Positions 1 through 64,000 of a DNA stretch of 64,000 nt are shown here, piece after piece. Source of the stretch: Zootoca vivipara (Eukaryota); assembly GCF_963506605.1 (NCBI RefSeq), contig NC_083279.1, positions 41,850,001 to 41,914,000 on the forward strand, written 5' to 3'. How positions within the stretch are numbered: the first letter of the stretch is position 1; every line of letters starts with the position of its first letter. The notes beneath the pieces were generated by a model. That model saw nothing but the letters and a program-made list of their open reading frames with translations. It made no database searches and was not told the origin of the DNA. The position numbers were made by a program, and so were the translations under genes.

Positions 1-392
1 TGAATTTCTATGTGGGAGGATAATGAATCTTGATTTATGAACCACTAGTGAAGCACTTATTGATAGGGGCTGCTTATTAGCAAGAGATACTGGAAAAGGA
101 TACTGGAAAAAGAATAGTTTGGGAATTGACACAATTAACTATAACAGCTCCTTGGAGCTATTGTGGTGTGTGTCAGTCTATAATTAGAGGATTTAAAAAA
201 TACATTATTCATTCCAGTCTCTAATGATTCTGTCATGAGCCAGGCCCCTGCAAAAGTGCTCTTAAACTGTAAAAGTGTTTCCTTCTGATAAAATATACGA
301 ACAGAATATTATTAGTACATAGTTTAAGCCTATCTTTTCTCTGGTTTCATTAATCCTATGGGTATTGAGATAAAAATACATTGAAATGGGCA

Positions 393-605
393 TATTTATT
401 ATTAATTATTAATTATTATTATTATTATTATTTATAACATTTCTATACATGGATCACAGGGTGGTTTGCAATATAAAAACACAAAAATGCACTACAGAGT
501 AACAAACGAAAACAACCCCTGCAGATAGTCTAATTGGCCAAAGGCCTGGGATAAGAGGAATGTTTTTCTTTGGTACCTAAAGATAGGTGCCAGGTGAGCT
601 GCCCT
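393..605 (-). mobile_element. Degenerate L2-type LINE 3' end with (TAA)n tail
   Basis: (ATT)n tract followed by ...cagggtggtttgcaatataaaaac...aaggcctggg..., resembling a reverse-oriented lizard L2 3' end. Recognised by eye. Confidence 0.45.
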
Positions 606-863
606 AAGACCAACTCTGCCCTGCTGCTCACCCACCCAAGTCCCAGTGTAACAGACCTGATCAGCCTCCTCATCCACAACCAGATCATAGATGAGAGACA
701 GTCTTACTCAGAGTTGACTTGGTATTCAACAGCAGCAGCTGTAGGCCCAAAAGCTGGACAACCACAGTTCACCAGGTTAGATGAAGTGTTGACATATGTT
801 ACAGTCGCTAACTGCCTGTGCTGTCTGTACCTTACTCGACCTGCCCCACTAGGGTGCATCATT

Positions 864-896
<33 letters not shown>

Positions 897-995
897 TTAT
901 TATCTGTACCCCACCCATCTGGCTCAGTTATCCAAGCCACTGTGAGTGGCTTCCAACAGAATATTAAAAACATGATAAAACTTCCCTAAAGGGGT
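864..995 (-). mobile_element. L2-type LINE 3' terminus with (CAA)n tail
   Basis: taccccacccatctggct...ctgtgagtggcttccaaca...aaaacttccctaaa is the reverse complement of the L2 3' end at 56490-56600 in this window. (AAC)n at 864-895. Confidence 0.8.
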
Positions 996-1869
996 GCAAC
1001 TGCAATAGACGAAAAGAGCTTAAAACTTCATTTCAGCTCCCTGATATCAGGCCCTACCAACAAACCCTTTTCACACCTCACAGTCAGCCCTATTAGTAAA
1101 TGAACCTAAAAGAAGTTGTGTTTTGCTCATTTTGCATGTTGTAAACTGTAGCACATGTGCAGACATGATTTCCCCTGTCCCTGTGTGGACTGTCAGAAAT
1201 CAAGGCAGTTGCTTCTTACTGATGCAAGCACGCCCTCACATAAGATGCTCTTAATATTTACTGGTGAAGGTTTCAGGAACTACCTGTCTTTAGTATCATT
1301 TGTATGCAAACTATTTGTTCAAGGACAAGTATATTAAGATGATCAACATGAAATAGTCATTGATCTTAGCGTTATGACATTCTACATAGTCCTACCTTTT
1401 TGCCATAGCCCTAGTCACATTAGTCTGCTGCACCAACAAAAACATCAAGAGGACTGCAGACACCTTAATAGAAATGTTTTAGGACTCTGTGGTTCGAGTC
1501 CTTACAAGATTCATGCATAGAAGTCTGAGAGCAGAAGTGCTCAGGGAATATTCAGGATAAATGATGTCTTATAATAGTCATTTTTCACCAGACATTTTAG
1601 TTGGGGTGTTTGTAAAATTGACTCTTTTCCCATCTGCTGCATGTTTTTGAGGGATAAGATATGCACCGCTCATTCCCTAATGCACTTGAGTGAAGTCTTC
1701 AGCTATTAAAGGCACTCAGATTCTGGGCTTCACTGACAATTCATTGTGGTTCATTTAAAATAAATGTCATGATTCCTGTGATGACATTTTGATACAAATG
1801 CCTTGGCTAGACCTGTGTAAATTAGAAAACTCCACATATTTCATGAAAAAAGTATCCTTGATAAAATGT

Positions 1870-2340
1870 TGCCGCTTTGGAGAGGCTTTCCGCTTCGTCT
1901 GGGCCAGCTGGGTTGTAAATTATTTTTGTTCTTTCTTTGCTCTTTCCTGATTTTCTGGAAGGGATCAAATGTGATTTCCTCCTTTCTTGATCAGATTGTT
2001 CCTCCAGTTTTATAGGGCCAGGTCTTCAGTCTCCATTTGTAGCATTTGAATGTCTGCCTGGTTGTTTAGGGCTGAGTTTTTGTTTTTGTTTTTGTTTTTT
2101 GTTTTTTTTGCTTCATTGCTTTTATTAGTCAAATCTGCAATTTGCTCAGATAGAATCTCTAACGTCTGTTCAAAAGGGTCCAAGGCTGCTGCCCAATCAG
2201 AAACTAGAGCTTTCTTTATCTTGTTACTTAGCCATTTGATTATCTGTCTTCCTCCATTTCAATAACATTTTGGCATCTTTTTCTGCTCTTGTTCCTCCCT
2301 TGGACATCTCTTAATCTGAGTCCTAAAAGAAGGCTCCATC
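1870..2340 (-). mobile_element. Probable decayed L1-clade ORF1 fragment
   Basis: The minus strand reads KALVSDWAAALDPFEQTLEILSEQIADLTNKSNEAKK, then QADIQMLQMETEDLAL*NWRNNL. This resembles the ORF1p coiled coil and the 'leDLEnrsRRnNl' motif, with stops and frameshifts. Confidence 0.45.
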
Positions 2341-2944
2341 AATTTCTTCTTGAATATCAAGTTTTGCTAGATTGTTTTTTGAACCCTGATGTCCATGCCA
2401 GAACACAGATAATGCTTTAAAATCTTATGTGCTTAGAGTCTACTATGCATCAAAGTAGTCTTGTGGTGATTAGAGACACTAAACTACACTGTCACTTCTC
2501 GGCTAACCACACACCCCTACAATCCGAATTTTGACAGCAGGTGGATGGCCATCAATAGAGGGAAAAAAGGAAAGCATAAGGAGGAGGAATATCTACAAAT
2601 GTTGTTATGGATTTGTTTCAAGGATATTGGGGATAAGCCAAAGGAAGAGAGCTTTACAGAAAAATTTGAAAGAAAAGAGAGGTTTTACTACATAAACATG
2701 AATGCATAAAGATGAAGAAGATTGATCAGAATGCAAAATCCATGTCAGTTTTGTTTTCTAATGTGGCATTTTTCACATCCTTTTTTTACATTCATTCATC
2801 CATAGAATAAATACATTATTATATAAATGATTATAAATAAAACGTTGTATTCACCCATTCTCAGGGGGGAGAAAGGAAAGTATTCATTACATTAAGAAGT
2901 GTGAATATAAAATGACAGGTTGGAAATGGTGGTATTTTACTTTG

Positions 2945-3130
2945 CATAGGAGCCAACTCCTAGGGGCTGAGGTCCCTTTAGCCTTCCCAATTAAATATTT
3001 GAGGGAGCTGCCCCCCAAGGTGATGGGCACTGCCATTCAAATGGTGTGTGTGCACTGCGTCTTGTGATCAGTTATGTGGGGCAGGGCTTACCTGGGCCTC
3101 CCCAATATTTTGTTCAAGTTGGCACTCCTG
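2945..3130. mobile_element. Non-autonomous hAT-like element (MITE), degenerate
   Basis: Imperfect terminal inverted repeats (TIRs) cataggagccaact / agttggcactcctg. tttgcat occurs at both edges as a partial TSD. Confidence 0.5.
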
Positions 3131-3333
3131 TTTGCATGGTATATATACAGTATATGAGCAAAAGAACAAACCATCTTTTATTATGTATGTAGGATTATTT
3201 CATTGTAATGTGTAAAGTGTCCTGGCAGAGGATCCATACCAAGGACTTCAGTATTCCATAATTACAACTCCTGGTGTGCTAAATCAAGAGAGATATAACT
3301 ATTACTTTTTATTAAGGATCATTTGTGATAATA

Positions 3334-3337
<4 letters not shown>

Positions 3338-3385
<48 letters not shown>
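3338..3385. repeat. (TG)n microsatellite
   Basis: Read directly from the sequence. Confidence 0.98.
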
Positions 3386-3386
<1 letters not shown>

Positions 3387-4046
3387 CATGCATTGGACTT
3401 GTCATGTTAGGAATAAATGAGTTTTTTTTTAAGCCAAGCAAAGACAGAGAAACCACAATCCTCACTTATTATACAAACATTTGGCAGTTCCTGATGTCTT
3501 TAGCGAGACTGACAGACATGACAATATGCAGCAAAGCAGCAACTTGGCAAGCCACCAAAGGGAATCTTGTTCAAAGGAATAGAAGCATCACAAAGATAAT
3601 CCCTGATTTAGGTTTTGACAGGTTGGCATCTCAGCATTCTCCACTGTAGGAGCTTTTATTTGCTGACTTCAGCATAGGAGCAGTGGAAATTGGGGCATGA
3701 CTACATATCGCAACCGTGTCATTTTCAGGCTCTTAGAACAATAACTCTGATTTCTGTCTCTCCCTCTTACTCTCTCATTCTCATTCTTTCTTTCCTAAAT
3801 CTTGATGCCACAAAAGGCAACATAATATAGAAGATGATGCATCTTGCATGATCAGGTTGGCATCGTAGCATTTAATAAACGGGGTTGATGGAATTAATTT
3901 GGTCAACTGAAGCACAGGGAGGAAGACTACTAGGATTACTTTGCTTGTTCCAGTCTCTCCTTTTAAGAGGTCAGGACATTTCTTATTATCTTTATTTTAT
4001 CTGACTTTTTGGAGGGTTTCCCCCCTCCTCCATATACATATATGTA

Positions 4047-4178
4047 AAGGGAAACCAGTGACCTTCAAAATATTGCTGGAGCACGACTCCCAACACCTCT
4101 GACGGCTGGCCAAACTAACTAGGACTGATGGGGATTGCAGTCCAACAATATATGGAGGACTATGGGTTCCCTATCTTC
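4047..4178. mobile_element. Degenerate copy of the ~135-bp hAT MITE family
   Basis: ...actcccaacacc...ggactgatggggattgcagtccaacaatatatggagg... aligns by eye to 12193-12328. Confidence 0.55.
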
Positions 4179-5523
4179 TAATGTATAGTCAGTTATAAAA
4201 AAAAACCCAACAATGATATTTTTTATTAAATATATTAAATTAATTGATGCATTTGATGCAAATGTTTCCTCCTCCTCCCCCCCTGCAGGTTCCTATAACA
4301 TGCATGATGTACAATACCCATGTATTAAGGTCCTCCAGTTACTTGATAATCTGCTTTTTTGCAACACATCTGGATCAGTTTTGAGGCCCTTGGCAGGCAT
4401 TAGTTAATGTATTGATTGCTGAGTAAGTATTTTCAGACCAGTGTTACTACAATATAGGCTACAAATACAGTTATGTGTTGAAATTTGTAACAGAAAAACA
4501 CTGATCTTCAAGTGTGTTGTAAAATCAATCACCTTCGTAATCCAGGGATAGGTCTCTAGTTAGGATTATGTGTTCTATATATTAAAGGTTCCTGAATTAC
4601 ATTTGAATCTAAATTAGGGTTATAAATCTTTGGTTTCCCTCAAGTCATTTCCCATAAGTGCATAGTTAAAGTGATTATCTCTTATTTATTGCATTTTGGA
4701 ACATTTTTGAATAAGTAAGCATTCCAGCTGTTTAAAAAATGTGCCATCACCTGCGGTTTCCTCCTTGTTAGCCCTAAACCATTTGCCTCTTTGCACAGAT
4801 CCCTGCAGCTAACATTATTAATAATAAAAAGTTTACCAAGTCTGTTGAGGCTTGAAAGGCTGTGTTATAACATGGCAGGCTAGCAATTTCTTTCAAACAG
4901 ATAGCAAATACAAATGTATTTACCACAGTCCTCATTCAGAATTGTAGGTTTAACTTTAAAGGCAACCATTGTAATCTAAATGTTGATGTCATGTCGGGAG
5001 AGAGGAATTGGAGAAGAGGTGTTTAATCTTCTCCTGAATGATGCATTTATCAGTGGCTTTTCTGAGGCAGTTCAAACTGGTAGCAGCAGCTATTTTTGTG
5101 TGGTATAAATATTAAGCACCAGAAATTCTTGTTTTACACTGTGCTATGATAGCGACAGTAAGGAGATTTCAAACCTTCAAGGCTCAAGTTGACATTTCAT
5201 CTCTACAGTTATTTTATATACAAGCTTTTCTTCCTTTCCCCCTCTTGCTGTGATGTTGCCTTGTGATGATGAGATCTATGTCTTGTTTCACTGAAAGTCC
5301 CAGAGGAACAGCAGTAAAATAAATCCTATATGGTGATACTTCACCAAAAACAATCAATATGCAATATGCATTATGGTGAAACTGCACAAAGCTACACTGA
5401 ATGCTTACAGATGTGGGTAATTTGAGGGTATTTTGCATAAATAGAACTACCTAACTGGAATTGTACATCCCTTAGTGTAATAAGGGAATTATGGGAATCC
5501 CCATTCTTCAACATTGCCCTCCA

Positions 5524-5527
<4 letters not shown>

Positions 5528-5576
<49 letters not shown>
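5528..5576. repeat. (TA)n microsatellite
   Basis: Read directly from the sequence. Confidence 0.98.
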
Positions 5577-5580
<4 letters not shown>

Positions 5581-5692
5581 CCCATTTATTCCTCTGTGTA
5601 GCTCTCAATAATCTATTGTAAATCACTGTGGCAAAGGTTTCTTTTTTTAAAGAATCAAACAATTGAAAGGGAAATAAAACTGCATAGGAGCA

Positions 5693-5913
5693 AAATAAAA
5701 AAATTCTTTCCAGTAGCACCTTAGAGACCAACCACGGTAAGTTTTTTATTGGTATGAGCTTTCGTGTGCATGCACACTTCTTCAGTGTCTGAAGAAGTGT
5801 GCATGCACACGAAAGCTCATACCAATGACAAACTTAGTTGGTCTCTAAGGTGCTACTGGAAGGATTTTTTTATTTTGTTTCGACTACGGCAGACCAACAC
5901 GGCTACCTACCTA
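5693..5913 (+). mobile_element. Penelope-like element (PLE) pseudo-LTR remnant, inverted plus direct copy
   Basis: Roughly 85-bp inverted repeat centred near 5787. 10-bp flanking duplication CATAGGAGCA at 5683-5692 and 5914-5923. Same family at 29633-29772 and 43481-43668. Contains a hammerhead core, typical of PLE pLTRs. Confidence 0.8.
5785..5822 (+). ncRNA. Minimal type-I hammerhead ribozyme motif
   Basis: GUGU-CUGAAGA-A-GUGUGC AU GCACAC-GAAA-GC-UC-AUAC. Stem I is GUGU/AUAC (one G-U pair), with a CUGANGA core, 6-bp stem II, GAAA, palindromic AGCU stem III and a UC cleavage site after 5818. Confidence 0.75.
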
Positions 5914-7659
5914 CATAGGAGCAGCACTATAACAGCTTCCTCTAGTAAGTATTTGACTTTCTAAAAGTAGGCAGTGAATGATTCATGCATGGTTCCTTAT
6001 AGATATAGCTAGTTTGCATGGCATGTTGTGCCAAACATTGGCTTAGCAAGGGTGTGTGAACATGTGGGCTTCTGGAGAGGAGCTCACAGACACTTTGCTC
6101 CTTCCTGGTCCTTTTGCTTTCCCACTGCACAACTCGTGGTGAACAAGGTGAGAGTATAATCAAGAGTCCCAGTTTGCTTAGTGTGGCAGTGAAAAGGGCT
6201 GGGGAAGAGCAAAGCAGCTCATGAGCTCCTCTCTGGGACCCCATGTTCACACACACTATGTTTGGCTTAGCTTGTTGAACAAACCAGGCCAGAGTTTGTT
6301 GAGCATTTCTTCTCTGTATACTAGTGTTTCCCTCAAATAAGTTCATAGCATGTGGTATCCAAGTGAAAGAGGCAGCCATCAAGACTCAGGTGTGCACTGA
6401 CACCACTAACATTAAATTCAACACTGACCTCACCTCCTTTCATCCCCACCAAAGCATTAAATGTCACCCACAACTTTGCATTATGCAAAGAAAGTTGCCA
6501 GAATGAGAGAGGCATTTCAGGTCGGCTGTAATTCAAACATGATAGGTGACAAAGCCTACTCACAGTGCTTTAGTGACTCAGTATCACAGAAAGAAACATG
6601 TGGGAAACAGCTGCCTCATGAAAAGAAGGCTGCTATCATCATTGTCATCTTACAAAGCACACAGAATTCAGTTCAAATTTAAATGCAATGGTAAGATTAC
6701 CATATTAAGGATTCTATTTACCACTGCAAAAATAAAGTGACCCTAAATTATGGTTAGTAAATGCATTAATTTATCCCCATAATAAATTGCTTGCATGTGG
6801 TAACACTGCTCATCTGTCATAACGGCCAGCCATGAATATCCATACTGTTCAGAGTGTAGATGGAATTTTCTTTTTCAAAATAATAATAATATTGATATAG
6901 TACTTATTCTTTCAATTCTCAACACTCCTTGTTGTCAATGTGAAGCAAGCTGGTTTCTCTTTTTTTTACCAATTCTTCCAAAAATACAAATAATTCTTTC
7001 TTAGTATAGACATTATTATTCATATTATTACAGTACTGTATGCTCATATTATGTCCATATACACTTCGGGTTTCCTGAAGTAACCAGAATATAAACAGAT
7101 ATATACAACAATCCATGTAACTGTAACAAAATACTTATACTGTATGTTAATACTTTTATGCTGCAGAAATATAGTACCACATGGAGTTTCGATTCTTCTA
7201 TACATATTACACATACACTTTGCATATTTTGTGATTATGAGTTTGCATATAATTAGCTTCTTTTCTTAATGATTATGCATAAGCTGCTGAGACATAAGTC
7301 AGCGCTTAAGGCAAGAAATGGTCCGATGCAGGCAAAACTCTTATCAAGTTGAACTGCCAAATTCCATGTACAAATCCATTTTTAAAAGATTCTTCCTCTG
7401 TCCCTAGTTTAGAGGCATTGTGTCTCCGATTACTAGTTGCTGGGACTCACCAGTGGGAAGAGTGCTGTTGCATTAAATCCTGCTTTCCGCAGGCATCTGC
7501 TTGGTCACCAGAAGTGCCAGCTTGGCCCCACAACTGTCGGTGTCATGCAGTGTGCTTGGCCCTGGCACCAAAACCTGTGCATGCCCAGTCCTTCCAGGGG
7601 GAATTTTGTGGGTGCTAGGGCACCCTGGGCCCCAGGGAATTCACACCTGTGCTTATCAA

Positions 7660-7712
7660 AGTGAAAACAGGCTGCACCTTTGGCCTGATCCAGCAGATCT
7701 CTTCTTATAGTC
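7660..7712 (+). mobile_element. CR1-type 3' tail fragment
   Basis: cctttggcctgatccagcagatctcttcttat matches the tail family also seen at 22078-22142 and, reversed, at 60207-60362. Confidence 0.55.
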
Positions 7713-7828
7713 AGGAGCTTCACATGCGGCAGATTTCCTTGTGATCTGCTGCTAGTATGGAAGCTTTTTACCCAATGTGATGAATGAGTTGAGGAATATT
7801 CCCACACGGAAGCAGATTGTTACTGGGC

Positions 7829-8410
7829 CATGGGCGTAGGCAGGGGGGCAGGAGGGGGCAATTGCCCCCCCCAGAAGTAGGGCCGCTGGCCAGCCTGCCC
7901 CGCTGCCCGCCCGGTGCCGTCTCCCTTCTCCCTGGCTGTGGGGTGGGCGGAGGGAAAGCCCCAGAGCCGCACAAAGCATTTGGCTGGCTTTCCCTCCGCC
8001 CGCCCCACAGCCAGCAAGGGAGAAGGGAGACGTCCCTTCTAGCTGGCTGGCTGTGGGGCGGGCGGAGGGAAAGCCAGCCAAATGCTTTGCGCGGCTCTGG
8101 GGCTTTCCCTCCGCCCGCCCTGGCGATCGCAGAGGGGATTGGAGCAGCCCGATTTCGGGCTGATCCTGGCGCCCCCTCGCCCCTGCCGATCGTGGAGGGG
8201 GAGGAAGGAGTCGGAGCAGCCCGATTTTGGGCTGATCCTGGCGCCCCCTCGCCCCTGCTCCGACCCCCTCCTCCCCCTCCGCGATCGCCGGGGCGGGTGG
8301 AGGGAAAGCTGGCAAGGGAGAAGGGAGCTTTCCTTGCCCCGCTGTGGCCCCTCCCCCTCCCCTTGGCCCCGCCCCTTGCCCCCCTAATTTTCATCCTGGC
8401 TACGCCCCTG
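7829..8410. mobile_element. Non-autonomous hAT DNA transposon, 582 bp, GC-rich palindromic interior
   Basis: TIRs CATGGGCGTAGGCAG / CTGGCTACGCCCCTG. Perfect 8-bp TSD TACTGGGC at 7821-7828 and 8411-8418. Confidence 0.9.
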
Positions 8411-10208
8411 TACTGGGCTATTGTTCTCTATGTGTGAGAAGGCAGAATAATGAGAATAAGAGTTTACTTGGTAGACACTATGCACATGACTCTTTTCTAT
8501 GGAAATGCATCAAACTCCCAACTGAGCATTTAGAGGGAACACTGTAAGATTGCCTTTGTGAGTTTAACATTTAGCAGCTGAGATAAAGCTAGTGATATTT
8601 AATTTGATATAGCTTTTTATACTTTTATTTTATTGTATCTTTTATAATGTTAGTTCTGAAGGTTGTCCTAAGCACACATGGGCATGTTGCACCAAATAAT
8701 GTTGCACTTGACATCTTATTTGTTTGTTTTTGTCCAGTATCATTTTATTAGAACTGCAGTTATTTCAAAAGCAGTTAAGTTATAGCCACATTTTTTGCAG
8801 AAGGGCCTTGTGTCCTAGAATGGAGGGGGGGACCACCATTAGATGAAATCATCATTATCTAAAAGGCTGGCTCTTTATCATTTACCTCTAAGCCCAGGTT
8901 GTATAAAAGAAGCAGGTACAAAATAATAGTAAAATCATTCCAAGATTGGCTCTCAGCAAGTTTCTGACCTGTGATCAATAACTAACTGGAAAAAGGTTTC
9001 AGGAAAATAGTGTTTAAATTTAAAAGAAAAGAAAAGAATGATAGCTGTAATCTGCAGACTGCTTTGTGACAGGAGTTGCAATGGTTGCTGGTTTCTGTGA
9101 CAATTTGCCCTTGTATCGAATGCCTTTGGGATTTCTGCAGGGCACTGAATGATTAGCCAGTGCCCTTACCTTGTTGGAAGGGCAATTGACTTTCTTCATA
9201 GGAGCAATGGGGAGGAATTGCTTGCTCTGGCTCCATGTTAGCTTTGGACATTGTTTTGTTTTGGATTTTTAATTTGCATGGATGTAATTCCCTTGCAAAG
9301 CTTCTTTTCAAGCAGTTTGTCTCTAATATTAACCATACCAGTCTGTTCTTTATAGGGAACTCTGACACTGTAAATGTGTCATGAAATCCCCATGACTCCC
9401 GATTGAATATATATTGTGTGAATATGCCAGGATTTGGTGTGCATCTTTTAATACCCTTCCCATTTTTTTGAAGAAAGCTGATATGTTAAAGTTATGTATG
9501 GAAGGGCCAGTATTTAATGGACAGAACACATCTTCATTTGATCATAGGAATCTCCAACAACACTGGAAAATGTAGTATTCTATTATTAAATAATTCAGAA
9601 AAAATATCAAAATATACCCCTTTCAGGTGTTCCCATCTAAAGATGCACAGAAGCTAACTGTATATTAGAGAACAAGCAAAATATTTGAAAGAAAACAAAT
9701 CCAAGGGTAAGAGCACCATCTATTGGACTCTAAAGAATGGCACCCAAAGTAGCCAATCATAGCCAAAGCTGAACATCTGGAAAATGGAAAGGTGAGCAAG
9801 TTGGAAAGGAAAGGGAATATAAAGCATGGTTTAATATAGTATGTTAATTGCATACTATCAGGTTATATTTCTGACACATATTCATGCTGGAAATGCAAAT
9901 GTGGTCACTTACATAATCTATTAGAAAGACTACAGGACACATGCATCCAAAAATACCAAGTAAAAGTTATTTTCTAACAGTGGCAGTTCTGTGCATATGT
10001 ACTTGGTAGTAAATCCTATTGAGTTTAATTGGACTTATTCCCTGGAAATGTAGCCTTATTGGCTTAATAAGGGTCATTAAGTTGCGCCCAGTCAGGGACA
10101 GAGACAGTCAATAACGACACCGAGGGTTGAATCCAGAGAAATAGTTTAATCTCTATAGAGAGAGACTCTTGGTGATCACCTTCACGACAAGAGTAAAGAA
10201 AGAGGAAA

Positions 10209-10280
10209 GAAGGAAGGAAGGAAGGAAGGAAGGAAGGAAGGAAGGAAGGAAGGAAGGAAGGAAGGAAGGAAGGAAGGAAG
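10209..10280. repeat. (GAAG)n microsatellite
   Basis: Read directly from the sequence. Confidence 0.97.
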
Positions 10281-10410
10281 AAGATTCATCTGGCATGACT
10301 TGTTTTTGAGAAACTCATTAAGGGTCTTGGTAATCACAGCATCTTTTTCTAAGTGCTCACAGACCAACTATTTATTAATGTCAAGCTGACTGGTTGGTAG
10401 TTACCTGGGG
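10281..10410 (-). mobile_element. CR1 LINE ORF2 (RT N-terminal) fragment
   Basis: The minus strand gives PGNYQPVSLT, then (after an internal deletion) VCEHLEKDAVITKTLNEFLKNKSCQMNL. This matches the CR1 motif NYRPVSLT...ICEHLE....I..SQHGF.KNKSCQTNL. Confidence 0.85.
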
Positions 10411-10411
<1 letters not shown>

Positions 10412-10460
<49 letters not shown>

Positions 10461-10464
10461 TATT
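10412..10464. repeat. (ATT)n microsatellite
   Basis: Read directly from the sequence. Confidence 0.95.
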
Positions 10465-10490
10465 AACATCACTGACATTTTAGTGATTTT

Positions 10491-10648
10491 CATAAAATCA
10501 TAGACTTGTAGAGTTGGAAGGAACCCAAGGGTCATCTAGTCCAACACCCTGCAATGCAGGAATCCTGCCCACAGCTGTCCCTGGATGGGCTTGAACCACC
10601 AACCTTTTGGCTAACACCCAGACAAATGGACCCATTGTGCCACTGGGG
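10491..10648 (-). mobile_element. tRNA(Asn)-derived SINE with CR1 3' tail
   Basis: Minus-strand head CCCCAGTGGCACAATGG...GTTAGCCAAAAGGTTGGTGGTTCAAGCCCATCCAGGGAC (A box, B box, tRNA-Asn-like) joined to the CR1 tail GTTGGACTAGATGACCCTTGGGTTCCTTCCAACTCTACAAGTCTATGATT. Confidence 0.8.
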
Positions 10649-11319
10649 CATTTATGTTTACCTAAGTTAAAAAAATATTTTCATTTTAAGTCTTAACTTT
10701 GGAACACAGTAGTTATTTTTTCTGCTATGTTTAGTTATTTTTACTGCATCAATTTTATTTTCAATAGAATAGTTCTTACATTACTTTTAGCTAAATTAGG
10801 AGGTAGTTTAGTTTATATCATTGGCAAGAAACCTCACCCACAAAATATATCAACACTGAATACTTATTTTATTCAGGTGTATGGCATTATTCATAATCAG
10901 GGCACTTGAGGCATATTTAGTCCCATTATTATTAATTTGCAGTGCTTGATGTGTGTGCTACTGCCAGTGATCAAATCAATTTAAAAGAAAAGAACTGTAT
11001 GGAAAAGGTTGGTAATAATTTGGCTTTAGCACCTGTTACATATTTTGTTAATTTAGATTTTTGTGTTGTATTTTGTATTTTATTCTTAAGGTTGAACAGA
11101 AATGCACGCATGTCTTCTTAGTTCATCCTTTTGTGACCCTAGAGAAATATTCAAAGTACTGTAAGATTGATTGCTTTATCCATGAGACACCCCACAAGCT
11201 AAATTACAACACAATTTCAATTACGTTGCAATCATCCAGTCTCAATTCTGTTTTGGTTATCATCTGCTAAACCTGCCCTACTTTTTACATTTGGATACTA
11301 CTTCAATATTATTATATAA

Positions 11320-11446
11320 CAGAGCTGCGATAACTGGGGCCTCCAGATGTTGCGCTCCAGTTCCTACCAGCCCCAGTCAGCATGGCCAGGAATGATGGGA
11401 ATTGGAATCTAACAACATTTGGAGGCCCACAGGTTCCTCATCCCAG
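11320..11446. mobile_element. Degenerate hAT MITE copy
   Basis: gggcctccagatgttg...gatgggaattggaatctaacaacatttggaggccc, palindromic and the same family as 12193-12328. Confidence 0.65.
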
Positions 11447-12022
11447 CTATATGGTTTAGATTGAGCATGCTTCTCTTACCTTGGTTCTTTATTCATTTTC
11501 TAAAAGTTACATGCCTTGCAGTATCTGTTCTACAGATTTTCCTCTGTAAAGTGAAGCTCATTACATTTCTACTGATGTTCTGTCAGCAGGAGGTCTGTGT
11601 CGATTATTTTTTTGCTTCCGTGTAATGGATGCTGTTACATATTCAGTTGACTTCTGTTATTGAACCATTTTACCTCTGGTATTCTTTTGTGCATACTAGC
11701 AAAAATCAACTCTACCTAGCCTGGCCTTTCTAAATTCCTATCCTGGAGTTTTTCCACATGTTCACAATACAACACAGATTTCCAGACAAATGTAACCATT
11801 AATTTAATGTGGTACCAATGCAGTGCTAAGTTACCATCACTTTGCTGCACACTGGTGAAATGTTTTACACCAGGCAGGTTGCTTGTAACTTTGTTGCACA
11901 ATAGATTGTGAAATCTGTTGCACAAAAAGTTTCCATTAGCACAACTGTTGTGTTGGATTTGCCTCTTGTAGTACACTAAGACCCATTGATACAGCCTACT
12001 GGAATTAAGTGTTGATTTTTGG

Positions 12023-12122
12023 TTTTGGGACTACCATCATCCCTATCTAACAGGACCAGTGGTCAGGGATGATGGGAATTGTAGTCCCAAAACAGCTGGA
12101 GGGCCAAGTTTGGCCATCACTG
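12023..12122. mobile_element. Truncated hAT MITE copy
   Basis: Shares ctaacaggaccagtggtcagggatgatgggaattgtagtcc with the adjacent full copy. Confidence 0.75.
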
Positions 12123-12192
12123 ATTTACACTTTAAGAACACTGATCAAACTTGTTTTCTTTGTGTGTAATATGGCTTCAATAGGTTTTAAAC

Positions 12193-12328
12193 CAGGCATC
12201 CCCAAACTGCGGCCCTCCAGATGTTTTGGCCTACAACTCCCAAGATCCCTAGCTAACAGGACCAGTGGCCAGGGATGATGGGAATTGTAGTCCAAAACAT
12301 CTGGAGGGCCGAAGTTTGGGGATGCCTG
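12193..12328. mobile_element. hAT MITE, 136 bp, near-palindromic
   Basis: TIRs CAGGCATCCCCAAACT / AGTTTGGGGATGCCTG. 8-bp TSD TTTTAAAC at 12185-12192 and 12329-12336. Confidence 0.93.
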
Positions 12329-12439
12329 TTTTAAACTCTCTCTTTTATTAATTCCAACTTGTTTTGCATCCCTAAAGGCCATCTGATTCTTTATGTTCCA
12401 CATTGATCACTGAGATCCTGTGATGAGTACTTCTGGTCA

Positions 12440-12550
12440 TTTCCCATGCCCCCATGGTCAGCCTTCACTAGGAACCAAGCCTTTAATTTTGCAGATCCTG
12501 TCCTGTGGTACACTCTATCGGCAGAGCAGAGGTGTAAAAGATTTTTTTGC
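12440..12550 (+). mobile_element. Decayed L2 ORF2 C-terminal fragment
   Basis: TRNQAFNFADPVLWYTL resembles TRQRAFSVVAPALWNAL in the L2 at 56380-56430. Confidence 0.55.
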
Positions 12551-13588
12551 TCCTGTCAGTCCACCTGTCAGTCACATGTCATTATAATGTCACATGATTT
12601 GCAGGCTGGTATTCCAACCACTTGGTTTTGTTAAATTTGTATTTAAAATTATTATTAGACTATCTGTGCCAAAAGGGTAATTTCGTGTTACTGGAAATGA
12701 AAAATTCACATGTGGATGTATGGATGCTGCGGAGCACCAAATGTAGGGAAAACCTTGATTGTGAAATATACATCCAGTTTCACCCTAAGATTTTGGTCAT
12801 ATTTGATCAAAACGTTTGTTAATGTAAGAAAAAGTGTCAAAGCATGCCAGACACAGTCATGGTCCCTGAACAGGGTAAGTGTCCTCAGGTGTATCTAACA
12901 TAAGTCATGCGTATGTAATTTGGGGGTTAATTACTGCTGGTCTGGTCTGGTTAACATTATACCTGGTTTGTGGAAACCTAGACTTTCAAGCACTGCCAGT
13001 CTTGCATGTTTCACGAATGATAAAATCTATTGGAATGAAGGCATTGATTTTTAACTAAACCCGTGTTTTATGTTGTGCTTTCGGGACTAGCTATATTAAT
13101 CTTGCATTAAATACTTTTACAATATAACACTGTGAAATGAAAGTGGATACAAAAGAGTTCAAAATGAAAATGCCCAAAGCCCCTTTTAAGCTCTCGCCCT
13201 AGAGTCATGGTCTTACTTTCAAAAGACATCGATACACTGTAGCATGAATAACATCAAAATAATGACAGGCCACTCCTGAACTATTCAGTGTCATGGCTAT
13301 GACAAATGTGAAAACAAGGAAATACCTTAAGAATATCCCAGTGAATGTTTTTCTACTTCTAGATGAACTAGTAAAATTCATCAATCACAATCCTTTTTGC
13401 AGCCATTTATATAAATATATTTCGGAGTGTGACTGCAAGGCAGTCTGGTTGCAGAAAACTGTGAAATACTTGTCAGGAGCACTGCATTGTTCTTACATTC
13501 TGAAATATATGTATATGTTAAGATTTGTGAAGACGTCAGCTAATCAGAAACTAAGACTTTGGACACTTATATTAAGAAAAGCTATTAT

Positions 13589-13860
13589 CAGTGCTTTTTT
13601 CTTTAAAAATGTTTAGGGATACTCTCATTTTGACTCAAGAAAATGACCATTTTATAGTTCAAATTGGGGAAAATATATACAGTAAATGGACAAAAGTTCA
13701 AAGATTCACAAAATGTTTAGGGGTATGCATACCCCTGCGTCATAGCTGCCAAGTTATCCCATTTTTTTAAGGGATTTTCCCTTGTGCTGAATAGGCTTCC
13801 TCGCGAGAAAAGGGAAAACTTGGCAGCTATGCCCTGCGTCTCCCCAGAAAAAAAGCACTG
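13589..13860. mobile_element. hAT MITE (outer element)
   Basis: TIRs CAGTGCTTTTTT / AAAAAAGCACTG. 8-bp TSD GCTATTAT at 13581-13588 and 13861-13868. Confidence 0.9.
13741..13831. mobile_element. hAT MITE, 91 bp, nested inside 13589-13860
   Basis: Perfect 15-bp TIR CATAGCTGCCAAGTT / AACTTGGCAGCTATG. 8-bp TSD CCCTGCGT at 13733-13740 and 13832-13839. Confidence 0.92.
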
Positions 13861-13971
13861 GCTATTATTATTTATTATGCAAGGTGTAGAAATTCAGGAA
13901 TCATGTGCCTACCCATCCTGGTTTCTGTAAGAGACCTGCCACTCAGCAGAAGATGTGGAAAGCAAGTCTCT

Positions 13972-14020
13972 TAGAATCAAAGAATTTTAGAGTTGGACAA
14001 GAGTCATCTAGTCCAACTGA
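13972..14020 (-). mobile_element. CR1 3' tail fragment
   Basis: tagaatcaaagaattttagagttgga...gtcatctagtccaac. Confidence 0.65.
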
Positions 14021-15169
14021 CCAAACAATCTCCCATCAGAACACTCTTCCAGAAATTACTCCTTTTATTTGCACTCCCAAAGTGCTGTCTCCACCCCACT
14101 CTCACTAGCTGTCTTGGTAGCCAATCAGAGAGAGGCTCCAGCAATGTGGCGGAATTCTGCGGCACTGCATCACTAAACTGTGGTCTAGCTCAACTGTCTG
14201 TCTCACCTACAAATCCCCATTCATTCAAAAATGCAGCACTTTCTAGGCAAATCCATCTGTTTCTGGTCATTTTCACTTGCATTCATCAGCCTGCCCCTTT
14301 TCTGCATTAATTTGCATTTTAAAAGCACAAATTGAGCTCTGAAAATTTTATTTAAGCATTCATCCTGAAAAATATGCATTTTAAAAAAAACATACTTTGA
14401 TGTGAACAGTGTTGCAATATTTAGAAACTGCAAATGCAAATGGACAATGAAATTGAAGTCCACACACTAGACCAGGTGGGGCAAATATCCAATTGCTTGA
14501 GCATTCCTGGCCCTTTTCTCCCAGGTGTGTTGATGCAGGTTATTGGCATGGTGCTGGAAGAAAGCTTTGGCAGGCTGGATTGTGCACAGGTATTGTGCTG
14601 TTTTGCTTGACCTAAATAAACAGGAAATGCCACAGAAAAGAATGTGGTAGTACTGAGATAGGATTTCCCGGTCAATTTTCATATTAGCTTCCTGAATTTG
14701 AGTTTTTCTTGCATTCATGAGCTGATTCATTAGAACTGCGTCATATCTCATTTATCCTTTTTCTCTGTCTTGTTCCATCCAAGGCAAATGTAATGTTGAA
14801 GGGGAATATTAATGTGTTTGCATAGGCTTGTCCTGCTTACAAAGAATGTCTGTTAGCATGTTCTTTACACTCATTCTACTGGGACCCACAGGAGTAAAGA
14901 ACAGAATGAATTTTTCTATAGATCAGCAGCAGGTAAATGTAGGCTATCTGCTGCTGTGGTTTATGTGGCCAGGTGAATTTGGAAGCTAGACAAGCAATTT
15001 TTCTTTGAGGTTATTAAAGAAATTATTCATTAAGATCTATTTCATGAGATGTGCAAGCAAACAATCTGTTCTGCTATGCAGTGTAGACTACTGGATAGTA
15101 ATATAATTAGCGGAGAGAGGCAGCCCCATGATATTTATAGATTTAGTAAGATGTTTGCAGTTACACTAA

Positions 15170-15199
15170 AATAATAATAATAATAATAATAATAATAAT
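15170..15199. repeat. (AAT)n microsatellite
   Basis: Read directly from the sequence. Confidence 0.95.
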
Positions 15200-15259
15200 C
15201 ACAAAACACTTTCAAAGAATTAATTTCTGCTTGTTTTGAGGTCTCCTGGCATCAATTCT

Positions 15260-15500
15260 CACACATTTCCCGATGAGTCTGCTTTCTACCATATCACAAT
15301 CCCAATTATTAACGTTGCTGTTAGATGCTGTGCTCTTGAAGGAGCCACTATCCCGAACTCACTGAGCTTGTTCCCATGTCCCCAGTCCCGATCTGCCACT
15401 CCTAACAACAGAAATATCGACACCATATCTCTCAATGTCAAATGCTTTATCAAATCTCATGAGATAGAGAAGATCCTGAAATGGAAAGACATCTGAACGG
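15260..15500 (-). mobile_element. Possible ancient CR1-like RT fragment
   Basis: The minus strand reads ...YLMRFDKAFDIERYGVDISVVR..., resembling CR1 YLDFxKAFD...YGLD..TVRW. Heavily decayed. Confidence 0.35.
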
Positions 15501-15717
15501 GGTGACCAACCAGTCACCCAAGTAGGTATGCTGTGCTTCAGACAGTGGCTTGGCAGACAGCATAGCAGCGTATGTAGTGCCACCCCACAAAGAGTGTTAG
15601 AACAATATACTTCAGACAAGACACAGTATTTGCATAATGCAAAGTGGGTTGGGGAGACAGTGGCAGCAGTTGTATATTCCCTTACTTACCTGTGTGCCCT
15701 GGCTTCCCCAGTTGAGT

Positions 15718-15786
15718 GGGATGAGCGCCGCAACCCCAGAGTCGTTCACGACTGGACCTAATGGTCAGGGGTCCCTTTACCTTTTT
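15718..15786 (+). mobile_element. Sauria SINE 3' fragment
   Basis: gatgagcgccgcaaccccagagtcg...ggacctaatggtcaggggtccctttacc matches 26018-26083. Confidence 0.9.
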
Positions 15787-17689
15787 ATTTGTGTATAAAG
15801 TCCCCAGGTGAGGTAGCTGTTGGGGTTCTAGGTAGAGAAGTGTTAGCAATGTGTCGAAGTTCCCATGTGTGTTATGCTTTTTTGTGCCATGCCGCTTTCC
15901 CTGAGCTTCCCAAAATCTCTGTTCTACCCTGTGGGCTCTGTAATTGACACGAGGCCAGAGAAATCACCCTGCCATCTGAGCCTTGTGTGACATTCATACA
16001 CTGGTGTTGCTGTGCTTTGTTTGGATATCCTATGCTCTGCCATGGTGTCATGGATGAGGCTGTCACTGACAATGGATGCATTCAGACAACACTTTATTCC
16101 ATTTCCCTAATTCCACCCCCACCCCACCCTGATCATTTCCACATTTTATGAGATATTTCACATGACATAAAAGCCACTTCTGTAAATCACAGGGAAGTTT
16201 AGCACTCACTTCCATGCTAATTGCCTCCAGGAAAAACAATCTATTTTCAACTCTGTTAACCTGGAATGGCATGGGAATGTTCTGCTGTAATTTTCCTGCC
16301 ATGTGATTAAATTTGTGGCGGTATTCTGGCATACAGTTATTTCCTGCCATTTTGATGGGTGAATTATGGGGTAACAGAAGCATACATGCACACGAAGGGT
16401 GGTGTCATGCCCAATGACATCTGCTGTTGTGTTACACCATGTTCACGGGTGAATGACACTTAGTACAACACGGTGGCTTATTGTTCAAAAAGCCACAGTT
16501 CTGTAAAGTGAAAGGTATTGCAGAGTAAAGGGAACACTAGAACTCATGATAGGAGTGCTAGCATTATAACTAGCAAAACTAAAGCAAGAATCTCCATGTC
16601 TGAAAAGCAAGGACAAGGAAAGCTATTTATTTTTCTATGGAAGTGAATTGAGTGCAAATTTGGTGCAGTTGGTGCAGATATGTATAAGGCTTCCCTATAA
16701 TTGGGGGCATAGCTGTAAAGGGTATAGAACATGCTACAAGTATGCTTGCTATGTCCTACTCATGTCCTCTTTTAGTCATTCTGTAAGCAACGATCTTTCT
16801 CAAAATATGTAAGGTACTCCTCCAGCATATCTGTCATAGAAGGGTTTTTTCAGACTCCTAGAGGTCTTCAGCTGGATGATCTTCTGTATAGAATTGTCCC
16901 GTAATTGTTTTCTAAATGCTTTAAGTACCTTTTTTTTAATAAAGAGAAGAAACAACAATAATAATAATCGAATGAAGAGGGAAGGTCTCTGGTACAGAAA
17001 TCAGGCACATTTTGCTGTTGACAACTAGCAATCCTGATCTGTGATGTGTAATTCTATTGGCCTATAAGTCTATATTCAACATTGTGCTGAGGTCTGTTAA
17101 ACATTGATAAGCTGTTATTTCTGTGGTAGGCCCTCTGAGACCATTGTGCCTAAATGCCATAAAGACCTGGATTAGGTTTATGCATTGTCAGGATACATCT
17201 TAATATAGTCATTATTTTTTGTAAAGGTACTGGGCCAGCTTTGGAGGGAGCAGTATTAGCATCAGTATGATTGTAATGCTTAGCTTGCTGGAATATCAAT
17301 TCTTAACATGCAGTTTAAATAGCAGTATTACACTTCTTCTTTTGACCTTCCAAGCGGATTTGCCAGCATCAGAAACTGCAACAGTGCTGAAGCTCCGTGT
17401 GATATTCTTATGTTTACCTTCCTATGAGAGACCAAATCTTTATTTAGCACAGGAGTAACTTCCACTTCATCAGAAATACGAATGAGCTTAATTCTGTATT
17501 AGATTCTCCATGAATTTGCAGTATTGCAGCAACACTCATCTAAACTAAGTCAAGGCATGAGCATATCTGTCCCTGGGAAAACTATCCTCAAGCCATACTT
17601 AAACTATAGATTAGTTCTGTTTTACCCCTCCCACATCCACAGATTACCTTCCTTCTTAACTTTGACCATGGGCATGAAAACTGCAACAA

Positions 17690-18250
17690 AATGATTGCCT
17701 TATACATTAGTCTCAAGGCAATTTACAAACATACCTTAAAAACATTGAAATGTAGTTTTTGAGGCAGTACCAAAACCAACAACTATTAAATGTAGATTTT
17801 AAAACAATACAAAAATAATACCTAAGCCAGAGCCTTTTCATTCAGCTGGAAAACCTGAAACATCTTGACAGGAATGGTATTCCACAGAATAGGAGCACCC
17901 ACATGCTACTGATATTTTTGCAATTTGCAGGAGAAGTTCTGTCACAGACCACAATGATCTACTGGGTATATAAGGGCTAAGATCATCTCTGCTCTGTCTA
18001 GGGCCTAGTATACATTAGTACCAAAAACCCTGAACTTGGTTGGTAGCAGATTGGCACCCAGCGCAGCTCTTGGAAACATTGTGCTATATGCTGGCAGTAA
18101 TTTTCCCCCAGAAGCAGCCTAGCCACTATGTTTTGCACTAGGATTAGCTTCCAGAGCAACCTCAGCAGTAACCCCACATAGACCGCATTGCAGTAATCCA
18201 GCCTTGAGATTACTGATACATGGGGAACTATAGTAAAGCTTTGCCAATCC
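17690..18250 (-). mobile_element. Decayed L2 LINE 3' portion
   Basis: The minus strand reads SRLDYCNAVYVGLLLRLLWKLILVQNIVARLL, homologous to SRLDYCNALYVGLPLKVTRKLQL in 55719..56129. Confidence 0.75.
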
Positions 18251-18255
18251 AGGTT

Positions 18256-18401
18256 TAGTCATGCTGGTCACATGACCCAGAAAGCTGTCTGTGGACTAAC
18301 ACCGGCTCCCTCGGCCTGAAGTGAGATGAGCTCCGTACCGCATAGTTACCTTTGACTGGACTTAACTGTCCAGGCCCAGGGGTCTTTTACCTTTACCTTA
18401 T
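18256..18401 (+). mobile_element. Sauria SINE 3' half
   Basis: gtcatgctggtcacatgacc...acaccggctccctcggcc...gactggac...ttacctttacctt matches the 3' half of 25733-26083. Confidence 0.85.
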
Positions 18402-19834
18402 TATGAGAACATGCATTATCTAAGGTGATCTACCTGATTGTTGGCTGATATCTCCATCAGTGTTAATCCTGGTGAAGAGAGGCTATCCACTGACACAAAT
18501 CTAATGGGGAAATCCCACCAGCACGCCACTAGGGATGTTCTGTGGCCAGTCAGCTCCTGTCTGGGCTTTCAGAAAGAACCCTACCCATCTACACCTTTAT
18601 CTGGGTTCCACTTTGGGGAGTGGGACACTCACCCCTAGCTTTAGACCAACCCAATGCCTTTTTTTCTGCCAATAGGTTGTGACAATTGCTATGAGGAAGG
18701 AAAGCCCCCTGACAGGCCCAATACATCTGCAGGCAAATTCATTCAGGGCCCCAAATACGGCAACTGAATAGTTCCACAGCAAGGTCATGTATGTGCACTT
18801 CCTGCTTATCACTGTGCAGAGGCACAATATACAAGGTGGGTGGGTAGCACCAATGGGTGGGTGGGTAGCACCAATTCAGACTGTGCTGCCAGGTACCAAT
18901 GCAGCTGGGTTTTATGACCACAAACAGACCTCACCGAAGACTGGTTCAGGCAGGTCTGCCAGAAGGGCATCACCCACCCCTCTGGGTCTCTGATTGGCCT
19001 ATTTAAATGTAAAATTATTTGGCGGGCAAGCCCCCACAGTTGGCCAAGGCCAATCTTTTCATCAGCCAACTGTGCAGGCTAACTGCCTCTCCCCCTCAGC
19101 TCCCCACTGGGCCTCAGCAGCCACCACCATGGGAATTATGGTAAGCTGTCTTTGTCATTCTGTGATATACAAAAATAATTTTTATTCCTTACGCAGCTAT
19201 AGCAGAATTCAGCAAGTCCAGATACATTTCTACAAGCTATTACACATCACTCAATCCAAATATTTCACTCATTCTTCCTATAGATTCATAGACAAATCGT
19301 CTACTTAAGAACCTTTATTTCTGTTTGCTTGTTTTGTCACTCTACAGCTTTGTGATCAGAACAAACATGTAGCTGTTCATTCCTTTGAACAACATCTATC
19401 AGTCTCCAGAGGCTTTCCCCCTTTCTTGTTAGAACTACTAAATGGACCAGGCTCTTGAAGCAAACAATTCAGTTTATCAGCTGGTAGCATTGTAAAACAT
19501 ACGGCCTAAACACACTGGATGCAGTGAGATAAACTCAGTCCTCTTCTTACCACTTGGTATTGTCTATTTGTACTCATTTTGTCTGACTGGCTATTCTCTC
19601 TTATGTATAGTCCCAAGAGTATGCCTTAAATGTATTAGTTGCCATATTTTGCTGTCAGGGCAGGTATTGGGAACGGGTGTCTCCCACCGCTCTTCTGCAT
19701 CAAGCCAGCCCATTACATTTGCTTAAAATACACTTTTGAATCAAATTTTGAAATTTTTGTTTGAAGTTTTGATAGAGCTTTAAGCTAAACCTAAATTTTG
19801 AGCTGAATGTTGGGATTCTTGCTTGGGGAAAGCA

Positions 19835-19960
19835 TCTGAGAGAAAGAAAACCTTCATAACATCAGAATCCAAGGTCATCCAATGAAGCTGAGGATTTAGG
19901 ACAAAAGTCCATCCTCACACAGTACATAACTATGAATTGGCTACCATAAGATGTAATGTG
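19835..19960 (+). mobile_element. Decayed CR1 ORF2 C-terminus
   Basis: ...agaatccaaggtcatccaatgaagctg...tttaggaca..., resembling CR1 'TRGHPMKL...FRT'. Confidence 0.5.
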
Positions 19961-20787
19961 TAATCTAGTGAGAAGCTTGTTATGGGAGTACTTCATAAGT
20001 ATCCCTAGCAATAAATTAATATATTCTGTTTAAGCTAGCTTCAAAACATTTTTGGCATACATATTCACAGTGAACATTAGTTTTCCTGTGGTGTCAGTTA
20101 TAGCCATCATGACCTGATATCCATGACTTTTATGTTGCCACTCCTATGGCAAGTTATAATAGAAGTTCCAACTGGTAAAATGTTGATAAGAACAAGGGTT
20201 TATTGTGTTACATTCTCATGGAGGAATGAGAAATGCAAATTATAGTTCCAACTGATTATATTTAGAGACTGCTAACATGCATTCACTTGATTAGAGTCAC
20301 AACAGCATGTGTCCAATAGGGACTTCATATGCATTTCTTGCTACTTATACAGATAAACAAACTCTAACATATTTATTCTAGGAAATCATGCCAAGGTTAC
20401 CTCCAGACTGTCACTATCTTGTGAGAGGGATTCAGTCACAAACCGTAAATTTAGATCTACACAGCTAGAGCACATTAAAGTGCTCTGACTCTGGTACATC
20501 AAAACAACTTTTTTTTTAAAAAAAAAAGTTGATTTCATGCACGAGGCAAGTGATAGTGAAATGCACTAAAAAGTTTGCATTTTGATGGATGGATGGAAAG
20601 GCATATAAGTTTCCTGCAAACAAATCAGGATGAATGCTTAATAAATAGGGGAAATGTACAAGCTTTGTGCAAGGGAATCAGGATGATTGCTCAGCAAACA
20701 TTTTGTCTGGAGGAGTTCCAAGTGTCATATTTTACTATGCCTGAGGTGAAACTTCCCAGATAATAAACTTTTGAATTCAGGGATTGG

Positions 20788-20811
20788 GAGAGAGAGAGAG
20801 AGAGAGAGAGA
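20788..20811. repeat. (GA)n microsatellite
   Basis: Read directly from the sequence. Confidence 0.9.
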
Positions 20812-22077
20812 TGAGGAATGTGCAACTAGGGAAGGGGAATGGCATAAGAAGGGCAGCAAGAACAAATGTGAGGTTCAGACAGCTAGACAGAAAAAAGTGC
20901 CCCAACCATGCCATAACCTAGTGGTAAACACATTATGGTATTTTCACTGTTTTTTATAAATACTCAACCCCGCCTGTGAATGGACCTGCAAAATTCAGGG
21001 TTTCTACAAGCCATACATTTTACACATATACCCTGTTTGGACATTCAGTCCATGTGATGGCTAGCAGAGGATTGGCGCAGCTACTGGCCATGCCCCCACA
21101 ATGGCATCAGGACCAGCCCTCCCCCTAGCCCAGCCCATTCATTGGAGAAACACTTGTAGATGGAAGCCTGCTTTCTGCATTGCTTCCCCTGTGAGATGGA
21201 AACTTCACTGCACAGGATTCTACCCCCTCCCTCCAAAAAAAATAGGCATATACCATTTAGCAAGCCATTTAAAATCCCGACGGCTGTTGTTTCTCCATAA
21301 CCATAAATGTATCTTACTGAGCCACACTGTAGAAATTTAGTAAGATTTTCCTACATGCTTGTGTTCTGTGTTCTCTTTAAAAAAAAATGTGTTTAGATGA
21401 CTCTTTGATTGCCCAAAGCAGCTTTGTCCACAGTGATTGTTTTCTGTATCTCAACATAACATTTGTTTGGGCAATCTCCCTTCCTATTATTATTTTTTTA
21501 CATTTTTAAGTGGCTTACAGGAAACTAGGGTGCTGGATTGGGGGATATTTTTTTTGAAAAAATCTTCATCAACTGTTTGGCTAAATCATGTGGCAGGGCT
21601 TTATTGGAGCCACAGACCAGAATATAGAGGCATCATACAAGAGATGGGCTAAACTAGGGCTACAACTTTATTTAACCCAATAAAGAGATCTGCAGCAAAA
21701 CTAGATGTGTGTGAATCATTTGAGGTAGGATAAGCCTTGCTACCAGCTCTTTATCTATGTATTTGCTTCCACCTAGCCAGGCACTTCTTGGTTGAAGGAG
21801 GTCCTTTTTATTCAGTGTCTCACCCAAAAGTCTGGTTATTTGTTCTGCGTGAGATTGAAAGGGGATATTGTTATTTCAGCACCCACAGTTCTTTAGAGAG
21901 AGTCTAGGGTACCCCCCCTTCACCCTAATGACATCTCGAAGAGTGTTCACATAAGATTGACTAATCTGATTTGCTGCAATGCCACACAGTTCTGTCCCAA
22001 GTCCTTGATCAGGCTGACAGGTTAAACTCATGGTCGGCTTGTGAGCTTTTCATAAGTGTTCCCATAAGCATCCCATA

Positions 22078-22142
22078 AGCCACTGTGAGAACAGGATACT
22101 AGACTAGATGGGCCTTTGATCTGATCCAGCTCTTATATTCTT
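22078..22142 (+). mobile_element. CR1-type 3' tail
   Basis: gccactgtgagaacaggatactagactagatgggcctttgatctgatccagctcttatattct. Confidence 0.7.
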
Positions 22143-25100
22143 GTTGTTCTCACATACATTTTGCAAAAATCAAAACAAAACCAAATATTACCTTGGCTGT
22201 GCATATTTGATCATCGCATTTTCCAACTTCCTGTAACTAAACACTCAACCAGGGACAGAGAACACTATAGTTCTAATTTATCAGGAACCTAAGGCACAGT
22301 CTGAGAGGGACTTGCAACCTTTAAGCAGGATCTTGTAACTATGGCTACCATAGTCACAGAAGTCAGATTTCTTCTCCAGCCTGAGTTGTAAGGGTGTCAG
22401 AGGACGTTGCTAGCAGTATGCTCACATCATTGTGAAATTCTGCAGTATTATTATTTTTACATGCATGCAAATGTAGATTCAGCAAGGGCACAGTGAGCTC
22501 TGAATTGCCATTGACAAAATTCACTTAGAGATTCAACCCAAGTCCGTATAGACTAGATACATAAACATCCTTTATATTTATCTGCTTTTAATGTGACATT
22601 GGTCACAAGTGACAAAAGAATCAAACTGATAAATTTGTATATGCCTCTCTATCATTGGTTCTTGGATGTTTGCAATAAGAAGTGGTGACACTCGCCCTGT
22701 AAGTGCTAGAAAGCCATTTTGCTTGTGAGTGGAGTCACTGAATGCCAGTAAATAATCACAGAGGGATGCTATTAAGTTGTCATGTTTATGCTGTGACACT
22801 GCAGCTTCATAACTCATTGTCATCCCATATTGATGCTGTGTGGCCTGTCTACAAGCATTGAAGCACAGTGTCACGAGTGGCAGAACTCTGCAGTTATTCT
22901 GTGGCACACTCTGACTTGATTCAAGACAAAGTACTTTTTTCTTTCACTTTTCTAAGCTGCTGAATGGGAGGAGGAGAAAGAAAGGTTGTATCTCATCTGT
23001 CTTTGTCTCTTTCCTCCTCCCTGGACACTTCCCATCTGTCTGGAGGGCTAGGAAGTGATTTAGAGGAAAGAGCTTGAACAAAGCAAGGCAACCATAGGTG
23101 TCAATCTGTTCATATACTTTAAGATCAGCATACAGTAGTATCGCATCTTTACTATCACATAATATTTAGGGAGGTTTCAGTAGTCCGGGTAAATATCAAG
23201 GACTTTTGTGTTTAGAATTGTGTTTGATAGAAAACAGCTTTAAACAGCTGTCAAAGAAATTCAGAGAAATAAAAACTGGCTTGAAATCCAGTGGCACTTG
23301 GGAATTTGTAGAAGTAGGCTTCGCCAACCCGTGTGTCTGTTATATGTTACCATTTATACATGTTGAACAGTAGAAGGGATGCTGTGATTAGTAAGTCTGT
23401 AAAATATGTGTCATTTAACTCAATATATTTAAAAGTATTATAAGGGCTGGCCTCTATAATACTGTTCACTGATCTATCTGGACTCCGACTCTTGCTGGGG
23501 CAGGGGGTCATACTCTGTCCATGGCAATCTCTCTGCTCCCCATGTGTATAGGTAGCTCACTTATATAAACCATGCACGTACTTTGGGGGGTGGGAAAGCA
23601 TTATTGTTACTTTTTCCATGCAAGCAAGAGTGTGCTAATTTTAAAATGTTAAGCCTCTTTATGCTAAGTACCTTCATCAGGTTTTCTTTTGAAAATTGCC
23701 TTGTGGTTTTTTGTGTTTTTTTACACACACAAACCCCAGGAATATATTTGCTATGCCTATAAATTAAAATTATTTTGATATGCTTTTATAATTCAAATAA
23801 TAAACAGCAAGTCCCTTTTCCTCATGCCTTGCAGTTCCCAAATAAATAGAGCAACTTGTGAGGTAGGTGACGTGAGGAAAGCAGAGATGGAAAGTGGAGA
23901 GAGAAATAAAAAGAAGATTGTTATTATTTTATGAAATATTTTGATATTTGTTTCCGTGTTTAAATAACTGCTCAGTTTGTTTTCTTTTGGTTTAAAGCTT
24001 CCAGATAACCTCAGGTAACATGGCACAGGTTAAATAATTGATTTTTTTTTTATTTGGATGGCTCAACAGCTTTGAGATAAATGCTCTTTGCAGGTCACCT
24101 TGTTCTGTCTCCAAACTAACAATAGGATGGGAAAAACACACCCCTGCATAAAGAATCTGTGACCTTTATTGATAAATGAATATCAGCGAAAAGCCTGCTC
24201 ATTCCCTTGTATTTGTGTACAACATGACAGTGTAGGATTACTTTGCAAGTGTTTCACTTTGTTCCTTAACCAAGCAAAAAGTGTGAGCAAACTACAATGT
24301 GTAGTTAGTTCAATTGTGGATCCCCCCCCCCTCACACATACTGAATCAGCTAAATAAATAAATAACCAGAACATTTGTTTGGAAACTCATTACTATGAGA
24401 TTTTCTCTAATACTTGCTACTTGAATCTCATCACAATGGGAACAGAGAGAAAGCAATGGTGACTACAGTATGTCAGGACTGTGATGCTCTCAATAGAATT
24501 ATTAGAGAGAATAGCATATATGGCCCATTCAGTTTACATACTTGCAGGATGTAGGCGTTGCACAGCAGCATCCAGGCAGAAAGCAAGGGAGTGATGGTGA
24601 TATCTATGTTACTATAGCAACATATTTTTTTGTTGCTGTCCCCCTTGTGCTTGATGGACCATGCACCTATATGGATTGCCTCTAATAATGGAAATACAAG
24701 ATTCTATTGTGCCGGTAACCCAAACTCTACCTTGGCAAGATTGAGAGAATATCTTATTTGATCAGTTCCTGATGGGGTAAATAACATGCCTCCCACTTCC
24801 ACCTCCTCAGTACTTGCACACTGTAGCCTGTCCTGTGCATTACAAAGAAACTGAAATATATTTCCAATTGTTACCTAATTTGAGTCTTGGTTCCACTGTC
24901 CTATCGCCCATTGTATTTCAAGGAACACATGCTGTAGATTATTCCCTCCCAGGTAACCAGTGATATAAAAGTAGGCAAGGAAATACTGCTCTAGTAATAA
25001 TTCACAGCTTTATAGCACATGCCTGTACCCACTAAGCAAACTTGATTTAGTGTGCTGTGTTTATTCCCCAGGGATAGATTAAAAGTTTTTTTTTTGCCAC

Positions 25101-25732
25101 GGTTAGGATGATATCACCAGGTTGACCAGAAATATGATGAAATTCCATTGACAAGAAAAATGGTTGTACTTTGTCTACCAGAGAAAATGTTTTGACTGAT
25201 GCTTCACTCTCAGCAATATTTTCCATAGTTTATTCTTCTGTTTCATATAGAAATTATTCAGTCTTGTTCATCCAATAAATCATAAGGTAAGTTATTGCTT
25301 TAGAATTTTGTGGCAATCAACTATGGACACATTCAAAAAGCAGTCTTAGAATACACGTACAATGTGTAGATCTCTACATGAGTCTCTTAATTAGACATAT
25401 AAATATAATGTTCAGGATACATTACAGACAATGACATAAGATATGCCAAGCATTTTCTTCGTTTGTTTGTTTTAAATGAAATAACATGTCCTTTGATCTC
25501 CTGCCCTCAATGAAGTTGGCTGGGAAAAACTCATATTTCAAGAATTGCAGTTACATTTCATACACACCCACCCACACCAAACTTTATTGTACTCTGGTGA
25601 CAGATGGAATTATATATCAGTTGAAAAATGAAAAGAGAGTTCAGTTTTCTGAGGCAAGGAAGCCTTGCTAGTAGCAAAAGACAAGGGAAATGAGGCCAAA
25701 AGGAAAGAGAATAGCCAAAGGATATTGAGCTT

Positions 25733-26083
25733 GGGGACCCAGGTGGCGCTGTGGTTAAACCACTGAGCCTAGGGCTTGCTGATCAGAAGGTTGGCGGTTC
25801 GAATCCCTGTGACAGGGTGAGCTCCCGTTGCTTGGTCCCAGCTCCTGCCAACCTAGCAGTTTGAAAGCACGTCAAAATGCAAGTAGATAAATAGGAACCG
25901 CTACAGCGGGAAGGTAAACGGCGTTTCCATGTGCTGCTCTGGTTTGCCAGAAGCGGCTTTGTCATGCTGGCCACATGACCTGGAAGCGATACACCGGCTC
26001 CCTCGGCCAATAATGCGAGATGAGCGCGCAACCCCAGAGTCGGTCACGACTGGACCTAATGGTCAGGGGTCCCTTTACCTTTA
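25733..26083 (+). mobile_element. Full-length Sauria SINE
   Basis: tRNA-like head with A box (GGTGGCGCTGTGG) and B box (GGTTCGAATCC), the typical central region and an (ACCTTT)n tail. About 350 bp. Confidence 0.95.
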
Positions 26084-29000
26084 TGCAGAGCTGCCCAATG
26101 ATAGAGGTGATACAATGCATCCGGATGGATCATTGATCACAGAAGACATGGAATGGAATTAGGATGGAGTGACTGAGGGTTTTTGTTTTTGTTTTAGAAT
26201 GTCAGCAGTTCTTTTTAAAGTAGTCAGTATATGGCTTGATTTAGCAAAACCGGAGAACTAGAATGGCTTCTAAGCAACAAATTAGATTGTTGTATTTACA
26301 TATATTATTGTATTTATCTTGTGAGGTAGACATTTCTGAACTGGTTTAAAGCCAATGGATACATTACCCAATCATCATAGATGCCACTTTGCTGTGGTGT
26401 ATAAACACAAGGACCTGCCTGGTTCCTTGTGACTTCATTATTCACATTGATGGAATTGCCAGAAGGCCCTCAGTGTCCTATTGCCATGGCCTGTAATCTC
26501 ACTGGTACCATGTTAGAGAAGCCTCTTCTGCACTCTCTTAGTGGATGGTGACAAATTATGTTGGACCACCAGCTCCAATGGGTATTGAGTAAATCCTGGA
26601 ATGGTTCATGCCAGCAGGGGTTTCCTAGGTTGCACCTCACTCCTCTTTAATGTGATAAAGAACAATAGCAGATTGTTGTTGTTTCTTTTTAAAAAAGTTT
26701 TCTTAATTTTCTGTGAAGCTGCTGAACTGTGGCAACATATAAGGCAGTGAGTGTGATAAATGTCATATAAGGGGCCCTTCTCAAAAACTAACAAGTATGT
26801 AATGGGGGGAAAATGTTTTAACACAGTGTTCTGAATCCTAACTCTTAAGATAGCCTCAGCAATGTCATGATTCAATTGTATTTCACCCCTTTTCTGTAAA
26901 GCTCAGAGAATAATTTGAGCCTTGCCTTGGACCAGTGAGATAAGCCTGATTTCAACCAAAGAAGACTTCCCTACAACTATCAAAGCTACATGGCTGGGTG
27001 GGAATTTGGACCTAGTCCTCAATCTGATTAGACAAATCCTGACATTTTGTCTATGCTTGAAATAATTCAAAGTTCCTTTTACTGCTGCCTTATTTAGTAT
27101 CAACATTTCAGTCCTCTGAAGATAGCTTCAATCCATTGGTTGCAGTCAGCCAGAAAGGTGGATCTGTGACAGTTGATATTTAGCTTTTTCTGCTGTACAG
27201 AGCCCAGGCATCCAGAATGAACACACGAGTAGGGCATGGTCTCAAGACCTCCTAAGTCCCTATCTCCACAGGTATCCTTCACATGATGATAAAGGAAAAT
27301 CTGGAGTTATTCAAAAGTACTATATCTCCATAGAAAAACCCTGACTTCACCAGTATTACATACCTGATAGTACAACTCAAAATAAGTGATGAAGAGAGAA
27401 AATTAATAAACAAAAATATGGATGTGCAAAATCTTCTTGTAATTTTTGCAAGTGCTTCCATCTTACCCAGGAAAAGCAGATAAGTAATTTTCAGAAGGCT
27501 AGGATTTTCCACACAGTTTGGAACCCAGCACTGAGGACGTATTTTCCCTCATTTAATACGTCTGTAGTGACTCATGAGTGGCACCTTCTCCCATGAATTA
27601 AAACTGTATTGCAGAAAGCAATCTTATGAATGAAGATGATTCAAGCAAGTACACAGAATCAGATTGAGTCATATGTACTGGGACTTATCTGCATCCCACA
27701 TAAAGAGCAAATCACTGTAAACTGTCAGCTTCTGAAAGCTTCCAAAAGCTGCAATTGCACCCAAAAAGAAAGCATTTTACTGAACTATCAGTTTTATCTG
27801 TTTTACAAATCACATTCGTATGCATTTCATTCCCAAATTACTCATTTCATGAGCATCCAGGGTTCAACACTGGAAACATGATAAACCCAGTATAGTATCA
27901 TTCGCTGGATTCCTTGCAATACTTGTTCATCACTGGGTTTCTTCATTTCAGAGAACTCCAAAGTTGCTGGTATAAAACTCTTAATGACTGAGGATATCTA
28001 TGCTGTGTCATGAAGACTCACTGTGTTTATTACTCCCAGGCTGTGTCAGAGAAACCAAATTTTATTAAGCTGGGTCCTTCACCTGTGCTTGGAAATATTG
28101 AGAGTTTATACTTCTCACAAACAAAAATGATCTTAAATATAATATGCTTCACTCTTATATGGCTTCTTTTAGAGTTTGAAGGAGACATATAGGATGTGAA
28201 CTTTTAAAATAAAATATAGCAGATTTCACCTATATATAGCAGCTTTCTTTATTCTGGAAGAGGACAATATTTTTCAGTGTTCAGAAATGTGTGGGAGCAT
28301 TCAGATTTCAATGATAAATGGAACAACATGGTTGGGAAGGAAATGTCATCACCTTATAACTACCTTTTGTTATATATTGACACATTATACTTTCTTTCAC
28401 TTTCCCCTGTTTGCTCCATGATGTCAAAAAGAGGATGTTCTCTTATCTGTCTCATTAATCATCTTTGACATTGTTAAAGGCTTTATCTATGGCGATCTTT
28501 CTTTAGTGTTCTGTAGTTGCCTCTAGCTCACTTTTGGAAAGGGATGCAGTGTGGTTGAAAGTGAACACTGTAATCTAAAGATACAGGTTGGTTAAGGCTG
28601 AACTCCTTTTGATTCTGCAGTGTATACTTTATGTGCAAACCACACACACACACCCCTTATATTGTACCTTGCCAATCTGCTCTGTTCAAGCATGACAAGT
28701 TTACAGCAAAACAACCTTGAGTGTGATAGACAGAAAAGGCCTTCACCTTGCAGTGACATAGGAATGACTGATGTTATGATCACCACCACCACTCTGTCAT
28801 CAGTTTAATTGCAAAGACTGCAGCCAACTCTTCAGAGTGTTTGTGCTAGAATTGGACTTGATGATTTAAAGGTCAACTATACATGGTTTCAGCTTAACCT
28901 TGTTATCCTTCTGAGATAAGTCTGATGTTTGGGCTCTTTTCATGTGTTACTCTTAACCATGTTGACAGCAAAGTGGGACTGCACAGGGCAGTCTTAAGCA

Positions 29001-29229
29001 TGCTGGGTGCCTGGGCGCCGTGGTGCGATGATCGCTCCGGCGCCCCCCCCCCCCGCCCTGTTTCTCACTGGAGACAGGGCTAAATGTGAAGCTCTGCTCT
29101 GCTGTCAACACAGATATGCCCTACTTGTGAATAACACAAGACTACAGGTCTTTTAGTTCAGTAATTAGAGTGAGGAATAAAGATCAGAATCCAGAGAACT
29201 ATTTATACATGTTCAATAATGCTTTAGAC

Positions 29230-29320
29230 TAACCTTTATATCTGTTATTTTTATGTTGTGAACTGCTCTGAGATCTACAGATGAAGGGCAGTATACAAAT
29301 CTAATAAACAAATAAACTAA
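29230..29320 (+). mobile_element. L2-type 3' tail
   Basis: ttgtgaactgctctgagatct...gaagggcagtatacaaatctaataaacaaataaac. Confidence 0.55.
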
Positions 29321-29632
29321 ACCTAATACCCTAGCCTGGCCCAATGTCCAAAATATTTTGAGGGTATCAAGTTAAGGGAGGCTGGTTTAGGCTTAAGTTT
29401 ATTGAATGGTAGTTACCATAACTCACACATGGAATACCAAAAGGCTATTGAAACTGAAGGAAATCACTTGAGTTTTTTTGCCTAGCCAAAGGTATCTCTT
29501 CAAATCCCAGATTTTGGGGGGCGGGGCAGGCAGGCAGTTGCTTAGACAGGGCTTTAACAGTCATATTTGTATTTTTAAATCACTGTAATCTCCCCATTCT
29601 TTTCCTCATAGTAAAAGAAAGAAACAACAACA

Positions 29633-29772
29633 ACATCTGAAGAAGTGTGCATGCACACGAAAGCTTATACCCAGAACAAACTTAGTTGGTCTTTAAGGTG
29701 CTACTGGGATTTTTTATTATTATTATTATTATTTAATTTGACTGTGTCAGACCAACACAGCTACCTACCTGA
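29633..29772 (+). mobile_element. PLE pseudo-LTR remnant (single orientation) starting at the hammerhead core
   Basis: atCTGAAGAagtgtgcatgcacacGAAAgcttatac...cttagttggtctttaaggtgctactgg...cagaccaacacagctacctacctg, nearly identical to 5789-5913. Confidence 0.85.
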
Positions 29773-32700
29773 ATCTAACAGCATAGCTTGCAGTTTTGCC
29801 AGAGTTTCAGCTCAGGTTGGGGAGCTTCCCCACACTTGGCCAGGAATAGACAGCAGTAGTAATTCACGTCTTCCAAGGCATAGATTAATCACAGTTCTAT
29901 AAAGTAAACTTCTGGGACTTGCTGCAGGGAAAAGGAGAGTCAGTGGTAGAAGTGCCATTGAGCTTTTTTTGTGAGGTCACTTAGAATGCTGCCAAAGGCT
30001 TGAGCTTTTGCAAATGTTTGGTTGCAAAGACTCGTCTTACCCTTTGACAGGGAGCAGGACGCTTGTACATATGGCACAGGACTTAGCTGATTGTTCCAAG
30101 AGATTCTATTATTTTATCCATCTTGTAATTTAATATATTAGCTGTATTAATGGGCCATTATAGCTGGTGAAAAATCCTACCCACATATCTGGCTGACAGT
30201 GTACAATTTGCATACTATGAAATAACCAACTTGTTACTTAAAAATAGGACACATCTTTTCATATTTGAAAACACTTAATGGCTATAATTCAGCACAGAGC
30301 TAAGCGCACTGGCCTGTGGAAACAAATGGCTAGAAACATGCCTTTAAATCTAGGTGTAGACAAATTATCTCACCATAGCTAGATTAGGTTGCTTGATGAT
30401 CTGCTGTAAATTGCAAAAAGATGATAATGAAACATGTACATTTTAGGAGATTATTATTGTTTTAATACCAGAGTGTTTTAGGACTAATAAAAGAGAAAGA
30501 ATTTATATTGCAATCAGCTTTATATACACAGTTACATTTTAAAAGCTCAGGAGTGCATTTGTGGACATGGAGTTCTAGCCAAAACATATCAACAGCAGAT
30601 CTAAACATGTTAATATTTAAGGAAATACCTTTAAATTCCTGCATCACAGTACCTTATTTGACAGTTTTTATACTGGCATTGGCTTCTTGTCAATCCTTTT
30701 CTCAGGTTCAGCTTTCCTAGAAATCAATTGTGCTCCCATAAAACACACTTCCCACCTTTGACATAGGAATGGAAAGGCAAGGTGCTTTAGAAATGCAGAG
30801 AACATAGGGGAAATTTGATTTTTAATAGTGCACTCCATTGTTCCCTTTACTTTCTCAAACCATGCACATGAAGTATTTGGATAACACAAAATTATAAAAC
30901 TTAGTTATAAAAGGTGAACATAGGACAAAACAACTTATCAGATATAGACTTTGGAATGTGTACATTTTAAGCCAATACTAATTATACGCTAGGCATGCTG
31001 TATCTTGAAACATGAAAAACCTATGTGGTTTTAGGAAAATAAGATTTTTTTTCTTTCTAGAATCAACCCACTGACTATTTTTATTGAATGCAAGGTTGAA
31101 GGTTACAGGAAGAGAATCCCACAATCCGCCCTGAAATACCCAAGTCAAAGAATGCTAAGTAAATCATTCCACAATAAAGTAAGTCATAACCTTTAAAAAT
31201 GTAAAGGGGCAAAACCAGTTCTAAACAAATGGCTCAATTTTTCTTGTTGAAGTGCCATAGTGACAGAGCATTTCATAGAACCTTTATGGTTTCACATGTC
31301 TACAACATTACAATGCAGACTTACAATAAAATACTTTATGAGAGATTTGGCAGTAAAACTGGCAGCACAAACCTCTAATACAAAACCATATTGTATTGGA
31401 GTATTTCTAAGATACCACACAACAGACAGGACAGGAGAAGAAGGCAAGACATAAAACCTTAACTAATTACTAAGGAGTACTAAGTACAGCGCCAGCTAAT
31501 GGTTGGTGATGTTGCTTATATATTCATTACAATATATCTGTTACACAACATAGTCTGTTTTAAAAAATTCAGTAGTTCTTCAACAGCATTGGCAATATAG
31601 CCTCACTAAGGAAAAAAAAAGAAACACTGCTTCTCATAAAATTCCATCTAATTATGGGGCCTATCAAAAAGTCATTAAAGTGCTACAAGGAGAGGCAATG
31701 TAAATAGAAGATACTTCAGCCCAGAGGCATTACATCAGGAATCCTCATGGAAATGAATTATTAAATAAGAGAAACATCTGAATACTGATATGGCATCTAA
31801 AATCCATCTCACACTACAGTTTTACATAAGGCATTGAACAGCAGATACATTCTTCATAAGTCAGCAACTACATTATTCTCCTAACTACCCCTCCCCAACA
31901 GTTGTAGGTGGTTGCTGAACGAAGGACACAGATTTTAGAGCAACACATCACTTCAGAAATATGCAGACAGTTCAAGAAGTGATGACCCCCAGCATATTAA
32001 ACCATGAGCATTTTGATCTTTGGCCCGTTAAATAATGCCACTTTTGTTCAGTACATTTGGGGACAAATAGTACACTTTGACATCAGGGTACAAAGTCCAG
32101 ATTTTGAGAGAGAAAAGAGACCCTTTTACATGTGAACTGTCAGATGAAGTGCAGAGCGCAAGAGAAGGTCAGAGTGTTCATTGAAAAACAATGAAAGCAC
32201 TGATAAAAAAAATTCATTAGCCCAAAATAAATTTTTGGATTAAAAGTATTAAAAAAAATGTTTATCACAACTAAACATATTGTGGTCACGATGGTATTCA
32301 GTACTTCAGCCATCCATGGCACTGGTTTATTACGTGCAAAATTAATCCAACTACTATATGATCCTATAGTGGCATAATACAACCTCTGTCTGCTTTCACT
32401 TGCATTCATCACTGCTCCAAGAAGTCACTAAAAGCAAATAATGTACAAATTATTCAAGAAGCAGCCAACTCAGGTCAAAGAATTTGAGAGGTAGGCATTG
32501 AGAAGTATACATTACCTAGACAGTTTGGTTCTGATTGAAAGGGCATAGCTAAAATTATACACTTCGCAACATTCAGTGAGTCTTGGAAACGGAGCTCACA
32601 TATTTGTGCAAAATGCTGGATCTCTAGAAAATCAAATAGCATCATTTATATGTAGCACCTTGAATACTGGTGAAGTGTGAGAGCCCAAGATTAAAGTCTT

Positions 32701-34879
32701 AACATGACTTACTGGGGAGTAAGTCCCTTTTAATTTAGTGGGACTTCTAAATAAAAATGTTGCATGCCTTTAGTACAAAATAACTTCTCAAATGCGCTTA
32801 CATTCTAGAAGCACCCAGAGTAATACTTTTAAGCATATTATTGTAAGTATATGCTACACCAACCTTGTATTTTTTTTTAAAAAAAATATGAGACAGGGTT
32901 CTGAATCCATTTTGCAAACTCTTTAAAATGTACAGATGATTTTGAGTCTTTTATGTGCTCTTTAATGATTAAATGAGATATTATATCTCTATTGGGGTAA
33001 GTATATCTCTCTGCTGTAATAGGTGCTGCTTTATAAAGTACATTTTGTGTAATCTCACCATTTGCAATTTGGAATATATTGTTATCATTCAAACTTGCAT
33101 ATTTGTAAAGCGAACATGATTGCACTCATTTTCCTTACTTGCAGGTGCTAGTTGTCTAAATCAGTAAAATTAGCTTTCCCTGCAGTTAAATGCGACTACA
33201 AAAAATGCTATTTGTCTCCAACCTGGTATCCCATCCCATTTTGGACCGAGTCTGGACCCATTTGAATAAAGAGCTTAATAATTCTATATAGAAATGTTGA
33301 TCCTCTTTGAGAAACAGTTTGAAACTACATTATAAGGAACAATTTTTAATGGATCCCGACACTCTTCGTACCTTATTACTTTCTCTTTGTTCTTAGGGGG
33401 GTGGAATTCTTACAAATGGGGGGGGGAGAGATCCTATGTGGTAATTCTTGGATATAGCCTACTGTCATTCATAGAGATTTTTGATAATTGAACCACCCGA
33501 GGGGGAGAGGGTAGAATCTTATCATGTGCTATTTTCTCTTTATACCAACACAAACCAAGTGTGACCACAATTTTTGTTAATGGATATTGTCAAAGTGATG
33601 CAGTATAGATCAACATCCGGAGGTGTTCTAGTTCCCAATAATAAGCACATCAATTTTAGTTATTTGAGGAACACACAAGACTGAAAGCCAAGGACAATGT
33701 TAAATTTTTCACTTTCAGCAGGCCAATGTGGACCAATCTGAAGGTCAACAGTATTGTTCCTTGGCAGCTGTACAACCTAATGAACTGATTCAAGCCTGTG
33801 ATAAAAACTGGGCCTGTTTTGACAAATAGCTGTTGGATCACATAATGCAATTTTGGAAGTCCTCTTATTTTCCCTTCACCAGAGGTGCAAACGCTTTCTG
33901 CAGCTGTAATTTTTATGTGAGCAGATTGGTGTAATTGATAAGCAGAGTGGTTCTGGGCAGTGATTCAAAATGAGTTTGATGAAAAGCCAGGAGCCTTTCC
34001 ATTTCAGGTTTCTGAGGATGACTCGACATTTTGTTCTTAGGGTTTGGCTTTAATGATCTTGATAGTTACTGACATGTTAGTCTTCTCAGCATCCTTTCTT
34101 CTTTTTATAATTAAATTGAAAGCTGGCACACACACACAAAACTAATGCTCTGTCAGGTGCCATAGATTTCCCTTGCCTACAATAGGAAGACTTCACAGTC
34201 AGGCATTATTCTGCTTCAATTGATCCTAGGAGAGAGTGAGAGTGGCAGATTCTGACCAGCAGATCCAGTTATTCATTCACTTTATGAATGATGATTTTGC
34301 TTTATCTGAGCAATAATGCATTTAAATGCATTTGTTTTAATCACATAATGGACCTATGTCTTTCTTTTCAGTTCAGAGGGGATATATTGAGATATTGACA
34401 ATGCATCATTGGCCTATATGCCAAAACTCCCTTTCCTTTTCTTCTTTTGTAGATGTTGACAGGCCTAATTTATGCATAATGTTTGCAGGTGTCTTTTTCT
34501 TTTGAATTCATGGGGCTGTGTAAATGTATATCCTGTCTAGTATATAAAGAAAGGTGCATTCACTTTTGACATACAGTTGTGGGAAACCAGTTCTTTACCT
34601 CCTCTAAACTCTCTCTCTCCCCAACTCTCTTTTGTCTTTAGTCATTTGCTGTAGTTGTTGAGTGCTGAATATTTACAGGTGAGAGAACGTAACAACCAGG
34701 AGACAATAGGCCTTTTCAGGCAATCAGTATGAGTATGTGATGTAGCTCATGGGTATAAGAGAGCAAGTCTCACTCTTAGATGCCAACATACACCATTAGC
34801 CACACTCCCAAGCAAAGTACAATAGGCATCAGTATGAAGGAAGTCCTATAGGCATATGGATGAATGCACATTTGACATG

Positions 34880-35533
34880 TCCACTGGTCCCATTACCTCC
34901 TGGCAAGTAGAAGGGGAAGAAATGGAGGCAGTGAGAGATTTTACTTTCTTGGGTTCCATGATTACTGCAGATGGCGACAGCAGTCACGAAATTAAAAGAC
35001 GCCTGCTTCTTGGGAGAAAACAATGACAAACCTAGACAGCATCTTAAAAAGCTGAGACATCACCTTGCCGACAAAGGTCTGTATAGTTAAAGCTATGGTT
35101 TTCCCAGTAGTGATGTATGGAAGTGAGAGCTGGACCATAAAGAAGGCTGATCATCAAAGAATTGATGCTTTTGAATTATGGTGCTGGAGGAGACTCTTGA
35201 GAGTCCCATGGACTGCAAGAAGATCAAACCTATCCAGTCTGAAGGAAATCAGCCCTGAGTGCTCACTGGAAGGACAGATCCTGAAGCTGAGGCTCCACGA
35301 CTTTGGCTACCTCATGAGAAGAGAAGACTCACTGGAAAAGACCCTGGTGTTGGGAAAGATTGAGGGCACAAGGAGAAGGGGACGACAAAGGACGAGATGG
35401 TTGGACAGTGTTCTCGAAGCTACCAACATGAGTCTGACCAAACTGCAGGAGGCAGTGGAAGACAGGAGTGTCTGGCGTGCTCTGGTCCATGGGGTCACGA
35501 AGAGTCAGATACGACTAAATGAATAAACAAACA
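34880..35533 (+). mobile_element. BovB (RTE clade) LINE, 5'-truncated 3' end
   Basis: ORF 35065..35526 (LPTKVCIVKAMVFPVVMYGSESWTIKKADHQRIDAFELWCWRRLLRVPWTARRSN...) is the BovB ORF2 C-terminus. The upstream frameshifted part reads GPITSWQVEGEEMEAVRDFTFLGSMITADGDSSHEIKRRLLLGR. Ends in an (AAAC)-like tail. Confidence 0.95.
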
Positions 35534-35989
35534 TGAGGACCCTGACCAGACAGGGTTAGTTTACATCCCCATGGAGGAAGATATACACCCATTCATCTAT
35601 ATGTACATAGGCCTTCAGATCCCAGTGTAAAATTAAAATTAAATTAAATTATTACATCTTTCCTTCAAATGGTTTGAATCAATGCTGATTTGGAGCAACA
35701 TGTTTCTCAGTCAAGCTAGCAGATGGCAGTTACTATCACTTCTCCCTATCCTTTCCTTTCCTTTTCTTCAGAATTACCCAGGAATCCTCTGGAGAGATGT
35801 ACCTGTTAGTGTCTTTCTTAAAGGGGAAGGTTCTATAGGTTATTGGGAACCCTAGGAAGCTGTGGCGAACAATGAGAAGGAGCTACCCTGGTTAAAGCCA
35901 GGAACCTATCACTATTTTGCCACTGGATTAGCAAACAAACAAACAAACAAAACCTACTAAGCCTAGCTGTGAATCCCTACACTCTAATG

Positions 35990-36113
35990 CAGGCATCCCC
36001 AAACTTCAGTCCTCCGGATGTTTTGGACTACAATTCCCATCTTCCCTGACCACTGGTCTTGTTAGCTAGTTGTAGCCCAAAACATCTGGAGGGCCACAGT
36101 TTGGGGATGCCTG
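35990..36113. mobile_element. hAT MITE (family of 12193-12328, opposite orientation, small internal deletion)
   Basis: TIRs CAGGCATCCCCAAACT / AGTTTGGGGATGCCTG. TSD CTCTAATG at 35982-35989 and 36114-36121. Confidence 0.93.
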
Positions 36114-36369
36114 CTCTAATGACACTGCTGTTATGAATTTTCCTAATCTCACCTACTTCTGACTCTCATGAGATGTGAAAAACTGTTTTGCGTGTAATAT
36201 TTTTTTCTTCCTGGCTCTTTCTCTTTTTGCATTGTGAAGTTGAATCTCTAAGCTTCCTGTTCATTTCCTGTCCTATTAGGCAAACTCTGTGTTTCTAATC
36301 TCTCCCCTCTATATCTAAAATAATAACTAAGCATATGGTCCAGGAAGAGTGTGGGTGTTAGCCTGTGTA

Positions 36370-36409
<40 letters not shown>
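36370..36409. repeat. (ATT)n microsatellite
   Basis: Read directly from the sequence. Confidence 0.95.
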
Positions 36410-36412
<3 letters not shown>

Positions 36413-36475
36413 TATGCTTCTGTAACTGCATGTTACTTATAAATCATTTATAGTGGTATGTTCTTGCCTTTAAAG

Positions 36476-36612
36476 CAGGCTTCCTCAACCTCAGCCCTCC
36501 AGATGTTTTCGGCCTACAACTCCCATGAACCCTAGCTAGCAGGACCAGTGGTCAGGGATGATGGGAATTGTAGTCTCAAAAACATCTGGAGGGCCGAGGT
36601 TGAGGAAGCCTG
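36476..36612. mobile_element. hAT MITE (TIR variant subfamily)
   Basis: TIRs CAGGCTTCCTCAACCTC / GAGGTTGAGGAAGCCTG. TSD CTTTAAAG at 36468-36475 and 36613-36620. Confidence 0.93.
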
Positions 36613-39600
36613 CTTTAAAGCATTATTCTTTCACATATGAAAGAAATTACGGTTGTATTCCTAGTGTGGCTCTTGCTAGTTCTCTGGAGAAAGCACGTTC
36701 ATATTGGTTCTTTATTGGTTGGTGTTAAATCTCACAAAAAAGCAAGGTATTGATATTCAGTGCAATCCTGCCTGAAATGCACAATTGCCTTTAGTAGAAA
36801 TCCCAAGAACAGCTAATTCCCCAAGTCAGAGCTAGTGTGCTCTTCCCTGCTGCCCTCACTCGCTTGTTAACTCTGTTCAGTAGCACCTAAATAGGGCTAC
36901 TGTTGTGTTCTCATCTGGTAAGAAACAAACAAGTTAGAAAAAATTAATGCAAAAAAAAATATTTGAATGCAGGCATGGCTAGTCTTAGTTTCTCCTCTCA
37001 GTGAAACCACACTGTAGTTTTTATTATCAACCATTGTACGTCATGTTTTGCTCCTTAGATTTAAGTAATAAAAGCACACAGAAATCTCTCATGGCAGGCA
37101 AATAATTGTTTTTGTTTTCCAAGAGTTGACTTGGTCTAGGCCATATTTCAACAAGCAGCGTGGCTGCAGGTCTCATACTGAGAATTGGCTCTGGCATATT
37201 TTAAAAGAGGCTATTCCCTGCTCTTGAGTGTGTGTTTTTCTTCTTATTTTTGCAACCATTCTAAATCTCATTTTGGCTTACATTAAACAAGCACTTATAA
37301 AACAGGACAGAAGCAGAACAGTGTCTCTTTCTTAGAATTCACGAAATAACCACATCATGTGCACCAAGAATTCAGGCACTCAAGGAACCTATCTCAAATC
37401 TTTTGTATTTATGTTTTCTTAAAACAACAGCAGTCACCGCTACCTTTTTAGTTTGAGAAATTTAATCATTTCCATAAAAAGGAAATTCTTTGAAGGAATG
37501 TATGTTTTAAAAAACCACTTGGGCACCATTCATTTGAGGAAGAAAACTCAATTTGAGAGCAAGCATGACAAAAACACACACACTAAGTGTGAGTTATACA
37601 AATAGCACAATAGTTTCTTGTTTAGAGACACAGTCAGAAGTACCATATGTGAAATAACTTTCCCTGCTCCATATATGCTCTTAAAATAAAACATAAATGT
37701 TTCTGCAGCAGTCTTTCCCAACCTTATGCCTTCCAAATCCAACAGTAAAATTGCCAGCAACTCTATCCAGCAGGTTGCCCATTCTTGAAACCCTGCACCT
37801 TGTGTATTTGCTTAAGAAAAGCTCTTGCAACACCATTCCTTCCCACTGAGCACACCTGCTCTATCGCCTTTAGCTTGATGCAATTTTCCCTTTCTGCCTG
37901 CTCCTTACGGCAGAATCTGTAGGAATTTGACTGTGATCTTGTCTATTACTGTATTTTAATGTAAACTCATTCCTGGGTCAGTTCTCAAAGTTTCAGCTCA
38001 GTCTTTCTCCCTGAAACATTTCAAGGATGCTTTTTCTACCCAACCAAATCCTCCAAATTTAGCCACACTCCTGTTAAATTGAAAATTGCACTTATTTCTG
38101 GGCCAGCTTAGCCAGACTGACAACAGTATGTCCTTTGGCAGGAGCCTGGGACCTCAGAGGATAGTGTTTCCCATAGTGTCTGATTAAATCCCCCCCCCCC
38201 CGTTACCTATTGTTCCTGAGGATCTTACTCCCTCAACACAGAAAATAGGTTTACCTGTATACCAAAATACATACACTGAGAAAGTGTGGTAGCAGGTTTC
38301 ATGTCTTACTCCTCATCATTTTCCCTCCTCATTTCTTCCTTTGGACTGTCCAGTCCAGTTAAAATTCTAGAGGAAGTAAAACTGCTGAAAATGAAGTGAA
38401 GAAGAAGAAAAAAACACCTGTCAATTAGGGCCAGAAGGGTAATGAAGAACTGCAATTATATTTGTCTGCTAGTCAGTCATTCAGTTTCAAGAGGCATTCA
38501 ATGCCCTAAATAAACTTTATTTTTCACCTTTGTAATTAAAAAGGATTACATTCATTAAAAGCAGTAAAGCTGATGGACGATATGCTTGCCAAATGAAAGT
38601 TGAGGGAGAGAACTGTTTAAATTTCACATGCTGCTTTATATAAGAATTGCATGTGTTTATCAAATTACCTAGCAGGCAAAGATGAAAGTAAGAAAACTTT
38701 CATCAAAAGGAATGGCTAAGTAGTCTGACACCGCAATCATCAACACATCAAATGGAAAATAAGTTCCGCAGAATCCTATAATACTTTCATAGATTGTTTT
38801 GAGATTTATTGTATTTCATTTTTTATATTAATTTATTACTTTTTTAAACTGCCTTTTATTGGTTTTGCTATAAAAGTGGAATAAAAACAACGAGTGTCAT
38901 CCAATTAAATTCTACCCCATGTTAGACATGTTCATTAATTTTGTTTCTCTATGCTGTGTGACTAACATTGCTACAACCAATAATTAATAACACTAAACAT
39001 CAAAATATATTCTCCCCCCCCCCAAAAAAACCCCAACATATAAATACCCTAATATAAGTTGGATTAGTTTTGGGGGCCTCACCAGCCTGCCCTCTCCCCA
39101 GTGCCACAGTCTCCCCTCTCCCAAAATTGCAAGCCCAAGACTTCATGCAAGGGCAGGGCAACTCGGGCCCAGCAACTATGAGACTCGGGGCTAGCCAGTG
39201 GGGCCCAATTTGAAGCAGTGGGGCGCAACTTGAATTATTATTATTTTGTGCTATTTTGTACTATTTTGAATAGTAGCATGCCTGGTATCTGGTGGGCAAT
39301 CTCACCCTTTATTTCCACACTGTGGCTGCAGACCAAATCACCTGTCAGGAGAGTTATGAGATTCAGGTGAGAGTCAGGTGCCTTGTCAATCCCAGCAGGT
39401 ATATAAGAGGAAGATCGCCCTGGCCAGGCCTTCGCCCTTAGGTTTTAGCAGAAGTTGAATGATAGTGGAATGGAAACAATGCTTATTGTGGCGAACAAAG
39501 GACAGGGCAGAAACCAATTCCACACTATATCCCTAGTGTGGGGAAAGTGTTAAATGCTCTCTCTTCCTCCTTGCACTTCCAATCCTGATTAACTTCTCAT

Positions 39601-40594
39601 GGCAGTTGGGGATGGGGGCAGATATGGAAACGAGAGAGAGAATGCTTTTTAGAAAAGAAAGATGTAAATTAATAGTGCTGATTTTAATAATGGAGACTGG
39701 GCAAGGCTCTTGAGTGGGAGGTCGAAGACCAGATCCAGGTATTCGTAGCACTACAGGTGTACTCCAGCATAGAGTTTAGGAATACTGCTCAATATGTTGC
39801 CAAAGTAGAAAGGCATCCCTTTGAAACACATTTTTGTGACAGGCATTCTTGGTTTTTACAAAGCTCTAAGATGTCTTAAGTAATCATTATGTTAAGGGAA
39901 GCTCTAGGAGTTATATTGATCACTTGAACTAATTCTTCTCAGCTTGGATGCAAAATGCCTGGATTGGATTTATACTGCAAATGCAGGTTCTGTTAGTCAC
40001 AGTTAAGCTTGTGAGTTCTGCTAAGTGTCCAAAGGGGTTTTCAAAGTTTACATAGTAGCTAAGAAACCTGAATGATTGATGATAAGTTGAGAGGGATAAA
40101 GCATTTGACTCAGGTGACTTTGGAAATGCCGTGTTTAAATCGAGGTCACAGATTGAGGTAAAGGTATGAATTATGGAAAACTGCCGAAATCAATCTTCCA
40201 GGTTTGTCTAAATGGAAGAGACAGGGCTTCATGAAATACCTCAAATGTATTTTATCAGATATTTATGCTCGTTTGTACATTTATATCCCATCTGTCTATG
40301 ATAAAAATCAAACCCATCCTAAATCACAAAAAGTATTTATAGTAATTCTAACAATAAGATTAAATAAACAGCAAGTAAAACATGTTCTGTGTTGTTAAAA
40401 AAAAAGTAGTAGTGCTGGGTCAATCTTTTCTGATATTCAGTTGTCATTGTGAAACTTGGTATTTCTCAATGGTATGAAAATGTTCCCAAAATAACTCTAT
40501 CTTCTTTTCTTTTTTTCTTGCTTTCTGCATCTGTTCACAACTGCTGTTCCAGTGGTTCAGAACTGTGTTTGAAGTATGATCAGATACAGAAATC

Positions 40595-40716
40595 TTGTAA
40601 TACTGTGTACAGTTCTAGTTGCTGCATCACAAAAATGACAGACCTGTAAAGGTTGCAGAAAAGAACAACCTAGATTATCAGAGGCAGAGAGCAGCTGCCC
40701 TATAAGGAAAGGCTAT
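40595..40716 (+). mobile_element. Decayed CR1 ORF2 fragment
   Basis: aatactgtgtacagttctag...aaggttgcagaaaagaacaacc...cagctgccctataaggaaaggct resembles EYCVQFW...KVQKRAT...LPYEERL. Confidence 0.65.
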
Positions 40717-42238
40717 ATTTAGAAAACTTCTTAATGCCACTACAAAACTACAAAAAATTACAAAACAACTTGGTGAAAGAGTGGGAAACTGTTCACAAGG
40801 GGCAGATTTTTTGGGAAATTGGGAAATCCTTATTTATAAAAGTGCAGAATTGGGATAAGTAAGCACAACAAATACATCCTTTCAATTCATATTTTAATTG
40901 AAATGCTGAATTTATTATAAACAACTTCTTCAACAATTGATTTTGTCATACTAGAAAAGTTTTAAAGAATGTGCTGAACACATTATAACTTTTCAACTTA
41001 TGATGTATTCTTTTAGCTTCTGAAATCTCTTGAAATTTGGAATTATATCATTTATATTTGTTTATGACTTAAGTTTATGACTTAGGTTTTTCTCTTTTTA
41101 TACTTTGAAATTAATTTCTGCAGGTGACATTCTGATCTGGCTTATGGTTTCTGCTTGGGCAGAAAGTTTTAGAGTATTATAGGAAGAAAGTAGGAATATA
41201 GAGCTACTTGTGCTCTGGGTAGAGATATATATCTGGCAATGTCACATTATTACATATCCTTTTGTGGAATGATTTAATAAAACATAAAGGGAAACTTTAT
41301 TTCTTATGGAAGACTATGTATTCTTTATGAGAAATGATGTTTGTGTATATTATGAAGGAATTCAATTCTGTTGTGATCTCATTAGAAGCTTTTAAAGAGA
41401 TGGAAGTTGATTTTGAAAATGCTTCTTTTTATGGTTTGGCCTTATGCAACATATATGTTCATTATATATTCAGACACAAATGTATGTTAAATGTTGAAGA
41501 TATTCTGTGGTCATTAAGTCTTATAATGAGTAATGTATATGCAAATTACATGCAATTGCCAAGATTGCACTTTTAATTCTCATCCTTTATCAGTAAGATT
41601 TATTGTCAGTTCAATTTGCATTAAAGTATTTTAATCTGCTGACTTTGACTGTAGTTAGATTCTATTATAGATTATGCTTCCATGATGTTTTAGTAGTAAG
41701 CATGGTAATTTAGATTCCCTCTACCATAAAGAGTTGGGAACAATTATTCCTATAAGACCATGATGTATATACAGCAAGCCAAATATCATTTCTGTGAACA
41801 TTAATAATAATAACAATAATCTGAGGACATTCTGGGAGCCTGTGACTTAAAAGCATTTGGTCACATAAAATTAATACATTATTTGACTACTAAACGTACT
41901 CATTTCTACAAGAATCCATCCACTTTCCTAGAGCATATTCTATTATATGGAGGAACAGGAAGTTTGAACGGTTCACATTTCCTGTTTCCCATCAATAGTT
42001 GAGATCAGGACCTTGCCCAAAAATGTGATTTATATTAGTTTAATTGTCTCACTTGTATATCTACCTTTGATCTATTGTTGTGAGCAGCTAACATAAGAAT
42101 AGGTGACTCATTGAGTTATAGTAGTAGTTCAGATTTTATGAATGTTGGAGTTACCTCTGATGTCGAAAATGTTTGTTCAAGGAAATGATCTGTCATCTTT
42201 TGTCAATCATTACATTACTTGCATGAGTTGGCTATTTG

Positions 42239-42376
42239 TAAAGATAAAGGGGGCCCTGATCATCAGGTCCAGTTGTGTCTGACTCTGGGGTTGCGGCACT
42301 CATCTCGCTCTATAGGCTGAGGGAGCCGGCGTTTGTCCTAGGCTCTGTGGTTTAACCCACAGTGCCACCTGCGTCT
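42239..42376 (-). mobile_element. Internally deleted Sauria SINE
   Basis: Minus-strand head GACGCAGGTGGCACTGTGGGTTAAACCACAGAGCCTAGG is fused directly to the tail ACAAACGCCGGCTCCCTC...CCCTTTATCTTTA. Confidence 0.85.
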
Positions 42377-42490
42377 TAATATTTAGGCAGCTGTTAAATA
42401 TGTTTTTGTTTATGGAGGCTTTTCTTGAAGTGTCATTTTATGGAGTATTAATTGTACAGTTGTAAAAAAAATGCTTTAGCTGAATTTAAA

Positions 42491-42560
42491 TTCATAGAAT
42501 TGGAAGAGACCACAAGGGCCATCCAGTCCAACCCCCTGCCAAACAGGAAACACCATCAAT
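42491..42560 (-). mobile_element. CR1 3' tail fragment
   Basis: tcatagaattggaagagaccacaagggccatccagtccaaccccctgc. Confidence 0.75.
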
Positions 42561-43480
42561 TCCTTTCACTTGATCCAAAACGGTCAAGTGCCTGAGGGGC
42601 ATTAATATAGCAGCTAGACCCAACTACTCAGCACTGGTCAGAGCCATCATTCTCAGGATGGAGCATCTGGCAGGTGTCAGCACTGGCCTTTCTGGGGACC
42701 CTGGAACTGCTCAAGGATACCACACGCTGATGCTGGTCCTGGAAGAGTCAATGAGCAAGAAAATAAAGTTTATAAAGCAACTCCCCAAAATGGCTGTGAG
42801 AAGTAATCTAATTCATGTCTCCGTATGTATAGGAGAACCAAAAGAGCAGCAAATAAATCTGGCTATCAAAAAAAAGTATTTCTTTTGGAACACTAGTCAA
42901 GAGTAGAGACAACTTATGGAACAAAATGTATTGTCATAAAAATAAGGAGGAAGGGTCTATAAAGCTACCAACTTTAATGTAACGGCAGCACATTTATATC
43001 TTAAATAAAACAAAGTTGAAAGTTATTTTAAAGTTTTCAGGATGACTGTTTTCAAATTTAATTTTCACTTACTTTTTTATTCATGGCACCTTCATTGAAC
43101 TAGGTGAAATTCACTGTCAGGAAGATTAGTTTTATTTGGCATCAGTAGATATTTCAAGATGAATGTGAATGATCAAGAGGCTGAATAAAATGTCAATCCC
43201 ACACTCCCTTGATTTTCCCTGCTTCAGTATGCTTTTTATGGCCACAGACTACTTTTTCCTCCACACACTTACTGTATAAAAGTCTCCTTCTAGCCTCCGA
43301 TATACAAATCAAAATGGGCATTATTTGCAGTATACTACAAATGGGAGGTTTCAATTTCTGTTGCTACTACACACGTTGTGTGTAAACATTGGTATCTTGC
43401 TTCCCCTGTATTTACCGGTATGTCCCTGGAATCAGCAAATTCCAAACATGTAAATGTGGAAAACTAAATGTATAATTATT

Positions 43481-43668
43481 TTAAAAAATTCCTTCAGTAG
43501 CACCTTAAAGACCAACTAAGTTTTTATTTTGGTATGAGCTTTCGTGTGCATGCACACTTCGTCAGATACATGCACACGAAAGCTCATACCAAAATAAGTT
43601 GGTCTTTAAGGTGCTACTGAAGGATTTTTTTAATTTTGTTTCGACTCAGACCAACACGGCTACCTACC
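43481..43668 (+). mobile_element. PLE pseudo-LTR remnant, inverted plus direct copy
   Basis: Fold-back structure of the same family as 5693-5913. Flanking duplication TGTATAATTATT at 43469-43480 and 43669-43680. Confidence 0.85.
43532..43569 (-). ncRNA. Minimal type-I hammerhead ribozyme motif
   Basis: Minus strand GUAU-CUGACGA-A-GUGUGC AU GCACAC-GAAA-GC-UC-AUAC. Perfect stem I GUAU/AUAC. The only core difference from the other copies is at the freely variable position 7. Confidence 0.8.
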
Positions 43669-46600
43669 TGTATAATTATTATATGTTTAATTACACACAC
43701 ACACACACCCCCAAAAAAACCATGTAGAGAAAATGGCATAAGTGGCAAGGCTCACTGTTGTGTAATGTGATACAATACAAATAATACAATTAGGATTTTT
43801 ATCTTGTATATACCTCAAGACAGGCTTAGAAAATAATAATTTCAGGCCCCAAATCATTTACAAATATTCATGGGCTGGATAGGGATCTTGAGCTCATTTC
43901 TTCTCATCCAGAATATAAATCAAGGCATCCTGCCTGCATGAAACATTAGCAGGTTAGAATTTCCAGTCTCAAAATATTTGTACAGCTGTATAATACTCTG
44001 AGCAAGCTACTGCATATTTCATCTACAATTAAACCAAGATCTGACATTTAGAATATTCGTGTTTCCTCAGTGAATTCCCAGATCCCTCTGCGTTAAGACA
44101 CCAGGCATCTATAGTTGCTAATAAGATGCATATTTTGCCCCTTGTGGATGAAAGATCCTTGGGATTTTTTTGGGGGGGGAGGGAGGGTTGCAACAATCCT
44201 TGTAGTGTTGCTTTCAGAGCAACAGTGTCTCTTATTGACAGAGTATTCTATTGCTGGTCCTGATTTCTGGAAGGAGACATGTTACAAAGTGGAACCTCAA
44301 AAGGGAAATATGAATATTCTTATGCTCACTGAATACATTTACATTTATATGTATAGCATAACATCGATTGATTCAGCGAGTGTGTGTTTGGGTGTAATTT
44401 CTATAGTGTTTAAGGGAGTTCTCATGTTTTGCTGTGAGTGGTACGCCTGGCATTCATTGTTCCCAGTTTAATTCTACGCACTTTGGAAACAGGAGTTTAA
44501 ATAAGCTATCTCACACATAGCAGCTCTGCAGTGATTTATTGTTCGTCCCTTGTGACTGACTTCTTACATGCCCTCTGTGCCCTTAAATATTTGGCAAGCA
44601 GCCTACATGACCTAAATGTTTCACACTTGGGCCTGATGTGAATGGGGAGCCCTCTAATAATTGCCTCCTCCAATGCAACATATCTCCTCAAGTTCTTCCA
44701 GTATTGTTCTGTAGTGCTTCACATCAGGGAATTCAATTAACAAGGACAATGTGATGTTGCAGTGTGTGTGTGTGTGTGTTTCATCTTGCTAAACGGAAGC
44801 TGTATAGCAGTCACAAAAAGGCTTTTTTAAAAAAAAGAAAGAAAAAGGTTAAATTGGGAATAAAATTTAAAAGTAGAATCACCTGTCAGCATGTCACTTT
44901 AACCATGAAGAAAAAAGTCTGTCAACAGTTACTTTATTTGACAGTGTCTATTTTAAACTTTTGTTCCACATTGCAAAGTAGTTTAAAATGAATTACCAGT
45001 ACATTGAACCTAGATTATGTGAATTCTTGTCACCATGTTTGCTTGTATGAGACATTGTGATAATTGCCTAAAGGGGGGAACTGAGGGAAGGTGCAGCCTT
45101 GAAACAAAAAAACAAAAACTCCCAATACATCACCAAGTGATTTTATTGTCTAAAGTTAGAGAAGTTTCATATATTAAATATATAATGAGTTGAACATGTG
45201 TAGCTATCCCCCCCACACACAAACACACACACTATTACACCAAGGTGGCAACATGTCTGTTTTTCTGTTTTCGTTCTTTAATGTGACAGACTGTATGTAT
45301 ATGTAGTAGAGAGCTGTAATTGGCCTGGTTCCCACCTGTATGCAGAAATGGGGGAAGGGGAATTCATGCAGCCACCTTACAGTGTACTGTACAGTGCCAG
45401 GTATGTCTGGTGCATTACTGTCTAGGTATTATTATATTTTTAAAAAATATTTCTACCCAACACTTCATTGTTACTGACCCTAATAAAATCTAGCATAGCA
45501 GTAGAAAAAGAAGACCATTAAAATTCATATTAAAAATCAGAGGACACTGCAAAAACTCCATAGACTGATATCACATAAGTACTTAGGAAAAGGTTTTAAG
45601 TTTGTGCTGAAAGTAGAGTTGACACCAACCACATCTCCAAAGGGAGGTTGTTGCACAACCAGGGTACCATGACCCCAAAGACCCCACCCTGTGTTAATGC
45701 ACAAACATTTCTGGCATCCCTTCAAATAGAATTAAAAGAACTTCTTGTAAAGGGCACTTGAAATCTCAGAGCTCTCCATAACCAATCAATAAGTGTTACA
45801 GTGCTTTGAATAGATTAGGAATGTAGGAGATTTGAGCATTTATTATTTCAGGGAGCCCTACAGTAGTGCGTAGGCACTCCCATGTCAATGGCAATAGATG
45901 TTTTTGATGAGAATGTTTTAGGGTAATTTTGTCCTAGCTTGTTAAATTAGGAGAACTACTAAATGATCAGAATAGTGTTCTTTGGTAGCATTAAGACTCA
46001 ATCCTGAAGACAGTTGAATTGCATAGAAAGCAGAATTCACTAATTTTCATTTCATGTCATCAACTGCCATGCAAATTCAATGCCTAGTGTACAGTGGACA
46101 TATCTTGGGAGATCATGTGCACTGAACATAATTTCATTGTGCTTTCACCCTGTGAGAGTTTGCTGTGTTTCTAGGTAGTTGGCATAGAGTAGACATAAGC
46201 AAGAATTCATTTCATTGTTCATGTGTGCTGTTTCTTCATACTTAGATTTTCTTCCTTCTGTTTCTTTATGTTCTCAGATGGCACTCACTGAAATATACAC
46301 GTTGTAATATTCTTGCAGTACCAAATACCTGGGCAATATGAGGCATGTCATTGACATATCTCTAGTTTGCTATCTCTAGTGCTGAAGTGGGTGGAGACAA
46401 AGCATGGTATTGCTTTATCACTGTTTTCCTGTAAAAAATATAGTGCATATCAACAGAAAAGATCCTGCCTCAGACATCTACATTTAAATGTAAGCAAATG
46501 GCTTACTGGCTATGAGAAATGAGGTGCTGGATAAAGCACAAGTGAGCTGAGGCAAAGTAGAATAAATGATAAAGCCACTGACTTGCATGTTCCTATTTAT

Positions 46601-47290
46601 TTAAAAACTAACCTTTAAAAGTAAATAATAGTTTATGACTAGGCTACATGCCAAATACTTCCCCGTCAAATGGCTTTGCAAGTACTATATTATTCTTACA
46701 TAGGGAGAAAAATGATCAAAGAAACTGGTGAGCCCATTACAGGGTGCACACAAAATTTATTACAACATTAGGCTTTATCCTTGGGTTGCAAGAAATAGAG
46801 GAAATGCAGGGAATTGTATTCTATCAAGCTATTGCAACCCAGCTATTTACTGAGGTGTGTTGGCCAAAAACCTTACTGCCTTCATGATTTAGGATTTCCC
46901 TAGAAATGCAGTGAACATGAAAGGAGTTTCAGCCATCAGCGAAGTGGGTATTTTAGGCTAGTATATTTTGCACCACCCTGAGATCTTAGTGATACAGACA
47001 AGGCAAAAATGAGATTTTGTAACGGAAGGGTCATGAGCAGTGCAGCCTTCAGATATCTGGATGTAGCTAATATGTTCACAGAAGAACAAGAAAGGCCCAA
47101 AACGAAAGTCTGCATGGGCATTTGGCAGATCGGCAACTTGGCGATAAATCTCATGGGTCTGAATTACCTGTTGCACACATACAAATCTCAATACTTTCTG
47201 TCCCTAGAGCAGGAATAAGAAACATGAGGACCTCCAGATACTGCTAAACTGCAATTCCCACTATCCTATGGCAAACAGCTGAAGGGCACT

Positions 47291-48068
47291 TGTAATATTA
47301 CTATGAGTTTGAGGGTGCCAGACACCCCTAATCCCAGGATCCAGCAAATGTCAAAATCTAATCACAGCTAATTAAGCCAGTTTCTTGTTTTGAGGTGATA
47401 ATGGTCCACAAGAGAACAAAGGATCAAGTGGACTTGGTGCGGGGTGGCTAATGGGTGGAGCTCCCTCTCAACAGATAAAGTAGAAGTTTAGAGTAGAGAG
47501 GTTAGTAAGAGTGATGTGGCGGAGTAGCAAACAGCAAGCTGGAAAGCCAGAGAGGCAGAGCAATGGTTGATTTATGTTGGAATCTAAGGCTGCAGCTATG
47601 GGAGAAACAAGATGTTCTTGAGGTGTTAATGCTGTGAACCCTTCCATTGTAGGCTCAGGTTGTATATGTGTGTAAATAAACCATATATTCTAAAGACACT
47701 ACAGCAGGGTAGGCAACCTAAGGCCCATGGGCCGGATGCAGCCCAATCGCCTTCTCAATCCAGCCTGTGGACGGTCCGGGAATCAGGGTGTTTTTACATG
47801 AGTAGAATGTGTCCTTTTATTTAAAATGCATCTCTGGGTTATTTGTGGGGCATAGGAATTGGTTCATCCCCCCCCCCAAAAAAAATAGTCCGGCCCACCA
47901 CATGGTCTGAGGAAAGGTGGACCAGCCCACAGCTGAAAAAGGCTGCTGACCCCTGCACTACAGTATCCACTGTGCCTCATTTCCAAAAGGAAACACAAAA
48001 CCTGGGTAAGCACCTGGAACCTGGAATCTCTCACTGCTCAGAGATTGGGGTGGTGTGCACATCAATAC
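47291..48068 (+). mobile_element. Putative solo LTR interrupted by a hAT MITE
   Basis: Starts TGTAAT and ends near ...ATACA. Purine-rich interior with AATAAA near 47673. Boundaries and TSD not confirmed. Confidence 0.35.
47705..47955 (+). mobile_element. hAT-Charlie MITE resembling OposCharlie1 (OC1) non-autonomous elements
   Basis: Termini CAGGGTAGGCAACC / GGCTGCTGACCCCTG. TSD CACTACAG at 47697-47704 and 47956-47963. The internal stretch tttttacatgagtagaatgtgtccttttatttaaaatgcatctctgggttatttgtggggcataggaatt is one I recall from OC1-type MITEs, so the family assignment is unverified. Confidence 0.8.
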
Positions 48069-49974
48069 AAAAGACTACAGTGAATAGATAGTTGTCCCTC
48101 TAAAAGTTATGTTATGAACTTGGTAAAGCTGATGTAATTGTAACATTTAATGGATGGTGATTCCTAGCCTCTTTTCACCTCTCACTCAGACTGGCACATC
48201 AGCGATTTAATCATATTTCTCCCTAGAACTCCAAAATTAGTGGTAGTGTGATTGAATGAAGGTCACTGAGATAGAACAGTATGTAATGGTTGTTTTGACT
48301 TGTATTTCATTATGACCAGCTCTGCTTGTTCCCTCCCTCCCTACCCTTTGCAACAAATCAGCTGGAGGAAAGAAATTTAACTTCACTAAAAAAATAAAAA
48401 GCTTAATATGGTAAATTTGAGGTCATAATTTGAATGTTATATTCATAATTTGAATATTATATTATTTAGCATTCAGATGTATGCTTAGCAGAAGCAATGC
48501 TATATATATATTTTTAAGCAATAATAGCTGTCCTGTATAGTGTAGTTTTGCTCCTGCACTGATAAATAATCTGTTGGTTAATAGTGATAGAGAGAAGAAC
48601 AGGGAATTACAAATATGGTTGTTTAGTGAGCTAGTAACTCACGTCCCAGGATACACCTTGCTATACATTGTAAGTTGCATTGATATGGAGCAGCTTTGAG
48701 AGACCTTTATACATTATTTAAATAGGAGTTTTCTGTAGGAAATGTAACCAGAGTCAATACGTTCGAGAGCAACAAAGATCCATTCACAGTCAAGAAATAT
48801 CTAAGGTAGTCACTTACCCGATATCTTTTCCCAGTGGCCCAATTAACATCATAGTAAGGCACTAGGCTTTCCTTTCCCCATGAAAACAGACACTGATATA
48901 TTCAGAAATATGCAGTGACCTTGTTTATATCAAGATCTCCAAAATAGGATAATAATTCTCTGTCATCCAGTCACCATTAATGGTTCAAATAGAAAGCCAT
49001 CACTGAGCAAACATGACAAAAAAGTAACCCATATGGATATGCACGCTATAAAAATATAACTCAGTGCATTTTTATGTTGAACAACCTGTGTGTATCCAAT
49101 GCTCACATTTACAGAGCAGGCCACAGTGTGTGTGTGTGGGGGGGGGGGAATTTCCGCTTTCTGGATCTTAGGCAAGTCAATTGAAAAAATTGAAGTTTGG
49201 CTCAACAACTTAAAATCATTTCTGGGTAGAAAGTGGGCTTGAACACATATAAAAGCTTGTGTAATTGCATTGTTAATTAACATGTTTCTCATTTGAAAGC
49301 ATTGCAAATATTTCCACTTTTAAATTTTAATACCCTTTTGAATAAAAGTGTAATGGATTCGCAGCCCTGTCTCAAGGCTTTTAAACTGAAAGATTACATT
49401 AAGATACAAACACAAAGCCGATTTCTGTGAAAATGTTTCCTAGTGGCCTTGTTTTTGTCAGATGGGAACAAAAGAAACGATGCTCAAGAACGATTAAACT
49501 ACTGTAGTGGTATTTTTTAAATGCTGTAAATGTATATAGTCTCATAAAGATTATCGGTATTGTCCTCTGCCCCGAGAGTCTGGGCAATGTGGTTGCTCTT
49601 GAAAGCAATCAAATGTGTTGTTTTAGAATGAGTTTTAGTTGCCTGAAGTTGACACTGAATCTATCATGTTATATTTTGGTGCCTTTTGTCATTAGCATTG
49701 TATAGTTAAAACATTTTAAAGCTATATGTAAATAAGGATACTTCCAAGTCCCTATGAAATTTCACTTGTCATCTATGCTGCACCATAATTCTGATCTAAA
49801 TTTATTGGAAGGTATTAAAGGTCATCAATGGCATTTAAGGTGATCCTTCAAGGAAACTGGTTCAAAGCTTTTAAGAGCTTTGAATACTACAGGTAAAACA
49901 TTGAAATTGGGCCAATAACATTAGCAGTCAGTGCATACAGTAACTCTGAGCGGAATTGTAATACTATGCTGGAA

Positions 49975-50098
49975 GTCCTCAGTCCTGTCAGCAATCATGT
50001 TGTAGCATCACATACTAACTATAGTGTCTGGATTAAGAGCAAGGGAAGGCCCACGAAGAGGACATTGCAGTAATGCAGTTTTGATTTCAGACAGTACA
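49975..50098 (-). mobile_element. Decayed L2 ORF2 fragment
   Basis: The minus strand reads SKLHYCNVLFVGLPL, resembling SRLDYCNALYVGLPL. Confidence 0.65.
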
Positions 50099-53000
50099 AC
50101 AAATCTTCATATATTCATTATATATTTGTTTTCCTACTAACCATTGTGCCCAGAATCATTTTGGCAATAGTGTCAACAAAGCACAAGACATGAGTGCTAC
50201 AAGGACCATAAAAATCTAAGTACATCTGGGAGGGACTAGGATTATGGTGACAGACCCAAAAATAATTTAAATGTATACACGGAGCATATGTACACAGAGC
50301 TATTTAAGGCTCTGTCCAGTCCACTCAGTTGGGAACCCTGAAGAAAAGCAGGTTTCATGTTTGTATGGTGCAGTCTCAGACATCGCCTTACAGAATCCAG
50401 GCCACTAAATGAAGACATTCATTTGGCATGGTGACAGTCCTTTCTTCCCAATCCCCACAGCACTCTTTACTGAACATCTGAAAGATTCTGTTGAAATGAT
50501 GTGATGTCAAAGCAAACAACTAGCCTCTCAGCATATGACAAAAATACCTAAATACAGTAATTTTGCTAGCCGGGTGTTTTGATAAAATGTTGAAAATTGA
50601 TATTCCAAGTCTCTACTTTCTATTTCATAATTGGCCAATTAACAGGCTTTCTTGCCCTGCATTCTCTTCTCTTTTGGTGTGTCAAGTATAAGCATTCCTC
50701 ATGGGGCCAGATTTGATGTCTACAAGAGATTATTTGATCCTTATGACAGAGTATAAATGGTTTCTGCTATCATGCTTATTATTTTTTCTCTTTTATTGTC
50801 ATATTTTGTACTTTTATCTGTTCTACTTTATTAGCTGCTTTGAAGGTCCTATGAGAAGAGAGGCAACCAAAACTAAATTACTTATGTGTGGGGTGTGTGT
50901 GTGGGGGGGTGTCCCACCAGTTTATTGTAAATTCTTTATGCATGGTGAAAACATCTGCTATGAACACAAATTATGAAATAGTAACAGTTAACATTTCCAT
51001 TATGTCCCTGTAGCAAAACAAAATAGATTTTATAGGGTCAAATAATTTTCAAAATAGACGGTAACCTTACAGGTATTTTACTTTTTCTGTGGAAAGGTTC
51101 AGAAGCACTGATGAACTTTTCGTTACTTTATATTTTAATTTTAATTCACACATCTTACCCATTGCCTTGCCATTATTATAGTCCAGGATACGTAGAAAAG
51201 GCATTACTACCTAGCAGCATAATAAGGTATTACTTTATCTCATTTTTATCTCATTATTCCTGACAGCTCTACATATTATTTTATTTTCACCCTTTTCTCT
51301 TCCTTACAGCAAAACACCAGTTATGGTGCAATTTTCTAATTATTAAGAATTTTATGAAGCTTTTTCACCTTCAGTTAAGATTAAACCATTTATTTCCTCA
51401 CGACAATTATAAGGTGCAGCAGACAAGGTAAAAGAAGCAATGTATAAAAAGTGAAAGGAGGGTTGTAATTTGCCCTTGGCTCTTACTTTTACACAGCATG
51501 GAATGAAAACTTATGGAAAAGTTGGCATAAATATGTAAAAGAAACTGTAGCCATTCCTCTGAGTCTGAAACTTTTGTCTTCGGGCCGTTAATCTCACGTT
51601 GAAAAGTCAGGTTGCATAGTTTAAATTGTTATAATTAAATTATCACTTAACTTTGGGCTGCAGTGTAATAAGTAGGCTGGGAAAAAATCCTTTCCTTTTA
51701 CATCTTCTGCTCAAAGCAGTACCATATGTTACCGGATAGGGCATTGGGAAATTGGCTCTGCCATTGTGCCTCCACTGCGCTAACCCACCACTGCCACCAT
51801 CACCACCTCACCTCTTCCCCTCTTGGCACTGTGAAGCTGTGTAGCCCCATCCTGCCCTGAGGACCACTCCTGGGATGCAGGGCTGTTGCTGAAACCAAAT
51901 GCCAGGAGGCCATTCGGGGGAGAGCAAATAAGCCAAGGTTAAAGCAGAGTGAGATGGAAGTGCTGTGGGTGGGAAGGTGTTTTTGCTCAGTAGCAGCACA
52001 GTAGACTGTGTTATGGTGTCCTCAAACCATGTAGTATGATCGAGGCATTTTGTCAACATAACAGAATAGAGGAAGGTATTAGAAACACTAATGCCGTTGT
52101 CTTTCAATAACACCTCAAGGTTTCAGTGGTTGTAGGTCAGCGCTGTTGGTTTGGCAGCTGCTCAGCAGTTTAATTTTCACTTATATGCCTAATCTTTTAT
52201 AACAGATAATATTATGACTGCATTTGCTGACTTTAAAATACCATTTAAAACAAAGCATATGTCAAAAAGAGAATCACCTACTCCTGAGTTTGGTTTGTTG
52301 GCTCTGACACCGAAACAGCATACATTGTCTTCATTTAATACAAAACACAGATCCCATGTTTGGGATAGGAATGTAGAATGGGATGCAATTTATGTGGGGA
52401 TTAAATGAGAAAACACACAGAGGGAATGGCACAATACTACTTTTTTGGACAGATGTCTGTTTATTTCTCAAAATGTATTTGATATGCCATATGTTTGCAT
52501 GCTAGAATTTGAAATGTCCATATTTTGTTTGAACAAGCATGATAGATAAGTAGGCTCAAGTCAAGTGCTCCTATCTGGGGCACAATGTTCAAGCCACTTA
52601 TTTGTAAGGTAAACAGAGTTGCACTTGTAGTACAGAGAAGGAATGTATTGGAAGAGCAAGAATCACACTAAGAAAGAAAAAGGGTTACAAATGGTCACAG
52701 CCATAACTGTTATAGCTTATACAGTTTGCTGTGGCACAGGGCAAAGCAGGAACCGATTTAGGGTAATGTGACCGATTTGCAAGCAGGGGGTGCCACAACA
52801 ATGACTTAGAATGGAAGGCGAGAGGCATGCATATTGAATTTTGCCATTGCACAGCGTGCTGCTAAAATGTGAAAGCCCAGATTATACCACTGAGAATCTG
52901 AAAACCCTACTACTGATGGGAGAAACCACCTGGTTCATATGGTGGCTCATATTGGTAGTAGGAGGAAAGTAAGATCAGACGCACTATGGTGAGAGCAATG

Positions 53001-53934
53001 CTGGATTTAGGGCAGTGTGGGCAGTTCCCCTGCACAGGATGCGGAGCCAAGGGGCGCAAAATAATCATCATACATACATACATACATACATGCATACATT
53101 TATATTTATACAGGTACCTACTGGGAAGAATAAGAATAATAGGGTGGAGTGCCAAATTGTATGACTGCTCACTACATACAGTACCTAAAAGCAGCTAATT
53201 TTGTACAGTAAAAGGTAGACAGGCACAGTTAGCTAGGACATAGGCTAAAAAAAAGGAATAATCAAAACAATATAGTTTTATGAAATTATTCTCTTCCCCA
53301 TCAGTTATGCATCTGTGGATATATGCCATGTGTACTTGGCTGTGGACAATTCTGGATGATTATGTGTAGCATAATTCACGGGTAACTGTTAGTTTACAGA
53401 AAATCCAGATGTTTTCCCTCAAGGAAGGTGAAGTATATATGCACATGAATGTCAGCCTAGATGACCTATATATGATTGCAAGCTTTAACAGGAAACATGT
53501 AACTTTTAAAAATGTTCTGCTATGTGGAGCTAGGCCAGAATTTCTTGGAAATAATTTTCTGATACATCTTCTGAGGGTTTTTCTAGTTTTCCTTTTTTAC
53601 TCACCTCGAACTGTCAGGATAATTTTACAGTGCTCCTCTCAATTTCCATATCCATAAACAAAGTAGAGAATTTCGTGTGCATCCCTTCTTCTCTGCTCCT
53701 TCTGCAAAAACTCAAATTCGTAGTCTGCTCACTCTATCCCAACTACTTCAACTTTCTGTTTCCTAGGAATCTGTTGTCACATTCTGGTATTCTAATCTCT
53801 ATCCAGAATTTAGATTATAAAATTCTCAGAGGAGGCACCTGTTTTCTCCTTGTTACTCTGTATAACACTTATTTAATAACGATGGTGGTAGTGATAATTC
53901 AGCTTCAGAAAATGAACAGTCAAGGGTGGTGTAT

Positions 53935-53936
<2 letters not shown>

Positions 53937-54018
<82 letters not shown>
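53937..54018. repeat. Compound (TG)n(AG)n microsatellite
   Basis: Read directly from the sequence. Confidence 0.98.
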
Positions 54019-54021
<3 letters not shown>

Positions 54022-55611
54022 ACAATGATTACAAACATAAGGAGCTGAAATGTGGTTAGAGAATCAAAATTCTGAACAGCTGCTTTATTCAACCATATTT
54101 GTGTCATATGAGAAGTACCACTGGCAAATGTTTGAACAAGCAGATTTTTCATATCCACAGTGTTGGATAACATTTGTTCATAGAAATATCCCTAATCATG
54201 TTTAAACACAGGTACTTTTGCCTGATTTGAAAGTACCATTTTGTGATGCTGCTAATATAGTAATTGAATTTGAAATGTATTGCTTATCCAGAGCATTACT
54301 TAAACTACCAGAAATATACCACATGTTTTCACTAATCAAAGGGAACTGAACATGCCTAACAATATAGCTGGAACATGTTTGCATTAACTGGAGAGATTAA
54401 TGAAATTCATCCACTTTCAAATGATTCTCAAACAGCAAAAGAGCTAATCCAACAATCATTTTAAGTTCATCACGGAGTATTCATCCACTTATAATATTTG
54501 GTTCAAACTGATTGAGTACATAATCCACTGTTCTGAGTACTAGGAGATCTGTTTACAACATGTTCTGCAAATGCATCAATCCTGTATCCCACTGCCACTG
54601 CAAAAAGGAGAAGGTTGTGTATTCCTGGTCCCCCCCCCCCCCGATTAATGGACAACAAGCATTGCACAGGCATCATCTTGTTAGAACAAAACAAACTACT
54701 ACAAAATGAACCTGTGGTATTTAAAAAATTATTTTATATATGCCTTGTAAGCATTCAGAAATGCTACAGTTTTGCATATAAACCCAAAATATTCATTTTC
54801 CAATAGTGTTTCCAATAGTGTTCCAAAACAGTGTTTTAGGTGCATAGAAAGGTGCCCAAGCTTCAAAGCTAGAGGCAAATTATAAATGCAATAAATAAAA
54901 ATAAGATTATTATTTGTAAATCAGTGCACTTTGAATACACAATGTAGAACAATACTTGCTCTCCCATATTTGTTTGAGTTACAAAAAACCTGTCTTATCT
55001 TGAATGTACCCTAAAATGCTCTAGAAGAATTCCCATACTTACTGGATTAATATTTAGAATGTTTATGGATGAGTCAGTCTTTATTAGTATGAATAACTGA
55101 AATATGATTTTAGAATATGCTTTAGTGATTGGCTTTCATAAACCCTGCCTCTTGTATGTGTCTCCCTCTTCACCTCTTTAAAGAGATCCATCTTGCTTTT
55201 TCAATTATTGATTCTGATTGAGTGGGGGAGACAGTGTTTCTACTAGGGTTTCTGAGCTGGAGTGCTGGATGTTAAAGATGGGCAATGTTACCTCACCAGG
55301 CTGGAAAGGTACTTGCACTCCTCTTGCAAGTGCTCTAGGGTTAGTATGGGCATCTGGGACTGGCCCTATGGGTAATTCCTCTCACTTTGACTAGGGTAAT
55401 GATAGTCTTTAACTCTTAGCCTGACTACCTTGCGGGGTTGTTGTGAGGTGGCCATGTATGCTACAGTTAGTGGACAAATATTGGAACAGAAATGCAATGA
55501 AAATAATTAATGATCATATTTAGGGAGGGCAGCTATTTATGCACGGAATAAAATAACCTGGTAATTGTTTAGTGTGTCGTTAATTAATCACAAGAAAGGC
55601 AAATGCTGATA

Positions 55612-56620
55612 AATGCTTTTTAACATCTATATGAAGCCGCTGGGAGAGATCATTAGGGTTTGGGCTGGGTGTCCATGCGGATGACACCCAACTCTATCTC
55701 TCTTTTAAATCAGAACCAGTGAAGGCAGTGAATGTCCTGTGTGAGTGTCTGGAGGCAGTTGGAGGATGGATGGCGGCTGACAGATTGAGGTTGAATCCTG
55801 ACAAGACAGAAGTACTGTTTTGGGGGGACGGGGGGCAGGCAGGTATGGGGGACTCCCTGGTCCTGAATTGGATAACTGTGCCCTTGATGGACCAGGTGTG
55901 CAGCCTGGGAGTCATTTTGGACTCACAGCTGTCCATGGAGGCACAGGTTAATTCTGTGTCCAGGGCGGCTGTCTATCAGCTCCATCTGGTACGCAGGCTG
56001 AGACCCTACCTGCCCACAGACTGTCTCACCGGAGTGGTGCATGCTCTAGTTATCTCCCGCTTGGACTACTGCAATGCGCTCTATGTGGGGCTACCTTTGA
56101 AGGTGACCCGGAAACTGCAATTAATCTAGAATGCGGCAGCTAGACACGTGACTGGGAGCGGACACCGAGACCACATAACACTGGTCCTAAGAGCATTGGC
56201 TCTTAGTACGTTTCCGAGCACAATTCAAAGTGTTGGTGCTGACCTTTAAAGCCCTAAACAGCCTTGGTCCTATATACCTGAAGGAGCGTCTTCACCCCCA
56301 TTGTTCAGCCCGGACACTGAGATCCAGTGCTGAGGGCCTTCTGGCGGTTCCCTCACTGCGAGAAGCAAAGCTACAGGGAACCAGGCAGAGGGCCTTCTCG
56401 GTAGTGGCGCCTGCACTGTGGAACGCCCTTCCATTGGAGGTCAAGGAGATAAACAACTACCTGACATTTAGAAAACACCTAACAGCAGCCCTGTTTAGGG
56501 AAGTTTTTAATCTGTGATATTTTAATGTATTTTGGTATTTGTTGGAAGCCACTCAGAGTGGCGGGGAAAACCCAGCCAGATGGGTGGGGTATAAATAAAT
56601 AAACAAACAAATAATAATAA
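55612..56620 (+). mobile_element. 5'-truncated L2-clade LINE (RT and C-terminus pseudogene, 3' UTR, tail)
   Basis: LFNIYMKPLGEII...ADDTQLY (Y of YADD deleted), WMAADRLRLNPDKTE, SRLDYCNALYVGLP, RAFSVVAPALWNALP. Premature stop at 56127-56129 plus frameshifts. (TAAA)/(TAA) tail. Confidence 0.92.
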
Positions 56621-57749
56621 CACAATTCAGAAAAGAAATCTGAAGAGCCTCTAGCAATCCAATGGTCCCTTTGGCATTTTTCTTGCATACTGTGGCAAAT
56701 TGGCATATGATAGTTAAGCTAAATAATTCAGATGCATAAAGGTTATCTTGTCTGAATTGTAGCTGTGCACGTTTCCCTGCTGTTTAGAGTTTGTAGGTCA
56801 TCTGGATTGAAGAAGAAAAATCTGATGAAAGGGGCAAGTGTCATAAAGGTGTAAAACATAAATGCATTTTCTCTGTAGAAGGCAATAAATATTTTACAAA
56901 AAATAACATGGGAGATTCAGTTGTGCTCTGAAAAGTTATTGTGTTAAATTGGGAAAATAGATTCAATCAACGAAGTGTGAAATAGAAGGATTTTTATCCT
57001 GTTTGAAGTGCAAATCTCAATGCGACCCTAGCTATAGAGTTTCCAACTAAGTCTCTGTAATATAAAATGTCATGCCATCCAGGAAACAGATAATCATGTG
57101 AAACGCTGCGAAAAAGAATTATTAAGCCTCCAATGAATATTGAACCTTAAATTCTCACATTCACAAAAAAAGAAAAACCCATATTTTAGTTCCTACATGG
57201 TCACTAATGAACCCAACTCTGTAAAACCAAAAATAGAAAAGTTATTGGAGGGGCTGACTGTGAGGATCATGTGATTAAACTAATGGGCCTCATCCAATTT
57301 ATGTTGTCTATTATATGCGTGAAAAATATACTGTACGCCATACAGTGAAGTTTAATCCCATCAGAGTTTTAATGCAGTGTAGCGCATAGGATTTTTCTTC
57401 TTCTTACTTTATACCTGTACCTGATGTGCTTTGCAGGTAAATCAGTTGCTTACTTCTCTGTTCCTTGTGAAGTATGAACATGGGCATATAAGCATGGCAA
57501 CATTTAAAAAAGTGCATACATTATTTTTATTTGTATATAGCAGCTTCTGGGCAATCTAGATTATCATCTGATATTGCAATGTCTCTCTTGCTTGGAAAGA
57601 AGCCACTCCTGCTGCCATTCTCACTCCACTTTGCATCCTTCTCTGTTTCCTTTCTTAGCCTTTCATGGTACCAGCTTAGCCAGGTACTAGGAAAAGGGAC
57701 ATAAACCCTTACGGTTGCTAAGCAACTGGAAGATGATTCAACATTCCTC

Positions 57750-57915
57750 TTAGCATTTATATAGCACTACTCCTGGGTGCTCAAAGTATTTCACATACTT
57801 TATCTAATTTTTCATTAGATAACTCTGAAGAACATATTATTATCTCTGTGTTACATAGGGGTAGCAACAAGGTGGGTAAGACTGAGAGTGGCAATTTGAA
57901 TCGGCTCCGTAAATT
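57750..57915 (-). mobile_element. Possible old MIR/CORE-type SINE remnant
   Basis: atttatatagcact...gctcaaagtatttcacatac...attattatctctgtgttacataggggtag...gactgagag resembles a reverse CORE-SINE. Very decayed. Confidence 0.35.
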
Positions 57916-58879
57916 AATTCCCAACCACACCAAGTTCATCATCCTAGCAGTGACTGATGATTGCATCTTGAATGGTCTAACCTACTTGTCATAGATGCAA
58001 GTTGGAACTTCTGCAGCAAAAACGTAGAGAGTTCTCTGCTCAGATGTACAGGGCATAAAGCTCTGTAGCTGGTCAGCATCACCAGCTGGGTCTGAAGTCA
58101 AGCTTTCTCAAGGAGAAAGATAGCTTTGGGATTTATTTCTCACTTTTTAAATTCTGAAACCTACTTTTCACGTTTCATGTTTTATTCATGTTAATTTGTG
58201 TGTTTCATGTTCAGTTTTGAGTATCTCCTTTTTCCCACATGTTTTGTTTTTTTAAAAAAAAAAAATCCAAACACAATTGTTATTATTGACCCCATGGCAG
58301 CAGAGTAGCAAAGCACATATTGATGACCATTTTGTTCCCCAGAATATCTTGATGTGGAATTGTACTAAGGCATTTTCATTTATTTTGTGCAGAGGTACAT
58401 CTGAAAGAGCCCCATTTAGTTAGATTCCCCATTCATCCTTAAATTAATACATGTACCTCTGGACCTTTTGTTTATTATAATGTAAAACTAAATATTTAAT
58501 TGTTGTTATTAGCATTCTATCTCTGAGCAACCAACTGGGAGAGGGATGGACAAAGAAAGGGAAGAGCAGTGTTCTTCCACTGATTCATTCATTCATTTAT
58601 TATTAAATTACTATCCCATTCTTCCTCCCAAATTGCTGTTGTTTGCTGTTATACTTTCGTACCTCTTCTCAGATCCTGATCTTTAAATGGTTCACAGCAT
58701 TTAAAAGATAAAAAACATGATGCAAAATCTCCCAGTATAATTATTTTTATTTCTTATAATATATAAGAAAATACTTAAGACATTTCTGAATAATTTGTCT
58801 TAGAATTATAATCAGAAATAAGTATTCAAATATGTTGCTAGGTGTTGGCATTCCTGGGATGCATGGTAGAAATAGTTTG

Positions 58880-59726
58880 TGTGGCGATACCCCGATCCCT
58901 CCCAGAGTAAATAAAGACACTGGACAAACTGCATAAGGTTAATGGGCGTTAAAAGGCCACAACTTTATTGAGTACAGATGTAGAGAGATATTGGCTTAGG
59001 CATTGGATCTAACCATCTATATCTGACTCCAGCCCGTTCTGCTGGCAGTCTGTGAAAGGTTAACCACCGTTGGGTGAGTCCTGCGATGCACATCAACTAG
59101 GGCCACCGCTAGGGGGCGTGCCTTTTGGCCCTCACCTACCACGGCTTCGGACTTGGTGACGCCCCGGACTCCTTAAGGGAGTACCCTTCAGCATTTTGGG
59201 GGAGGTGATGGCAGCAACCTCCCCCCCCCCCACCTGTAACCTTTCAGAGATAATCCAATGCCTACCGCCAAAAACCAAAGTTGTGACGAGTTGCTACGAG
59301 GTAGGTAAAAACCACCAGGCCAGAGACAATTCGCCAAGTGGGAAAATTCCTACCAGGCCCCTCAACGGCGACCAACCGAGGTCCATAGCAATGTCAGAAA
59401 GGAGGGCCCTGCCTAAAGGGAGGGTGGGCGGGGAAAACGAAGCGGCTGGGGGTCAGGAAAGAGAGACTGAATCCCAGCCGTGCGCTCACTTAAATTAGTG
59501 AGCCACGCCCCCTTGGAGCGTTCTGATTGGACACGCCAAGGGAGCACCGCGTTTGGGAGCCAGCCAATGGGCTGGGAGAATGGCAGCCACAACCTTACCT
59601 CCTTCTACGTCGGAAGTGACTTTCCCATAAGTCTGGAGCAGATCTTTGTTTCCATGTAGCTTCCTTCCATGCTAAAAGATTATGATTCTTGAGGTGGCAA
59701 GACTTGCCAATGCGAAATCGTTACCC
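58880..59726 (-). mobile_element. Probable solo LTR, minus orientation
   Basis: Abrupt GC/CpG-rich block starting TGTGGCGA. On the minus strand the order is ETS, CCAAT, CCAAT, GC box, AT-rich box (59490-59620), then AATAAA (tttatt at 58964-58969) about 85 nt from the end, matching U3-R-U5. Right boundary and TSD uncertain. Confidence 0.55.
59490..59620 (-). promoter_or_regulatory. Promoter-like motif cluster inside the putative LTR
   Basis: GCCACGCCCC (Sp/KLF, 59503-59512), CTGATTGG (59523-59530), AGCCAATG (59562-59569), CGGAAGTG (ETS, 59611-59618), CTTAAATTA (about 59489-59497). Confidence 0.45.
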
Positions 59727-60206
59727 TGTAAAAAGTGCATAGAAAAACAATAGCACATATGTTGCCAGGATATAAGAACAGTAGGGTTAAGAGAGGCTAA
59801 GAGAATATATTAGAAATCTCAGCCCCAAAGGAAATTCTAAATGATCTCAGATCAAAAACTGTTTCAGTCCTGTGGCTTGACATTAAAATATATACTGCAC
59901 TTTCTTTACCTCAGTGCCTTTGAGGCATTGTAAAGATTGTAAAGGTGCACAGAGATCAAGCAGAGTGAAGCATCAGTCTGTAATGTTTCCTCTCACAGGG
60001 ACACCCAGGTTATGAGGTTGTTTCACCAGCAGTTTTAACTTCATTGACATCCTGTATAAAATGACTGTACCTCAGACAACCATCATAGCTTTATATATAT
60101 ATATATTTTTAAAAAAACCCTCTAATAGAGTGTTAGATTTATTAGTATCTAGCTTCTGCCTATCTGATTTTGATGGGAAGAAGGAAGTGCTTTGGCAACA
60201 CTGATA

Positions 60207-60362
60207 ACATAGAAAGAGCCCTGCTGGATGACACAAAAAATCGATCTAGCTCAACCTCATTTCCTAACCAGATGCCACAAGCAGAACATGAGCACAACAG
60301 TATTTGTTTGCTTGCATTCCTAAGCAACTGGTATTGAGAGGCCTGCAACCTCTGATTCTGGA
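60207..60362 (-). mobile_element. CR1 3' UTR fragment
   Basis: acatagaaagagccctgctggat...aaccagatgcc...agcaactggtattgagaggc...cctctgattctgga, the reverse of the tail family at 22078-22142. Confidence 0.7.
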
Positions 60363-60792
60363 TACAGGGTAGTATTCAACTAAGATTTACTCTGAGCAGA
60401 CCCATTTAAATTAATGGACCTAATTTAGTTATGCTCATTAATTCTAGAAGTTAGATGAATATCACCTGCTGTATATAATCATCCTCATTAGTACCCAGTG
60501 AGAGCCTTATTGTCCAGAAAGTTAGGATTTTTTTACTACCTTGAACCACATTTTCCATTTTATCCCCATTTACACAGTTTGGAGATGTTTTTGGAGCTCC
60601 TGAGTACCCTTTTAGTTTTTAAGTGTTTAATCACCAGAAAACTTTGTCACCTCACTACTCACCCTCAACTCCAGATCATTTATGTACAAGTTAAAAGCAA
60701 CTGGTTGTGATACAGATCTGAAAGATGTCATCTTTTACATACTTCAGTTTATCATTGGTCTCTATTAAACTATTAAACCAGTTATTGATATA

Positions 60793-62103
60793 CTAGTGTA
60801 TTTCAGCCCGTTCAATAACGGGCGCTAGAACATCCTGGGGTTTGGAGAAGCGCTTGCGCAGCGCTTCTCCGAACCCTGGGACCTGTCCTTACTGTCGGCG
60901 GCAGGGGGACAGGAACGGAGGAGGAGAAAGCGCTGCTTTCTCCTCCTCCGTTCCTCTCTCCCAGCCGCCGACAGCAAGGAGACATCCTGGGGTTTGGAGA
61001 AGCGCTTGCGCAGCGCTTCTCCGAACCCTGGGACCTGTCCTTACTGTCGGCGGCAGGGGGACAGGAACGGAGGAGGAGAAAGCAGCTTTCTCCTCCTCCG
61101 TTCCTCTCTCCCAGCCGCCGACAGCAAGGAGACATCCTGGGGTTCGGAGAAGCGCTTGTGCAGCGCTTCTCCGAACCCTGGGACCTGTCCTTACTGTCGG
61201 CGGCAGGGGGACAGGAACGGAGGAGGAGAAAGCGCTGCTTTCTCCTCCTCCGTTCCTCTCTCCCAGCCGCCGACAGCAAGGAGACATCCTGGGGTTCGGA
61301 GAAGCGCTTGTGCAGCGCTTCTCCGAACCCTGGGACCTGTCCTTACTGTCGGCGGCAGGGGGACAGGAACGGAGGAGGAGAAAGCGCTGCTTTCTCCTCC
61401 TCCGTTCCTCTCTCCCAGCCGCCGACAGCAAGGAGACATCCTGGGGTTCGGAGAAGCGCTTGTGCAGCGCTTCTCCGAACCCTGGGACCTGTCCTTACTG
61501 TCGGCGGCAGGGGGACAGGAACGGAGGAGGAGAAAGCGCTGCTTTCTCCTCCTCCGTTCCTCTCTCCCAGCCGCCGACAGCAAGGAGACATCCTGGGGTT
61601 CGGAGAAGCGCTTGCGCAGCGCTTCTCCGAACCCTGGGACCTGTCCTTACTGTCGGCGGCAGGAGGACAGTAATGAAGAAGGAGAAAGCGCTGCTTTCTT
61701 CTCCTCCGTTCCTCTCCCGCAGCCGCCGACAGCAAGGAGACATCCCAGGGTTCGGAGAAGCGCTTGCGCAGCGCTTCTCCGAACCCTGGGACCTGTCCTT
61801 GTTGTCGCCGACAGGAAGGACGCGGGACACAAACCCCTACTTCGTCGCCGCTGCTTCGTGGCCTCCTGCCGCTCCTCTCACGGGCCAGGGAGGGTTGTGA
61901 GGAGGAGGTCTCCGCCGGCCTCCACCCTCGCTTCCCTGACGTTCTGGCCAGGAGCGGCGGTTGGAGGAGGCAGGGGGGGGGAGAGAGTGCGCGCGCGCAG
62001 TCTCTGCTGTCCAATCCCTGTGTCGCTGGGGCACATGCGCAGTGACCCAGGGACACACGGGACAGCTTGGACGCAGGGACAACTTGCAAATTATTATATA
62101 GGA
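60793..62103 (-). mobile_element. Complete non-autonomous Helitron (1311 bp)
   Basis: On the minus strand the 5' end is A|TCCTATATAATAA (62103 downward). The 3' end has the hairpin GCCCGTT-ATTG-AACGGGC (60806-60823), 9 nt before CTAG|T (60793-60796). Inserted between A and T with no TSD. All are canonical Helitron hallmarks. Confidence 0.9.
60829..61815. repeat. 152-bp GC/CpG-rich minisatellite, about 6.5 units, each unit an inverted dimer
   Basis: Unit starts (CATCC) at 60831, 60983, 61133, 61285, 61437, 61589 and 61741, giving spacings of 152, 150, 152, 152, 152 and 152. Confidence 0.97.
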
Positions 62104-62496
62104 TGAGTCCCCAACCTTTTATTCCATGACTGCTAAATTTACTCAGAAGCCTTCGGTGAAGAAAGGAGTCAAAAGCTATTGGAGAGTATGCAGTGCCTAT
62201 TGCCAGATGAGCAATAAATGTAGATGAGAAAAGAGAACAGAATCTTGAGTTCAGTGTTGGCCCCTTTTAATGCAACATCCATCAGATGTGTTCCTCCTAT
62301 TATCCTGTTTTTAATTTGGAAATAACACATGTGGAGTATTCTCAGGCTGTTCTCACTGCTGCCTCCCCAATACCCCTATGCACTCTGTTTCTACCTGCTC
62401 TACTCCAACCTTCCCTTGTTGAGTGGGAAGTTCTAAAGGCAGTTTGAAGGTCAGGTGAACATGATGAGAAGCCTTCTATTCAACATGGGGAGGTGG

Positions 62497-63332
62497 TAAA
62501 ACTAGCACTAATACGCCCAGGAACCTCACCAAAATGCTAGAGAGGGTGCACCTCAACAGGCACATATTTCCACATGTGGTGGGAGTGCCCCCAAATCCAA
62601 CTATTCTGGACAACAACCATAAGAGAAATATGTAAAATAACCAAGCAAACATTAGAAATAACTCCAGAATTGGCCTTGTTAAACATCTTCCAAGACAATA
62701 ATGCCCACCTACATCACAAAGAACTCATAACCCACTTACTCACAGCAACAGAAAAACCATAACCAGACACTGGAGAGACTTATCAGGAGTAAGCATGGGC
62801 AAATGGTACCAAATAGTATGGGAAACAGCCTTACTAGAAAAATTAACCAATAAGCCGAAACTGACACGGGGACAAATAGAAGAATGGCTCCCCATTATTG
62901 CATACACAGCCCAACAAGACAATGACAAAAATCCACCAACAGCATACAAATAAATATGGCTAGCCTGATCCAAAACACCCACCCACCCCACTCACACACG
63001 AAACAAAGATCATCACAGCCAACCACAAATGAACAACCATATCCCAGGCCAACCCCCAACATCTCTCACCACTAAAGGAACACAAGTGAACAGCAGAGAA
63101 CCTACACAAGTGACGCTGACAAAAAAAGAAGAAGCAAAACCCCACATATATTAAGCAAAATAGAAACATCATCACCCCACCCCCACCCCCACCCCACCCA
63201 CCCTTCCCTCATCTACCTCTTTTCCTCTTTTCTTCCCAATGTCTCAACAAATGAAACTGATTTGCAAAAATGTTACGAGAGACATTGCACATATTTCTGT
63301 AAACCAATAAAATCTTTAATAATAATAAAAAC
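62497..63332 (+). mobile_element. 5'-truncated L1-clade LINE (ORF2 CCHC zinc knuckle, 3' UTR, polyA signal)
   Basis: SPKC*RGCTSTGTYFHMWWECPQIQLFW fits the CxxC...HxxWxC motif. AATAAA near 63306 and an A-rich tail. Near-perfect TSD CATGGGGAGGTGG (62484-62496) / CACGGGGAGGTGG (63333-63345). Confidence 0.88.
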
Positions 63333-63565
63333 CACGGGGAGGTGGAAGAGGAAGGGCAGGTATGCATGACCTGAATCCTCTACTTGTGTTGTGATTGTGA
63401 ATCCTATAAGTACTAACATACACATTTAAATGGCTTTCCATTCACTTGGTGTTCATGCATTGGCAAGCCTTAGCCAATTTTGTGGTTTTATAGTATGTGA
63501 AATAAGACATCTCAAAAGTGCATTTAGATCACATAGTGCTCGATTATCCATCTCTGTAGAATTCA

Positions 63566-63650
63566 CAAAATCAAAGAACTGTAGAGTTGGAAGGGATCCC
63601 GAGGGTCATCTAGTCCAACCCCCTGCACAAGCAGGAATCACAGCTAAAGA
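63566..63650 (-). mobile_element. CR1 3' tail fragment
   Basis: aatcaaagaactgtagagttggaagggatcccgagggtcatctagtccaaccccctgcacaagcagg. Confidence 0.85.
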
Positions 63651-64000
63651 CAGGTCATTCTGGATGGGGAAAAGACAGGCACACTTCTGCTAGTGTATAT
63701 GGGACACACTAGTGAGCTGCATAATAATTTTTTAGGATTTGCTGCCTGAATGAAAGCTGTCACATATTCAACTTGATTTTAGCTACTTGGTACAGTAGAT
63801 TTAAATATAAATCTAATAATAATGTCATTGTCATGGCCTGGTTAGATGCAGATTAATAGTGGGAGGAACCAGAGTTGATCGTTCTATGTGTTGTAGCAAA
63901 CTAACTCAAGGGGAAGGTCAGAATAGAGAAAGGAGGGGAGCTTCTGGCATGATGGCCATTGATGATGCAGCTGACATTCACTTCCTCGTCAAGTCTAAAG

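Follow-up and report, generated by a model that had tools for sequence, protein, structure and literature searches.

A minimal type I hammerhead motif within a palindromic Penelope-like insertion in Zootoca vivipara

Introduction

Minimal hammerhead ribozymes (min-HHR) are known from the pseudo-LTRs (pLTRs) of Penelope-like elements (PLEs) of metazoans, reptiles included (Cervera and de la Pena, 2014, PMC4209133). The Schistosoma min-HHR was inactive as a monomer and weakly active as a dimer (PMC4209133). Insertions of endonuclease-bearing (EN+) PLEs are described as carrying an inverted 5'-truncated pLTR, a tail of 30-40 bp at one end and a target-site duplication (TSD), and their promoters as combining a TATA box with the initiator (Inr) TCACT (PMC3846280, PMC8557442). 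The presence of the tail at one end only is thus already in print in these two papers. A CX2-5CxxC linker between the reverse transcriptase (RT) and the endonuclease marks the Neptune and Nematis elements (PMC8557442). The best described lizard system is PAc, a Poseidon element of Anolis carolinensis, which cuts and extends both target strands in vitro and starts reverse transcription at two internal sites in vitro; its hammerhead cleaves only with the element protein and is dispensable for insertion in vitro (PMC11167929). Retrozymes have also been linked to PLE pLTRs (bioRxiv 10.64898/2026.07.22.740005).

We analyzed a window of 64,000 nucleotides of Zootoca vivipara (contig NC_083279.1, positions 41,850,001 to 41,914,000), in which a hammerhead motif lies within a palindromic repeat. 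It is very probable that positions 5785-5822 represent the hammerhead of a PLE pLTR and that the 220-bp insertion around them is a dead end, in which a mirror-image stump is predicted to trap the motif in a hairpin. The ribozyme class, its location in the pLTR and the inverted-arm architecture have already been published. No paper was found that gives counts for the one-tail rule or for the clustering of start sites, in a search of the main texts of open-access papers. Inert stumps of this kind number in the tens of thousands, and the locus alone is of little importance. The family as a whole is young, has intact ORFs and carries one nearly invariant hammerhead, and is therefore suited to testing two questions on PLEs, namely the origin of the inverted arm and tail, and the purpose of the ribozyme.

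Results and Discussion

Structure of the hammerhead motif

The motif is composed of the following parts, all on the plus strand:

5785-5822, plus strand: minimal type I hammerhead motif, identified from sequence, folding and covariation across families
5785-5788, plus strand: 5' strand of stem I, GTGT
5789-5795, plus strand: core CTGAAGA (CUGAAGA in RNA)
5796, plus strand: extra A before G10.1
5797-5810, plus strand: stem II segment GTGTGCATGCACAC
5811-5814, plus strand: GAAA
5815-5818, plus strand: GCTC, including C17 at 5818
5819-5822, plus strand: 3' strand of stem I, ATAC

The residues that define the type I class (C3 U4 G5 A6 N7 G8 A9, G12 A13 A14, A15.1-U16.1 and H17) are all present. 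A preliminary description of this DNA had named the hammerhead components, and each was found at its position, including the extra nucleotide preceding G10.1 (A5796) and the tiny palindromic stem III, AGCU. Stem I has 4 bp, one of them G-U. Cleavage is predicted at 5818/5819; the site proposed earlier, after C5818, agrees with the position of C17 and is likewise a prediction. The sequence GUGUGC/GCACAC proposed for stem II is present; its six pairs did not hold, because they would leave a loop of 2 nt. Stem II thus has 5 bp. When folded alone, the 38-mer formed stem I with 4 bp and stem II with 5 bp closed by a CAUG loop, and its stability did not exceed that of shuffled sequences (z 0.16).

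The motif is not a chance match, since its 30-nt core gave four matches within 3 mismatches in the window versus none in 100 shuffles, and 18,022 exact copies in the 1.44-Gb genome versus none for the reversed control. Rfam hammerhead models derive from canonical motifs. The Rfam check suggested in the preliminary description detected no hammerhead family, even at E up to 10, and returned only sub-threshold matches to microRNA hairpins. Judged by its sequence, 5785-5822 is a genuine minimal type I hammerhead motif.

The motif resembles the min-HHRs of PMC4209133 in being type I, in its short stem I, in the extra nucleotide between 9 and 10.1, in the pair G10.1-C11.1 and in the palindromic 15.2-16.2 without loop 3, as well as in its thousands of dispersed copies and close opposite-strand pairs. 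Unlike the Schistosoma motifs described there, which have a stem II of 7-8 bp, stem II here comprises 5 bp and a tetraloop and is fully palindromic. The motif is also nearly invariant in this genome, in contrast to the high variability reported in that paper.

Conservation and covariation

All sampled arms came from one end of a single contig (first 5-8 Mb). The older sample consisted of the first 100 exact matches of the older anchor, and the younger sample of 159 younger-anchor arms from the first 5 Mb of contig 1. Representatives of four subfamilies differed at 0-1 of the 38 hammerhead nucleotides, versus 3-14 of about 42 upstream and 1-7 of about 43 downstream positions. Among the 159 young arms, N7 varied in 23/124 and the eight other core positions together in 2/1026; the N7 variants are inherited and therefore not independent.

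Covariation was assessed in 15 motifs picked by hand from several hammerhead-like families in the genome; the search patterns had fixed the outer pairs of stem II, and one misaligned row was retained. In this set, 76% of cells were paired, versus 59% when shuffled and 28-47% when slid. Two-sided changes were found in seven of the nine stem I and stem II pairs of this set. These families have kept the core, with stems altered compensatorily. Conservation of CUGANGA/GAAA was found in the sampled copies and covariation of the stems across families; the absence of both had been named beforehand as one possible refutation.

In old copies, non-CpG core positions carried 8/412 mismatches versus 15/808 in the flank, in per-position counts that exclude the 5/100 arms not aligning through the anchor. 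G12 was lost in 16/73 and C11.1 in 12/74, as expected from CpG decay. These counts indicate that there is no selection on the core after insertion and that old copies decay neutrally. The sequence comparisons thus indicate that the motif is selected in active lineages and that its conservation runs only through them.

In a second dispersed hammerhead family, for example at G000:C1:457185-457216 (L192-L211), the core looks intact, stem II has 6 bp with a bulge, and stem I is of the GAGC/GCUC type. Of 444 pattern matches, the first 100 belonged mostly to this family, and a tblastn search of its flanks gave no match to the Penelope ORF.

Anatomy of the insertion

The insertion and the related stumps in the window are as follows:

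5683-5692, plus strand: left target-site duplication CATAGGAGCA
5693-5912: insertion of 220 bp (approximate limits), two pLTR stumps between copies of CATAGGAGCA
5693-5785, minus strand: inverted arm, a second 5'-truncated pLTR stump with a short (untailed) 3' end
5756-5785, minus strand: exact hammerhead core without stem I
5785-5912, plus strand: direct arm, from the pLTR of a Neptune-type PLE, 5'-truncated so that it begins 4 nt before C3, with a long (tailed) 3' end
5880-5912, plus strand: optional tail of 30-40 nt, in the direct arm only (approximate limits)
5914-5923, plus strand: right target-site duplication CATAGGAGCA
29635-29778, plus strand: third stump, a non-palindromic pLTR with hammerhead (H17 = U) and tail (approximate limits)
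43481-43668, strand not assigned: another palindromic stump, from a sister subfamily with N7 = C and with a tail on one arm

The TSD of the 5693-5912 insertion is 10 bp long. The two arms are complementary at 96% of positions between 5738-5785 and 5789-5836, and at 90% between 5693-5732 and 5837-5876. The inverted (left) arm begins at C3 on the minus strand and has a T-rich short end. Its hammerhead core has no stem I, because the 5' flank GACA cannot pair with AUAC. Both insertion junctions were present in one DNA run, possibly the source of the assembly itself, and no empty-site allele was seen in this run. The stump at 43481-43668 is flanked by a 12-bp duplication (43469-43480 and 43669-43680).

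With its head-to-head inverted, 5'-truncated stump, one tailed arm and short duplication, the insertion conforms to the EN+ PLE insertions of PMC3846280 and PMC8557442. It differs from those described there in consisting of two stumps alone, with the ORF absent. It shares with non-LTR retrozymes its non-coding nature, PLE derivation and type I hammerhead. Retrozymes, however, are direct tandems with a ribozyme in each unit, whereas this locus is one inverted pair that is unable to fold one (bioRxiv 10.64898/2026.07.22.740005).

The left arm also has a 5-nt insertion near 5733-5737, which resembles the tail sequence after the second AGACCAAC. The tail and the anchor region pair in the folded RNA, and the 5-nt insertion may be a template slip.

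The parent Penelope-like element

The downstream 24-mer of the subfamily to which the window copy belongs has 12,623 genome copies, and the matching 27-mer of the younger subfamilies 12,103 and 8,047 copies. In longer copies, the motif is preceded by sequence encoding an RT and a GIY-YIG endonuclease. Many intact reading frames of 925 aa were recovered from the family by protein search, and Pfam identified RVT_1 (E 5e-12) and GIY-YIG (E 6e-5) on the 925-aa frame. The single ORF with RT and C-terminal GIY-YIG that is typical of EN+ PLEs is thus carried by family members and not by the 5693-5912 stump. Head-to-tail tandems of pLTR-ORF-pLTR with a period of 3,030 bp, their pLTRs bearing the hammerhead, were found at three loci (L163, L165 and L166). 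The origin of the hammerhead from a Penelope pLTR, suggested in the preliminary description, is borne out by these tandems and by the RT and GIY-YIG of the longer copies.

The linker C-X4-C-X2-C (C-NKPR-C-QL-C) precedes the GIY-YIG domain, and by this motif the element is provisionally classified as Neptune-type, a mark that Nematis also has. The likely start codon of the ORF is located 133 nt after C3. Full pLTRs have a TATA box about 20 bp before an Inr-like TCACT/TCAGT, as in the EN+ PLEs of PMC3846280 and PMC8557442. Like PAc, the element is a lizard PLE with a hammerhead in the pLTR and two 3' ends that define the tail. PAc differs in belonging to the Poseidon clade and in having an ORF that begins inside stem II (PMC11167929), as opposed to the Neptune/Nematis-type linker and the later ORF start here.

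Two further arrangements were observed in the family. At one locus (L168, G000:C1:2777000-2780500), four units of 598 bp follow one another in direct orientation, and every unit contains a pLTR and a hammerhead; this tandem is retrozyme-like and internally deleted, and dimer folding would be possible in it. At L163:3380-3457, after the stop codon of the ORF and ahead of the pLTR promoter, five reads in each of three RNA runs skip 78 nt with GC..AG ends. The joined form was in none of the loci examined, and the skip points either to splicing of an intron or to a genomic copy that has lost this segment.

Formation of the palindrome

An inverted neighbour arm was located beside 47 of the 100 sampled arms; such arms commonly arise when PLEs insert. 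Exactly one arm was tailed in 38 of 39 short head-to-head pairs. Young pairs were flanked by a duplication of 8-16 nt (mode 12) in 26/27 cases, versus 24/702 in the control. Both arms shared the subfamily marker in all 25 scorable pairs.

The truncated 5' ends were clustered at -8..-3, in 33/91 young arms (p 7e-13) and 19/75 old arms (p 3e-4), after 68 of the 159 young arms that continue past the TATA box had been set aside. This cluster adjoins the start predicted by the TATA box and the Inr-like TCA(G/C)T. The breakpoints were also considered as a mark of ribozyme cutting, and this was not supported, with ends at the cut site in 0/91 young arms and in 3/75 old arms (p 0.66 for the latter, not above background). 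A splice acceptor just 5' of stem I, in the style of D. virilis, was set aside in favour of the Inr as the less probable reading. The -7/-6 position reads CAG, AAG or TAG in several subfamilies and CAC in the commonest young one, and truncated copies show no run-in to a common upstream exon. RNA reads had no pile-up at -7, and small ones at -30 and -28 in one of three runs.

We infer that the palindrome is a repair product and not a regulatory design. In the active element, transcription would start about 7 nt before C3 at the Inr-like TCA(G/C)T, with the TATA box about 28-30 nt upstream, a start placed solely from motifs and breakpoints. The ribozyme would work only as a dimer or with an element protein, and would process element RNA. 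At 5693-5912, the GIY-YIG enzyme would have introduced one nick in each strand, with about 12 nt between the two. Reverse transcription would then have been primed by both exposed 3' ends on the first 90-130 nt or so of uncut element RNA, one at the short start site and the other at the long (tail) site, and head-to-head joining of the distal ends of the two cDNAs would have completed the insertion. The one-tail rule and the 5' ends near the predicted start, not the cut, fit such double priming on uncut RNA. By analogy with PAc, each nicked strand may have supplied one of the primings, and these may have begun at the pair of start sites described for that element; as with PAc, there was no sign of cut RNA as template (PMC11167929).

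If the template is an uncut transcript starting just 5' of the hammerhead, cleavage would therefore be an exit from or brake on transposition and not a step in template-making. The chances are about even that the stumps in general are such an in vivo record of Penelope retrotransposition, in which both target strands, with nicks about 12 nt from each other, serve as primers on a single uncut RNA species at two fixed sites, cleavage acts as exit or brake, and the hairpins enter host RNA in quantity. If true, hairpin stumps would flood host transcripts with long double-stranded RNA.

The inverted arm could also have arisen by fold-back self-priming of one cDNA or from an antisense template, as suggested for Adineta Penelope in the discussion of PMC3846280. 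The markers shared by both arms and the asymmetric apices with short palindromic microhomology would agree with this. However, copy-back of one cDNA cannot add a missing tail, yet it was the untailed arm that extended further 5' in 18/22 untied pairs (p 0.004), and short ends occur on non-inverted pLTRs too. We therefore regard fold-back as unlikely, although the window copy is a mild exception, its tailed arm being slightly further 5' than the untailed one.

Copying of the whole palindrome as a non-autonomous mobile unit, MITE-like or retrozyme-like, would account for the apices common to L001 and L002 and to L006 and L027, and the 598-bp tandem of four pLTR units at L168 could be seen in the same light. 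Against this, apex position and arm lengths vary between sites, L002 has the same apex as L001 but a shorter left arm, and the arms carry the subfamily markers of the autonomous element. Such a unit is highly improbable, and double priming on uncut RNA is preferred as the origin of the palindrome.

The hammerhead within the hairpin

The sequestration by the adjacent inverted arm that the preliminary description had expected was borne out by folding, in which the motif and the upstream arm formed a single long hairpin (-77.8 kcal/mol, z -18). The cost of forcing the hammerhead fold was 57 kcal/mol for the complete insertion, 45 kcal/mol for a nascent plus-strand RNA ending at 5822 and only 1.4-2.0 kcal/mol in the native pLTR context. 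The hammerhead at 5785-5822 is thus predicted to be inaccessible by 45-57 kcal/mol. In either direction of transcription, the antisense arm is made ahead of the motif. The nearest same-strand dimer partner within the window is 24 kb away. Folding models predict that the hammerhead is permanently held in the hairpin by its mirror-image stump.

Transcription was surveyed in about 6% of each of three RNA runs from one study with the same species label and an unspecified tissue. No RNA read covered the unique flanks (5580-5654 and 5955-7529) in any of the three runs, 97-99% of the reads placed on the 5693-5912 locus continue into unrelated sequence, and the reads on the hairpin derive from other copies. 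At a young pLTR-ORF junction, stump reads were thousands deep on both strands, 82-92% of them extending into unrelated flanks, and the depth at the ORF start was at most 12. No pile-up of read ends was found at the cut in this ordinary RNA-seq, which is weak evidence either way. Among the 235 stop-to-stop frames of at least 62 aa, 144 were scanned for a host gene and none reached the Pfam cut-off.

Since its own mirror-image copy is predicted to lock the motif in a hairpin, 5693-5912 is probably the inert remnant of an insertion rather than a switch. The earlier suggestion of a folding-dependent switch, in which a host transcript would toggle between the long hairpin and an active hammerhead, is hardly credible: the plus-strand motif is intact in all core residues, the isolated motif lies only 1.4 kcal/mol from its ensemble and family stumps are plentiful as passengers in host RNA, but the suggestion is contradicted by the 45-57 kcal/mol preference for a hairpin whose antisense arm is transcribed first, by the minus-strand copy without stem I, by the lack of a same-strand partner within 24 kb in the window, by the zero RNA depth in the flanks and by the lack of core selection in old copies.

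Other repeats in the window

Several further repeats were detected in the window. A GC-rich array at 60833-61818 consists of tandem units of about 152 bp that are made of imperfect palindromes. Clustered inverted repeats, also GC-rich, occupy 7918-8360 and contain a pair of 88-bp arms (7941-8120). Short inverted-repeat elements at 6052-6256, 12186-12335, 35989-36114 and 36468-36620 are probably MITE-like. The weak RVT_1 match at 55635-56126 (E 0.005) probably represents a LINE fragment.

Follow-up and report, generated by a model that had tools for sequence, protein, structure and literature searches.

We consider it probable that the 152-bp minisatellite in the window studied here, a 64,000-nt stretch of the Zootoca vivipara genome, is carried as cargo by a young non-autonomous Helitron mobilised in trans, and that its unit was seeded by two fold-backs and then multiplied by head-to-tail duplication. 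Helitron-borne minisatellites are already known, and what appears to be new is their fully self-complementary two-hairpin form, for which we found no paper. The Helitron family is probably still moving, since its transposases are intact and near-identical and the insertion is polymorphic; within it, relatives of different age provide a dated, unrooted vertebrate series that begins with single fold-backs and ends with palindromic arrays of 17 units. In this way at least 2,225 exact hairpin cores have recently spread, or roughly 0.3 Mb of DNA that is rich in CpG and capable of forming cruciforms.

The host element, its copies and its autonomous partner

The minisatellite lies within an element whose termini can be read directly, and the features to which we refer, in window coordinates, are as follows.

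60793–62103, minus strand: whole non-autonomous Helitron, 1,311 bp, member of a dispersed family
62000–62103, minus strand: 5′ terminal region, TC start, TA-rich, matching an intact autonomous Helitron at 91–93% over the latter's first 103 nt
61816–61999, minus strand: GC-rich unrepeated head
60830–61815, minus strand: 152-bp minisatellite, 6.5 copies in the order A-B-A-B...-A, with 7 A and 6 B hairpins
61743–61791, no strand: first A hairpin, 22-bp perfect stem
about 61615, 61463, 61311, 61159, 61009 and 60857: centres of the other A hairpins
61517–61561, no strand: one B hairpin, 21-bp perfect stem with an imperfect extension to about 45 bp
about 61691 (degenerate), 61387, 61235, 61084 and 60933: centres of the other B hairpins
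60806–60823, minus strand: Helitron subterminal 3′ hairpin, 7-bp stem, 4-nt loop
60793–60796, minus strand: 3′ terminal CTAG, followed by the target T
60786–60792, no strand: 3′-junction flank, 6 bases of which are also absent from an empty allele, as read from alignment coordinates alone

The element shows the canonical Helitron traits, namely a 5′ TC, a 3′ hairpin followed by CTAG, and an A|T target, and it sits between an A (62104, minus strand) and a T (60792). Helentrons and DINE-1 elements are recognised by subterminal inverted repeats and a TT target; membership in that group was rejected on the A|T target and the TC and CTAG ends. An earlier reading of the letters, hereafter the preliminary description, had proposed a mobile cassette that spreads CpG-rich DNA within a Helitron, and this is supported by the ends, the target and the dispersed copies, and by the composition of the array (63% GC, CpG observed/expected 0.75 versus 0.20 in the rest of the window).

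Copies elsewhere in the genome carry the same unit between the same ends. The 5′ 121 bp of the element found 1,670 genome candidates, sister families included, of which 40 were scored, and there are 480 exact matches to the family-type 3′ end. Among the first 30 of these 3′ ends by position, the A hairpin adjoins 27 (2 of them assigned through overlap with previously parsed loci) and other cargo adjoins 3. The exact A core has 2,225 occurrences, and the first 50 of them fall at 17 loci, all with terminal Helitron sequence and 16 with both ends. We parsed 94 whole elements with a procedure that demanded both ends, one mismatch allowed, and made no demand on the flanking bases; 91 lay in the configuration A|...|T and the other 3 head-to-tail, directly after another Helitron's CTAG, the 5′ start being TC in 91 and TT in 3, and the 3′ end CTAG in 93 and CTGG in 1. 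Array length differs among copies, as had been anticipated, from 1 to 17 units, and the longest arrays, mostly of 9–17 units, belong to the youngest subfamily, in a sample that is biased to young elements because most copies were best-scoring hits. Near 18.186–18.189 Mb of G000:C6 three Helitrons are nested (L051/L052): an autonomous copy has received, at its 5′ end, an element of a second family, whose own 5′ end contains a member of the window family, and both insertions lie exactly at A|T and without duplication. Separately, three near-identical 10-unit copies within 85 kb (G000:C6:93557974-93641900) suggest local hopping, and a Helitron derivative with the family-type 3′ end (L048:7214-8990; L132-L134) holds about 1.3 kb of captured host sequence including a SINE-like piece, with three copies within 10 kb on C1.

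A genome search with PF14214 gave 24 matches. In 8 of these the frame is open over 1,658 codons, and they mark eight intact, near-identical copies of a 6.58-kb autonomous Helitron (L031-L038; G000 C1:43682393, C1:43699542, C1:119238279, C2:115242712, C3:101616951, C6:18182421, C6:24172606 and C10:57321048). Compared with the reference copy, five of the remaining seven reach 99.9–100% identity, and two carry a small internal duplication. The 1,658-aa RepHel has Pfam Helitron_like_N and PIF1 domains and matches Helraiser (7LCC) with 1,647 bits, aligning over the full 1,307 tested residues; because it aligns along its length with Helraiser, peel-and-paste is the likely model for its movement. Helraiser (Helibat1) is a reconstruction, whereas the lizard has eight natural intact copies of a probably active vertebrate Helitron; hairpin cargo goes unmentioned in the portion of the Helraiser account used here (PMC5876387).

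In a by-eye comparison, 99 of the first 107 residues of the lizard RepHel are identical to Xenopus laevis Heli1Xen1, an element that shares the TC...CTAG ends, the TA-rich 5′ end and the CCCGTT...AACGGG 3′ hairpin (PMC12001565). The parts of that report drawn on here record Heli1Xen1 in Lacertidae, with hundreds to more than 20,000 non-autonomous copies per genome, and describe a recent invasion with insertion polymorphism in X. laevis (PMC12001565); they leave the interiors of the lizard non-autonomous elements undescribed, the strings "palindrom" and "inverted" being absent from the main text. The preliminary description knew of no account of the family; the host family is published, and the hairpin interior was not found in print. 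The window Helitron is likely mobilised in trans by an intact RepHel of the Heli1Xen1 type, a link that rests on matching ends: besides the first 103 nt, the last 41 nt, spanning the subterminal hairpin, are alike at 86%, and the two elements have nothing of the array in common. The polymorphic insertion and the 3 head-to-tail junctions bear on mobilisation only indirectly. The autonomous element lacks long hairpins, and the minisatellite that it carries is a direct repeat of 83 bp; derivation of the unit from it was rejected on these grounds.

The window insertion appears to be very young and polymorphic. In run X5, from another sample and another study, a 1,651-bp contig record of depth 52.1 covers 59900–60785 (record positions 341–1232), and a record of equal length, depth and strand covers 62103–62500 (record positions 1233–1624), the two abutting at 1232/1233. 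From these alignment coordinates alone we infer that both records are one contig over the empty site, an allele that lacks the element and 6 further bases. In run X3, too, a contig departs from the window sequence at 60785, with 425 letters of its own still to come, and run X1, perhaps the source, continues into the element.

Structure and folding of the array

The tandem-repeat finder TRF called the array at 60830–61815 with a period of 152, 6.5 copies and 97% matches, and 13 axes spaced about 76 bp apart confirm the proposed array of inverted ~76-bp halves. Several details of the preliminary description needed adjustment. The 17-bp A stem, attributed to every unit, is perfect in 4 of 7 units and has a mismatch in 2 of 7, while the 22-bp A stem was indeed found, in 1 of 7; the 21-bp B stem with its 3-nt loop is perfect in 4 of 6, one of the others having a shortened loop and one being degenerate; and the linkers, described as mutual reverse complements, match at 15 of 16 positions. 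The two strands, taken to be near-identical, are only 82% alike (36 opposite-orientation pairs, maximum 87%). The peptides of plus- and minus-strand open reading frames are similar, as had been pointed out, but as by-products of a stop-poor, GC-rich unit rather than of near-identical strands, and a coding role for these frames was rejected because they belong to frame-rotating, stop-poor GC repeats.

Folded as DNA, a two-unit strand reaches −157.7 kcal/mol versus −56.9 ± 4.1 for 100 shuffles (z −24.5; 0 of 100 shuffles as good), and the minimum-energy fold of the whole element is a single long nested duplex, in agreement with the suggestion that the array could form one. The longest perfect duplex run in the array is 21 bp. 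Elsewhere in the window (60.8 kb), and leaving (TA)n aside, there are 3 other comparable hairpins. A 38-bp perfect hairpin with a 3-nt loop at 5748–5826 is probably a tiny MITE. A GC-richer stretch at 59000–59640 is possibly a retroelement 5′ end; it holds what we take to be CCAAT-like boxes and, near 59105–59120, a presumed CTCF-like motif.

Probable fold-back seeding, and recurrence of the form in other transposons

The reading that we favour places the origin of the unit in two overlapping fold-back (template-switch) duplications, whose overlap of about 21 bp would leave a direct repeat 152 bp apart; that repeat would then seed slippage or unequal exchange, and the unit would be multiplied through direct head-to-tail duplication. 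The fold-backs may form where exposed single strands are copied by error-prone DNA synthesis linked to transposition, a setting that would be common to rolling-circle and cut-and-paste elements, and the cargo would be selfish and unselected. Two copies, neither of them rooted, are compatible with a unit that began with two fold-back junctions. One (L151) carries a fold-back about B with 75-bp arms that are 89% alike, which bears out the earlier view of the halves as inverted homologues. The other, a divergent relative (L099), has a single A and a single B hairpin. Their arms share about 21 bp, and the A+B block is thereby bracketed by a direct repeat with a spacing of 152 bp. Single overlapping A+B fold-backs in older relatives are, on comparison of copies, the likely seed; the order of fold-back first and tandem growth second is read from divergent relatives in an unrooted comparison, in which L099 and L151 could be derived. 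An origin of the A-B linker from the 3′ terminus was considered and dropped, the linker in L099 being the mirror of the other linker.

Fold-back copying appears to be recurrent. The heads of several subfamilies contain further inverted copies of upstream sequence, and in sister subfamilies part of the GC-rich head is swapped for such an inverted copy; a second Helitron family shows a similar path, with a chain of about 9–11 hairpins in L091/L093 and, in the middle element of the L051/L052 nest, an array of a 129-bp two-hairpin block. Non-autonomous Helitrons of 1.0–1.3 kb with chains of 6–11 long hairpins were seen at eight loci (L091, L093, L095, L107, L114, L117, L119, L120), and these are the likely source of the 129-bp unit.

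Among known systems, the closest likeness is to minisatellites carried by Helitrons and Helentrons, which likewise combine a short non-autonomous element, a tandem array of variable length and genome-wide spread; examples, as far as the portions of these reports used here go, are the 166-bp arrays of Xenopus Heli2Xen (PMC12001565), Helitron-borne satellites in Caenorhabditis elegans (PMC4595182), Helentron arrays in oyster (PMC7492417) and DINE-1 (PMC4067079). In those same portions the known units are either direct repeats or sequences with no more than short palindromes, such as the 10-bp motif of C. elegans, whereas the lizard unit consists of two abutting hairpins throughout, with arms of about 38 and 55 bp in its older form. 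The bat Helitron paper PMC4224331 makes no mention of minisatellite, palindrome, tandem or hairpin, and in the open literature, Repbase, Dfam and the Heli1Xen1 FASTA aside, we found neither a two-hairpin self-complementary Helitron unit nor an account of such units converging across transposon superfamilies.

The same architecture is present in cut-and-paste transposons. Flanks masked for Helitrons (352 kb) held 46 long hairpins, some from overlapping loci, with 24 in one element. At L045:88-2785, terminal inverted repeats (TIRs) flanked by TA enclose inverted arms of about 450 bp and a two-axis array of 11.7 copies of 132 bp, whose halves are 80% identical when inverted versus 99% in the same orientation; from its TIR we take this element to belong to the Tigger-like superfamily. 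Its exact core has 84 occurrences at 31 loci, some of which contain one switch of orientation, and TIR and TA were found together at 3 further loci of the family (L186, L188, L191). In FB, Galileo and Xenopus Xstir, which are likewise non-autonomous DNA transposons, long inverted arms are combined with tandem repeats in the interior, and it is this Tigger-like element that they resemble, the window element having unlike Helitron ends rather than TIRs. Four hAT-like MITEs (L103, L123, L015, L147) of about 345 bp, L147 being shorter, contain 95-bp two-axis palindromic units, with an 8-bp target-site duplication (TSD) that is exact in 2 of 4, near in 1 and absent in 1. The window itself has a hAT-like MITE at 7829–8410, with an 8-bp target duplication, a GC-rich interior, a fold-back with 88-bp arms and a 72-bp tandem duplication.

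The occurrence of the form in TA-flanked Tigger-like elements and in hAT-like MITEs with 8-bp TSDs speaks against the idea, contained in the preliminary description, that it depends on rolling-circle replication, and because the architecture recurs in unrelated cut-and-paste elements a general process is suggested. BLAST among the three long units (152, 129 and 132 bp) found no similarity. A common cause, for example transposition-linked repair synthesis, would be the simpler reading. A bolder proposal, which we regard as speculative and rather unlikely, is that non-autonomous Helitron, Tigger-like and hAT-like elements in this lizard converge on fully self-complementary two-hairpin minisatellites: fold-back synthesis during transposition would generate these, and the folded strand would help the element to replicate. 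If true, transposons would have a general and so far undescribed way of giving rise to palindromic satellites. Orientation differs between the two kinds of element: the symmetric-ended Tigger-like family is mixed at 6 of 24 multi-hit loci, whereas whole Helitrons show no such mixture.

Selection at the level of the transposon itself, in which folding of the displaced strand primes second-strand synthesis, protects or compacts the strand, or brings the ends close to each other, so that hairpin-rich copies out-replicate others, seems to us improbable. It draws support from the three unrelated two-axis arrays in young non-autonomous elements, from the long arrays of the youngest subfamily and from the excess of the family-type 3′ end over the autonomous-type pattern (480 versus 247 exact occurrences), although exact-pattern counts favour young families. 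Yet 13 of 26 sister non-autonomous elements have spread without a long hairpin, as has the autonomous element, so the hairpins are not needed to move, and the commonest young units have a broken A stem. In a set of 49 different A stems and 55 different B stems, pairing has not been kept by compensatory change, with 248 one-sided breaks, which include neutral and necessarily one-sided post-insertion mutations, versus 11 compensatory cells (about 3 events).

Head-to-tail growth and function

Growth of the array is best followed by comparing its halves. Over 58 arrays, inverted neighbours are 83.1% identical (n = 594, maximum 89.6%) and next halves of the same orientation 97.2% (n = 533), the corresponding figures for the window array being 82% versus 96%. 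No A loop is reversed among 361 in whole elements, and 5 loops are symmetric. Unit variants form higher-order patterns common to several loci, with gains and losses in direct register, and at L174 a 6-unit block is duplicated. Because same-strand halves are the closest, loops are never reversed and changes are in direct register, we attribute growth to direct tandem duplication; the series of alternately inverted halves then follows from the geometry of a tandemly repeated pair of abutting hairpins.

The preliminary description had instead derived the array from strand switching in rolling-circle replication, each half being laid down as an inverted copy of the previous one. As a model of array growth this is largely refuted, and we consider it very unlikely. 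The halves are indeed homologous inverted copies, and the part of PMC5876387 used here has Helraiser moving one strand, which implies that a displaced strand exists. In the same account, however, no free single-stranded circle takes part when the displaced strand is copied (PMC5876387), no pair of inverted neighbours is more than 89.6% identical where same-strand halves average 97%, loops are not reversed in whole elements, and cut-and-paste MITEs have a like architecture. Units flipped at an axis, which count in favour of the model, were present in two broken loci: one (L145/L146:~1490-1770) is a 281-bp piece that lies in a TAA/TTA tract and has two 3′ ends, and the other (L166:~1440-1910) has no 3′ end. 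The whole-element census leaves out such broken copies by construction, and rare new switches at an axis would be dead ends, because the Helitron loses one of its two unlike ends. At L052, a 1-nt change perfecting the A palindrome in 5 units looks like hairpin-templated correction.

Tandem inversion duplications in Salmonella are said to arise through two fold-back junctions that give alternately oriented copies, whose direct repeats then allow amplification. The part of the ODIRA work used here describes a similar succession (PMC4689423). In so far as these accounts go, both concern kilobase gene amplicons with near-identical inverted copies, whereas the lizard halves are 76 bp long, 83% alike and transposon-borne; the near-identity of adjacent inverted copies expected from a TID/ODIRA-like path is not what the arrays show (83% versus 97%).

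The array is on present evidence selfish cargo rather than a host function. That it serves the host as a source of hairpin RNA (siRNA or ADAR substrate), as suggested in the preliminary description, or as a regulatory CpG island, is extremely unlikely. In its favour are the strong fold predicted if it is transcribed, the CpG-island-like composition and a few family-like reads on both strands. These reads numbered 140, 10 and 25 of ~7.5 million in three RNA-seq runs (6% read, tissue unspecified), were mostly partial matches from related families, and in 64–94% of cases run into unlike sequence; none in these runs fell on the unique flank 62133–62500. The same runs gave no A-to-I editing signal, the one A>G site being also in DNA contigs, and a search of 58000–64000 against Rfam returned no match. 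The insertion is in addition polymorphic and very young, the stems are decaying and perfect duplex stops at 21 bp. Within the scope of these three RNA-seq runs, an RNA role is unsupported.

An artefact of assembly or sequencing, through palindromic chimeric reads, is a negligible prospect: unit number at the locus does rest on the assembly sequence, but an identical unit order recurs at many loci with different flanks, the halves are only 82% alike, and contigs of four runs contain words of the family at very high depth.
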